64,000 nt of DNA from Pseudovirgaria hyperparasitica. Its lineage: Eukaryota. The stretch lies in the NCBI GenBank assembly GCA_010093815.1, contig ML996569.1. The stretch is one strand, 5' to 3'. A model generated the notes under the pieces. It was not told where the DNA came from and did not search any database. It worked only from the letters and a program-made list of their open reading frames with translations. Below, one piece after another: positions 1 to 64,000 of this stretch (positions are counted from its first letter, which is position 1; each line of letters opens with the position of its first letter). The position numbers and the translations under genes are program-made.

Positions 1-1739
1 AGCGACTTTGAAGGCTTCGTCCTCTCACGACGCCATTAGAACGTCTACGAGTCCGGAAATAATTGGTCTACGATTCAGGCAGGATCCTTGACTCAGGCAG
101 AAATCTTGACTCAGCATTGCCGGTTTTGTCTGAGTCGTCGAATGTGGATAGGCTGGACGAAACGGGCCGTATATGGTCGCCCGGCACGGGACGTTCGCAC
201 GCCTTCATCCATGGATCATATTCGTCTAGCGTCGCTCCTTCTGTCTGTCCCTGTCACGCCACACAGTAAAGGTGATATCATCATGAATTCAGGACTATTC
301 TTGGAATGAATCGATGTTCGAAAAAGTGGCTTGGTGTACACCAACTGAGCCACTTAAAATGAGCTCGATACTCGGTTTCGAACGCCACTGTTGACCTCCC
401 GGGATCAGGGATTTATCGCTGAAACGTTGTAGACACTATAATCTATCACTATTTGGCTCTTCTAGCAATTCTTCGTGCAATGAATTTGCTCAATACGAAC
501 AGTCTATGTGGGCATTCTTACCCCCACGAGATATAGGGGCATGATAGAATAACACCCACCTTCTCCAAGTGCGACCATCCAAGAAGGTCGACGAGCTTAT
601 CTGTACTACGAGTGTCATTAGAGCTTGAGAAGCCTCTACCCAGTGTGTCTGATGGTAGTTCAATCTATGATGCTTGGCGATCAGTGATTGCGCCGAACAT
701 ACGAACTTCCTCTCGACCGAGATAAAATGAAATATTCAAAGCCACTCCACGCAATAATAACGGGTCCCAGAAGGTTGAAGGCTAAGCTAACCTTTGATTT
801 TGTAGCAGTGCTCCAGCTCTCGGAAGTTACCGATGCACGACCAGACATGTTGAGCCGTGCGTCGGTACATTATTCAACCAGATGAACCTAGAAAACATGG
901 AGGGGCGGTAGTGTCCGCAGCCTTCATCCCAGTACCGCCCATGATTCGATATCGTCATAATGTGCAAGCCTTGAGCGCCTGAAACTCGGTCCTTGGCGTC
1001 ATGGCGTCTCCTCTCACGATTCGAGCCACAGAGCGAAGCTGTGGAGTGGCAACCTGCAGCCCTATCCCTCGGCAAGCATCTTGATAGCCGGAATTTGCAT
1101 TGAGGGCCCACCTGAAACGTGAACATTACGTGCATTAGCCTGTACTATTACCTGTATGAGGTGCGATCCGTCCCTCTTGGATGCCATAATGCCCCACACA
1201 AACGGCTAACGGCCGACAGCCTTGATCAGGAAGCTGACGCTGACGTAGAGTGGATTTCGTCTGCTGTTGCGCTCATGTTCCTATTGGATCTCTCAGTCGC
1301 AAAAGCTATATCAGGTATACCGAGCCCAATAGACTTTGCAAAGCTCCCTTGCTACTCCCCTCGGTCAGTCTGATCAGGGTCTTATCAGGGTCTGGACTTG
1401 ACGCCCGGGGTGGATCTGGCTCGTGCATATAGGACATGAAGACGTATGAGTGAGACAGTATAGAACTCTCGACCAAATCTTCTTAGTTCTCCGGGTAGCG
1501 TGTCTTTAGAGTGGGCTCGTGGCTGTGTTGAAGCAGTACCATATTCGCCGTGTCCCGAGCCCGTGTAGTGTACAACATACCATCAGCAACCGGCAAAAAG
1601 TAGACGAGGAAGACTCAAACTGGAAAATTCTGATCCTCGTGTCGGTTCTTTCGTAGCAAAAAAATACTCATAAGTAGTAAGGTGCAGGATGTCGTGGCTC
1701 ATCCAAAGCGCAAAGCACTTGCTCAGTCCCACACCTACA

Positions 1740-3499
1740 ATGACAAGAACAACAACCGAAACAGTCGATATCGTGATCGTAGGAGGTAAGAGAAGTAGCC
1801 TCCTACTTGTATCCAGTATGTGCTAACACACGAAACAGGCGGCCCAACAGGTCTCCTCTCTGCCTTCCTCGCACGTCAGCTCGGTCTCAGCATCGCCGTC
1901 CTCGACTCTAAAGATAGCACACTCACAGTCGGACGCGCAGACGCCCTCAACGCACGCTCACAGCAATATCTCGAAGTCGCCGGTGTCTTAGAAGAGCTCC
2001 TGCCCAAAGGCATACGGTGCAACAGTATGTCGACACACCCCTGTCATGTCCCATAGCCAGACTCTAAATCCTCCTCGTAGCAAGCACAATATTTGCCGAT
2101 GGCGAATTCAAGTCTCGCCAGAGTCACTGGTGGAACAGTCTCACGCATTGCTTCCATAACAACTTCCTCATGGTCGGCCAGCCGGTCGTGGAGGCCGTCC
2201 TTGCATCACATCTCGACTTCCCCATCCACTTCTCCGAGCCCGCAGTATCTTTCTCCGAGTCTGACGAAGGTGTAACGGTGCGTACTGCGAAACGGACAGT
2301 ACAGGCAAAGTACCTCATCGCATCAGACGGCGCGCGATCTGCAGTACGCACAGCGCTGGAAATTCCGTTCGAGGGGACAAAGCCGAATATGACGTGGGCC
2401 GTGCTGGACACATTCATAGACACAGACTTCCCGGTCTGCAGTGAGATTATTACGTTCCAACTGGATGGGCAGAGCAGGATATCCTGGATTCCCAGGTATG
2501 TCAATGTCTGCACAGAGATGGGTGGGGAGTAGCTTACAAGAAATAGAGAGCGTGGTATGGCACGGTTCTATGTGCTTCACGACGATGAGATCACACAGGA
2601 GAAGACTGAAGCATCAATTCGCAAGCACATGGCGCCATATCGTATCGATTTCGTTGAGACGGAGTGGTTTAGCAAGTTCGAAAGTAAACACCCATTGCAG
2701 TCCACGCACCACCATCTCTTGAGCATATGCGCTGATACACCGTAGTCAAGGAGCGAATCGCCGAAACATTCGTATCGAAATGCTCCACAGGTCGTATCAT
2801 CCTCGCTGGTGACGCCGCCCACGTCCAGTAAGTCCCACCTCGATCTTGGACGTCCATTGCTAATGAGCTCTCTGTAGTTCCGTCAACGGTGGCCAAGGCC
2901 TGAACACAGGTATTGCTGACGCCTTTTCCCTGATATGGCGCCTCAAGATGTGCCTTTCCCCGAGTACTTCCCCTACAGCCAAAGCCAGGATCTTGCAGAG
3001 TTATAATACCGAGCGTCACAGTGTCGCCCAAGAAGTGATAGACATTGCGGCGAAGCTCGTTCGAAAGACGATTACGGAGGCGAAGGACTACGTGGCGGTC
3101 ATTGAGAAGAACGCTGGATATATAACAGGTATGGGCGTGAATTACGCCGGCATCGGGTCGGCGATGATTAAGGATTCGGAGACCGGGTTGTTTAAGGCTG
3201 GAAATCGTATGCCAGACCTCTGGGTCAAGACGGCGGGTAAGGATCATGAGCGCCTGTACTCGAAGTTTTCATATGGGCATTTTGTGATGGTGAGGATAGG
3301 TGGAGGAAAGGGTGTGGAGGTGCCGAGTGAGGTAGAGGTTGTTACTGTCGGTCCGTCGAAAGAGCCAGGAGAGAGCGCGCTTTCGGCGTCCTGGGTACGT
3401 CAAGAGGATAGATATGTCGTCGTCGTAAGGCCGGACATGTACGTTGGATATGTTGGATCCGAGAGAGAGGGGTTGGAGTACCTGAGAGCATTGTATTAG
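1740..3499 (+). CDS. FAD-dependent monooxygenase (phenol/aromatic hydroxylase type, FAD_binding_3), about 6 exons
   Basis: Spliced reading gives MTRTTTETVDIVIVGG/GPTGL (GxGxxG Rossmann motif), GRADALNARS, LIASDGARSAVR (DG motif) and ILAGDAAHVH/SVNGGQGLNTGIADA (GD motif), ending in VVVRPDMYVGY. GT..AG introns with branch sites join the ORF pieces 1820-2056, 2170-2532, 2557-2745 and 2948-3499. Confidence 0.93.
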
Positions 3500-5406
3500 T
3501 ACCATATATAGTCGTATATCAAAAAACATCATGATTGCCTCATGTTGGGTTATCTCACCAGTGTAAAAGGCTTCCAATCGTGTATAACTTTCAGAGTGAG
3601 CACACCTGCGGCCTGCCCTTCGATAGCTCTGCAACAAAACCCTAGTCACACTGTGTTGGGCAATGGAGATGTTCCATTACTGAGCACCAGTAACTTACTA
3701 CTATCTTGTCGATCTTCGTGTGCCCTTCTCGGCCCATACAGCCTCCAGCACTGAACGATGAGAATAGCACTACTGGAAGGGATGGGAGGCGTGCGGTCGC
3801 GCGGGGTGACGAGGCTGAAGATCCAAAGCATCATAAATCGCCAAGGACTTAGCAAGATGACTAGAAGACGTTGAAACATGTTGTTAGAGGATCGTAGAAT
3901 TGCCAAAAGTGGATCAGGGACGAGAGGGAAGGCGATGAAGAGAGAGCCAAGCGAGGGTCAAAAATATCAGGAAACTTGTTATGACCCAAAAGTGAAATTC
4001 GGAACTAGCAGAAAATAGCTGTCTTAGAAATGTGCCTCACTATATATTTCCACCAACATACTCCTCTCCTCTTACAACCACCTTTCCGCAGCACAAAACT
4101 TTCCTCCAACACAACATCACAATGACCTCCATCACACAGCACGAGCATGATGGCTCTCTCGTATGGACATCTTCCAGATATCTCGATAGGTGAAAGTTAA
4201 GCTAACGATACACAACAGCCCATCAACACAATCTCTCCGGCGAAAGCCAAATCTTCTCCACCCCAGCATGGTGCCGAGGGCACATGCACCATAACGCAAC
4301 AACGGCAAGAGGACAAGCCGGACAACCTCACAGGAGAACAAGTCAGTGGGCCCGAGGCCGGCAGTCCTGAGGAGCAGCAGATCGCGTCGCTGGCGATCGA
4401 GATGTGGTTGGCGGAGGCGCCGGAGGAGGAGCACTGGTGGGGATTGCAGGATCCCACCACATGGCCGAAAGGCTACAACTCCTGAAGGAATGGAGCCTCG
4501 CGTCGTAGCAGGCCGTTGAAAGTTTTGGAGAGAGATTGAGAGGGAGCAATTCTGGCTCGTTTGGTTATGTTGGGATTGGGGAGAGGCTCGGGAATTACCA
4601 AGTGGCAATGTATTAGAGTGTAACATTATCACCATCAATGGCTTCATTTCTCTGTTTGCACAGACCTCTGAACTCACCGTGTAGATCTTCATTGTGATAA
4701 ACTGCTGATATTGACCTTCGTGACCACGCTTTTAATTGTAGCAATCGTAACAATCGAACAATTCCAAATGCTCAGGGGCTCCAAAATGCTCTGTCTTGCG
4801 ATGTAAATGCCAGATCAGTGGTGGAAGCGACGTCATAGCCTCAAAATACAGCATGCAAATTGCGACAGTTCCATAAAGCCGAAGAATATTGATGCCTTAC
4901 GAGCTGTGGCGGTGCAGCAACATGATGAAATGCAGGAGGGGAGCGGCCGAGAAGTCTTGGCAAAAGTGAAGGGCCAAAATGCAAAAAAATATGCCCGCCA
5001 ATGCCTAACCGGTGCAACCACAACCCCCGGATTCAGCCCTAGATATCTGTTAGTTAGAGCCTCGAGGCTGGAAGGACACTCACATTAACCAACTGGACCA
5101 CTAAACCCAGTTGGCCGATATTCGTTGCAAAAAGATAGGCTATATGTGACTCTTTTTTTAAAATGTGCGATATTCCCTACGTACCTCTCTGTAGTTCCAG
5201 GGTCTCCAATGACCTGGCCAATATGGTGATGCTCCTCGCCAATGTACCTCGCCGTCGCCAACGCCAAGACCTGAGCTGGACCCTGATGTGAGCTCTCTTT
5301 GGTGTTTCTCTCCCACTGTTTGATCCCTCGCAAACACCGCCCATTATCCACATCTTCATACCTTACCCACTACCAGCATTCTCAACCATAGCCAACAGCA
5401 GCAACA

Positions 5407-5772
5407 ATGCTCCTTGTCCAGGCCGCACCAGTCGCCCGTCCTGATGTCCCTCTCCTTACGGTCATACTCCTCTACAGCACCTTCATCTCCCTACTCATGA
5501 TGTACAGCCTAATGTTTCCGTATCATTATCACCGGACGCTGCGCATACTACGCAAGCTTACACCAAAGGAGATAGCCCGACTGTTACGGACATGTGTAGC
5601 CTTTGCCCTCTGGACACTGTGGATATTCATACGCGCCATCCACGTTGAACTTGCGCCTGAAGCTGTAAACAAGCATGCTGTACACCAGCGATGGATGATG
5701 ACTCGCGCAGAGAGGCCAACAGGAGGACGAGCCCGGAGGACGGGGGCGCGGATCCCGCGACATTGGAGATGA
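5407..5772 (+). CDS. Hypothetical small membrane protein (121 aa)
   Basis: ATG in CAACAATG context after a C/A-rich leader, with two hydrophobic segments (LLTVILLYSTFISLLMMYSLMF and CVAFALWTLWIFIRAI). No recognised family. Confidence 0.35.
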   Translation: MLLVQAAPVARPDVPLLTVILLYSTFISLLMMYSLMFPYHYHRTLRILRKLTPKEIARLLRTCVAFALWTLWIFIRAIHVELAPEAVNKHAVHQRWMMTRAERPTGGRARRTGARIPRHWR

Positions 5773-8700
5773 CGAACCGTAGATACCTTCTGTGGCCGGT
5801 GTCGACAATCAGGAGAGGGAATAGGAGGGCGTGACGAGCCAGAGGGATTTTACTCGAGCTGAGCGTGAGTCCCGCCATATCATTACTAACGCTCCAACGC
5901 TTATACAGACTACGTATCTGATAGAGCGTGTGAAGCAGATAAATCCTTGACCACCGATGACTTCTCTCTACCCTTGCCTGGACTCCTATTTCCATGGCTC
6001 GCGGCAGCGACGCACCGGCAACCCGCATGAAGAGCTCAGCAATCAAGGGACGGGAATCTTCAATAGCCTTATACTCTGGACTCGCTTGTCAACAAGAGAC
6101 AGCTCCTTCCGCTAGGTCTGGCGAATGATTGAGCATACGTCCAACACGGCGGGCTGTATGGAAGTATTTCCCGAGAGCTCAGCAAACATCAGTGTATCAT
6201 CTCTTCCAAGCTCTTCAATTTTGTTATACGTCTCCGGAAGACTCTTACACTGCCATGAAATCAGTCACTTACCTCCTAATTGGTGCTCATGATCACGCTG
6301 GAAGACTTCGATGCGCAGCACCCACTGCCACTTCTACTCGGCAGAGAGTCCGATCAACAGCCAGATATCCAACCGTATAAAGGAAGGCCTACTAAATTAC
6401 CAGGCGCACACGAGGAAGCTCCAGACAATTCGAGGCGTTCAGGCCAACGAGTCATGTACGCGGACGCCGACAGCACCGAAACCACAAGAGCCCTACAGCC
6501 ACAACCTAGGAAAGACTGCCGAAACCTACATGTTCCATAGCGGCACATAGGCGGGCTCTCAAAGGAGGAGCAGAAAGAACCCAGGAGATCGAAGCCCTCA
6601 AATCGCCATGCAGCATCCGCCTCAGAGGAAGCGCACAGAAGGAGAGCCATAACGACATGAAAGCGCAAGACTCGTCTGTCTGCCCAACCTACTAGGTAGC
6701 CTTCAAGATCCTTGAGCAGGGTAAGTGTAGCCTCCTACTCAGATCTGGCCATTCCTACCCGACAGCAACCTACTGACATATTTTCACATTCACAGTAGGC
6801 ACGACGCATACTTACTCACACAAGCAAGCACACTCGAGCACGGCACCTACCTGCCTACCTTCCTTCTCACCTACCTCCGCACAACGACCGAATAAGATTC
6901 TCAAGCGCAAGCAAGAGAGGAATGAACGGTCTGACTACACTACATCGTAGGTAGGTAGACAAGACCGATTCATCCGTGGCTGAATGGCAGAGATTGGAGT
7001 ACTGAAGAATTAGCAGCGCGGGATCTATAATGGCTGGGATAAGCCTGGACGGGGTGCATAAGGGGCTAGGGGGATGCATGGACATCGTTTGGCACGAGTA
7101 CAAACAGGGCTTCTGGGCGAGTAGTTTATCAGGCCAGACTATGATGGCCTTTCGGTTGTGTTCTTGGCTTCAGGGGGCGGGACTGGGCACTTGAATGTTT
7201 ATGCCAGCGGTGTCAAAGCACATCTCAGCCTTTCTGATTCTGTTCGTCTTGTCGGGTGGCTCATCTGCTCTGCTGGCTCATCTGATTGTGTGTGGGCCGT
7301 GACGCCCGTTCCCAAGCGCTGTATTGCTCGTGCCATGGACTCGGCCATACATGGTTTTGAGCCTGTTAGCTCGGCCATGCGCCTGTCTTTAGACGCTTTG
7401 ATTCTGGCTCGCCCAGGGTGTAGAGTACTCGTCCAGACTGTATCTTCGGACCCAATAGCCAAAAGCCAAATATCTTCAGTGGTCTGTTTCGATTGTAGCA
7501 CTCTTTGCCGTAGCCTGAAAATCGTATGTTCACGACCTTCGGGCGTTCCGTGTCGGAGCATGTAGCCTACGCTGCTGCCCCGAGACCTATAGGTTGTGCC
7601 CGGCGCCTCATGCATTGATACTTGTATATAGAGGAGTCTTATGAATATAGAGACATCAGTCATTCTGAGACGTTTCCCAGAGACCATGCCCATCCGCACC
7701 ACCAGATGGCATAAGCATACGTTACGGAGCCTCTGAGCCTTCTGGCGTCCTTGGAACCGTAGCCACTGTCCATACTGCCAGACGTGTGAGAGTCCGTTTG
7801 GATAGCGTAGTGCTACTTGTGTCCATCTCCCGTAGGTGTGCCATGGGCCATAGTTACGGTATTCATGGAGTAATAAGACCTCAAAGTATGGTAGCCCACC
7901 GTTTGAGCTCAGGCTCTCTGTGGCCTTGCCAGAAGGCCTCACCAGTCCCCCCAGGGGGCTATCATGACTGGTTCCGTGGATTGGAGACGTTGTCCCAATT
8001 AGGACGTCCGTTCTTGTCCTTGACTGAGCCTTTATTGTAGTGTATCCCCCATATAATGACGCTGTACGCTCTCCCACAGGTGCTGTGAGCTTCACCGTGA
8101 TCCACACAGCCTGGCCACAGTCATAAACTACGCCCAGGACTCATTAGAGTCGTTGCACGGCTTCTACAACAATCGCAAAGCACGTAAGAACCAAGATCTA
8201 GACTTTTAAGACGCAAATCTGGCGCCTAGCGCCCAAGATCCACGTTTGAGGGGTCATACAAGTCTTGCCCGGTCCTCATATTTGGAGTCTCCAACGACGA
8301 CCACAGCAGCACAGCACATCGATAGACCCCCCAAATCTCTCTGTAGCATCTAGAGAGTCATATCTCTGACTTCCTCGCTTTTTGTGACTTCCCGGGCCCT
8401 GGAAGGCTGTCTCCCAGGCCCAGCTCCACATCCCAGATCCTACATCTCACCCCCGAGGCCCTCACCTTGCCGCCCGGGCAGCCTCAGGCGCCCATATCAG
8501 GCACACCAGGGCATCATCTCGTCCTCAGGACCCATTCTGCCGTGCTCCTATTCGTCGAAATCGTCCTCACGTGTAGAGCTAGAGAATGTGGCCCCAGCGT
8601 TTAAGCGAGAGGGCCAGAAAAGTATATAAACAGCGTCCCTCTCTCTCTCTTACAACCTTTTTTTCTTCATGTGTAAGGGACCATGAATAGTCTTCGAGCC

Positions 8701-10188
8701 GGGCCCTCAGTGGTCCGCGCTGGAGTGACTACGATTGACTTATAGAACACGGGGTCAGGTTGCACTTCGGTGCAAAGTCAGGCCTGGCCAACTAACGTGC
8801 TCTAGATCAAATGGGGCCTTCACACTCAGTTGGGTTGGCTCCGCATGCTACATCGTCACGAGGATCGCTGAGCTCGAAAGAGCATTGAATCGGATCTCGT
8901 GAATGCTTGCAACATTTGGGACATAGTGGGACATATTTTTTTCATTGAATCTTTTGGCCTTTGTGCTGAACTTCAAGGAAGAGTATTTAGCTTCTTCGAA
9001 TTGGCTTGCGAACTTGTCTCGTGCTGATCCTCTGGTCTACTCACGGACTTGATTCGATACTTGTTGTTGTTATGTGGTGATGATGACAACATTGAATACC
9101 ACTCAGCCAGGCAGTTCAGTCTTGTAGATCTTGTCATAGTGAAGCCAATTGAAGCCCATGGAAGTTTATCGAAGCCCACCAAGCGGCTGGTGAATCACAC
9201 GGATTCCTACCAGAGCCATAGCTCGGAGCGTCTCTCGACTGAACGGAGGCACGTTTACACGCACAAGCTCTGCCCTGACAAGACTGAGAACCATAACCAT
9301 CCTCAGACGGCTTCTCCTGGTGCCAGCCGTACAGCAGTAGAAGAGCCATCACGTCATACCCACACAATTGCCTGTGTATCGTCGTCACGGGCATCAACAA
9401 GCGAGAGCCAGCTCGTCGTCGCCGGGCACCGTCTACAAGGGGACTAGTCAGGATGAGGGAAGTGATGCCGTGATTGATCCGCCGACAGTCTGGGAGCCCA
9501 ACTCGCGACTATAAATTTGACGTCCCCTCTCCCTTTCTCTCCTTCTTCTTCTCATCGTGGGTTCCTCTGTGGACTCCACTGTAGTGTTTCTATGCTCATC
9601 GTCATTCAAGGCATGTACGCTGGGGTTGGGCAGGACTGGGCGACCTGCACCTTCCAACCTCAGCTATTATCATGATCGTTGACTTGAGCATTAGATCAAC
9701 TGGTGCTCGCCGTTGTGTGGTCACCTATGCACTGAAATCCAGCTATTGATGAGCTCGAAAGCTTATTGAAGCTTGTCGCTGGACCCTGGTGCAATATTCT
9801 AATCACCCATTTTTCACCGGTGCTTTGGCCTTTGTGCTGAATCCCGGGGGCAAGACAATTTTGTTCCGTGACGTGAACTCCTGTGTTCTGTGCCGTTTGG
9901 TTGCTGGTGAAGATTCTGTTTCACCGTCCGGCAAGGGTGTTTCCGTGCTCAATAGGCAACCTTCGTCGATTGCCCAGCCCAGTTCCAAGCTCTTGATGTC
10001 TCTACAACCAACCACTTTTTTTTGAGATCCGTCTACACCCACATCCTCAATCAGTTGCACAGCAAAGCAACAAGCCCCCCGGTCTCATCGACACGCACGA
10101 GCAAGAACTCAGCGTCATCACAACCCTCACTCCTACCACACCACCACCGCAATCAAATCCTCCTCCTCCTCCGCACGCCCTTGGCAGA

Positions 10189-10824
10189 ATGCCAACTTCG
10201 CCCGAAGAAATGCATGCCTTGGCTGTGGCCAGCAAAAGAGAGCTGAACCTTCTCGTAAGTCAAAGCCTTCTCTTTCTAGGTTCAAGCAGCTCATCTAGAG
10301 ATTCAACCTGCTGACAGGAAGTCAAATAGATGGCGGCATACGTCGACATGATTGCGTCCGGCCCCGCAGCATCTCCTCCTCCCCAAGAATCTCCACCTCT
10401 CCGAGCATTCACTCCTTCCGGAGAATCCACTTCTTCTGGAGAATCCACTTCTTCCGGAGAATTCACTCCTTCTCAGGATTCCACTTCTTCCGGAGAATCC
10501 ACTCCTTCCCAGGAATTCACTCCTTCCCAGGAATCCACTCCTTCCCAGGAATCCACTCCTCCTCAAGAATACCCCCTTCCCCAGGAATCACCTACTCCCC
10601 AGGAATCCCTTCCTCGCCAGGGATCCCCTCTTCCCCAAGAAATCCCTCTTCCCCAGGAATCCTCTCCTTCCCCAGCACCCCCGTCGCCACCGGCAGTACC
10701 AGCTGCAACAGCATCCCCGACAGCCTCAGCAGCCTCAGCATCCCCAGCAGCTCCAGCAGCTCCAGAAGCTCCAGCAGCTCCAGCGCCACCAGCGCCACCC
10801 GCCCCCAAGACCAACGGAGTTTGA
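10189..10824 (+). CDS. Two-exon low-complexity Pro/Ser/Glu-rich repeat protein
   Basis: Exon 1 is MPTSPEEMHALAVASKRELNLL. The intron runs from GTAAGT (10255) through a CTGAC branch site to TAG (10329) and is phase 0. It joins ORF 10330-10824, which has ESTPSQ-like repeats and an APAAP tail. Confidence 0.5.
10383..10800 (+). repeat. Coding minisatellites: 18-bp unit (~GAATCCACTCCTTCCCAG) followed by a 9-bp unit (~CCAGCAGCT)
   Basis: Tandem degenerate units are directly visible at about 10385-10670 (18-mer) and 10700-10800 (9-mer). Confidence 0.9.
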
Positions 10825-11356
10825 GGCGGAGCAATAGCAGATAGGGCATCATCATTCTTATAGCAAATGAAGAATGAAACAAATTTGATGACCGGGGCGT
10901 CGATACCTGACGTTATATCTGCTTCTCGTGTGGAATTTGCGTGTTCTGTCGTGATGTGCTTCGTGCTGGGTGATTTTTGTCGTAGCCCGTGATAACTAAA
11001 AGTGAGGATCATGAGATTTCGGCAGCATTTACTGCTTACCACGGCCTGTCTCGTGCCACAAAAACTTGATATTCTCGTAGGCAGTATGGCAGACAGTCTA
11101 GCCCTGAGGTTGACGGGAGCCATAACGAAAGTGATTCGCGCCCAGATCTCCTCACCTAATTAGTCCAAACACCTGGCTTTTCTAACTCTATTTTTTTTCC
11201 GCTACGGATTCGTGCGCATCTAGCATCTCATATGCTTACTGTCGGTACAGTTTACAGCAGTCATACCTGCTGGCGAGGTCTCTCCAGCGTGGCCACAGCC
11301 TGCGCGGATGCGTCGGCATCAGCCCTACGAGCCTGAGACCCGACTTGCATGCATCA

Positions 11357-12600
11357 TCAACCAGATTCGCGCCGACACATAGCCTCATATTCCTGCTGCC
11401 AGTACAGCAGAAGACGGCTATAATGGCTGGCTAGACTTTCAGAACGACTGCTAGTTACGCCAGTACGCGAAGACTCAGCCTGAAGACCTCGATTTTCCAG
11501 ACAGTAAATCACGGCTCGTGGTAAGCTCCCTTCCGCCAGCAAGCTGATATTATCGCTGACAGTACAGCAGATAACGGTTATGCATCCTGAGTATGGCAAT
11601 AGAGGGAAGCACGGCTCCCAATATGTATCGCGTCTCTCCTGCCGCCGCAAGCCAGTCGACGCCGATAGACCACACTCGAGACATCCGGGGATATCAAAGG
11701 GCTCGCCAAAAGGGGCCCAAGAGGAGGAGTCCTAGTATCTTGCGGCATCATGACGGCTTAGTCGAGCTCAGGTCTCCCGGTAAGTAGGTCTGGCGTGCTT
11801 GAACAACCTGAGAAAGCGGCAGCTCTCACATCAGAAGCAGAAGAATTTACTGGCCTACGCTTCCACATTTTATATCCAACGCGAAGCAAGACTGGTGGAT
11901 ACAAATAGAAGCATCATTTCCGGTTACGGCTAGAAGAGCAAGTGGTAATACTACTGCAGGGAACGAGCTAGGCTTGAATCATAGAGAGCGCAAAGAGGAG
12001 GATATACCTTCTTCATAGTCATCCCCTGCAGAGAATGTAGAAGCAGGGCTTGCTTTGCTTCAGGTTTGAAACTCTAGATGTGGTAGCCGGTACGAAAGTA
12101 GAACTTTCTGATTAATCTTGAACGGTAGATAGCGATGTGCCTATTGGCACGTCGGCAGTTCGCCTTGAGCGGAAATGCTGGAAATGTGATATGTAGTCCT
12201 GAAGTACGACTTTCTTCTTCAATAGTGTCGTTGGCATTGGCCACTCGGCCTGAATCAAATGCTATAGCGGAGTCAAGCGCACTCTTTGATCTCAGGAGGT
12301 CAGATATCCACGTGTTCATTGACACATATACAATGTGCAGCTCGTTTTCCCATGCCAGTCTAGATATCTGTCACGGAGATAGAGCATTTTGCTTGCTTCG
12401 TAGGCCCACAAGAGTCTGGTATTGCTCTCGACTTGCTTATATCTCCTGTGATAGCCATGACAGGATCAAGGGATTCTTCTGGTTTGCAAAGTCAATCATA
12501 GCAAGCATCATCCAGACTACGTTATTAAGAGCCAGCATAAACGCTGCCTAGCCTCTACGGCATTATTGTAGGGGTAACATGCATGCCTCTTCATCCAGAG
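11357..12600 (-). pseudogene. Probable decayed protein-coding gene of unknown family
   Basis: Protein-like minus-strand translation (LNNVVWMMLAMIDFANQKNPLILSWL...LAWENELHIVYVSMNTWISDLLRSK...KFYFRTGYHI*SFKPEAKQALLLHSL) is interrupted by scattered stops. Confidence 0.3.
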
Positions 12601-15600
12601 GTTCAGCAACTACCGATGATGATCCGCGAACGGGCACGGTCCAGCCACCGGCAATACAAATGCGCTCGATCGTCCCTCTTCCTGTGTACTTTCTCCATAG
12701 AGCCTTGGTCTAGACGCCAAGGTCCTTTGGGGACGCGTAGGTTTGTCAAATGACTCCTTTGAGGGTCTAATGACGGAGTTCATTGCGGGATTCCTGTTTT
12801 TTGTTTTTGCTGTTTTATTGCCGACTCTTCTCCTTTGACTGGAACGCGTCGTTGAACTTGTGCGAGCAAGGGAGACATCCGTGATGTGACTTTCTGTCAG
12901 GAGTGCTTATTGCAGATGTCGTAGATAGAAAAAGCTTACTCGCAAATGAGCGCCTCCATTCAATGAGCTGTCTCATATATAGCAAAGCTGATATCATTCC
13001 GTATTCATGCCAGAATGTTGCTATCGTTATATTGTGATAATATGGTGATCCCTGGTGTTGATTTCCATGTGGCGAGAATTCCTGCATACCACTGAGCTCC
13101 CACGGCCAGGTTCGAGGTCAACGCAACGGAGACATATTGTCCAGAATCTACGCGCAACAACTCAATCACAACGCAGTCGACCTGCCTGCAACTTCTTCTC
13201 AAGCTGGCAAGATTCAACGCCTTTTTACGCGAACGTAAAGTATACGCGACGACTGCGACAACACTCGCGCTTGAGAACGACAGCTCAATCACAGCAGGCA
13301 ATTTACATCCAACTCGATCATTTCCACAATCTTCCCGATCGTCCAGGTCGCCAGGAATCCAGTCCATTGTCTTAGGTACGGCAGGTCTCCGCACATTCAG
13401 GGCTGTCTCGAGGCTCTGTGCCCACAGCTGCTCCTACCACTTGCAATGTACTGACATAACCCGGAAGCAGGAGCAACATTGCATTCGATATACAGCGACT
13501 CCGAAACGCACTCCCTCTCTCCCTTACGACGATTTTACACTGCAGCCGCTTGGAAGATAGAGACGGCGACATTTGGAGGCATACATATTCAGGTCTGTCC
13601 CTTATCTCACGTACGGAGCATCAGCGGACAGCACCAGGCACGACGATCAACACGGTCACCTTGGCAGATTGGCGATCATGGGACGGAAAGCTCCTCACGT
13701 TGCGCATACTTGCAGACGAGAGTGACTTTAGTGAGCTCCTGGGAGGACAAGGAGGCGGGCGATATGGTGAAATGGAAAACAGAATGAGTCTTCAAGTTCC
13801 AGGAACTTTGTCTTACGGTACGATCTCTGGCAAAGGGAGTGATGCTCTGTGGGCTGCTCTCTGAGCAATATTTCCAGCACGCCCGTAGCTTCAAGCAGAA
13901 GTCCAGATTCGGAGTGCAATGTGGGCTGTCCATAATCCTCTCGTGAACTTGCAAGGTGTCTGTCCATGCTCAACTTACGAGAATTGTAACATGTCCATAA
14001 TCCCCTTACGAGGTTTCTAAGCTCTATTGCCCGGCGTATTGCCCGATTTCCGAATTCTCAGCTCGTTGACTCGGCCAGAGATATCCTGGTGTTTCGCCCC
14101 CACGATCGTAAGAATCGCCTGATCCAGTTCCAGTGTCCACGGTATCCGCATAGATCTATTCCAGGGGCATCCGGACAGACTCCTACGACTGGGAATTCCA
14201 GGTCTACCCGTCTCGCTGCCTATCACGCTTTACTTTAGCCTACATTGCTCAACGTGGCCCGAGATCTTGCGTTTGTCAGGATTCTAAGCAGACTTTTTCG
14301 CCTCAACGAACAGAGCTTCCGATCGTGTCTCCATTTCAACGCCCAGGGGATGATTATATGAGAGCGAAATCTAGGAGCCTCATCTTCTGAGTCATCTGGT
14401 AGTCCTCACGATCATCAACCGCAAAGCAACTACGACGGCTATGATCATAAGTTGGACACTAGCAGAACCTCTCAAAAGGTGGAAACTGGTCAAGGATAGT
14501 CGTATAGTAGAAGAAAATGCCAGCCCAGCCGTAGCATCGCCTTGAAGTCCCAGCTCATTTCCACTTCTCCCTGCCCTTCACTGAGAGCAAAAGAAGCGGG
14601 CCCATTTTGAGACTGTGTTGTCATGCTGTTGGCTCATGGGATCTGGTTGCGAGAATTCCATTTCTCGCCTATTATAGTAGTCATACATGAGAGGAAAAAC
14701 TCGGTGCAGGCGAAAACACACTAGAACCCATGTCAAGAGCAAAACGAGGTGTCCAGGCACAGAGTCGACCTTGGCCCTTCTCAAAAACTAACCAAAAAAC
14801 TTAGTGCAGGGGCCACGCGAATCATTTTCTTCACATGGCATCACATGGCCCCTGCACTAAGTCGAAGAACGTGTAGCTTGTTCAACATATACGTAATTAT
14901 TGGCGTTATTTTGTATACGTGTCCGCGCCGTGAGAGAAAGGCACTTGCAACAAGGCTTGATCACCACGAGCGAGTAGAACGGCGGCTTTTGCGCTGCAAT
15001 TTCTGCAGCGGTGACGCTTCCAGTAATTGTACCTATCGTGACGAGCAAGAATGGCTGCTCGTCGTACTGGTTGGCTGCACACAGGCTCACTCGAAATAGA
15101 ATTTGCCATCTTGAGCCCGACGCACGATTTCCACTTTCTCATGATAGGAGTGTCCAGAACTGCTTGTTTCTAATACAAAAGTTTTACCTCATGCGGTTGT
15201 ATTAGTCGTACTCGTGCGTGAAAGTGCATTAGGCAGAAATGACTACGCGTGTATAACAACATTACGACTCATCGTTACTATTTCTGGTTGTTCCATGGGC
15301 GAGATATGTTGAATAGATCTCGTAGTGTCCTGGCTTAGGATATGGCAAAAAATACAGCCTCGACAGCGCAAGGCTGCTTCGCTGAACAAGTCGAGTGATA
15401 TCAAGTGCAGCAAGTATAATCTTCCTCAAGAACAATGTAGCCTATTACTTAAAGGTGTGGAGGCAGGTTTCAGACTGCTTATACCTGAGGTGGCTATAAA
15501 GCATGTCATTTGTTGAGGATGAAATGCTTGCTATGCTCGCTTCGTCCCCAGCTTGGCGATGCAGAATGGGAATCACTCGGTGTAAGCCTCTGAGGTCGAG

Positions 15601-17532
15601 GAGTCAGAGTTCTGGCGCACACGATCATCCTGGGATACTAATAGATATGATGTCCTTCTGACTCGGTGTTCCGAGCTCCTAGAAGAAAAGATAATCAAAA
15701 GGAAGCTACGGTAGCAGCTATCGCACCGGCAGTGCTGTATGCTGACCAGGCTCATATAAGTCCAAAAGAAGGGAACCTTTGCTGAGTCGAACCCGCACCA
15801 GAACATGACCAAAAAATAAGCTATTCTCTTTGGTATAGTATGTCATCCTTAGTGCAGGGGGCATGCTAATCTTCTCTGTATCGTTTCAAATTGTCCAAAT
15901 GTCCGAAGACGAAGTATATCCAGCTTTCGTGAATTATAAATGGTCCTCTTGACCATCCAGCGATATCCAGGCATCTGATTGGACCGCCATAGGGTGCCAC
16001 ACAGTGTCACATGCGCACGGGCGCTAACGAGCTGGCTGGGGTCTTCGATGTCATCGCCGCGCTGTCTGTTGTATTTTGCAACGACTGGATGAGGCTCACA
16101 TTGACTCATATGACCCAACAGCAAAGCCAGGCTGCATCTCGATGTCTAGATGCGTTCTGGTAAAGAGTACAGATTCCTAGCCACACGTAAGACGAAATAG
16201 ACCACGACAGATCAAGAAAGGCTTCTGTGCCTCGAAACACCATTGAAGCCGTTCTTGGCCTTTCGTCAAAGTCGATCTCTGGTCCCACCAAGCTGCACCA
16301 ACGGCATTCGAAGACATGACGAACAGGTACAAGGTGTCGACCTTCGCACCCATCCATGTACGACTAGCAAGCTGACTTTGCCTGCCAATTATAGAACGAG
16401 CCGGTGTGATTGTAGAGAGAAATCGCCACGGAAATCATACAGCGCTGAGTTGTTTGGGACGCTCTCGCATTCGTGTTATACTCTGGGCGCGCTGCAATCA
16501 ATGTCCTGCTCCAGCGAAGAGGACCTTGACCTGTCCAAACGACTAAAATATGGCGCTGGCCACCAGCGTAGGCCTTTATCTCGGGTACAAGGTTGCACAA
16601 CAGGAGGATTTCTCGAAGAATCTCAAACACATACGGGAGATCATGGTGCCTATGTCTTAATTCGACCATGCATGGTCGTGTGCACTACAAGTAGTCCTGT
16701 TTAGAGAACAGGTCTCTTGTATAATGATTCTACAGTGTGATTACTCGCCAGGCTGATGTTTTTAGACAGCTCAGTCGGATGGCCATCGGTGCAGAACTGT
16801 TGCGTTGGCATCATGATACCGTTGATCGAGATTGATCATGCTGTTTCAATATTGCTTGACAGCCCAAGAGTTCGGATAGCGGCTCCAGGTCTTCCAAAAT
16901 GAGTGCTTGTAGTATCATCAATGTAGCCATATGATTATAGTTCAAGTCTTGGTTTACACCAGACCTTTATAGTTGCGTGGGCTCAAAATCGCTGCTCGAA
17001 ATTGCCATTGGTCCTGAGAAACCACTCAAATCTTCCTGGAATATGCGTGCTGAAGCTGAATCACTCAAAATACCCACCATCTCGATTTGAAGGTGAGATT
17101 CGGGGAATTGTGATTCGGGCTGAAAAGGAGAAATGATTGATGAAACCTGGAATCGAACCGGGTCTTACTCGAGTCTTTTCGCAAATAAGTGGGTCGGTCA
17201 CCGGCTAAACGATCCGAGAGTGTCTGCATTGCTGCGCATTGACCTGCATTGGAGCTCCCATCTGTGCTGGGTGGTCGTTCCCAAACTTTCCCCGGCTGCA
17301 TTTCCTCCATATTGATGCCTTAAAAACTGCCCAGCCACAGGGGACGTGCACCTCGTCCATGGTAGGAGCTTAGCGTGAGTTCGTATTTCGCGCCCACCAT
17401 AAAGTAGATAGCAGACTAAGCGTCCTGTCGCGAACTATCTCTTCAGCTGCCCAATAACTTCCGGAACATCTACCCTCTCAGAAGCAGCTGCGAGGACATG
17501 GAATCACACATCCAGCGAGAGGCCTCAAGAAA

Positions 17533-17919
17533 ATGCGAGACTTTCTGAAGGGACGTGAATATCTCATCGGCGTCATCGCCATCATTGCCAGCTGCTTAGG
17601 AGCAGCCTTGTTGTACTGGTGGTCCAAGCGACTGTCCATCTCAGCGCCAGCGCCCAGGCACAACGTATTCAGGGCAGAAGGAGGCCCCGATGAGGATATC
17701 GAACTGGCTGTCTTGGAGAGCAGTGCCGCAGCGGTGGACACAAGTCAGCAGGCAAGTTCTACCCTGACACAAACCCACAAGTATGGTTCGACGGAAATGC
17801 CTTCGAATACAGTGATTTCGACAATCTCTTTCCAGCCTGCAGCCATGGCTGCGAGATATTCAAAAGCCAAAGACCAAGCTATGCTGTCTCGATGCTTGCC
17901 ATTGGGGGACATTCGATAG
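17533..17919 (+). CDS. Hypothetical single-pass membrane protein
   Basis: One TM-like segment (YLIGVIAIIASCLGAALLYWW) followed by basic residues and an acidic/Ser-Thr-rich tail. Confidence 0.35.
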   Translation: MRDFLKGREYLIGVIAIIASCLGAALLYWWSKRLSISAPAPRHNVFRAEGGPDEDIELAVLESSAAAVDTSQQASSTLTQTHKYGSTEMPSNTVISTISFQPAAMAARYSKAKDQAMLSRCLPLGDIR

Positions 17920-19385
17920 TCTGGTAAGCAGCTAGGCTACCTGCTCGTCGCCAGCCCCGGGCCAGCAACCAACGTCGCGATAGGTTGACAGTCACGGTAC
18001 CATCGCCAGTAGCAGCTTGAGTCACTTGTCTAGACCCTCATTCGTTGAGGATTGGTACGAGGAGGGAGACTTATGCGGATCAATTAGGCCAGGAAGCACT
18101 GTTTCAACGCACGTCGCTAACGTCGTGTTAGCTTTGATCCGGTTTCTCAAACATTTCTTTCCAAGCTCTTCCTATTCACTCCGGTGCCATCCAGTCCGGC
18201 AAGAAAATCAACGCATCCAGGGTGTCGAGAGTATCCGAATCCTGGTCCAGTCCGGGAATAATCCAGTAAGTATATTCTCCTATGTGGCTGTACGAAGTTC
18301 TTCGGTCATTCGCAGAACGGTGTGTTATGGGCGATCTTTCCGAATGGCCGCATCATATCTCATGAAGCGGAGATGCCACAAGATACGACACTATCTCGAC
18401 CTCAACATGCATCCCCAGCTCTTTCTCGAACACCTTCAGCCATATCGTAACATATTACGGGAGTGTGACGGAATTTCTAGGAGCAAAGACCAGAAGGTCA
18501 TCAGACAGTAGAGGTGTCGAATTTGAAGACTCACGCCGGGCCAACAGTCCATAGATCTTAGATGCCGACTGTCATACGAACAGATAACCTTAACATCGAA
18601 AAAGCGAGGCATGATAATAGCGCCACAAGCGGTACATCGAAACATCGTAATCTCTGGCGGTCGGGCGTTCCCATCAATACGAGCCACGTGATAATTACAA
18701 TCAGGAGCATGAAAGTGGAAAGCGTAAGAGCGAAGTCCACACTCATATCAGAAGTGCGTTATTGCAAGACTCCGTCGCCGAGTTCCGGCTGGAGGAAGAC
18801 ATTGTACTGCAGTAGTGTGCTGCAGCGGGATCAAAGCGAGAGTAACAGTGGTGATGCAATAACGCACCACTAGACTCGAGGCGAATGTAACAATCAGTGG
18901 GTATTATAGATATGAAGGATCACAATCGAACGATGACGTCCCTTTACTAAGAGACGACACGCCAGGGGGCACTGGGTGTATGCTCGTCACAATGCCACAG
19001 TACAGTGCTGGACCGCGACAGCGTGTTCAGGCTATATTGGGTCGTTTGCGAACGGATACACAATGTGCGAGAAGAACATACCATATGATGTTAGCGAAGC
19101 ATCAATATGAGGGGCGAATTGAACTTATACCTAGAACGGCACTGAGCCTGGAGGCGCATGGTGAAGGCGACCCGGCCTCTGTGGCCAGAAAACATTCATT
19201 CTGAGTATCGATCGAGTGTATTTGGCGAGAGAAAAGACTCCCGCACCTACAAAAGCATGGTCAACCATACGAAGATGATGCCTGCCTTGAATATTGGAGA
19301 AACAACAACGCATCGAGAGTATAGTAGCATTGGTAATGCAGGAAAGAAGACTTATATTCTGATGAAGAAGCAATGACTACTGCTC

Positions 19386-20594
19386 TCATACCGCAAGAGA
19401 AGCTGTCAGCCAGTGTCCAATGGTACCAGATGCACTTTTAGACATCTGAAGCTTCTGCCGCAGCTCAGTCAATTTGACACGCGGAATGGTAGCTGCCTCA
19501 CGGAGAAGTTCCTGAGAGTTGGAGTGTACATCTATATCTAAAATGGTACCATGCTTAACCGACACGGTAACTTGATGGGGCATAGCGCGCGGATTAAGGG
19601 CTACACTCTCTGGAACTGTAGAAAGCGTGAATTGGGGCGTTTGGCAATATGTCCAGTCCGGTGTTCGAAGTTCATCGTAGCCCTTCCGCACGTCAGACAA
19701 ATGCAATTGTTCTTTGCCAATCTGAACATGCTCGAGTCGATCTGCGCCGTACATCTCTGCAAACTGCTGTTGGACCATAGCCGCGAAAATGTCCGTTGAG
19801 AGACCGATATTGGTCACTGGCGAGCTCACGCTTTCTACACCACGAGTCTTGATATATGGTTTTACTGGTGAGCGGAGATATCGGGGGATGGCATGCAAAT
19901 TTGGCGATTGCAGCAAACAGGTGCCATGATGCAACGCCCGCAGCCGTGTCAGCTTGTACGCTGATCCTGAGACTTTCAACGGCCTAGAAAATGCTTGAGA
20001 GGCATGCGAATAAGGCGTAGTATGCAGATCGGACGGATCTGATTGATATCCGCTCGATGTCTCCCTTGCTCCTTGGTCAAGTACGATGTCATGACGTTCA
20101 TTGACCCTGGCACGTTCGATACCTTGCTTTCGGAGCGCTCTTACAACCATTTCAGCGTGTCTGTCTCGGGTGAAGCTTGATGGGGGACATATCACTGTCC
20201 AGTTGACGTTCCCTTCGTCATGAAAGACAGTACCCCCGCCGGATCGCCTTCTCACGAGATCGACGTTACCGATATTTGGCGCATCCGTCTCTTCTGGATG
20301 GCCGGCGCGACTATCTTGTAACATGCCAAGGTTGACTTCATACCAAGGATTCTGATTTCGACCGATGACAATGCATGGCCGGTTGATGTAGAGAAAAAGG
20401 ATGGTCGTGTCGGGATGCGACGTTTGCAGTAGATGATGTTCAATGGACAAGTTGAGGTATGGATCAGTCGACGTCGATCGATATGACTGTATGGGGTGCT
20501 TTATATCACCAAGTCTTTCGCTGAGGCACGCATAACGTCGTCGGAAGACTCGCTGGAAGATGTTCGACGCTTTATGGATGGCTCGTCGCGCCAT
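19386..20594 (-). CDS. Mitochondrial lipoate-protein ligase A-like protein (yeast Aim22/Lip3 family)
   Basis: Motifs DPYLNLSIE, PCIVIGRNQNPWYEVN, VRRRSGGGTVFHDEGNVN, KVSGSAYK, HHGTCL and TRGVESV. The Arg-rich N-terminus from the ATG at 20594 resembles a mitochondrial presequence. No introns. Confidence 0.93.
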   Translation of the reverse strand: MARRAIHKASNIFQRVFRRRYACLSERLGDIKHPIQSYRSTSTDPYLNLSIEHHLLQTSHPDTTILFLYINRPCIVIGRNQNPWYEVNLGMLQDSRAGHPEETDAPNIGNVDLVRRRSGGGTVFHDEGNVNWTVICPPSSFTRDRHAEMVVRALRKQGIERARVNERHDIVLDQGARETSSGYQSDPSDLHTTPYSHASQAFSRPLKVSGSAYKLTRLRALHHGTCLLQSPNLHAIPRYLRSPVKPYIKTRGVESVSSPVTNIGLSTDIFAAMVQQQFAEMYGADRLEHVQIGKEQLHLSDVRKGYDELRTPDWTYCQTPQFTLSTVPESVALNPRAMPHQVTVSVKHGTILDIDVHSNSQELLREAATIPRVKLTELRQKLQMSKSASGTIGHWLTASLAV

Positions 20595-23500
20595 GAATGA
20601 TGGGAGAATGCTGATGCGGTGGTCCCTGCAGAAGTCGTTAGCTAGTCCGTAACGCGCGCTTTCCCTGATCCGTTCCAATCAGTCTTCGTTGCAGAGCTTA
20701 ACGACACCTCATCCCACGCAGTGCATGCACAGCGTAGAAGGCATCTGATGGCACTAGCCTATTTACAAGACTCTTCCGATACTATCATGCTTGGACTTGG
20801 CGTTGACAAAGGTATCTCGGCTCTGGCTTTGCTAGTCTTCGCATGCCGAAGGCAACTTCTCGTGTATTCAATGCAGTGTGCACGAGGCGAAGATCTTCGA
20901 TGGGCCTATACATTGTATAGAATCTTTCAATGCCCGACATTGAAGGTGTTCGGCTTTCGTAGTGCTTAGTATCGCATTCTCATCGTCAGGTTCTTTCAAC
21001 TTGTCCTCTGGTTAAAACACGGCTTTTAGAAGGCGTCGAAGATGCATTGAAGTTGAAAGAGGCTACGCCTGGTTGTCGTGCCCACACGATCCGACTGACG
21101 CAAGGGGTTGAAGTCGCTTGCTGTCATGTTGTAGATCTGTGGTCCCCGTGTCGATTGGTGGTGGTGGTGATGGCCATCAAGTGCATACTCGGTATCGTGA
21201 TTGGTCTTAGAAAGAGCTCAGAGAGTATTGTTTGTTGCATTTTAGGCAGTCAACATCATCGGCGCGGTACGGGAAGATAAAAGCTACTAACGTTCGGGAC
21301 CACGCAGGCTATGGTTTCCAACTCTGCCGCTGTTATTGTTGGTGTCGATGGATGCTGGTTTGGTAGGTTGCCAATGCTGAAGATCTGCTCTACCAATTAA
21401 AGCTCGAGCCCGTGGGACCGTTAGTGAGGATGTTCGGTGAGAGTCGAAATTTGGATGTGTCTCTGTTGATCCTTGCCGAATTCAACTTGAGGGTGCGTTG
21501 ATGAAGATGAAGGTCAACCTTTGGTTGAAAGATGGTGGATATCTGGCTCAGGGATTGTGAGGTAAGGGTCCCAAGCTGTAAAGCTGCAGGATACTAACGT
21601 TTTGAACAGACAGGAAGCAGTCTCTCCTGGATGTCCAATCAAAGAAGACCTTGTTGAGGTTTCAATCGGAGCAACTACCGCGAGACCTTGTCTGTGATGA
21701 TGATGTTCTGTTGAAGTTCTGTAAGATGGACACGGGTCGTTGAAAACGCGGTCTCTCTGAACTTCAGATCGTTGCCTTGATCTTTCCAATGGCGTTGATG
21801 GTAAATCTGTAACGCGAAGGGTGGTATCATGAAGAAATTTTGGGCTCATACATGCAGATGATAGTAAGACAGATGTGATTGCTCTGTGGGAAATGTAAGC
21901 GCTATGAAGCTATACACCTTTCATTTGCACACCCGCCGACGTTGATATGGATGACCTAAGCGACGCACACGGTAGTCATCAAAAGGTTCGAAAATTTGCT
22001 ACTCCCTAGCTTCCCTCCCTTTCAGTTCTTCTCCAACAGGTCCTTTCATCACACAACAAAGGAATTACCATCTACAGTGTCGTATCAAAGCCCTATCGCA
22101 TCAATAATGCTACCTTCCATCTTCTCTTCATCTTCTCCACATTCATCCTGCACATTCCCCCTTCCCCCCTTTCTCCGCTACAATGCAGTCAATCTTCGTA
22201 AGACGCAAGTTCAACGCCAGTCCTATCTTCACTGCAACACTATCACACCTATCATGCCTTTCTCCTGGACCTTGATAGGTAAGTCTCCATTAACATCTTA
22301 CTACAGTGCGATTTTCCACTCTGTTAAGAGGTCCCATCGATCGGTCGTTTGGCTGAAGCGTCTGTTGCTTCAGTTTGAGTCATTTCTGAATAGCGGCCAG
22401 AAACATTTATCAACTACTAATCAGGAACAACACAAAACATTGTTATGGTTTCCATCTCAAAGGCACCATACATTCACACTGCTTGCTGCTCGATATCAGC
22501 TTTGAGTAGAGACTGGCTGACGGCTGACACTTCAAGTGAGTAAACATCCACAATCATCCAAACCCAAAAATCATAGGTGATGAAACCTTGAAATCGGAGA
22601 TCTTGTAGATCCCTGACCGCAGAAGAGTGACGCTGGCCCTACACAATATATTAACGCGTCCCACTGCGATAATCACTCCAGTCTGACTTGACATCCCTTC
22701 CGCTGCTCCACTTATGACCTACCAACGTAGAGATACTGACATGCCACATCTTTCAAATAGGACTTTGAGTCTAAGACTACCCCCTCGGTAATGACAAGCT
22801 TGACTATCCTTCAACTCGCTGTTGGAGAATGACGACAAAACACTGTATCTCTAGGTAAATCCTGAAGGTCACTCGCCAAGAAAATTTTCTATGAGAACTG
22901 TAAGCCTTTCTTAATACCCCCAATGGTTCTTTGGTTATGGAATGCTCTGTCATAGTCTGCTATATACGCGTCTCCAGCAATTGGCTTCGTATTACACGTC
23001 CGTAAAATACTTCGCTGATCATTCAACTTCAGTACCACGGATTCGGCCCTCTTCTACATTTCGATGTGAAATGCGATGTTCAACAACGTGTGAGCTCTTC
23101 TACATGCTCAGAGGGGCTCATTAAAGCAAAAGTTTCCCAGACCCATTGGTATATGACGAGCTCAGAAAGAAAGAATTGAAGCTTCTTAGACACAGTCTCA
23201 CACTTTTGGTAAGTCCATCACATCCAGCAAAGTCGTTCACCCACCAGCACATTATTTTACACAATCACCATTGCTTGACTCATACTCCTTGACGGCAATG
23301 GATCGAAACCGACGGGCTTTTATATCTCGCTCTGGTCTCGATACAAGGCCAAGATTGATGAGATCTCTTGCCGTTGGACTTATTTTCCGATTCTGGGGTT
23401 CCAGGGTCGAGTTGCTCACTGTTCTTTTCAAGATGCCTATCATTCGGCATTTAAACACATCACAAGAGATTGATGCCGCCAGTTACCCGGTGCTGAAATG

Positions 23501-25737
23501 CGCCCGGGGTTGGGGCATCATACATTCAGCGATGTACCGTCGCTTTTCTCCGTTACATTACTATCCTGCATCATTTTGGTGTGCGGAATTTGATTTGTTC
23601 TACTGACATTGCATTCAGACAATCTTAGGGATGCAAATTGCCAGTATACCGTCTTTCAGGATGAGCTTCACGGTATCAGGCAGTCCTTAGAATGTGGTTC
23701 ATGGTTCCATTCTGTCTCTGAGTCTTCTCTAACTGTACCCCACTCTCCAGCTTCATTCTCATACTCAAGGTTACACTGGCAGCTTACCAAGGGATTCATA
23801 TCCCAAACCAAAAGACGTAGATGTAGGATTCAATCAGTCGGTCCAGCTGCCTCACTTTCATCTCTAGCTAACACTCAATTTGTGTAGATTTCGTGGACAG
23901 TTGTCAAAAACAACGCTCTCTTCCTTCTCTTAGCTAGGATGCTCTTCTACATGAGGATTTCAGATACGCCACTTATACTTACCCAAAAATCTTGGAAAGC
24001 GAACAGTAAACTTTAGCTAGGGAATACTGCAGAGATTCAAGCATCGTCTGGAGCTCGACCTATAACTGTGTAAGTTATGCTAATAAACGTTGACCGCGGT
24101 AGTCCTTCTAGGATACATATAAAGGTAGTTAACGGAAGATCAGGTAATTCCATATATCCTCGAAGTCCCTAGAACTATCTTCGTATGTTCAGTCCACGGC
24201 AATACCCCTCTCAATCTTACCTCGACTCTTGGTGAATGCACTCGCTAAATTATAACCAAGTATTATACGTATATTGCCAAGTACCAGCATACATACCAAC
24301 CACCGACGTATATATCCAACATTAAAGGTCTGGTATGCTTCCAGACTCAGACTGGCTACGACAAGCATTTAGACAATGCTTCTTCTCCACCTTTGCTTGA
24401 CTGCATAGTTGTTCCTCCTTGGGTTTAGTCTAAGTACTCACAACTTCCTTATCGATATCTTCGTGAGTCCTCATATCTCCCTCTGTTCCCCTCCTATTCC
24501 CTCCTTTTCCTCCTGTCACTCTCTCAACGGCCGCCGAAACCAGCCTCAGGACATCCCATACCTGACGCCTGCACAAACCGGCCAAGATCAAACCAGCCAA
24601 CCTCCCACTATTGCAAGATCAGTCCCGTAATACACCAAGAGAGCTTGAGAAGGTTGGTGACGTGACCAAAGAGTCGCACAGCTCTTCGGGATCGTCGGAC
24701 ATTTATGTTCTTCCTATATACTTCCCTTATTACGGCTGGATATCAACACGATCTGGATTATTCGTCTGCTAATATTTTGATAGAATTCGATTTGATTCCA
24801 CTCGGACCTTTCGAGATGATGAAGTTCATACGCTCTATTTGCGTTCGCACTTGATCTGTTTCTCACATCTCCTTTCCTCTCTCTCTTTCTCTTGTATAAA
24901 GCCTATGTTTTCATATCTTAAAATTCCGATCTTTCCATCGCGCATCTCTTTTTTTCTGACATCCAGCTATGTAACACAAGGTCAGTGTCCCGCAACACAA
25001 GTCACAGATGTTACTCTTCCTTTCCGCGACATTCAATCTCAGCGTCTATATCCCTGTGAGTTAGTCAGCTTGTTTCAGTCTTTTCAGTCTCTTAGTCATT
25101 TCAGTCTTTTCAGTCTCTCCATGCATTAAAGGATCTGCACCAGACTCGCGATCATCAAGGCTTTTCATACGCTCCGTCACCCAATTTGACGAACGCCTTG
25201 TTCAGATTGATGTTCTGTTTCGCGTTGCCTATACTACAATATACACTAGTCCATATCTCAGAGGTGCGTGCGTAGAAAGTCTTCGGATTTTTTTCACTTG
25301 GCTTCTTCAGGGCCAGAGTATCGCGTTCGACGGCGGGGCTATGAATAATAGGAGAGAGATCTTGTGGGTTACAAGGCTTGTGCTTAGTGTACGTGAGACG
25401 GTGGTTTCCCGTACGAACAGGCGCTTGTGTGTGTTAAAGAGTAATGAGGTAGTAATACAATGGAACTTGTAAGTCACACCTGCTCCTGCTCGTCAATAAT
25501 TGTATTGATAATAACATTGGGTTTACGCACGCTCAGACATCAACACATTCACGAAAACGCACGAACTCATGAAGCAGCTATCGCATTTCTATTTCCAAGC
25601 CTTCTGGTCGGCCGGAGAAGACCTCGCTAAAATACAGATTCAATTGGTATCAATCACCACACGTACGCCTTTCCGATATGCAGTGACCAATTCGATGCCC
25701 TAGCAGAGAGACGCCGGAACCCGTGTCTGTAGATCAT

Positions 25738-28700
25738 CTATGACGCATTCTCGTGTCTCTTCAAGCGGTCCACACTGCCTTCACCCACCACACCAGAGCT
25801 CGTCTCTCTTCTCCTTCTAATATGCAGCTTGTGTGGTGGCGCGCTGACTACACCCGTACCACTCTGTGATACAGGTCTTGGGAGACGCTCTGGTGGCGTA
25901 ACGTTCTCGTCGTCACGGGTTTTGCTACTGCCTGAGAACGCAAGTGAGAATCGGCCTGATCGTTTTGGCGGCGCAGAAATGCGAGATCCTTCCCGGGCGC
26001 CCGGACCACGTGGCGTGTTGGATGATGATGATGCGGTGCTGCTTAATGACGTAGACGACAGGTTCGATATGACGCTGTTAACGCTACCAGCGGAGTTGTC
26101 GCGACTACCAGAGCGATAGGTAGGCGTCGACGAATTTGAAGGTTTGCGGGGCTCGGGAGCCGGAGGGGTCGAGTATGAGGCGGATGTCGAGGTAGGGGTT
26201 GCTGACGAGTGATAGGACGTGCTCTCACGACGTGGCAATTTCGATTCAGGCACGGTAGGAGTCGTTTGACTGCGCGTGAGTGGAGGTGGAGTTCCTCCAG
26301 CAGTTCTAGTTGTAGGACTGGGAAGAGCTTGGCTCAAAATGACGGGTCTGCGTGGCACAGGCCGGCTGCGGTAGGTTGATGACTGTGTAGGTGGGGTGAA
26401 GCTTGGAAAACCTTTGCGGCCCATGGAAGTCTGGCGCATTCGCATCGGTGTGGATGATGACCCCGATGAAGATGGTCGCTCGTAAGCCAACTTCAACAAG
26501 CCGTTCGCTAGATTCTGGACTAGCACACTATCATCTGTCTCAATTAAGTCGCGCAGACTATCTTCAATGCCATATCGGCGAATGATGGAGCCTTCAGTGC
26601 TCTCACAGATATAGGTGAGGACACGAAGCAACCCGAGCTTCGTGACAGCACGCTTGGTAGTGCACTTTTGTATGGTTTTCTGGAAGAAGTCCCGCGCAGC
26701 AAAAGTAGATGCGAGAGGAGGGGAAAGGAAGAGAATCTTCTGAAGAGGCTCGAGTAATCCCTCAAAAGCATCAGAATGTATCTCAGGACGGCCGAAGCAT
26801 TCGCTTATGGCAGCGGTGAATGTTCCACCAAGAAGATTCTGCTCTACACGTGCGGTCTCTTCTTGAAGCCTGATTAAGGTTAGTAAAGATCGTAACATGT
26901 CGAAAACAAGGATACTACTGACCAAACATGTATGGCGTCAAGAGCAGGAACCTGCCAATTTGTGTCGGACAACAGGGAGATGTAAAACTGTAGTCCATCT
27001 TGTTCCCACAATTTCGCGCGACACACTTTTCCAGCGTGCGCCATGTCGCACAATATAGGAAGCGCGAATTCCTTGAGCGGCCATTGGGTAACGATAGCCT
27101 CTTTCAACAGGGGTATGATACCGTTGAGTGCTGCTTCTTCCTGCCGACTTCTGTTCAGACGGCAAACGTTGAACACGGTGTTGACCACCTGGTTGGCGAC
27201 CTCGCGGTGGTAAGACTTTGGCTTGCTGACTCGCAACAGATCGGTCAGCGTGTCTATCACGTTTGAACTTTCCAGTGCGTCGTGTGTGGCGTCGAGCATT
27301 GATAAATTCTTGACAAACTTTAGCATGGTGATGAGATTCTCGCCGGACATGTGGCCCAAAGCCCTGAGGACGCCTATACCAGAATCAGCATCTACTGCTC
27401 GAGGTATAGGAAGTTACTTACGATTCATTACAAGTCGGTCACAGACAATCTCTTTGACGTAGCTTTCAGCCTGAGAAAAGATCAAGAAAATGCTGACAAG
27501 ACGCTTGACCATCATTTTCGATACACTGTCTTCATCTGACAGCAAGCGAGTTAGGATTAGTGACAAGGGATGCAAGACGCCTTGCTGCGACAGGATACGA
27601 CAATAGTCGTTTCGAGGAGTAGGTCCATGTTGATTGAAGAAAACGCTCCATACGCCGGTAACACCAATCAGGACGATGTCACGATCAGTGCTGAGATCTT
27701 CCTCCAAAAATGCAACCAAGGTGTCTATACCACCACAAGCAACGAAAAATTGCAATGTAGTGTAAGAGCTCTTGCACATTTGGCGGACAAAGGCGGCTGC
27801 TTCTTGGCGCTCTTCAGTCGAGTATCGCTTATGGCTGTATTCAGTGACAGCGGGTATACCCCCCAAGAATGCAGTACTCTCTAAAGCCTCATTATTATCA
27901 AGAAGAACCAAATTGAGAAGCTTCAGCAACGGAACGGATATGTCTCGAGGGGGAGCAGGTTCCTCCTTCAGTATGTCGAGTATAGGCAGGATGCCGTGGG
28001 ATTTGAGAATGACTCTCTTGAAATCTTTTCGCTCGTCGTCATTAGATTGACCCCATTGTGCAAGCAGCTGATCCGTGATGTTTTTGATAACCTCGAAGGG
28101 CTGATTCGTTTTGAGACGACCAACGAGTTCCTCGGTTTGTTTCTGCATACGAGCTGCCTTGGCATGGGCGACATCATCGGAGAGGTTCGTCGGGGCGACG
28201 CTGTCTTCGACGGCGGCGAAAGGATCTAGTTCATCTTCTTCAGCAAAGGACGCAGACATCTTCGAGTTGAGCGCGAGGGCACTCATCTCGGAGTCGTTGT
28301 CAAAGTCAGAGAAGTCGTCACCTTCGTTCTCGACATATTTCTGAATCTCAGTGATGTCAGACTGTGAGCGCTGGAGAGGAAGATCGGATAGAGAGGTAGC
28401 TGAAGAGTTGCGGGAGGGCAGCGTTTTCAGCTGCGGCTTGCGAGATGTCGGAGTCAGATCAGATGGGTCAAAGAGCTTGGGGGCCAAAGGATTGGTGATG
28501 CGAAACTACACGGTGAAGTCAGCGTCATAGGTCCGAGCAAACTGGGAATGTGATCACACGTACCTGCATTGCCCCTGCCTTGTTATCAAAATCCTCTTCT
28601 TCGCCGACTTCGAGGAGATCCGAGTAATCCTCAACGGTACTGTCTTTTGCAGGCCGCGCTTTACGAGTCTTAGGAACTGGGAGACCACCTCTCCAGATGG

Positions 28701-30396
28701 ATGTGACAGGTTCGGTTACAGACGATTTCCTTCTTGCTTGAGCTCGCGGTACCTTTGCGGTTGGTTGTACTGAGGCATGTGAAGCAGCAGGACTGCCAGT
28801 CTTCACCTTACCTTGGGAAGGTTCCCTCGAAAAAGCTTTGAGGGTGAGATCTGAATCAGGAAAATCATCGAAAGTTATATCCTCAATGGTTGAGTCAAAA
28901 GTCGCGAAAGATTTGAGCCTTGCGCTAGACAATTGGCCGCCAAAATTGTCTTGTGGTTTCATTCTCGGAAGGTGAAGTACCTTTGTCGGAACAGAGACGA
29001 AATCAGAATCCCAATTATCACTAAGGACTTCTGGAGAGCGAAAATCATCTGCAACAGGTCGGGTTTTAGAGATGCTGAGTTGTGGTCTTTGTGTGTTGAT
29101 GTTAGCTGAGATGGACTTCACTGTCGAAGCCGGAACAGGATCCTTGTCAACGGCGCCAAGAGACGAAGAGACAACACGCGTTGAGCGCCGCAACGTGTCT
29201 GTACCGGGCGCTTTCAGGGCCTCGTTCCATTCCTGGACACTCTTCACTGCTTCGTCATATTTGGTGGGTTTTGATGGCACCACTGCATCTGCACGCTTTG
29301 CACTCGAGATCCACGGGTGTCGGAGCAGTCTCTTAGCAGAAATGCGCAAATTTGGGTTCTTCTGAAAGCATTGCATCAAGAAGTCTCGGACAACCTACGG
29401 ATTGTCAGCAAATTTGTTTACTATCCGTTCCTGTTGTTTGACTATACCGGTGACGCCGAAGCCGGAAGCGGTGGGTGTTCGTCGTTCACAATACGAAACA
29501 GCGCTTGCATTGGTTGCAGCTTATGATATGGTGGTCTCCCATCAAGCAATTCGATGACTGTACTACCCAGGCTCCATATATCAGAAGCAGTAGTTGCACC
29601 CGTTAACTCAATGACCTCGGGAGCCATCCAGTACGGAGTACCCACAACGTTCGACTCATCGAGACCGGCAGCCTTGGTGGCGACACCGAAGTCTGCTAGT
29701 TTCACAAGCCCTTCTTTTGTAGTCAGGATGTTTGCACCTTTGATATCACGATGAATGACACCCTGGTCGTGAAGGTACATGAGGCCGTGTAGCACCTGAG
29801 ACATGTACAGAGCGACCAGATTTTCTGGAAACTTCCCAAAGTTCTTGCAAATTGTGTGGAGTGAACCGTTTTCGCAATATCTATACTGTTTCAGCATCAA
29901 GGTACAGTCAACCAAAGGCAAGTTACCCACTCTAGAATGATGTACAATGAGTCAGTGGCCTTGACAAAACCGTTGTACTTCACGATATTAGGATGCTACA
30001 TCGTGAATCAGCATGGTTCCTCTCATTTCAATTTGCGGCACTTGCATTGAGGTTTTTCAGCAGATCGATTTCCAGCATTATAACTTTGAGCTCGCTTTTA
30101 GGCAGGTCCGCGAGTCTGACTTGCTTTATTGCGACTGTTTCGCCAGTGCCCCAATTGAGTGCCCGGTATACACTTCCGAAAGCACCTTTACCCAGACAAT
30201 CGCCCAGCTGGTAGTCTTTCAGGCCCTCTACATCTTGAGCTGCTTTCTGTGCACTTCCGTCTCGGCTGGCGAGAGGACCTTTTTCTCGAACAGCTCTCAC
30301 TGCCGATCCAGCTCGTTGCTCGCCGCCATCATTGTTCGATGCTACTTGGCTTGCCAATGCCGACCCATTCACCGTGAATCTCTCAGAAACTGCCAT
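25738..30396 (-). CDS. sepH: Septation initiation network kinase SepH (S. pombe Cdc7 / S. cerevisiae Cdc15 family), multi-exon
   Basis: N-terminal kinase domain ([52 protein letters not shown]), followed by helical/ARM-like repeats ([32 protein letters not shown]) and a Ser/Thr-rich tail. The ORF pieces are separated by canonical introns. Confidence 0.93.
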
Positions 30397-31467
30397 GGCA
30401 GCACTCTCACTACGAAAACCTCCTCTTCACCCAATGCGGGAATCTGTGAGACCGCCAGTCCGTAGATCAGTGTGTAGGGCAGTGTGGGCGCGTGTGCTCC
30501 GTCTGTGTCGACCAAAGGCGGGGGTATAACTTCAAAAGTATAGTGTATTATGGAAGATCGATGCATATCACGCCGATGCTGGTGACCGTAATCGTACGTT
30601 GGGGTTATCGCGAGTTAGAGCGGGCAAAGTGAGGCGATGCTTGGAGATGTGGGGTGGCCGGTGCGCTACGTGAGCTTTGAAAATCTAGTGCGAGGAAAAG
30701 TAAACGATATTGTTCTCATCCAAGGAGATCTATCGTTGTGAATGCAGTAGTTTGCGAATCGATGACCGTGCCTTGCAACCGCATGAGACTCTGGCCTCTT
30801 CTGCGAACTTTCTCGCCAGGGCTTTTGTATCTCTCCGGTGAATACAATCATAAGATTGTATGGCGGAGTAGAGCGTGGACCCCTTTGTGGGTGATATCCT
30901 TCCACTGTCGTCTTGACCGGATAGGATAATGTCAGTGAGTTGTCGCCCAGTCAATAAGCAAGACGCTGCCCGTATGCGCAATATTAGAAGCGAGCTGATG
31001 ACCCAACACTCAAACCTATGATGTTCCCGTGGGCGTATTATAATATTTCCGGTTCCTCGCAGTGATTTGGACGGCAAAAATGCCGTTGATGCCTCCTAAA
31101 TCTTGATTGTCAGGAGCCCTCGATGCTAAAGTTGGGCAGCGTCGGGCGGCGTAATATCGGCTCGGCAACGCCCATAATGCACAACCCTAGCAACATGAGT
31201 ATTAATACTTCTGGATTACGTTCGGACCTAAAACTAAATTTAGACTAATTACTCTACTCTTGGTGTGCTGTGAGCATACTGAGTGCTGATATAATAGGTT
31301 AGTCTCTCAGAGACGCGGATTTCGTCCCACTGTTTATGCGTTGCGTGCTGACATAACATTCTTCCTCTTTTGGAAATGGTGCATGGGTTTCTTTCCCAGG
31401 GACGCGTTTCGGCCTTTATCTATTGGTATCTCAACATGTGAGTCTATAAGATATTTCTACACTAGCG

Positions 31468-32560
31468 CTACCGACCTCCTACGACATTCAAGACCCCACC
31501 GTCTACCGTGAGGATCTCGCCATTTACATACGCATTTTTCGCCAAAAATATCTGCAAGGGTCAGCAACGCGACTCGGTAGGAGCGTACAGCATGGGAATT
31601 AAGCTTACCACAGCCATAGCCATCTCTTCATCAGTGCCAGATCTGTCCGCTGGAACATGGCCCTTGTCTTGTACATGATCGTCAGGCATATCAACCTTGT
31701 TCCGCTCGTCGCTCTCCTTCATGGTCATCTCACTCGGGAAGTATCCAGGCGCGATGCTGTTGACCCGTATACGGGCCTTCTGGAACTCCGCGCTCATCAG
31801 CTTGGTCAATTGTACTGTCCCTCCTTTTGCAGCGTTGTACGAGAAATGGCCTTGCGCATGCCGCATGATACCGCTCATGCTCGATATCACGATGACGGAT
31901 GCAGACAGGTGGCCGTGTGAATCAGAGCCAGCTTGTAAGAGTGGGAGAAAAGCGACAGTGGTGAAATAGACAGCAGTAACATCTGTGGAATATACACTGT
32001 TCCAGGTCTCGAAAGATTCGTTGTTCCAAAGCTTTGCTTTGAGGTCTGATGCGACGTCGGTATCTGGTTGAGCTTTATCGCCAGATATACCCGATGCGCA
32101 CACTATCAGATATGTCAGCACCAATGCCCATGTGCACTGTCACTCAGTATCCAACGTACCGAGCAGATTAATATACTTCTCCTTGCGCGAGATCTCCTCG
32201 TAAAGCTTCTCGAGATCTTCTTTCTTGGTCACATCACATGGTCCAGCGCTGTCGACAATCAGCAGAAACTACCAGATGTCAAAGTCTGACAGACGATATG
32301 ATTTTGCCGCCTTGTGCGGGCTGATGCTCCTTGACTGAATTTTCCAGCACCTCGGAGCCTGTGGCAAGATCAGGGCTCACGTTTCAACACTTCCAGAGGT
32401 ATTCGAACTCACGGCGACCAGTAATGTAGACTCTAGCTCCATTGGCAGCCATGACTTGAGCAGCCATCAGCCCAATGCCAGTACCACCTCCAGCAATGAC
32501 GGCGACATAGTCCTTGATATTGAAGAGCTGGCTAACATGTAGACTCGATGTAGATGCCAT
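31468..32560 (-). CDS. Short-chain dehydrogenase/reductase, multi-exon
   Basis: VAVIAGGGTGIGLM cofactor motif, ISSMSG, catalytic YNAAK, RVNSIAPGYFPSEMT, and C-terminal YVNGEILTVDGG. Confidence 0.92.
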
Positions 32561-33892
32561 GCCAATTTGATGGATCGTTTGTAAAGTAGACAACGAAAGA
32601 ACTCGGGTTAGTCAAGAAGACTTCACGAACGTTTAAGGTATAGGATATCGTGTGATGGTCTTCGAAAATTCTCTGTGACTTATGTTGGTAATCACCTAGT
32701 GCGCAAGAGCTACCTGGGTATGACGTCTTGTACTGTATAAGGTATCACTTTAGGTAAGTTATGTTATGTTAAATTCTGTTAATTTATGTTATGTACCTAG
32801 TACGTACGGTACGAAGCAGATCGCCGCCCCGCCCCCGCTCCGTCCCATCGCAGGACGTGTCTCATTCTCCCATGACTGCTACATCGCACACTCGGATGGA
32901 CAACATCATTGAGATGTTTCAGACGTGCTACACCATCGCATTGTTACTTATGGTAGTGCTTGGACATAGCGGCAAGACGAAGAATCCATCGGGGCTACGC
33001 TATGCCTTGACTTGATCGCATCCGCCAACACCATATAATGTCATGCGACCAATTGTCAGTCTCAAACAATTCTGAGGCTACCAAAGATACATTCATCTTG
33101 CAATATTTGGCCTCTGAGTATCATTGGCACGTACAAACTTGGCCTACCGTTGATAAAGGTACTAAGACGAGAGTCTTTAAGCCGTTCACGGGTATTCAAG
33201 TCCGTACAAGCTCTTATTCTTGTAACATAAAAACTTCGATACGACGATGAGAATCCGACATGTCCATCCCTGTCGCGTGAGCTTTGAGGGGTACCGAGAC
33301 ATGGGCTTTGGAATGAAGCACAAAGGCTTGATAGATGTGCCAAATCATGGTGTCGCAAAGTTGACCATAGCGACAAGACCTACTGAGTATTGTCAGGCAA
33401 TTTGCACCACATGGATATACTCGGTTAGGAGACCGTCACTGATCCTCTGCACACAGATTCTTGCAGCCAAGTCTCAAGCCGTGCGCCACAACCGTCATCG
33501 TTTTCGAATGCCTCCATATAAGCAGCCAAGTCGGCTCAATTCAGTCCGCCTTGCGACGCCATTGCAGGCGCTTCGCTGTATCAGGCGTAAATTGTTGGAC
33601 CTAAGGCACAAAAACCGTTGGAGCTAGTGTCGTATAATTCATCCGTTGTTCTTAGCCCCCAGCTACGTTGCATCATTCTCAGAGGTCACTTGGTCATATT
33701 AAGACATTCAAGAAGACGGGCAAGACCCATTGCAATTGACCACTGTCGGAGTGAAAGACGCACTATTCAGCATTTACATCAAGGGTTGAACATCGGTTGA
33801 GATTTGGTTCTCTGCTCCTACACAAAGCCGGCACATTGTTCTATAGCTACAATAATCGCTGCCACTATCACATCGAAGGAGCTGAGTTCGCC

Positions 33893-34770
33893 ATGTCTCC
33901 CATGCGCCTGGAATTCATCGTCCCGGTTGCCTGTATCGTTATGATGGGCCTTCTTGGTGTCGTACAACTCGGATTGAACGCAGATGTGCTAGCATGGAGC
34001 GACCGGAACGAGGACGATAGATATTTGCGAGTGAAAGTCCGCACCTCTCGAAACGGATGGTACTCCTCGGTAGTCATTGCGTTTCGCGCCATACCAGACT
34101 CGTACAGTGGAACTAGCAGTGGCTTGATATTTTGGAGCTCGATCGGGGCCATCGTCGACACAGTCCTCCTTTTGGTTCTAACTCTGAGAAAGAGGTCGTT
34201 TATCGTTGAGCGGTCAGATAGTGATAAAAATGTAAGCAGCGATATCGAGAAGGCATGAATTCATAGAGTTAACAGCCTCAGGTCTCACACCGCTCTCTAC
34301 CCATTAAACCGATCGTGTACACTATACTGACAGTAGTCTTCCTCCGCCCACTTATTGTCCTTCTGTATATCTTCATCTATCACTACACTCAGGCTACTCG
34401 TACACTGGCGTACCTCGATCTATACAACCTATCAAACACTCACTATCCCGCCTCTGAGGGGACATTCACGCCAGAAACATGGTTCTGTGGTATCCGGTCA
34501 CATGTTGCCACTGTGTACCCCTACGGACACCATGAGAGGAATGAGTTAAGCAGACTCTGCAATGAGGCGAGGACGACTCGTTGGATCTTGCTTCCAATGC
34601 TGGTCGTCAGTATGCTGGTGGTTTTTGGTGTGCTATGGATGCAAAGATCGGCAAGTGCCAGGGCAGCCAGAAATGATGGAGAAGCGGTGGATGTGCACAG
34701 AGATAGGAGGACAAGTGACGCGGACACAATGAAGGAGCGTTCAGAGGACCTTGAGCATGGAACTGAATAA
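33893..34770 (+). CDS. Hypothetical multi-pass membrane protein, two exons
   Basis: Four hydrophobic segments across ORFs 33797-34258 and 34315-34770. GTAAGC donor near 34232, with a TPETWFC...LCNEARTTRW segment before the last TM helix. Confidence 0.65.
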
Positions 34771-35820
34771 GCATTGTTGTGATGTTAGTGAGCGTTTTTC
34801 CATGATGGACAGCTTGTCTAACGCTAAGCGACCATCCTGTCCATCTTCATTCTTGAAATGATTTCAGGAGTTCGACAAGTTGAAACCCGACATTACGAAC
34901 CGGCGGCTGTAGCTGTTATGATCTCTTCGAATATGGTGGTCACTAGAAAGTTTTTCATAACTCAGCGCATAAATACTTCAGCACAGTTCTAACATATCAT
35001 GTATGTAGAGAGATAAAATCATACTCATTCAAGTTCCCTAAAAGCGCGCCCCGAATAATGAGCAGATCTCTTGTTGAGAGTGTTAACGCAACGGAAAAGC
35101 TTCGTCTCAATATGTGCGGCCCTCATATGGACACATCCGCACGAGGTCGATTCTATCTTTACTATCTGGGCAAATGATCTTGACTTTCTGTTTGACTCTT
35201 GAGAGTGTGAACCCACCGGAAGCTGTGAACCCACACTGCACAGCCATTGCATTTGCCCCACTCTGGGACAAAGACGATGAGCTCGACCCAATCCAATGAC
35301 ACGCTGACTCTAGCATCGTCAAGACTTCTCGGTGGATGTAACGGTATGACGACGGCCTATGTCAGTTATTCAGATCGGGACAGTTACAAGTCCTAATGTG
35401 TCCTCGGAAAAATGCAATTTATCCTAAGTTTTCCTTAGAACTCTATGTATAGGTCAGCGCTTGGACAACCCGGAATGTTGCGGATCAGCCGAACAACTAT
35501 GAATGTTCTCAGGAGGTGTGCAATTTACCCCACGGGGTAATGTTAGCTTCAGTCTCACGTTTTGATAATATGGGCGGATCTGATCACATCATCGGTGAGA
35601 GGCTCTTCTAAGGTCGCCAAGGCATCTCGGCACTCTGGTATATACTCCTCGGCCGACGTAGCTGATCCGTCGATGGTTCGAACTTCGAACTAGTTAGTTG
35701 TGGATACGCCGATCTTGTAACAAGAAAGTTCCTCATAAGTACGACTGTCCTATGCTAACTCTCATTCTGAACACCATTCTGCCCCTATTCTCAGGCTTTG
35801 GCCCTAACACCTGCACCAAG

Positions 35821-37588
35821 ATGTATCAAATCAGCAATATCTACGTTCTTGCTGCCTTTGGCACTATCGGCGGTGCGTTATTCGGCTTCGATGTTAGCTC
35901 GATGAGTGCATGGCTCGCAGCTCCCCAATATCTGGAGTACTTCAATTACCCAAACTCGAATGTCCAAGGAGGCATCACAGCTTCCATGAGCGGAGGCTCT
36001 TTCCTCGGTGCTCTAGCTGCTGGGTTCCTGGCAGATAAATGGGGACGGAAGGTTGCTCTCCAGATTGCCTGCGTGATCTTTATGGTCGGATGCGTAATCG
36101 TCTGTGCTTCACAGAACGTTGGTATGCTTATTGCCGGCAGGTAAGTCGATTGGACGCTAGTGGCTTTGGCGACGACTGACAAGTGTTACTTGTCAGAATC
36201 ATCAATGGTTTGTCTATTGGAATATGCTCATCACAAGTTTGTGTCTATCTCGCCGAGCTCTCACCTGCCAAGATCCGTGGTCGTGTCGTTGGGATCCAGC
36301 AATGGGCGATCGAATGGGGCATCTTGATCATGTACTTATTATGCTATGGTACCCAGCGCACCGTTGAAGGCCCAGCTGCGTTTCGTATTGCATGGGGAGT
36401 CCAGGCCATACCAGCATTCATCCTATTAGGTGCTCTATTCTTCTTTCCAGAGTCACCTCGTTGGTTGGCAGGCAGAGAGCGCTGGGAAGAGGTTCATACT
36501 ACACTGGCAAACTTACATGGAAATGGAGATCCTAGCGATACCATTGTCCTTGCTGAACTGGAGGAAGTCCGCAAAGCTCAAGCTGTTGCCGCGCAGGCTC
36601 AAGGGGTTGGCTTCATGCAACTCTTTGGACCGAAGATCTGGAAACGAACGCTTGCTGGTACTTCGGTGCAGATGTGGCAGCAGTTGCTTGGTGGGAACGT
36701 CGCGATGTACTACGTGGTCTACATCTTCCAGATGTCTGGCATGTCTGGCAATACTTCACTGTGAGCGCGTCCCAGCTGCCATGTTTGACCGTTGCTAATA
36801 GCAAAATCTTGACAGAACATCGTCCATCATTCAATACGTCATATTCCTTGTCACCACTGGCTGTATGCTACCCGTCATTGACAGGTTTGGACGCAGACAA
36901 CTACTTCTCGGCGGAGCTTTTGTCTGCATGATCTTGCACTACACTACTGCCGCTGTAATGGCGACTTACGGCGTACCCGTCGATCAAGTTGATGGAAACT
37001 CCAATCTCCGTATTCTGATAACCGGTGCTCCTGGAAAGGCTGTAATATCCCTGAGCTACATCTTCACTGGCATCTATGGTCTAACATGGGCCCCGATCGG
37101 TTGGATCTACGCCAGTGAAGTTTTCCCACTGAAGTATCGAGCAAAGGGCGTCGGTCTCAGTGCTGCCACAAATTGGGTAACGCTCAACAAAAATCCCGTT
37201 AAAGCCTTGAGTAACCTAATTACTGATCCTGCTTCAGATCTTCAACTTCGCCCTAGCATACTTCCTCCCACCAGCCTTCACTAATATTACATGGAAGACG
37301 TACATTGTCTTCGGCACTTTCTGTACAGCGATGATCTTCCACATTTTCTTCACCTGTAAGCTCAATCCAATATCACCCTTCTATCCTGAATTATTACTAA
37401 GCCATCCACTTGCAGACCCTGAGACTGCTCGCAAGTCACTCGAGGAAATCGATATCCTGTTCGACAGCAACATCCCGCCATGGAAATCTGCCAAAGCACA
37501 AGCAAGTGTCTTGGACGAGCGTGCGTTCCAGGTTGAACACAAGAATGAATCCATAGACGAGAAAATTGAGACGGTTGATATTGTGTAG
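35821..37588 (+). CDS. MFS sugar porter, high-affinity hexose transporter (Hgt1-like), multi-exon
   Basis: FGTIGGALFGFD, ADKWGRK, YLAELSPAKIRG, PESPRWL, QQLLGGNVAMYY, DRFGRR, SEVFPLKYRAKG and PETARKSLEEID motifs. Confidence 0.95.
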
Positions 37589-38813
37589 AGTGATGTTTGA
37601 GAACCGATACCTACCAATTGATTTGTTAATTTGCCGACGTCTCGTACTCTACCCCAATCGACTTTGTAATCTGTGTCCTGTAATTGCATTTCTGAGTAAG
37701 CCTCGTAATATTCCACAATCAAAGTACGTACTCAACAGTAGTATTCAGTCAGTGTCAGCGGAAATGACGCTCCTCGCTTTTACTATCCGTCGTACATTAG
37801 TTTATGTAGTCTGTATCAGAGTGTTGACCGGTCTCATTCTATAATATATAAGGAATCTTTCCATAACGAAGACGATCGTATCAAAAACCAAGAAATGGTA
37901 CTTTCGGCCTCCAGCAGAGATGGGCATATACAATCCGAAATTCCGAATCCATGTAAGCTCAATCTAGGCCAGAAGTTTAATAGAGAATACAAACTCTATC
38001 TACGCTTTAAAATGATTGCTAAGACGGTATAATTAGTCTTAGACTAATTAGTTAGACTACGTATATTAGATTCATGCAAGTAGAGTATGGCCTTATGTTG
38101 GGCTAGATATAGGTACTCTAGATCCTCAGGCTAAAGTTTCTGCCTAAGGCTAAAAGTTTATCCGTAAATTATGGTCTTGATAGGTATGATAATACTAATG
38201 ATGGTTACGTCATGGTTAAGCAGGGCTGTAAATTAACTCTTGTGAGGATTTCTAGAGGGCAGAGATGAGTATATATAATGAGATACAATCCAATGGCCTA
38301 CCTAGGTTAGGATTACTCATAGTAGACAAGCCAGGTCCCAACTAATTCTTGAAATCAATACATATGAGAGACGAATGAGAATCCAGAAACGTACGAAATA
38401 AGATCAGTAGTAATTAGTATAACTTTTCTTCCTATATATACCACCCGAAGAAATTTCAATCGGAGCCGACTCCAACCCCAACCCTGCCAATCACGTTTAA
38501 TCACGCACCATTCGGCCAGAAAATGCGGCTTGCAGCACATCACACAGGTCCTAGCGCCAACATCCTTACAATCGGCCCGTCCCACATAAAGCACACATGC
38601 ACAGCCTTACGGTAGTTGGATGGGTAATACGAAAGGCCTCGCATCCCTGCTGCAGGACCGATCACAAATGGATTATTAGCGCATGCAAGGTATTTGGAAG
38701 GTTTTAACGTCTCGACACACCCGCTTCCTCAGCCCTACCAGCGAGTTCCCTACTGAAAAACTTTTGACATCGTCTATATATCTATATCACTGTATTACTG
38801 CCAGCGCGAGAAC

Positions 38814-40265
38814 ATGGACTCGGGAGCTGATCCTCAACTCGACGCTCTTCTGACGTCGGTGGAAAAGTTGAATAGCTATCAGTATAAGCGACCGGGGGAT
38901 AAAAGACGTGCAGAAGGTGTACTGAGACGAGTTGCGTACGACTTGCAGACACCATTTGATATGCAGATGGAGATATGGGGTTCGGTAAGGCTGTGGCATA
39001 TTCTACGCAATTCCGCAATGATGTATTTCGCTCTGTTACGTGCATGTCGTGATCAGCCGGTATATGCTGTTATTATGGACTCGTACTGACACTACGCGCT
39101 TAGATAATGCGCGACGCAGCTTTGAAGACATGCCTAGACGTCGGTGTGTTTGCGCATATGGCCTCTGGCAAAGATACATGGACGCTGGATGAGTTGACGA
39201 CTGCATGTGGGAACATATCCAAGGAGCTTCTCTGTATGCTCCCCGTTCAGTGAATTCATCCTTCATCTCTCTCTCGCTCCCCAAATTTCTCGCATTCACT
39301 CACATCTATTCTGCTAGCAATGCTGCTAAAACATCTTGCCGCCTACCACCTCATCCACGAGAGATTTGCCAACACCTACGCCCTCACGCCCTACTCGCGC
39401 CTCCTCGGCGGCCCGGACCTCGGTGGCGCTATCACCACGCTGTTCGAGGCCTGGATCCCGACCTTTGTGCACGCGCCCATACTCTTCGAAAAACTGGGTT
39501 ATGTGCGCCCAACGACTTCGAACCAGACGATGCTGGCCGATGCAACCGGCACGACAGGCCATATCTTCGACTATGCGAAGACGAATGGTGCGTTGGCGGA
39601 CGGATTTGATCGTGCTATGAGGGCATTTGCGGGGTTGATGGGCGACTGGGTGGACGTGGTGCCTATTGAGGAGATGCTTTCGTCATCTTTGTCATGCATG
39701 GATGGGAGGGTTCTGGTTGTTGATGTTGGAGGTGGATACGTGCGTATCCCTCTCGTACGCATTACAGATTAGCTCAGACCAGGTGTACTGATGTCAACAG
39801 GGTCATGACCTGCACAAACTCGTCCACAAACTCCCACTCACGAGGGATCGAGTTGTGCTGCAGGAGCAGGACTATGTGATCGAGAAAGCACTTCCGCATC
39901 TGGATGGCGTTAAAGGCATGGTACACGATTTCTTCTCGACGAATCCCGTGCAAGGAGCGCGTGTGTACTTCTTGCATCATGTTTTGCATGATTGGCCAGA
40001 TTATGACTGTCGACGCATACTGCGTGGTATCACAAGTGTAATGGCAGCAGATAGCAGGATCTTGGTTGTTGATTTAGTTTTACCACCGCAAGGCGCGACG
40101 AAGCATGAGACTACGTATGATCTCATTATGATGAGTGCCCTAGGCGGTAAGGAGAGGAATGAGGGAGAATGGGATGTACTCATGGCAAGTGTGGGCTTGA
40201 AGGTCGTCAAAATCTGGAGGAGCGATGAGGCGATGGATGCGATTCTGGAGATTGTCTTGGTGTGA
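38814..40265 (+). CDS. SAM-dependent O-methyltransferase (Methyltransf_2 / COMT-like), multi-exon
   Basis: VVDVGGGY/GHDL across intron 39740-39800, LQEQ, HDFF..NPVQGARVYFLHHVLHDWPD and GGKER..EW. Confidence 0.92.
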
Positions 40266-40395
40266 TAGGAGTCAAGTGATAGGCATATAGAGCCAAAGAA
40301 ACAGCTCAGTGTCTCACAATAGATATCGCTTCGTAAACCCGTAATCTAGGACGTGATGCAACCTTACAGTTTCAGGCTATGAGTTGCAATAGATT

Positions 40396-42709
40396 TCACC
40401 GCAATATACTTCTCCTGACAGCGGCATTGCCAAAATACTGCTGTTGAGGAGGTCTCATGCTCGATGGCCGACCATTTTTCACCCCTTGCGAGCTTCTCAT
40501 TTTCGATCCATTAATGATCGTTCGTGGGTCAATACCTCGACGTCCATATGATTGCTGAAAAGTCGCACGAGATGGTACTGGGTTTGATAGGGGAGCAACA
40601 AGTCTAGCTGGTCGCTGTCTCATGAACCCTGATCTGTGGTCCAGTTGTTCTTGTCGAAGTGCAGCAAAATTTGGATTGTGAATCTGTACTTCATTCCGGC
40701 TACCAAGCACGCCTGGTTTCGAGAAGAGGTCCACGCGATGTTCGCGGGGTGATTGCATAAATGAAAGCCGATGTGTATCCTGTACACGCGCCGATGGTGA
40801 TATGAGTTGAGGATCCCGGTATGGCTCTCGAGTGCGAGGTGCGAAATCTCGCCGGGAAGGTTCCATGCTGTAGTGAGCAGCTGCCTGTCGCCGGAAGAAC
40901 GGGCTCGACACACATGTATCACGAACAGTGCGATGATATCTAGGAGAGGGCGACTGCTGTAATGCAGCGTACCTTGACGGTGTCTCGTATACGGAATGCT
41001 GATCTAATCCATTGGAACCATGTTGACTTATGTTCTGTTCAGGCATCTCACAAGCCTGCGCAGAGTACGCGCCGTTCGAACTATCAGTGTGGTTTCGTCC
41101 TACCCAAGCCGGCGGTTTGCTGAATGTGAAACTTGCCCGTGAGACGGCTGAGGTTACGTCGCCCTGGTACGAATCACCCTGGTACCACGAGCGTTCATCG
41201 CCATATTCTATGTTTTTCGGTGCACCACTCTCTACCTGCCAGCTCGGTCTTACGAAAGGTAGTGGATCTTCTGACGGTATTCTCTCAAGTGGACGTTCGC
41301 AGACCCCTCGCCTGCTATTTTGTCTCGTTTTACGCTCATTGCGACGTTGTGTGTCCGCTTGATTCTCGTGCCTAGGAGGAGACATCAAGGCGCCACTCAT
41401 ATAATATCCTTTGGGAACAGGGAGTGGTGTCATATCACTCTTCTGCACCTTTTCGATCTCGTGCGCGCATGGATTGTGTTCCTTATCGCTGCCACGTAGT
41501 TTTGTGGTGGTCTGACTATGGGTGTTTCCAAGCCGTGGCCCTGACTCTTCATCATTGCGTTGATGACATAATGGTGGCTTGGGTGGCGGCATCCTGTCTC
41601 TACTGCTTGAACCAACGCAGTCACGCACAAGAAATGGTTGAAAGCCATGCTGCAAGGGCTGAGACAAGTCATGTTCGAGTTTTGGCCTCTTCGTAGAGGG
41701 TGCGCCTTCGGGCTCTCTTGACATCAACGGCTCATCGTCGTATATGGTGGCCGCTACCTCCATGCGTCGCTTGGAACATTGAGATATTGGGTCATGCTCT
41801 GTCATATCAATGGCAGAGTCTGGAGATGCACCAGATGAGGCGTGTCTTTCTTCGAGTCCGGCTTTTGTGGGAATGTCTCGTGCAGTGTAGGTGTAGTCTG
41901 TATGGGGCACCTCGTAGCCCAATGAAATTAGCTCTTTTTTCAAGTGCCCATTCTCTCTGTGCAGCGTCAGTTGCTGGGCGATTCTTTCAATTTTTCCAGG
42001 TACGTACTTTGCCATCTTCGCCATCACGCCCAGGTAATGCCTGATTTGTGGTTCTTTGGATTTGAAGCGCTTGTACTCCTCGGCTTGTTTTGACAGTAGC
42101 GCAACCCGTTGTTTGCACTTGTTCAGTTCGCTCGTAATCTCTAACCCAGCTTTGTCAAGCTCTGACATTGTCTGCTTAAGTTTAGTATGTGAGGACTTGA
42201 GCTTTCGGTGGCTCTGGAGTAGCCCAGTGCCAAATTGAATGAGGGACAAGTATTGGAATCGAATCGCTTCCAAGCCATGATCAGCCTTTTGAAGGTTCGT
42301 TGGGGGTGTGTCGAACCACATTCTCGGGATTGCCTTGTCGATTTGTCCTTCTTCGTGACCTCTGACTGCGAATAGCTTCTTTGGAGTTCCATCCCGTCGA
42401 TCCGCCACACATCGTGGGCAGGGCGCTGACGGTTGTTCGCCTTCTGGGTAAAAAGCTGCACCTATCCAGCATTTGAGTGTCGAGAAACAGTAGAGTGCTG
42501 CATCACATACCACCATCCTCTAAGTGCTTGCCACAAGTCAAATGTGCACATTCTGTCAACCAAAGGCGTGTTGAGATGCTGTTGGTTGTGGCGTCGTCGC
42601 CTAGGATACCGCAGTTGTTGCCGTATATGTCGAGAATTGTTGCTTGGCATATCGAGCAACTAAAGATGATCTCGTACGCTGTAGGATCTGGGCGTTGTTC
42701 CGCAGCCAT
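40396..42709 (-). CDS. N-terminal RING-type zinc finger plus coiled-coil protein with long disordered tail (Zip3/RNF212-like architecture)
   Basis: FSCSICQ...LWLTECAHLTCGKHL in exon 1 and APCPRC after the intron near 42460-42510. These are followed by a heptad-rich segment (KLKSSHTKLKQTMSEL...) and an S/P/R-rich C-terminus. The family assignment is inferred from architecture. Confidence 0.7.
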
Positions 42710-43181
42710 GTTTGAGATATATTGTTACAGAGTGTATTGGCTGACGTGAGTCGGTGAATTGGGTGTGCACACACATGTTGAGAATGGAACTGGCAGGAAC
42801 GACCCGGCCGTTACCTCAACTTTCCAATTTGACTGCCTTACCGCAGACTGGATGTAGTCGGCGCCTTCATGTTTTCGGCCATACTATCCTACGTCAAGGT
42901 ATACTAAAGGAACCGCTGACTCACCTGCAACTACGAATATACCCACAAGCATTATAATAAATTGACGTGCATGTTTCGCGCTATGCTCAATTTCTGCGTA
43001 GGAGAGAACGCCCTTTAAAAGCGACAGTGGACGGATGTAATGCCGAAGCATAGTTACGAACTGCAATATCAGAAAGAATGTTGTACTATGCATGTCTACT
43101 ACCTTCATATCTTGCCATGTAAGAATAGAATAACGGTACGCCTTACGTCCAGGTTTCCATTTCTTTAATTCAGCATTCATT

Positions 43182-43854
43182 TTATTGGAACGTCCGGCAG
43201 GGGTATCTGAGGTTTCGAGATAAGTCTACGCTTTGCATGCGTTCGTTGGAACTTACTGATTATCATTGCCGTACGTTTGATCTTCCAGCATCTCATAATT
43301 CTTCTTCCCTTGAGGCCCGAGGTTCGCTGGTCGGGGCGGCAGTCCGTCTTCTCCTAGCACTAGCTTTCCAACACCTTTCTCCTTCGCAAGAAATGCTGAG
43401 AGTCCCTTTTCTCCCTCTTCTTTGATTGCTACCAATTGTTTCGCCCCGGCGTCGCCAATCTGCAGTACCTGTTCGTTCGGGCTCTCCTTACTACCAACAG
43501 TCAAAAGGCCTACAACGTCGCCTTGTGACACAACACTCGGGACCTGATATCTCCTGCGCACATCACGCTTCCAGTATGGATTCTCTGCGATATCTCCGGC
43601 AGGTAGTGTGACCGGGTCATCATATGCGGTAGGATCGTTGGCGCCCGGAGGAGGATTGCGGAATTGAGGATTTAGCGGAACACCGGTAGAGCGTTTAGGG
43701 TCGACAGCGAGGAGATTGTTGATCTTTGCCCATATCCCAGTGGGTTGAACGGTATATTTCTGAATCAATAATGTGTCAGTGGTTGTTTTCTTGGAAGCTC
43801 AATGATGGGAGGGTGGCGGCGTACTTTGAACTGGGCAGCGGCCTGTTTGCTCAT
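43182..43854 (-). CDS. NADH:ubiquinone oxidoreductase accessory subunit (fungal 21.3 kDa / NUZM, NDUFA7-like), 3 exons
   Basis: Spliced reading MSKQAAAQFK/KYTVQPTGIW...LAVDPKRSTGVPLNPQFRNPPPG...YDDPVTLPAGDIAENPYWKRDVRRRY...NQ/YPCRTFQ*. Confidence 0.9.
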
Positions 43855-46240
43855 GATGTTGGGTCAATGGGTCGCCAGGATGGAGAGAAATGTATGGAAG
43901 AGCTAGTAGGTGAGATTCGAGTACTGATGATCAAAGGATCTCTAAATCGCGCCTACGCAGTACAGAGACGAAGCTCGTGTTCACATCTAGGTCTGCAGTG
44001 TGGCTCTAAGGCTTGGCGACGGTGGCTCCAAAAGACTATTTCGGAGCAGGCTCTTCGGGACTACGGGATTGGTCACACTCGTCCAAGAACGGTAAGTGGA
44101 CCTTTACCATGTCGGAAGTTCATCATGATATATGCCCAGTGATGCATCGGTATATTCTTGTAGTAAACCTGTTCATGTTGAGATGAAAAGACAATGAGTC
44201 TCCAATTTTCGTGTTTTCTGAAGATGTGAGCCAATCCTCAATGGGATCTATTTCGCTGTAAGAACGACTAAATTAATACTGCAACACTGTGTCGAGCATT
44301 CCAATATCTTGATTGGTCGGCTCATGAGTAACGAAGTACCAACTCTTGCTTGCGATTAGGTGTGGATGCTGATACTAGATGGTCATCGCTGTTTCTATGA
44401 TAGATGTCCACAGTGCAGACATGACACTGATGTTTTGCTTAAGGATCTACTATGCAGAAACCTTTTAGCGGTCTCTGCGTACACACTTACCCTGTTTAGC
44501 GAACACATCTGTAGTATCACAGTGGTACAAAACGCTCATTTCGAGTGCTGACGCGGACCCGATTAACATATTCCTCTATGGTATCTACTTGACAAATAAA
44601 TTACTACGTTGGCCCTCACTTCACTCCTAGGTACAACCTTAGGTTACCAACGCTTATGTTAGTCGTGCAACTCGATCGTCCAGCGAATAAGAAGGCGAAC
44701 TTGATATGCTGTGACTACGAAGATTACGTATGTGCTATTCTTTATCAGTAGCTTCGAAAAAATTTACTAGCGATGATACTGCTTAGAGTAGGGAAAGCTT
44801 CATGTTATCCCCTATTTGTCTTGTTCGATGCCGACAGTAGAGTGGAACACAGGGGGGAAGACTATTAGGAAACTTGAATGGCCAGCTAATTATACTAATA
44901 CGTGTGGGATAGAGATCTTTCTATATTCAATCTGAACATTTCATAACATATGTGTTGTACTTCCGGGCTGACATCCAGACATACCAACAAGTCAATTTGA
45001 ACTGCATCAGGGTTACCTGTTGCTACCTAGGCTTCCAATGAGTGGGCTGTCTGCAGCTCCAGTTCTAAGTTGATCTGTCCGGATGTGACAAGACTTTCGT
45101 CCAATTCGACAACCTTCAACGAGGAGCCATAATGAGGAAGAAGGCAGTCCCCTGCCATCGATATTGTGCACGCCACGACAAGTCTAGACACCTGCAATAT
45201 AACTCTATTATGACTTATGCTCTCCATCGGTAAGCTCACCTCTTGCAATGTCGTTACCCTGTCGTTGAGCTGAGAATTGACCACAGCAATATAGCTCCCG
45301 GTGAGCAGGTCAGCCTATGCTAGAGTGAATTCTATATCGCGGATTTAAGCTAGTTGTGAAAAGACAGCGATGGTCAGATGTGTTTCGGATAGTGTTGAGA
45401 TTTATATGTTCGAGATGGTTCCAAAACGCTTTCTCGCCTAAATGAGTCGATGGCATCAGACATTAGATTATGGCATTTTGAGCATTCGAACTCCAACTTT
45501 CATTGCGCAGCCATGAGTTGATAATTAGTGTTCAGCTAATCCAATATCGCTCTCGGTCTGACATATAGATGCTCCGCCTAGATCAAGCCATGATTTACCT
45601 CTTCAGACTTTATCGAACTCTATTATAGTGCATAGCTTGGAATTAGTCTTTCATTTACTCGCTAGCGTCCTCGGGCGCCATCTTCGGAGTCCGAATTCAT
45701 TCCATAGAGTCCAAGCAGCCCCAAAGTCTCGACGACAATGTTGGAAGGAATGCTAGTCGTAGCGATCTTAACCACCAACCAACAGAAAGAAGCACACTGA
45801 AATCCTATTCGAGCTCAAACGATACTGCATCGAGGATGGTAGGTTATTTTAGCGCCAAAATTGCATCCTTCGTTGCTGAGCACAGAAGAAACTACACTTA
45901 GTTACAGTAAGCGCGAAATTCAGGTCTCTAATGTGGACTTGCTACGACCTCATTTGGCCTCCAGCTCTGTCCGCTAGACGAATATGTGTAGCTTGTCACA
46001 GGCTAAGCACGTCTCAGGCTTCCAACTTCTGACCTTCTCAAGGTAGAACAAGTGACGTGAGGCCGAAATGGCTCACAGGAATCTATTATTAGTCGACCAA
46101 GTGAATTGAGAGGATCTAGTTGCGAGTAACTGGTCGCGTTTGTCGGTATATCCGTTATAAAAGCCGTCAACTTGCACTTCATCTTCACTCGCAGTCACAC
46201 ACAACACTCCATCAATCAATCCTATATCAACCCAAGTATC

Positions 46241-46476
46241 ATGAGATTTCTCGCAGTCATTACTATCGCCCTTTCGGCTCTTGGACACGCTGTGGCTGAG
46301 AAGTGCTGCGCCGACGACAGCGTACGTTAAGGAAATACCTTAGATACCAAATAGAAAGCCACCAACTAACGTGCTCATAGTGCACTGGTGACTGTGTGCC
46401 TGCCACTCCACAAGGCAACCTCTTCTCTTGTCCTCTTGGAGGCGACCCAGCTAAGCTCACCGTTTGTGCCGACTAG
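46241..46476 (+). CDS. Small secreted cysteine-rich protein (58 aa, 6 Cys), effector/antimicrobial-peptide candidate
   Basis: Exon 1 (46241-46321) is MRFLAVITIALSALGHAVAEKCCADDS. A 59-nt phase-0 intron (46322-46380) reads GTACGT...ACTAAC...TAG. Exon 2 (46381-46476) is CTGDCVPATPQGNLFSCPLGGDPAKLTVCAD*. There is a TATAAAA about 85 nt upstream and a CA-rich leader. Confidence 0.85.
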
Positions 46477-47959
46477 TCCAAACAGACGGGAAATACAACA
46501 AAAATCGATTATAGCACATACTTTTGGAACACCAGAAATAAGAATTGTGCCTGACTATGTTGTGTATATTGCCACTGTTGTAATACATAATCAGTCCTCG
46601 ATACTTGAACTTGCATCTTCTTCCTTCGCTGCCGTATATTGCGCATTCATGCTCAATGTGGTCTACTATGGTGTGATACACGGATCATCAGTTCTTGCAC
46701 TACACCTCTGAAAGAGTCATGGAGGCAAATTTAACACAATAGATGGGCATCACAGCAATTTAAAGCTATAACAGCTCATAACCCTATCTGCCATGTCTCA
46801 AGGGTACTATTCAAAGATCACTTAATGAGGGTGGGCACAGAAGATAATGGTTCTTCTTCTCAGGGCTAGCGATGAACTCGCCGTAAAAGCAAACCTGCGA
46901 GCATAGCACGATGCCTCGAATGGAAATTGGCTCATCCTCAACAAAGTGTATATAATGGTTTGAAAATGCCTACTTCAGACCTTTGGCTTCACTCTAAAAT
47001 TAACGATGATGTTGAGAGCCGCTTCCTTTCATCTGCACACCCCATTCTACGAATGATACAGTTTTACCGAAATAGTCTTACCCCTACCCTTGACGAGAGA
47101 TACTAAACTCAGACCTTTCCAAGAACAACTCTTCTCGAACTAGTCTAACTTATCTGTTCTACAAGCAGGTCTACAGCAAGACTTCAAAGAATGAATCGAA
47201 AAATTGGGAAATTCAGGTCATTTTCCGGAAAATGACAGCACAGAGAAAATATGCTTTATTATGACGCCTTTAAAAGACCTCAACTGTACAGACATGGGTG
47301 AACTAATTATGTGGAGGACTAGACAGACTGAGATAATCCTTATGCATGTGAAAGCAAACGTCAACTGACCTCTTAATGAGTCAGTCCTTGGAAACAAAGG
47401 TGTTATCTCATGTTGGCTTGAGAAGGCCATCTTTTGTACGTTGACCAGGCCTAGTGATCAGCCAAATGGAAATCCCTCCTTAATGTGCAGTTGAAGTTCG
47501 ATAATACTTGCGCACATATCTCGGGTAATGGTTCTTTGGCTCAAGGATGAGATGTATCACATGAGTTGGGGATCTTGGTTAGGGTGGATGTACGACTGAC
47601 ATACTAAGTTTGAATTAATGGATGAGTTGATTAGATTAGTTTCAGATAGCATTGGAAACATAAATGAGACGACATGAACACAACAACCTAATATTGGTCA
47701 CAAGGTTTCTCACGTCGGGATATGACGGTGAGAAAGAATTCGCAATTAAGCCAGAGGTCTTCTCAACAATGAACACACAATAAACAAAGTAGAGGGGAAA
47801 CTTTAACATTTTTTCGGTGCTCAAACGTTGTTTTGAAGAGATGGTGGCTATATATAAGACTCAACACTCATGAACGGTTCATAGAAGCACCTTATGATCA
47901 AACATATCGCCTAATATCCAATACTAGCTCAGTCCTATATATAATTAATCAAGAACAAG

Positions 47960-48469
47960 ACACGTCAATCCATCATTATACTCTCCCACCACTCACTTAT
48001 ACTGTCAGCAATGGCAACTGCTATTCCAACGAGTCTACACATTTAGACCATATCGATACCTCGTCAATCGATCCATCTATGACTCAAACTTCGGTAGATT
48101 CTGTTGAAAGGAAGCTACTCTCACAGCAGGAAGTCAGTAGAGTCCTCTCAAAAGCAGGGGTTTCTCCACACAGGTGTCGAGAACTAGTCAAAATTTTCAA
48201 TTAAAGCAACATGGGCGGAAACGATATACATAGATGCCAACACAGGATACCTTCCTCTGTGTACTGTCGAGTTATCTGATGGTGTTTTTTGGTCGTTACT
48301 TGTCAAATGTGAGGATGTTTATGCACACGGACAGCTGGACAGGTGTTTGAATGACAATAAGCCTCAAAATCTGGCCTCCATAGCGAAAGGGACAGAAGGG
48401 AAGCGGTTGTCATGGCCTAGTTACAGTAAACATAAGTTTCATCTCAAAATAGAGAGAGGAGAGATATGA
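47960..48469 (+). pseudogene. Probable decayed secreted-protein gene
   Basis: Signal-like RQSIIILSHHSLILSAMATAIP lacking a proper upstream ATG and followed by stops. A downstream frame GVEN*SKFSIKATWAETIYIDANTGYLPLCTVELSDGVFWSLLVKCEDVYAHGQLDRCLND...GEI* follows. TATATAAG lies near 47849. Confidence 0.4.
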
Positions 48470-48655
48470 ATAGCTGTAGAAGGAAACCCTTTTACTAGCA
48501 ACGGTCAACGGATTGATGGGCTGTCAAAAGTGATCTGTGTAACTAGGGCAATATTCGAGATTCGAAGATTCAATTTCTCCTAAGTGTCACGCGAGGGACT
48601 TGTCGAGTTGGAGAGTGGAGTAGTTTCAAAGATTTCAAAGAAAAATATACCTATA

Positions 48656-49089
48656 TCAGCTTGCTTGTGTGTTCATCGACCCTCTCTTAAGCTTTCCGGA
48701 AATGAACTTTGTCATGGGTGTGCCCACACACCAAGTCGCAGGATACAAATGCTGCTTCCCCGTGATTTTGCCCTTGGGAATTAACGATGTACCACCGCAT
48801 CTACCATCTACAGGTCGTATACAGATGGTTATGGAATCGCTATCTGCAAAACATCTTAACTGACGCCCAGAGTCTGTATCAACACATCATCTTCCTCCTG
48901 CTCCTCTACCACACGAAACCAGATTCCAATATATTCTTGCAGTGAGCTCCAGTGTGCCTCCATCCTGTATTACTGTGACATAGATGCACCACGTATTGCC
49001 TCAATTGAGCGCAGCGGGAAAAGATCTAAAGTCGCTGATCTCAAGAAGAACTACCAAGACGAAGACAACAAAGGGATGATCAGTTTCAT
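48656..49089 (-). pseudogene. Pseudogenised small secreted Cys-containing protein (about 144 codons)
   Basis: MKLII, then a 1-nt frameshift to PFVVFVLVVLLEIS...LN*GNTWCIYVTVIQDGGTLELTARIYWNLVSCGRGAGGR*CVDTDSGRQLRCFADSDSITICIRPVDGRCGGTSLIPKG...ATWCVG...*. The frame has 7 Cys and two in-frame TGA stops. Confidence 0.55.
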
Positions 49090-50137
49090 ATGATATTGGA
49101 TCTGGGCTATTAAGAGGACACTACATCAATATCATATCCTAAGAGTCACTCTTTTAGAGCGACTAGAGGAGATTTAAGAAAGCAGAGGGAGAGAATAAGC
49201 TGATGAATGCGTTATGTCAGAAGTAGTATCGTCCCAGCTCTAGGCCATTCGCACTAGACGGAATAATCTGGTTTTACGAGCAGAGCGATGCAGACTTCAT
49301 CGAGATTTCCATTTTCGATTCGAATACGCTGGCGAAGCTCGGAAGCTTATGCGAAAAGAAAAATTTCTCTCTTTCAGATGTGGCAAAGTCAGTATGCAGT
49401 CTACCTGCTGCAGTACAATCATAACAATTCGATTGCAAAACACAGATCCAAACAAACTAGTCGACGGAGCTTTGCCATTGTCTGTCAAACCGGAAAGCCT
49501 TGTCTAGTGTAGCTATTCAGAAATTTGCAGCATAGGTGGAAGTAATACCACTTCTATCAATATGTGATGAGACTATGTCTATCAATCTATAGGCGCAGGT
49601 GATCGCGTCATTCCCTCCATCATTCATAAGCCATCTAGTTTCGACCTAACGAACGCCCTCTAGTCTAATCATGCTACGTCAGCACATTGTAACGAAACTC
49701 TTCATACATAAACGCCAAGCATAGTATTCCACTCGACGATAGCCCCCGACCTAACCAATCTCACGATATACATATTAGAAAAGCTTTCTAACAATCAAAT
49801 TACAAATACCCACCAGAACCCATCATCATCTCGCACATCGTCCACTTCGACTCACTTCTTACCCACTATAGTCGACTATGAACAGCCCACCAGCCCACAC
49901 CATCCCCTAATACCATAAAACACCGAGACATAACAAGACAGTGTAATTTGTCATTTATGTATCATCAGGGACGAAAGCGGTATTGTTTGGAGATGTGTTT
50001 TGCTTATTGAGTTATGTAATATATCAGCATCCAACGCGAATTAATTGACGACATAAGCCTTCCAGGTCTTCTATCATACCATATCCATCCAAACAACCGT
50101 GGTATATGGCCCAGAACGCCGGAAATATGTCAGAAGA

Positions 50138-51484
50138 TCAGATCTTCTTCGCGATCGATGTACCGCCATAAACGACCCGAGCCACCACAAACAAACACGC
50201 GCCGACACCTGTGGCCACACCAGAGAAAATCTGCGCATTCGTAAAGTCGCCTCCACTAGCAGTGAGTATGGCGCCGCCAATCGGGCTCCCCGTCAGGGCG
50301 GAGATCGCGCCAAAAGCCATCAGCGAGCCCGTCCAAACGCCGATATCCTTGATCGGTGAGACCTGTGCGACAAGTACGGGAGTGAGTGAGATGCCGGCGC
50401 CAGAGGAGAAGCCAAAGAAGGCTGCGAACAGGATGAGAGGTGCATTTCCGGTCGCCGGGAGCCATAGTGCGAGGATTAAGATGGTAGTGGCGAACGACAT
50501 AATGATCATGACGTTGAAGCGGCCGACTTTGTCCGCGATTGCGTTTGGGAGCGTACGGCCGAGGATGGAGGCACCGTTAAGGATCGCGACAAGGTACTGT
50601 GCAAGCTGGGCGTCCATACCGAAACTACGTGCCTCACTGACGATGAAGACAAAGGGCGTGAACATACCCCAATAGAAGAAGAATACGGCAGCTGTGAGCA
50701 CACAGAAACCAGGTTGTTTGAAGGGGGCGATGTAGTTGGAGAGGGCGAAGGGGCGCTTATTTGGTGGGAGGCGCGATCGGACAGTCAAGTTGGAGAAGAC
50801 CAGGAGGCCGAGGATGGTGAACCCGATGGTGCGCATTGTCCACGCATAACCTATCTGCGGGATGAGCTTCGTGACCATAATGGGCAGGATGACGCCGCCG
50901 AGAGACGAGCCGGCGGTGACGAGACCGAGGGCGGCGCCACGCTTTTTGAAGAACCATGTAGTGGTGGAGTTCATCGAGCAGTAGAATATCATGGACGCAC
51001 CGATGGCGGAGCAGATTGCTTGGGCAAGGATGAAGTGGTAGTATTTCGTGGCCAGACTGGTCATCATGAGGCCGAAGACGTGCATGAAGCTACCAAGGAG
51101 AAGAAGATAGCGAGGACCGTAGTTGTCGAAGAATTTACCGACAATGAGGCCGCCAGCCATCATGAAGAAGATCTGAAGGGAGGATATCCATGCAATGTCC
51201 GCAGGGGTGTAAGCAGCCAGTTGGTGGGTCTGGTAGTATTCTTGGAAGACACCGACGCAGTTAATCCATCCAAAAGACACGAAGAGACCGGCCGAAGCGC
51301 CGGCAACGTTCAACCATGCCTGTAGTCCGCCGTCTGGAAACGATCGTGGGTCCGTAGGACTTATTACTTCGAGTGTTTTCTCAACATCTTGCAGCGGCTC
51401 TGTAGGTGGGAGAGGCGTCGAGGATGTGCCGACTGCAGTATGCTGAGATAATTTCTCATCGTCACTAGAGTGAAGTGAGGACAT
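50138..51484 (-). CDS. MFS transporter, monocarboxylate porter (MCH/Mch5-like) family
   Basis: FPDGGLQAWLNV, GVFQEYY, FDNYGPR, WFFKKRGAALG..GSSLGG and ADKVGRFN motifs, with about 12 hydrophobic segments. The likely start is MSSLHSS at 51484. Confidence 0.93.
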   Translation of the reverse strand: MSSLHSSDDEKLSQHTAVGTSSTPLPPTEPLQDVEKTLEVISPTDPRSFPDGGLQAWLNVAGASAGLFVSFGWINCVGVFQEYYQTHQLAAYTPADIAWISSLQIFFMMAGGLIVGKFFDNYGPRYLLLLGSFMHVFGLMMTSLATKYYHFILAQAICSAIGASMIFYCSMNSTTTWFFKKRGAALGLVTAGSSLGGVILPIMVTKLIPQIGYAWTMRTIGFTILGLLVFSNLTVRSRLPPNKRPFALSNYIAPFKQPGFCVLTAAVFFFYWGMFTPFVFIVSEARSFGMDAQLAQYLVAILNGASILGRTLPNAIADKVGRFNVMIIMSFATTILILALWLPATGNAPLILFAAFFGFSSGAGISLTPVLVAQVSPIKDIGVWTGSLMAFGAISALTGSPIGGAILTASGGDFTNAQIFSGVATGVGACLFVVARVVYGGTSIAKKI

Positions 51485-52348
51485 TCTGGAAAATGTGTTT
51501 TTGGAGACCTGAGAAGACTGGATTGCCTTATGGTGGCTAGTGTTTATCGGTGTAGGGGTGGGTTGAGGTTTAGATTTGGATTTTTGCGCTGATAGCTTGG
51601 TAGTGGTTTGAACAATGAAGTACAAGAGTGTGTCCAATGATGAGATCTGTGGTGGTATTGAAGAACAAGTAACAAAAAGCAGACGGAGTGTTGATATAAA
51701 TGTCCTAGATTTGAGCTTTCGGGCCATGGTAAAAGACCGAATACAGCGAGAAATGCACGAATTTGCTTAGATGATCAAGTTTGGGGGCCATGTGTCGGGC
51801 TCATCGGAACGTCGATAAACGCGAGGGGCCGAGCCCGCATTCGTGGCTTTTGGCCAATAAGCAGACCCGAAATCGCAGAGGAAGACGGTAATGCACGAGT
51901 CCGTTGATGGTTGTTATCCGTCGAAGTTTTTCCAGAGCCATGTTCGGACTTAACGCTAGTGTCGCGAACAGACGAATCTTCTGCATTTTACTTCTTCTGT
52001 GATACGCCAATGACTCATGCGATAAGTTGGACGCTTCATGTTTTCCCTGTTGTGGTATAGCAGTTTGGCAGTCGTAGCGAAGCCATGCTGCAGTTCCTGG
52101 GTGACTTGCACATGGCCGAGTGTCGCGGAGGAAAGTTTGTAAGGCTGCAAAGCTTGTTGATACACGGCTAGGATTCTTTTTTGATGCTTGATGCAGACTC
52201 CTATCAACAGATATGGAGGGGATTGATGCTTTGTGGCTTCGGTGTCGTGCTCGCGTTCAAACGTTGTCTCGCCTCGTGTGCTGGACAGAGACCGAAGACG
52301 TAGTCGGTCTTTTCGCGGTATTCGAATTGTCGCCGATGAACTATTGCC

Positions 52349-54119
52349 TCAGGCAGCATTCTGACGGCTAAACACCTTCTTTCCGCGTACCCATGTCTCT
52401 CGGACTTTAAGCTGCCTCAACTCATCGACCAGCAGCCCATCGAAAGATCTATCCAACACTATCCAGTCAGCAAAGGATCCTTTCTGTATGACTCCCGCTT
52501 TGCCTTCCATGAATGCACCTCGTGCCGGGCTCAACGTAAAGCCTCGCAGCGCGTCTTCTATTGTCAATGCCTCGCTCATATGCCAGCCATCATTGCTGCC
52601 GCCGGCGCCAAGACCTGTTCGTGGACTTCGTCTAGCAACCGCTGCAAATATGCCTTCGAATGGATTTGCTGGCTCAACAGGAAAGTCGCTGCCTAGGATG
52701 GGATTTGTCTTCAACAGTGACTTCATACGGTATGCCTCTGCGCTTGTTCTTTGAGGACCCAGCCGGTCTTCTGCATACGCCATGTCACTTGTTGCATGTG
52801 TGGGCTGGATGCTGGGAATGATGCCTATGTCCAACATGCGGATTTGATCATTGGGATGGATGATCTGTGAATGCTCAATCCGGAACCGTCGTTTCGACTG
52901 GCAAGATGCCAGAGACTCGCTTGGGCACACCTCAAATAACGCAGCTGTCATGGCATTGATTGAAAGTCGATTCGCCAGATCACCTATAGCATGAATGTTG
53001 ACCTGAAAACCATGTAACGCCCAGCTCTTTGCCACCGAAGTCAACGTCGTTGCGTTGACTAGAAGCGACCCAGATGTGTTCGGCTTGTCGCTGTAAGGTT
53101 CGATCATGGCGCTGCCCCAGCTACCTAATGCACCATCTGTGAATGAATATCAGTATCAGATTTCTTTTGATGAACGATCAAGACTTACCCGCAAATAGCT
53201 TGACGCTCTGCGCAACTAGCATCCCATCGGCCTTTTTTACTGTCCTCGCGTCGTCTGCGCAGAACGTGTTCCTGGCCGCACACTCCAACATTGCGTATAC
53301 CCTCACCGTCCACTCCTCCCCTCCGGCCAACTCCTCATACATCTTCAACTGCCCCGGCATGACCCCTGCATCGTGCACACCCACAATTCCTAACTCATTC
53401 AGACTTCTCATTGCACTGCCCACCCACTTTTTCTTCGTCTGCCCACTCGGCTTCGGCCACATCGCCCTCACGATATCCATCGCATTATCGCAGAACACAC
53501 CGAGCCCGGGCTCCCGCACAATTTCGCCGCCTTCAACATACTCAGGCATTGGCTTTGGCAAAAGATCGAGCACGGCCTGCGAGACCCATATACAGTGCAC
53601 ATCGATTCGGTCAAGCATGATGTACTTGCCGGACAGCACTGGGTCAGCTTCGAGGTCTACAGCAGTGGGCATCACGCCTCCAAATGCAGCCTGATCCCAG
53701 CCAATTCCGCGCAACCAATCCTCCCTCGATCCCGTGCCTGCATTCATCTCCAAATACGCTCTCACTCGCAGCCTGACATCCTGCAAACCCTCCGCCTGGA
53801 ACAGATCCACGGAGTGTAGCATCTCACCGTACTGCATCACATGCCCATGCCCATCCCACAAGCCCGGCAGGACATAACCATCGATCAGTGTCTCAGGCGC
53901 AGGCGAGGGATCTGTATACACAGTCCTGAACTCGCCATTTCTTCCAAGCGTGAAGCAATTCGCATACGGCGCGTCATCAGATAATGTCTTTATCGACGTG
54001 TAACAGTGAATGTGGGACGCGAGGTAGTGCGTGCGGATGTATTCGACGACAAAAGCGAGTGCGATGAGGGTGACAGAGGAGAGGGCGAGAACACGTATTC
54101 CTGCCATCGCCTGTTTCAT
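52349..54119 (-). CDS. Amidohydrolase 3 family (YtcJ-like) metallo-hydrolase with N-terminal hydrophobic anchor, two exons
   Basis: LPGLWDGHGH, GIGWDQ, RIDVHCIWV, VKLFA/DGALGSWG across the intron near 53139-53188, HAIGD, RIEH, QPTH and LGSDFPVE. The start could alternatively be 54167. Confidence 0.92.
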
Positions 54120-56023
54120 TGTTGGTGTGGAAGACGGTGCTGGAGATATTATACACGGGATATTCATTCGGCGTATTGGGATGTGGGGTTAGTGGGAACA
54201 GGATAAAGAGGCGCTATAACGGATTCGAGCTAGCGCAAATGTAAGGAACTGGAAATAAACAATGTTCGCCTTGTCATCATCCCGGCCTTCCATTTATTCC
54301 CATCAGTATAGCTAAGCTTTATCATAGCCTCTAGCTTACTATTGCCTCATTTTCTTTGTATCGTGGTCACGAGTAATGTAAGCGCATATCAGCTACCACG
54401 AAGCTCATCCCTAACAAACCAATTTATATAATGCAAAGCAAACACCGAGAAGTAAAACATACAATAACAGCTAACGAGAACACGCAGGCGTCGATCAGCA
54501 TCACAAGCAGCATTCTCAGCCCAGAAACATGGGCTTTGTGAACATTAACGAACAAATATCACAGGTAATCATACCAGTATGAATTGCATCTATGGGAAGA
54601 TACTTGATAGATACCCGCGCGTCCGTTCCATATCGTAGAACAACCATTTGGCTATACATTATGCGCTCATTGTGCCTTTATTACCCTATATACAAAGATC
54701 AGGAGGCTTTGAAAGAAGAACTCGACAATACTATATGTAGTAGTCTATATGCGAAATGCAAGATATTGTACTAGGATATAGGTTACAAGTGGTATCAAGA
54801 GGTAATGTATTAGTGATGGGTAGGTATGGCATAGATGCAATAGGCACAACAGTAGCTTCAAGGGAGAAATAACGCTGTAAAAGAGGTCAGGCCTGACGCA
54901 GTACGTATTTTAAACCCAAATGACCCCTCAAGAGCTACGACAAAGTTCTACGCCCAACGCGTTGATTGTCGGTATCAAAGGAACTCAACCAGACTTATAC
55001 TCTCAGCCTTTTACATTCTCTGCTAGAAGAGAAATCCAATATGCAACCATTTGCACCAGTTAGCATAAGTATATGCCAAAATAAAACTCTGCCTAGCTCG
55101 ACGTTGACATGTCCTGTTATAGTAGTAGGCAGACACGCCAATCGCCAACTAGATCGTTCGCGTGACGAGGGAATGAGGCTAAGAAGCGGGAATTCCCAAG
55201 TTTTGGAACGGGCGCTATGCTGTGGTTTGTTACGTGCGTTATGTTCGCTTTGATGATGGTTCTAAAGTAGGTCGTGTGATTTGTTCTTCGGTAACTATAA
55301 CTATAGCCGTCTAGATGTCCCTGAAAGACTTGAGATGTTACAGTGGATCAAATGGCTCTCTTTGATTACAAAATACGTCAGTTTAGACAACTGGCACTAT
55401 GTCTTGTGGTGATCGTCTTCATAGTTCGAGCCCCTCGTTAGTAGCTCTAAGCACGATGATCCGTTCAACGGGCGTGTAAGAACTGATTATCCGTATATCC
55501 GACCCCTTTCCACTGGCGATCAACACCACGAATCCACTTCTCTAGGTGATTTCACCGGTCAAAAATAGTATGCCCCTCACTTTCCACTCCACAGTCCTAT
55601 CCTATAGATTCCCATCGCTGGTCGGTATCCGGCTGCAGAACGCGTCGTCAATTGAGAGTGTGTGATTGGCTCATGGTTATATGAACGGCATACTGAAGCT
55701 CCACTTCGGTAGACACGTCATAACATAGCGCTCGACGGTGAAGATTGAACCATGCAAATACAAACAACCAAAGAGTCCGTGGCTTCATTCATGAAACAGT
55801 TTCCTAATGTATATGGCTTGCCTAAGCCTGCTCGGTGCTCTATCCGACGAATATTGTTTGGACGTTGTGATAATTGGATGATCAAGATACTTCAGGATTG
55901 TGGAAGACTTTGGTTGTTGCGAAGTGTTATGTACATGATTTCCTAGTAGGCCAGGGACTGGGTCCCACAAGAATGGAGATGCTTCCAATCATTTGGTCAA
56001 ATTGGAGCCAGGAAGGCCGAAAA

Positions 56024-56392
56024 CTATCCCGCCTGCATGACCGTGGACACCTGTGGGTTGCGACGTATGAAGTTTCGCACCCAGAGCTTTCCAAGAGGAG
56101 GCTCTTCTCGTGGTAGCATACGTGACGCCATGTCGCGCACCCGGTTGTGAGTAGGTGGGTGTCCAAAGTTGGCCATGGTGATGATGCAATATGTCAGGAG
56201 TCTCTCTTCTGGAGGAGAGAGTCGCTGACGTTCCGCATGAGCTGACGACTTCTTCACAGCGCCGTATAGTCGATCGCGTAGTGTTGACCGGGGTATTCGA
56301 TGTGCAGTTGCGGCTTCTCTCTCGGATTGGTATTCGCCATTTCTCAAAGCTCTTATAGCTTTTGCTATAGCTTGCTCTCGTTCGGTGATCAT
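56024..56392 (-). mobile_element. pogo/Fot1 (Tc1-mariner superfamily) transposase N-terminal DNA-binding region only (HTH_psq plus CENP-B HTH)
   Basis: AIRALRNG..SEREAATAHRIPRSTLRDRL.G...QRLSPPEE..L...GHPPTHNRVRDMA...LGKLWVRNFIRRNP matches the Fot1/Pot2-type N-terminus. No DDD catalytic domain is recognisable downstream. Confidence 0.85.
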
Positions 56393-57851
56393 TGTGACAA
56401 TTGTATATAGTGGGTTGTAGTTTGTGTGCTGTTTATGCTGGGGGTGTTCAGTTTGAGCCCTGTTAATCCGAGAACAGGTACTGAGATAGAGTGTATATAT
56501 ATATGTATATGTAACCTACCATCCAGTAATATCCTCAAGGCACTAGTAGCACTTGCGGGAGATGGAAACTTTAGAGCTTGTAACATAGGTCAAAGCGTAT
56601 TGTCGGGCAGAAGTGCGATTCTTTTCCCTCTCGTGATGACCTGGGAATTGTTTGATCCGTGCGACTATCTCCCATCTTGGTTACTCGAATAATGCAGCCA
56701 AGATCGATGAAGAAGTACGCCAACCCCAGTGCACCATGATCGCCACGCCATCGTGGAGAATTTCCCTTTTACTAGGATTAGCGTTAATGTAGATCTCTAA
56801 GCTTCTGTTATAAGCGCATAGAGTCCTTTGGGGATTAGTGGGTCTACTGGCCAATAGAATTCGGCTTATTAGTGACACTCTTTGGTCTGGGATAGTACTA
56901 CTCCTGGATTGGGAATACATGGGGTAACAGTAGTTTAGAAGCTTGTTCAGCCCCTGCCATACCCCTCTGAACCGTCCATTTCCCCACATTCCTTGGTGTG
57001 AAAGTGGAGCCACTTATACATACTAGTAAGTAGCCTCTCAGCAGCTTCAGTAATCTTGATTTGCATTGTGAGTATCCGGGTATCAAAAGACCCATCTTCT
57101 ACCCGGTATTATGGATGACAATCAAACAAACCGCGATGCTCTGTGAAGATCGAAATCGATCGAGAACCTCGAGGTGTCGAGACTCGCGCACAGTTGTGGA
57201 CGCTTTTGCTTCCCCCAAGGACCCGAGAGTCTACTGTTATGGTGGTCTCCTTTGGACCCACTGATGCGGCTTTGGATCGATCCCGTCGTACTTACCGTCC
57301 CCCAGTCGTCACTCGACCTTATTCCCGAGCTTACTCACAGAATGTAGTGCCTTCTACAATTCCCACGATCCAGCTACATACTAATTATTCTCCTATTTGC
57401 TTGGCTTTGGTCACTGTTATGAGCCTTCTTTGTCTATCTGTTCTTGCTTTTCAGACCCAAACTCATCTCAAGCCTATTAAAAATGTTTCCTAGCAACATA
57501 TTTGCTAATATGCCTGATCTCAATGATAAACAGGGCCAATTTGCATCCTCTTGGCCTATCTAGAGTTTCATCCAAGTTGTAGTGATGGCGATAGTCAGGG
57601 CGGAGTTCCTCAGGTACTTTCATGTTTGCCTTGCGCTGTCTGAGCGTAGCGAAAGGCCCAGTTGTGGACGCTAAGTCGAGTATTTCAATTCTGTCATGAG
57701 CTTTATTGAATCCAAGTCAACCCAAAGCTTAGACTATACGTATCATACCCCGGACAGATCTCTCGATCGGATTGAGAGATCGGACAAAAAGTAGACATTC
57801 CTCAAGCCTGTACAAGGGTCCTTCAAAGACACCAAATGCTTCACATGAAGT

Positions 57852-58538
57852 TTACAACTTCCCTTGCTCTTTTAAACTCTCTACGAATGACCGAGGTGCC
57901 TCAGCATCAATCGCAAATCCCAAGTCCGGATCCGCTTTCGCACGCGCATTCCTATATCCTTCTCTATCCGAACATCGTTGGAGATACTCCAATATGCCCT
58001 TATAATCCGTCAGATCATAGCCACAGAAATACCTCATTGTCGTCAGTGTAAACAAAATCATGATATCAGCAGCCGTAAACTCCTCGCCAGCTAGATACGC
58101 ATGCGTCTCGCCGAGCCTCTGGTCCACAATCTTCAGCAGATTCTCAAACCGATCGCTGTATCCCTTCAGCATCTGGCCATCCTTGTCAAGTCGCATGACC
58201 TGCATGAACACCATCAGCAGTGGCTGGAAAGTACCGTTTGCGAAGTGGAACCAGTACAGGTAGGCGGCGTAGTCCTTGTGTGAGGGTGCGAGGGACAGAC
58301 GGCCACCGCCATACTTGTGGATTATGTACTCGATACATGCAGCTGATTCGGCGAGTCTGAGAGAGTCGTCCTGGATGACGGGGGCTTGGCCGACCGGATT
58401 GAGATCTTTGATCGACTGTGGGGAGAAGATGGGTGCGCGTTTGTGCAGCACGAGCTCATATGCGATGCCGAGTTCTTCACAGAGCCAAGGGACTCTTTCG
58501 CTCTGACTGACCTGTAGGTGGTGGATTGTCAAGACCAT
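57852..58538 (-). CDS. Glutathione S-transferase (fungal Gtt1/Gst3-like)
   Basis: TIHHLQVSQSERVPWLCEELG, NPVGQAPVI, LAESAACIEYI, YWFHFANGT and YLAGEEFTAADI. Confidence 0.95.
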   Translation of the reverse strand: MVLTIHHLQVSQSERVPWLCEELGIAYELVLHKRAPIFSPQSIKDLNPVGQAPVIQDDSLRLAESAACIEYIIHKYGGGRLSLAPSHKDYAAYLYWFHFANGTFQPLLMVFMQVMRLDKDGQMLKGYSDRFENLLKIVDQRLGETHAYLAGEEFTAADIMILFTLTTMRYFCGYDLTDYKGILEYLQRCSDREGYRNARAKADPDLGFAIDAEAPRSFVESLKEQGKL

Positions 58539-58899
58539 GTTGGATTTGTGAATGAAAATAACGAGCCGAGATTATTGATTAGTTGGCGCTCGTAGTCAGA
58601 TAGATCTGGCTTTCGTTGCAGTTATGGTTGAACTAGGTCTTTTAGATGCGCTTGACGCTGAGCTATACGGGATGTATGGCCTATTATAGTCGGTTTGCTA
58701 ACAGTTCTAATGACTCCGATATTCAGACCAGAGGCTTCTACTCGTGATGGTCGTACAGTCACGGCTCATGACCAGCTCGGAGGGGTAGAGCTCGGCTTCG
58801 GCTCGCGCCCGCCTTCGCCCCTAACGCCGGAGATGGATCCGTCCGTAACTTTTTCAGCGCAACTCTTGGCACGTGTCGCGCGCGTAACACACACATTTT

Positions 58900-61800
58900 C
58901 TCTTATTCTACCTTTTCTCTAATAACTCTAGAATTAAGACTCTAGGAGGTTTTTTAATTATATCTAAATATACTTCTATATAAAAAACTTCTTTTACATC
59001 CCTAAGAGGCTAACTTAGTCCATTCGGGGTAATATAGCAAGATATATACCTTAATCGATAGAGTATACCGAGTACACTAACTACTACTATACGTACGTAC
59101 GTATAGCGTTAAAACCAAGACGTTATCACCGTATAAAGATATATATATACCCTCTTAAAATCCTTACGGAGATAGAGGCACGGACTACACTACTAGAACG
59201 CCGATATACCGACTCCCTTTTATTAGTTAAGGGTAGCCCTTAACTAATAAATATAGCGGCCTTAGGTACCGACATACCCTAGTATATACTAGATATACCC
59301 CTACCGGTACGATAGAAAAGGCTATATAGCGATATTACTAAGGGTAACTATATACCTATCTAAAACGTAGAATATACCTAAAGGCGCACGCCGCTATAGA
59401 TAGACGGAATAAAGGGGACCCTAAGAGGGGAAACCCTCCTAGATTATATTAACTACTAGGTAGTATATATAGAGAAGGAAGCCGGAGAGAGCTAGAAGAC
59501 CCTCCTATATATATTCTAGGACCTTATCTAGAATCTAAAGGGAATTACGGAGGAGGAGAAGAAGATATAACTAGGAGGACCGGAGAGTAGGCTCGACTAA
59601 ATAGAGGCTAGTCTACGTAGAATCTAGGAGGAACTTACTTAAGGTAAGCGCCCTAGTATATAGGTATAAATAGTAGTAATACCGGAGGCTATACCACGGG
59701 CCCCCCGGACCGGTAATACGGTGTATAGTATACACGTTATAATCTAGAATAAGGACACCCTAGCATAGGTCTAGTAAGCATCCCTAAAGGATATAGTAAG
59801 TAAGATTAATAAATAAAAGGGAATATAGTTAAACGTTATCGCCGCTAAACTTACGCTAGAAGGAGTAGTACTTACCACGATAACGAATATTACGTAGTAG
59901 ACTATCTCGCGCGATCCGAACGCGATTAGTAGTATCTTCCTAGGCGCCTCTATTAGGGCGGCTATATATCTAATATAGGTATACTCTATATCTATAAGCG
60001 GATAGATTATTAGAGAAGAGGATATTATATAGATAGAATAGTTAAACGAGCGAAAATACCTAGGGATTAAGATCGTAAGAGCATAGTAGAAGAATATATA
60101 AGGGATTAAAACCAGATCGAAGATATACTCTACTATAATAGTAGAGCTTAAGGACCCCGCCCTCGCGTATTAAATTACGTAAGAGGGATTCCTAGTAGAA
60201 GGGGAGCTTCTTATAGCGGAACCATGGGATAGAGTATAGGCAATAATATAGTGCTTTAACTATTAGGGATACGGGTACACGGCATAGCGGTACTTCTAAA
60301 AGACTAGATATAGGTGGTATTAATAAGAATATAGTACCTAGGAGTACCCCTATAGAATATAAGGAGAGGGCTAGAGGGATAGGGATATAGTAAAGTACTC
60401 TAACTACGACGGTAAGTACCCGTCGTAGTCGGCTATATACACGAAACGTAAATAGGTTACTAAATATATCCACTTAATCCGGATAAAGGGAGTAAGGTAG
60501 CTATAAATAATACGACCTACTACTATTTCTCTCTTTACTATAATACTACTACTATAGACTACCTCCTTACGAGGAAGCGGTTAGAAATAATAAACTATCC
60601 CGAGAAAGCTAATAATAGGACGGCCCCGAGGAATTACTAAGGCCGCCGCTATATAAGGATAGTCGCGTCTTAGAGGAATAAATATATAGGCCTATATATT
60701 CCCTAGCATCTAATAAGAGACTAAGATATACTTCTAATTATATAGATAAACGTATAGTATAAACGTAAGAACTAGGCGATACTTCTTAAGAAGACCGGAG
60801 CTGTAATACTCGCTATATAGGAGCTATATAAATACTACTAGACGAATAAACCAATAACACACCTAGGATATTATATAATACACCCCCTAGGACCGGAGAG
60901 GAGAGTCCTCTTCCATATCTATAAGTCTATTCTACTCTTATTATAGTCGTATACTAAACGGGATAACCTCTAGATAATACTACACCTCTAGACGAATATT
61001 AGACCCCTCTATATATATAATATATATAATTAGAACTAATCGCTTTAGGCGGATAACATGCTTAAGGGTACTACTAAGCTAGGATAATATATCCTTCTAG
61101 AAGACTTTAACCTCTATTATAGCTAGTAGGGTAGACTAACTATTACCCGCGAAGAGCTTCGAGCTAGAGAACTACGTACCTAATGCTACGGCTTTCTATA
61201 TCTTCTTATACTAGTAGAATAGATTATCTAGTGAAAATATAAATAAGATAAGGGCGGATCTATACTCGACCTTACCCTAGCCACTAGATATATTTATAAT
61301 AGAACTTAATACTACCGCCTAAGCCTTATATAGATAGACTCCGACTATAAATATATAGAGACCGTAATAGACGTATCTACCCCTTAAGACTAACGAGGGC
61401 GATAGCTATAGAAGGATACTAACTAGGAAAAGTATCTAAAGGACCTAGAATCGATAATCCTAGACCCGTCTATAGTCGACGTATCTAATGGCCCGGCTAT
61501 TAACTAGGCCGTGAATACACTCCTATAGACGTACTAGGGAGTAAGAGATAAACACGTGCCGTACTAAATATATAGACCCCTAGACCTAAAAAGTATACCT
61601 TAAGTGCGAGAGTATAGGCGAGAAGTCCAGAGATTATATACACGCGTATACTATAACCGTATATCTAAAGTATAGGATAAATAGAGAGAGGCGAGAAGAT
61701 AACGAGATAAGGTCCTCTATAATAAGCGATATAAATAGTAGTATATAGTCACGGACAGATACACACGTAATACTACTAGACTATGGTATATAGTAAAATA

Positions 61801-64000
61801 GGCTAAAAGTACCGCCTCCCCGACACCTATACCACTTATACCCCCCCTTATATATTAAGAAAAGATATACTCCACGAGCCTTAAGAAAATAGAAATCCTA
61901 TAAGAGATTATATTCCCTCTCCTAGAACCCGTAGACCTATTAGATATTAACGGCACGGAATACCCGGAAGCTATAAGTATCCCTAGGGAAATCACGGACG
62001 ACGATATACTTAGCGCTATTAAGATACTTCTAAACGATAAAGCGCCTAGGCTAGATAGAATTCCGAATCGATGCCTTAAGAGGACCATATAGGCGACCTT
62101 ACTAATTATAGGCTATATATTCCAAGCGTACGCCCGTATAGGATACCACCTATAGAGCTTCCGAACTATATATATAGTTATACTCCTAAAACTAGGGAAG
62201 AGTCTAAATATACTAAAGGGATAGAGGCCGATCACCCTCCTCTCCTACCTTAGTAAGGTACTAGAAGCTATAATTACTAAGAAGATAAGTATAGTAGTAT
62301 AGGTATACGGCCTTCTTCTAGTAAACTAGAAGACGAAGATAGAAAGCTCTCTAATTATAGCTATTTAATATATCCTTAAGGTTATCTAGACTATATAGAA
62401 ATAAGAACGAGTCGTTACGCTACTCTCTCTAGATATAATAGGGGCATTTAATAAGGTAAACTATATAAGACTTATCTATAACCTCCGGATAAGGCGAATA
62501 CCTAAGTAGATTATATAATTTATATAGTCCTTCCTCGCGTAAAGGACTACTTAAATATATATCCCCGGATACCGAAGCGAATATAAGAAGACGGTATATA
62601 GTATCCCGTAAGGGAGCACTATCTCCCTAATCCTCTTTCTCTTCTTTATAGTAGACCTCCTTTAGGGAATAGAATATATAGAGATAGTCGGATACGTAGA
62701 TAATATATACCTCCTTATAGTCGATAGTAGTACTAGTAGAATATATACACGACTCGAACGAGACCATAAGAAATACGTCTAGTAGGTAAAGCGCCACGGA
62801 GTAAAATTCGTACCTAAAAAATACTAGCTTATATACTTTATTAACCGCTATAGAGGATAGGCTACTAGGGAGGGGGTATGTCGCCCCTAAATCGACGCCT
62901 TTATAGAACTACTAGTATAGAGTATACGAGCACTCGGCGTTATAATTAATAATAAGCTAAAATAGAGACTATAGGTGGCACACGCCGTCTCTAGAGCCCT
63001 CTAGGTAGAAACCGCTATATACTAGATTACGGTATCTACGTAGGGAATAGCCTAGGATAAGGCGAGATAGCTATACGTCTCCCTAGCACGCCTAGCCTTT
63101 ATATATAGATATAAGTACTAGTATACGGCCCTTATATAAGCTCGGCGAGTAAAGCTTAAGTCTATATAAAACCATATACTCCGCCTTATCTCCGGCATAT
63201 ATAAAGCTACTAACACGACGCTCCTCCAACGCGAGATAAACGTAATAAATATATAGAACTTCTACTAGATATAGAGACTTATATACTTTACTAAATAATA
63301 AGTATAAGAACGTAGAGGAGATAGGGTATATACCTTCGCCGTACTACGTACACGTATCCGCGCGTATTACTAGGCTCTCTCTACTATAGAATAAACTCGA
63401 GTATAATATAAATACTATATAGAGGCGGACTCGAGCTAGACCGTATAGGAGGTTTAAAATAACCCGGATACCGTCCTAAGCTAATAGAGCCCTAAGGAGC
63501 TTAGCCGCGTTATATAGTTATAGATCTAGAATAAATAGAGGGAGGTACTTAAAGTCTAGTAGGCCTCCTAATAGGATAGGTATCTAGAATAGATCTAAGG
63601 GCCTTAGAAGGAACCGAGTAAATAGATATATAAAGGGCTAACGAAGGCCTAAGCATCTATACTCCTCTAAGCCCGAATAGGCGCTATAGGTCTTCTATAT
63701 TACCTCTACTAGAGAGGTATCCTAGATATATCTTTCTAGTACGAGGACTACGGCCGGAGAGGTATAATACGCCACTACCTCGCGACGTGCTCTAGCCTCT
63801 ATACTCTAAGATAAGCCCTCGTCCGTATAACGAGGACCTCTAACATTACGTAATAGCTTAATAAGTACCCTAAGGACGTCGCCCGATAGATACTTATATA
63901 CCTTCCTCTCCCCTAGTTCTAGTAGACCCACGTATATATACTAGAAGAAGCCCGATATATACTAGAAGAACCCTAGTATACGTCGGAAGAACCCCGGGAG
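58900..64000 (+). mobile_element. RIP-inactivated LINE retrotransposon (Tad1-like): gag-like ORF1 with zinc knuckles, ORF2 with APE endonuclease and reverse transcriptase; runs off the window end
   Basis: Extreme TpA excess and CpA/TpG depletion. Mutated motifs include CFNY*GYGY...Y (CCHC, ~60250), AI*EL (AIQEP, ~60815), LLEDFNLYY (GDFNLHH, ~61100), DSDY, KAPRLDRIP (~62040), *RPITLLSYLSKVLE (~62225), LSLDIIGAFNKV (~62425), IP*GS (~62605), GYVDN (YxDD, ~62695) and LGVIINNKL (~62935). The left boundary is approximate. Confidence 0.95.

Follow-up and report, generated by a model that had tools for sequence, protein, structure and literature searches.

A short two-exon gene on the plus strand of the window (46241..46476; by window we mean the whole 64-kb stretch of DNA analysed, G000:C5:310001-374000 in a genome of 35.4 Mb) very probably is real, and its spliced product of 58 amino acids with six Cys residues probably represents an orphan among the small secreted cysteine-rich proteins of fungi, a class known to be large. 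Regarding its function, the chances seem about even that it is a lineage-restricted, disulfide-stabilised secreted ligand of the effector type, whose binding partner would be one specific extracellular protein from a host or a competitor.

Anatomy of the locus and the question of chance

Exon 1 (46241..46321, plus strand, 81 nt) can be read from the sequence as 27 codons starting with the ATG at 46241; it encodes a predicted signal peptide of 19 amino acids (46241-46297), followed by the first eight residues of the mature part including a CC pair. The phase-0 GT-AG intron (46322..46380, plus strand, 59 nt), whose splicing we infer from its consensus signals, has the donor GTACGT, the branch site ACTAAC at 46365-46370 and the acceptor TAG, which holds the first AG after this branch site; splice signals and intron length agree with the consensus of filamentous ascomycetes. 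Exon 2 (46381..46476, plus strand, 96 nt) adds 31 codons, with four Cys residues (x3, x11, x11), and a TAG stop. The two mini-exons, the intron joining them and its branch site thus lie exactly where the initial annotation had placed them, and splicing the exons reproduces the 58-residue product with the pattern CC-x4-C-x3-C-x11-C-x11-C (Cys at 22, 23, 28, 32, 44 and 56; spacing 0-4-3-11-11). An alternative donor, GTGGCT, giving an intron of 89 nt and a four-Cys product of 48 amino acids, was rejected as non-consensus. Without splicing the frame of exon 1 stops after 29 amino acids, which explains the absence of the gene from the list of open reading frames.

Upstream, a TATA-box-like and putatively functional element, TATAAAA (46156..46162, plus strand), is located 85 nt 5' of the start codon, followed by a C/A-rich leader (46164..46240, plus strand; 77 nt with 29 C, 24 A, 19 T and 5 G), which likely forms the 5' UTR and start region. 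Downstream of the TATA box the first ATG is the start codon itself, the nearest 5' ATG (46068) lying ahead of this box. The two-exon layout is well-formed and present as a single copy, and judging from these signals the gene is likely transcribed and spliced.

How often such an arrangement arises by chance was estimated with a scanner requiring an ATG, a hydrophobic start, an intron with GT, branch site and AG, and at least six Cys. With filters that were chosen when the gene was already in view, so that the chance rates flatter it, a strict donor yielded no six-Cys look-alike in 100 first-order Markov windows, a relaxed donor 19 look-alikes in 53.2 Mb of third-order simulated DNA (~0.02 per 64-kb window) and, in a second simulation of the same order covering 62.4 Mb, 17 two-exon look-alikes with six Cys, only one of the 17 having a TATA box; nothing passed in these 62.4 Mb once a short length, a signal free of Cys, an A-x-A site and a TATA box were all required. 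The relaxed-donor scan of reversed real DNA likewise returned no look-alikes. On the real contig (464 kb under the two-exon filter) two six-Cys candidates were found, and the 58-residue gene alone bears a TATA box. The second candidate (G000:C5 ~225545) arises from misreading the beginning of a longer membrane-type protein rich in Cys and is unrelated (alignment P=0.88); in that protein (L184:5545-6200), which has no Pfam match, a signal-bearing Cys-rich extracellular domain is followed by a Ser/Thr stretch, then by a transmembrane-like segment.

Codon usage gives a mixed picture. Under a synonymous-codon model trained on 1819 codons from nine genes of the window, the locus cannot be told apart from intergenic DNA; its LLR of -2.3 bits lies between -5.8 +/- 4.0 for the intergenic null (P=0.19) and +5.7 +/- 3.9 for simulated coding sequence. 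Among codons for amino acids with at least four codons, 27 of 36 end in C or T (P=0.0005 against intergenic DNA; a post-hoc count). Alternatively, the locus might hold no functional gene at all, the arrangement having arisen in intergenic DNA by chance or surviving there as a silent relic. The neutral codon test, the homologue searches, which came back blank everywhere (see below), and the rate of simulated look-alikes (~0.3 per Mb, while a genome-wide scan covers many windows) would accord with this reading, which we nevertheless consider unlikely: it has to face the empty result of the complete filter set, the contrast between an A+T-rich intron (61% A+T, 39% G+C) and G+C-rich exons (56-57% G+C), and a locus free of stops, frameshifts and RIP damage, with normal RIP indices (TpA/ApT 0.85).

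The peptide and its comparison with known families

Heuristic anatomy supports the signal-peptide-like start with an A-x-A site that had been proposed: a basic residue at position 2 and a hydrophobic core precede A-x-A at 17-19, the 10-residue maximum of hydropathy is 2.57, and the -3/-1 rule holds at 19, likewise at 13, 15 and 17. The predicted mature part (39 residues, 3.9 kDa) is acidic (pI 4.05, charge -4.2; GRAVY about -0.07) and consists of, among others, six Cys, four Pro, four Gly, five Asp and one Glu; it contains no dibasic site (KR/RR), N-glycosylation site, His or C-x-C motif. With 58 amino acids in total (below the limit of 200 for small secreted proteins), no transmembrane segment past the signal and an even number of Cys in the mature part (6 of 39 residues, the class asking for at least four), the product shares these features with the small secreted cysteine-rich proteins. 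Cys residues of secreted proteins normally are oxidised, and six of them in the secretory pathway most likely form three disulfides.

Sequence relatives were looked for with single exons of 27-31 amino acids as protein queries, a length whose reach is limited to fairly close relatives. Within the 35.4-Mb genome, the DNA and both exon proteins match this locus alone. Four Cys/splice patterns gave 7, 4, 17 and 25 matches in the genome, numbers close to the 8, 1, 24 and 19 in reversed controls; no paralogue was among the matches translated, one dinucleotide repeat having been left untranslated, and the 325 matches of a fifth pattern, which lacks the intron, were dominated by simple repeats. Exon 2 (31 amino acids) matched six of 1.84 billion representatives at E<=0.001, all of them long proteins (210-3016 amino acids) and five of the six aligned over 3-9 stretches; the two inspected are repeat proteins lacking the Cys spacing. 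The ESM Atlas had no usable match and Pfam no match at E 10 for either exon; in the PDB, exon 1 matched nothing and exon 2 gave one chance match (E 0.75). In metagenome contigs, a degenerate exon-2 pattern was found at least 121 times at no fewer than 118 loci; among the 121 matches listed 57 are open, the best being identical at 6 of 22 free positions, and neither the 25 best-scoring nor the five short-ending open matches listed look like a secreted peptide.

In a word-indexed protein collection, the frame containing exon 1 has three words in common with no protein of 22-72 amino acids, and two neighbouring proteins are present there at 100% identity. The gene thus apparently was missed by annotation, as had been supposed; a length filter of the collection could give the same picture. 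That no relatives appear agrees with the position of the organism. The lipoate ligase of the window has 27 non-self matches at E<=1e-120 with an identity of 53-66% (the 19 species-named ones all being, as we take it, Dothideomycetes) and the neighbouring MFS transporter reaches a non-self identity of at most 67%; among the annotated organisms of the protein collection none is thus closely related to this one, and with a lipoate ligase just 53-66% identical to its nearest relatives in a Dothideomycete genome, an orphan gene is to be expected.

Several known families can be set aside by their Cys patterns. Hydrophobins of class I and II have eight Cys with two CC doublets; our peptide, having six Cys and one doublet and matching Pfam with neither exon, is not one of them, a point on which the initial annotation was right. 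CS-alpha-beta defensins (plectasin, VdAMP3 type) pair C-x3-C with C-x-C, and the missing C-x-C rules them out. Inhibitor cystine knots (Avr9 type) have at least two residues between Cys I and II, an adjacent pair, if any, being III-IV; the CC at I-II is incompatible with this spacing, as a comparison with the Venturia knottin g8946 (6-5-0-4-4) illustrates. Metallothioneins are cytosolic proteins with C-x-C motifs, and are ruled out by the signal-like start and by the missing C-x-C. A Kex2-processed repeat or RiPP precursor was rejected, there being no KR/RR in the mature part and no sequence repeat at the locus. PAF/AFP-type and Ecp10-like proteins are net cationic, and the peptide carries -4.2 compared to +4.7 for PAF (PMC6062912). 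As for the gamma-core, both levomeric strings are present and the dextromeric one is absent, some form occurring in 64% of Cys-fixed shuffles.

Among the closest parallels are the three-disulfide mini-effectors of Venturia inaequalis (knottin-, defensin-, PAF-like Ecp10 and crambin-like Ecp39), a fungus of a related class, which similarly are six-Cys proteins with precursors of 48-75 amino acids (PMC9632046). Their spacings, counted by eye from the representatives shown there, are 6-5-0-4-4 (g8946), 6-3-3-9-0 (g10808), 6-3-4-16-0 (g22936), 8-14-5-6-5 (g17513) and 4-1-10-4-12 (g11924); unlike in our peptide, the CC pair comes first in none of these five, and the difference to g11924 also excludes an Ecp39-like protein. 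Six short motifs (four from the peptide and two variants) had no match in the candidate list of the Venturia supplement. The exact spacing of the first four Cys does occur in alpha-4/3 conotoxins (CCX4CX3C; PMC3600190), the sole printed match for the Cys spacing of the peptide among the main texts of the literature; in the fungal peptide, however, two extra Cys and 26 more residues come after these four, there is no pro-region and the gene is fungal. We treat this match as a coincidence, which at most hints at a pairing C1-C3, C2-C4 and C5-C6. The main texts of the literature and one Venturia supplement do not contain the complete spacing 0-4-3-11-11 (other supplements could list a relative), nor did three peptide motifs occur in the main texts.

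With Dothideomycete small secreted cysteine-rich proteins the peptide shares a length below 200 amino acids, a signal-peptide-like start, even Cys, the lack of a Pfam domain and lineage restriction, its spacing being unlike that of all representatives examined. Such proteins number 67-251 per Dothideomycete genome, 21.3% being singletons and 8.3% having a Pfam domain (Ohm et al. 2012, PMC3516569), and among the 70 apoplastic small proteins induced in planta (ipiSSPs) of Cladosporium fulvum, 62 have at least four Cys in even number and 14 are reported to lack a homologue (bioRxiv 10.1101/127746). Orphans being routine in this class, missing relatives are not surprising. In Pfam, the representatives, the PDB and the main texts of the literature no described family was found, in line with the initial annotation, which had not recognised the spacing. 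The further suggestion of an undescribed family is overstated: the searches returned no second member, orphans are the norm among the small secreted proteins of Dothideomycetes, and a new family cannot be founded on one sequence, however unusual its Cys spacing.

Possible functions of the peptide

If the peptide is an effector-type ligand, the following course of events can be proposed. The single-copy gene would be transcribed and likely spliced into the 58-residue precursor, from which the predicted signal peptide of 19 residues would be removed on secretion, and three disulfides would likely fold the acidic 39-mer into a compact, protease-resistant form; splicing, secretion and oxidation of all six Cys are likely by analogy with what is known of fungal small secreted cysteine-rich proteins. 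Outside the cell, the peptide would not punch membranes but attach to one specific protein belonging to a host or competitor, and if the fungus parasitises rusts, the likeliest target may be a cell-surface protein or a secreted enzyme of the rust, which could be contacted via the two 11-residue loops containing Pro and Gly. The acidic charge, the lack of Kex2 sites and the lack of repeats make such a folded binder more plausible than either a RiPP precursor or a cationic peptide active on membranes.

In favour of the effector-type ligand, the gene signals are complete, mutually consistent and rare in simulated DNA, the locus is free of RIP damage, and the even Cys number, the length below 200 amino acids and the signal-like start resemble the C. 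fulvum proteins described in bioRxiv 10.1101/127746. Effector-like, disulfide-bridged secreted proteins are present in specialist mycoparasites, where effectors are known mainly as predictions, according to PMC13188720. Against it, the data contain no homologue or paralogue showing conservation of the Cys residues, the synonymous-codon test (P=0.19) does not support coding status and, unlike many effector genes, this one does not lie beside repeats (~12.5 kb off). Caution is also advised by Sca of Penicillium digitatum, which is secreted, anionic (pI 4.5) and Cys-containing, as our peptide is predicted to be; compared by description, it differs in its 117 amino acids, four Cys, pro-peptide and wide conservation, and its knock-out is described as having no phenotype and the protein as not antimicrobial (PMC7711571). 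Such proteins therefore need not be host-directed weapons.

A real secreted peptide could be directed at the fungus itself, as a component of the spore or hyphal surface, a developmental signal or a modulator of its own extracellular proteins. The strong TATA box and the C/T-ending codons would fit an abundant product, the gene is located between housekeeping-type genes and far from repeats, and Sca would be an anionic precedent (PMC7711571). We assign this self-directed role a low but appreciable probability, bearing in mind that the peptide is not a hydrophobin, that its GRAVY is about -0.07 and that homologues or paralogues, none of which were found here, are usual for structural proteins of the surface.

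The initial annotation had placed the product among effectors and antimicrobial peptides; membership in the small secreted cysteine-rich class is probable, and the antimicrobial half does not fit the acidic mature peptide, since a charge of about -4 is not what one expects of cationic antimicrobials. That the peptide belongs to a new, anionic type and acts directly on microbes or fungi appears rather improbable to us. In its favour, size and three putative disulfides are like those of fungal antimicrobial peptides, the peptide contains both levomeric gamma-core strings (as defined in PMC6062912), and a fungal defensin can be anionic, as PMC7711571 mentions for AfusinC. Activity of the PAF type, on the other hand, is driven by positive charge (PMC6062912), the lack of C-x-C excludes a CS-alpha-beta defensin, and a gamma-core string so frequent in shuffled sequences carries little information. 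An extracellular scavenger of metals (Cu, Zn, Ca) is very improbable; the Cys thiolates and the six acidic residues of the 39-mer could provide ligands, yet C-x-C and His are missing and the Cys residues would normally be oxidised.

Returning to the effector-type ligand, its most far-reaching version would make the peptide the first representative of a so far undescribed mini-fold with three disulfides (CC-4-C-3-C-11-C-11-C), an anionic effector by which a rust-parasitising fungus disables a rust protein. This we regard as unlikely; if true, it would be a molecularly defined peptide weapon of a mycoparasite and a synthesisable lead against rust diseases. Importance would increase if the peptide were host-induced and active on rust fungi, and its 39 residues can be synthesised, folded and solved directly. 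More modestly, one probably unannotated gene is added to the effector candidates of a poorly sampled fungus, and another case to those in which gene callers drop spliced genes of less than 60 amino acids, which has annotation value and will not surprise specialists.

Genomic surroundings

Among the frames tested, the gene sits in ~6 kb without a Pfam-supported gene, flanked by a probable complex I B14.5a subunit (43253-43798, minus strand) and an MFS transporter (50138-51766, minus strand). The former is a frame without its own ATG, which resembles the main exon of a B14.5a (NDUFA7)-type subunit (weak Pfam match, E 0.019). The best named matches of the latter are in lichen-forming fungi and Glonium (63-67% identity); this monocarboxylate-type transporter adjoins an amidohydrolase gene (50138-54188 together, minus strand), possibly forming a small catabolic pair of patchy distribution. 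At 40396-42709 (minus strand), the product of a two-exon gene begins with a RING-like Cys/His motif (weak zf-RING_5, E 0.022) and has a long tail of low complexity; we take it to resemble meiotic ligases of the Zip3/RNF212 type. A Tc5/pogo-type DNA transposase remnant (HTH_psq, HTH_Tnp_Tc5) is found at 55989-56515 (minus strand). The RIP-damaged repeat begins ~12.5 kb from the gene and the indices are extreme only from ~59 kb, the A+T-rich repeat DNA of 59000-64000 being heavily RIP-mutated (TpA/ApT 1.6-1.9). Possibly another small unannotated gene is located at 47850-48204 (plus strand), where TATA-like elements near 47850 and 47937 and a pyrimidine-rich leader precede a short frame of ~41 codons, which runs from an ATG near 48079, ends at 48204 and has no Pfam match.
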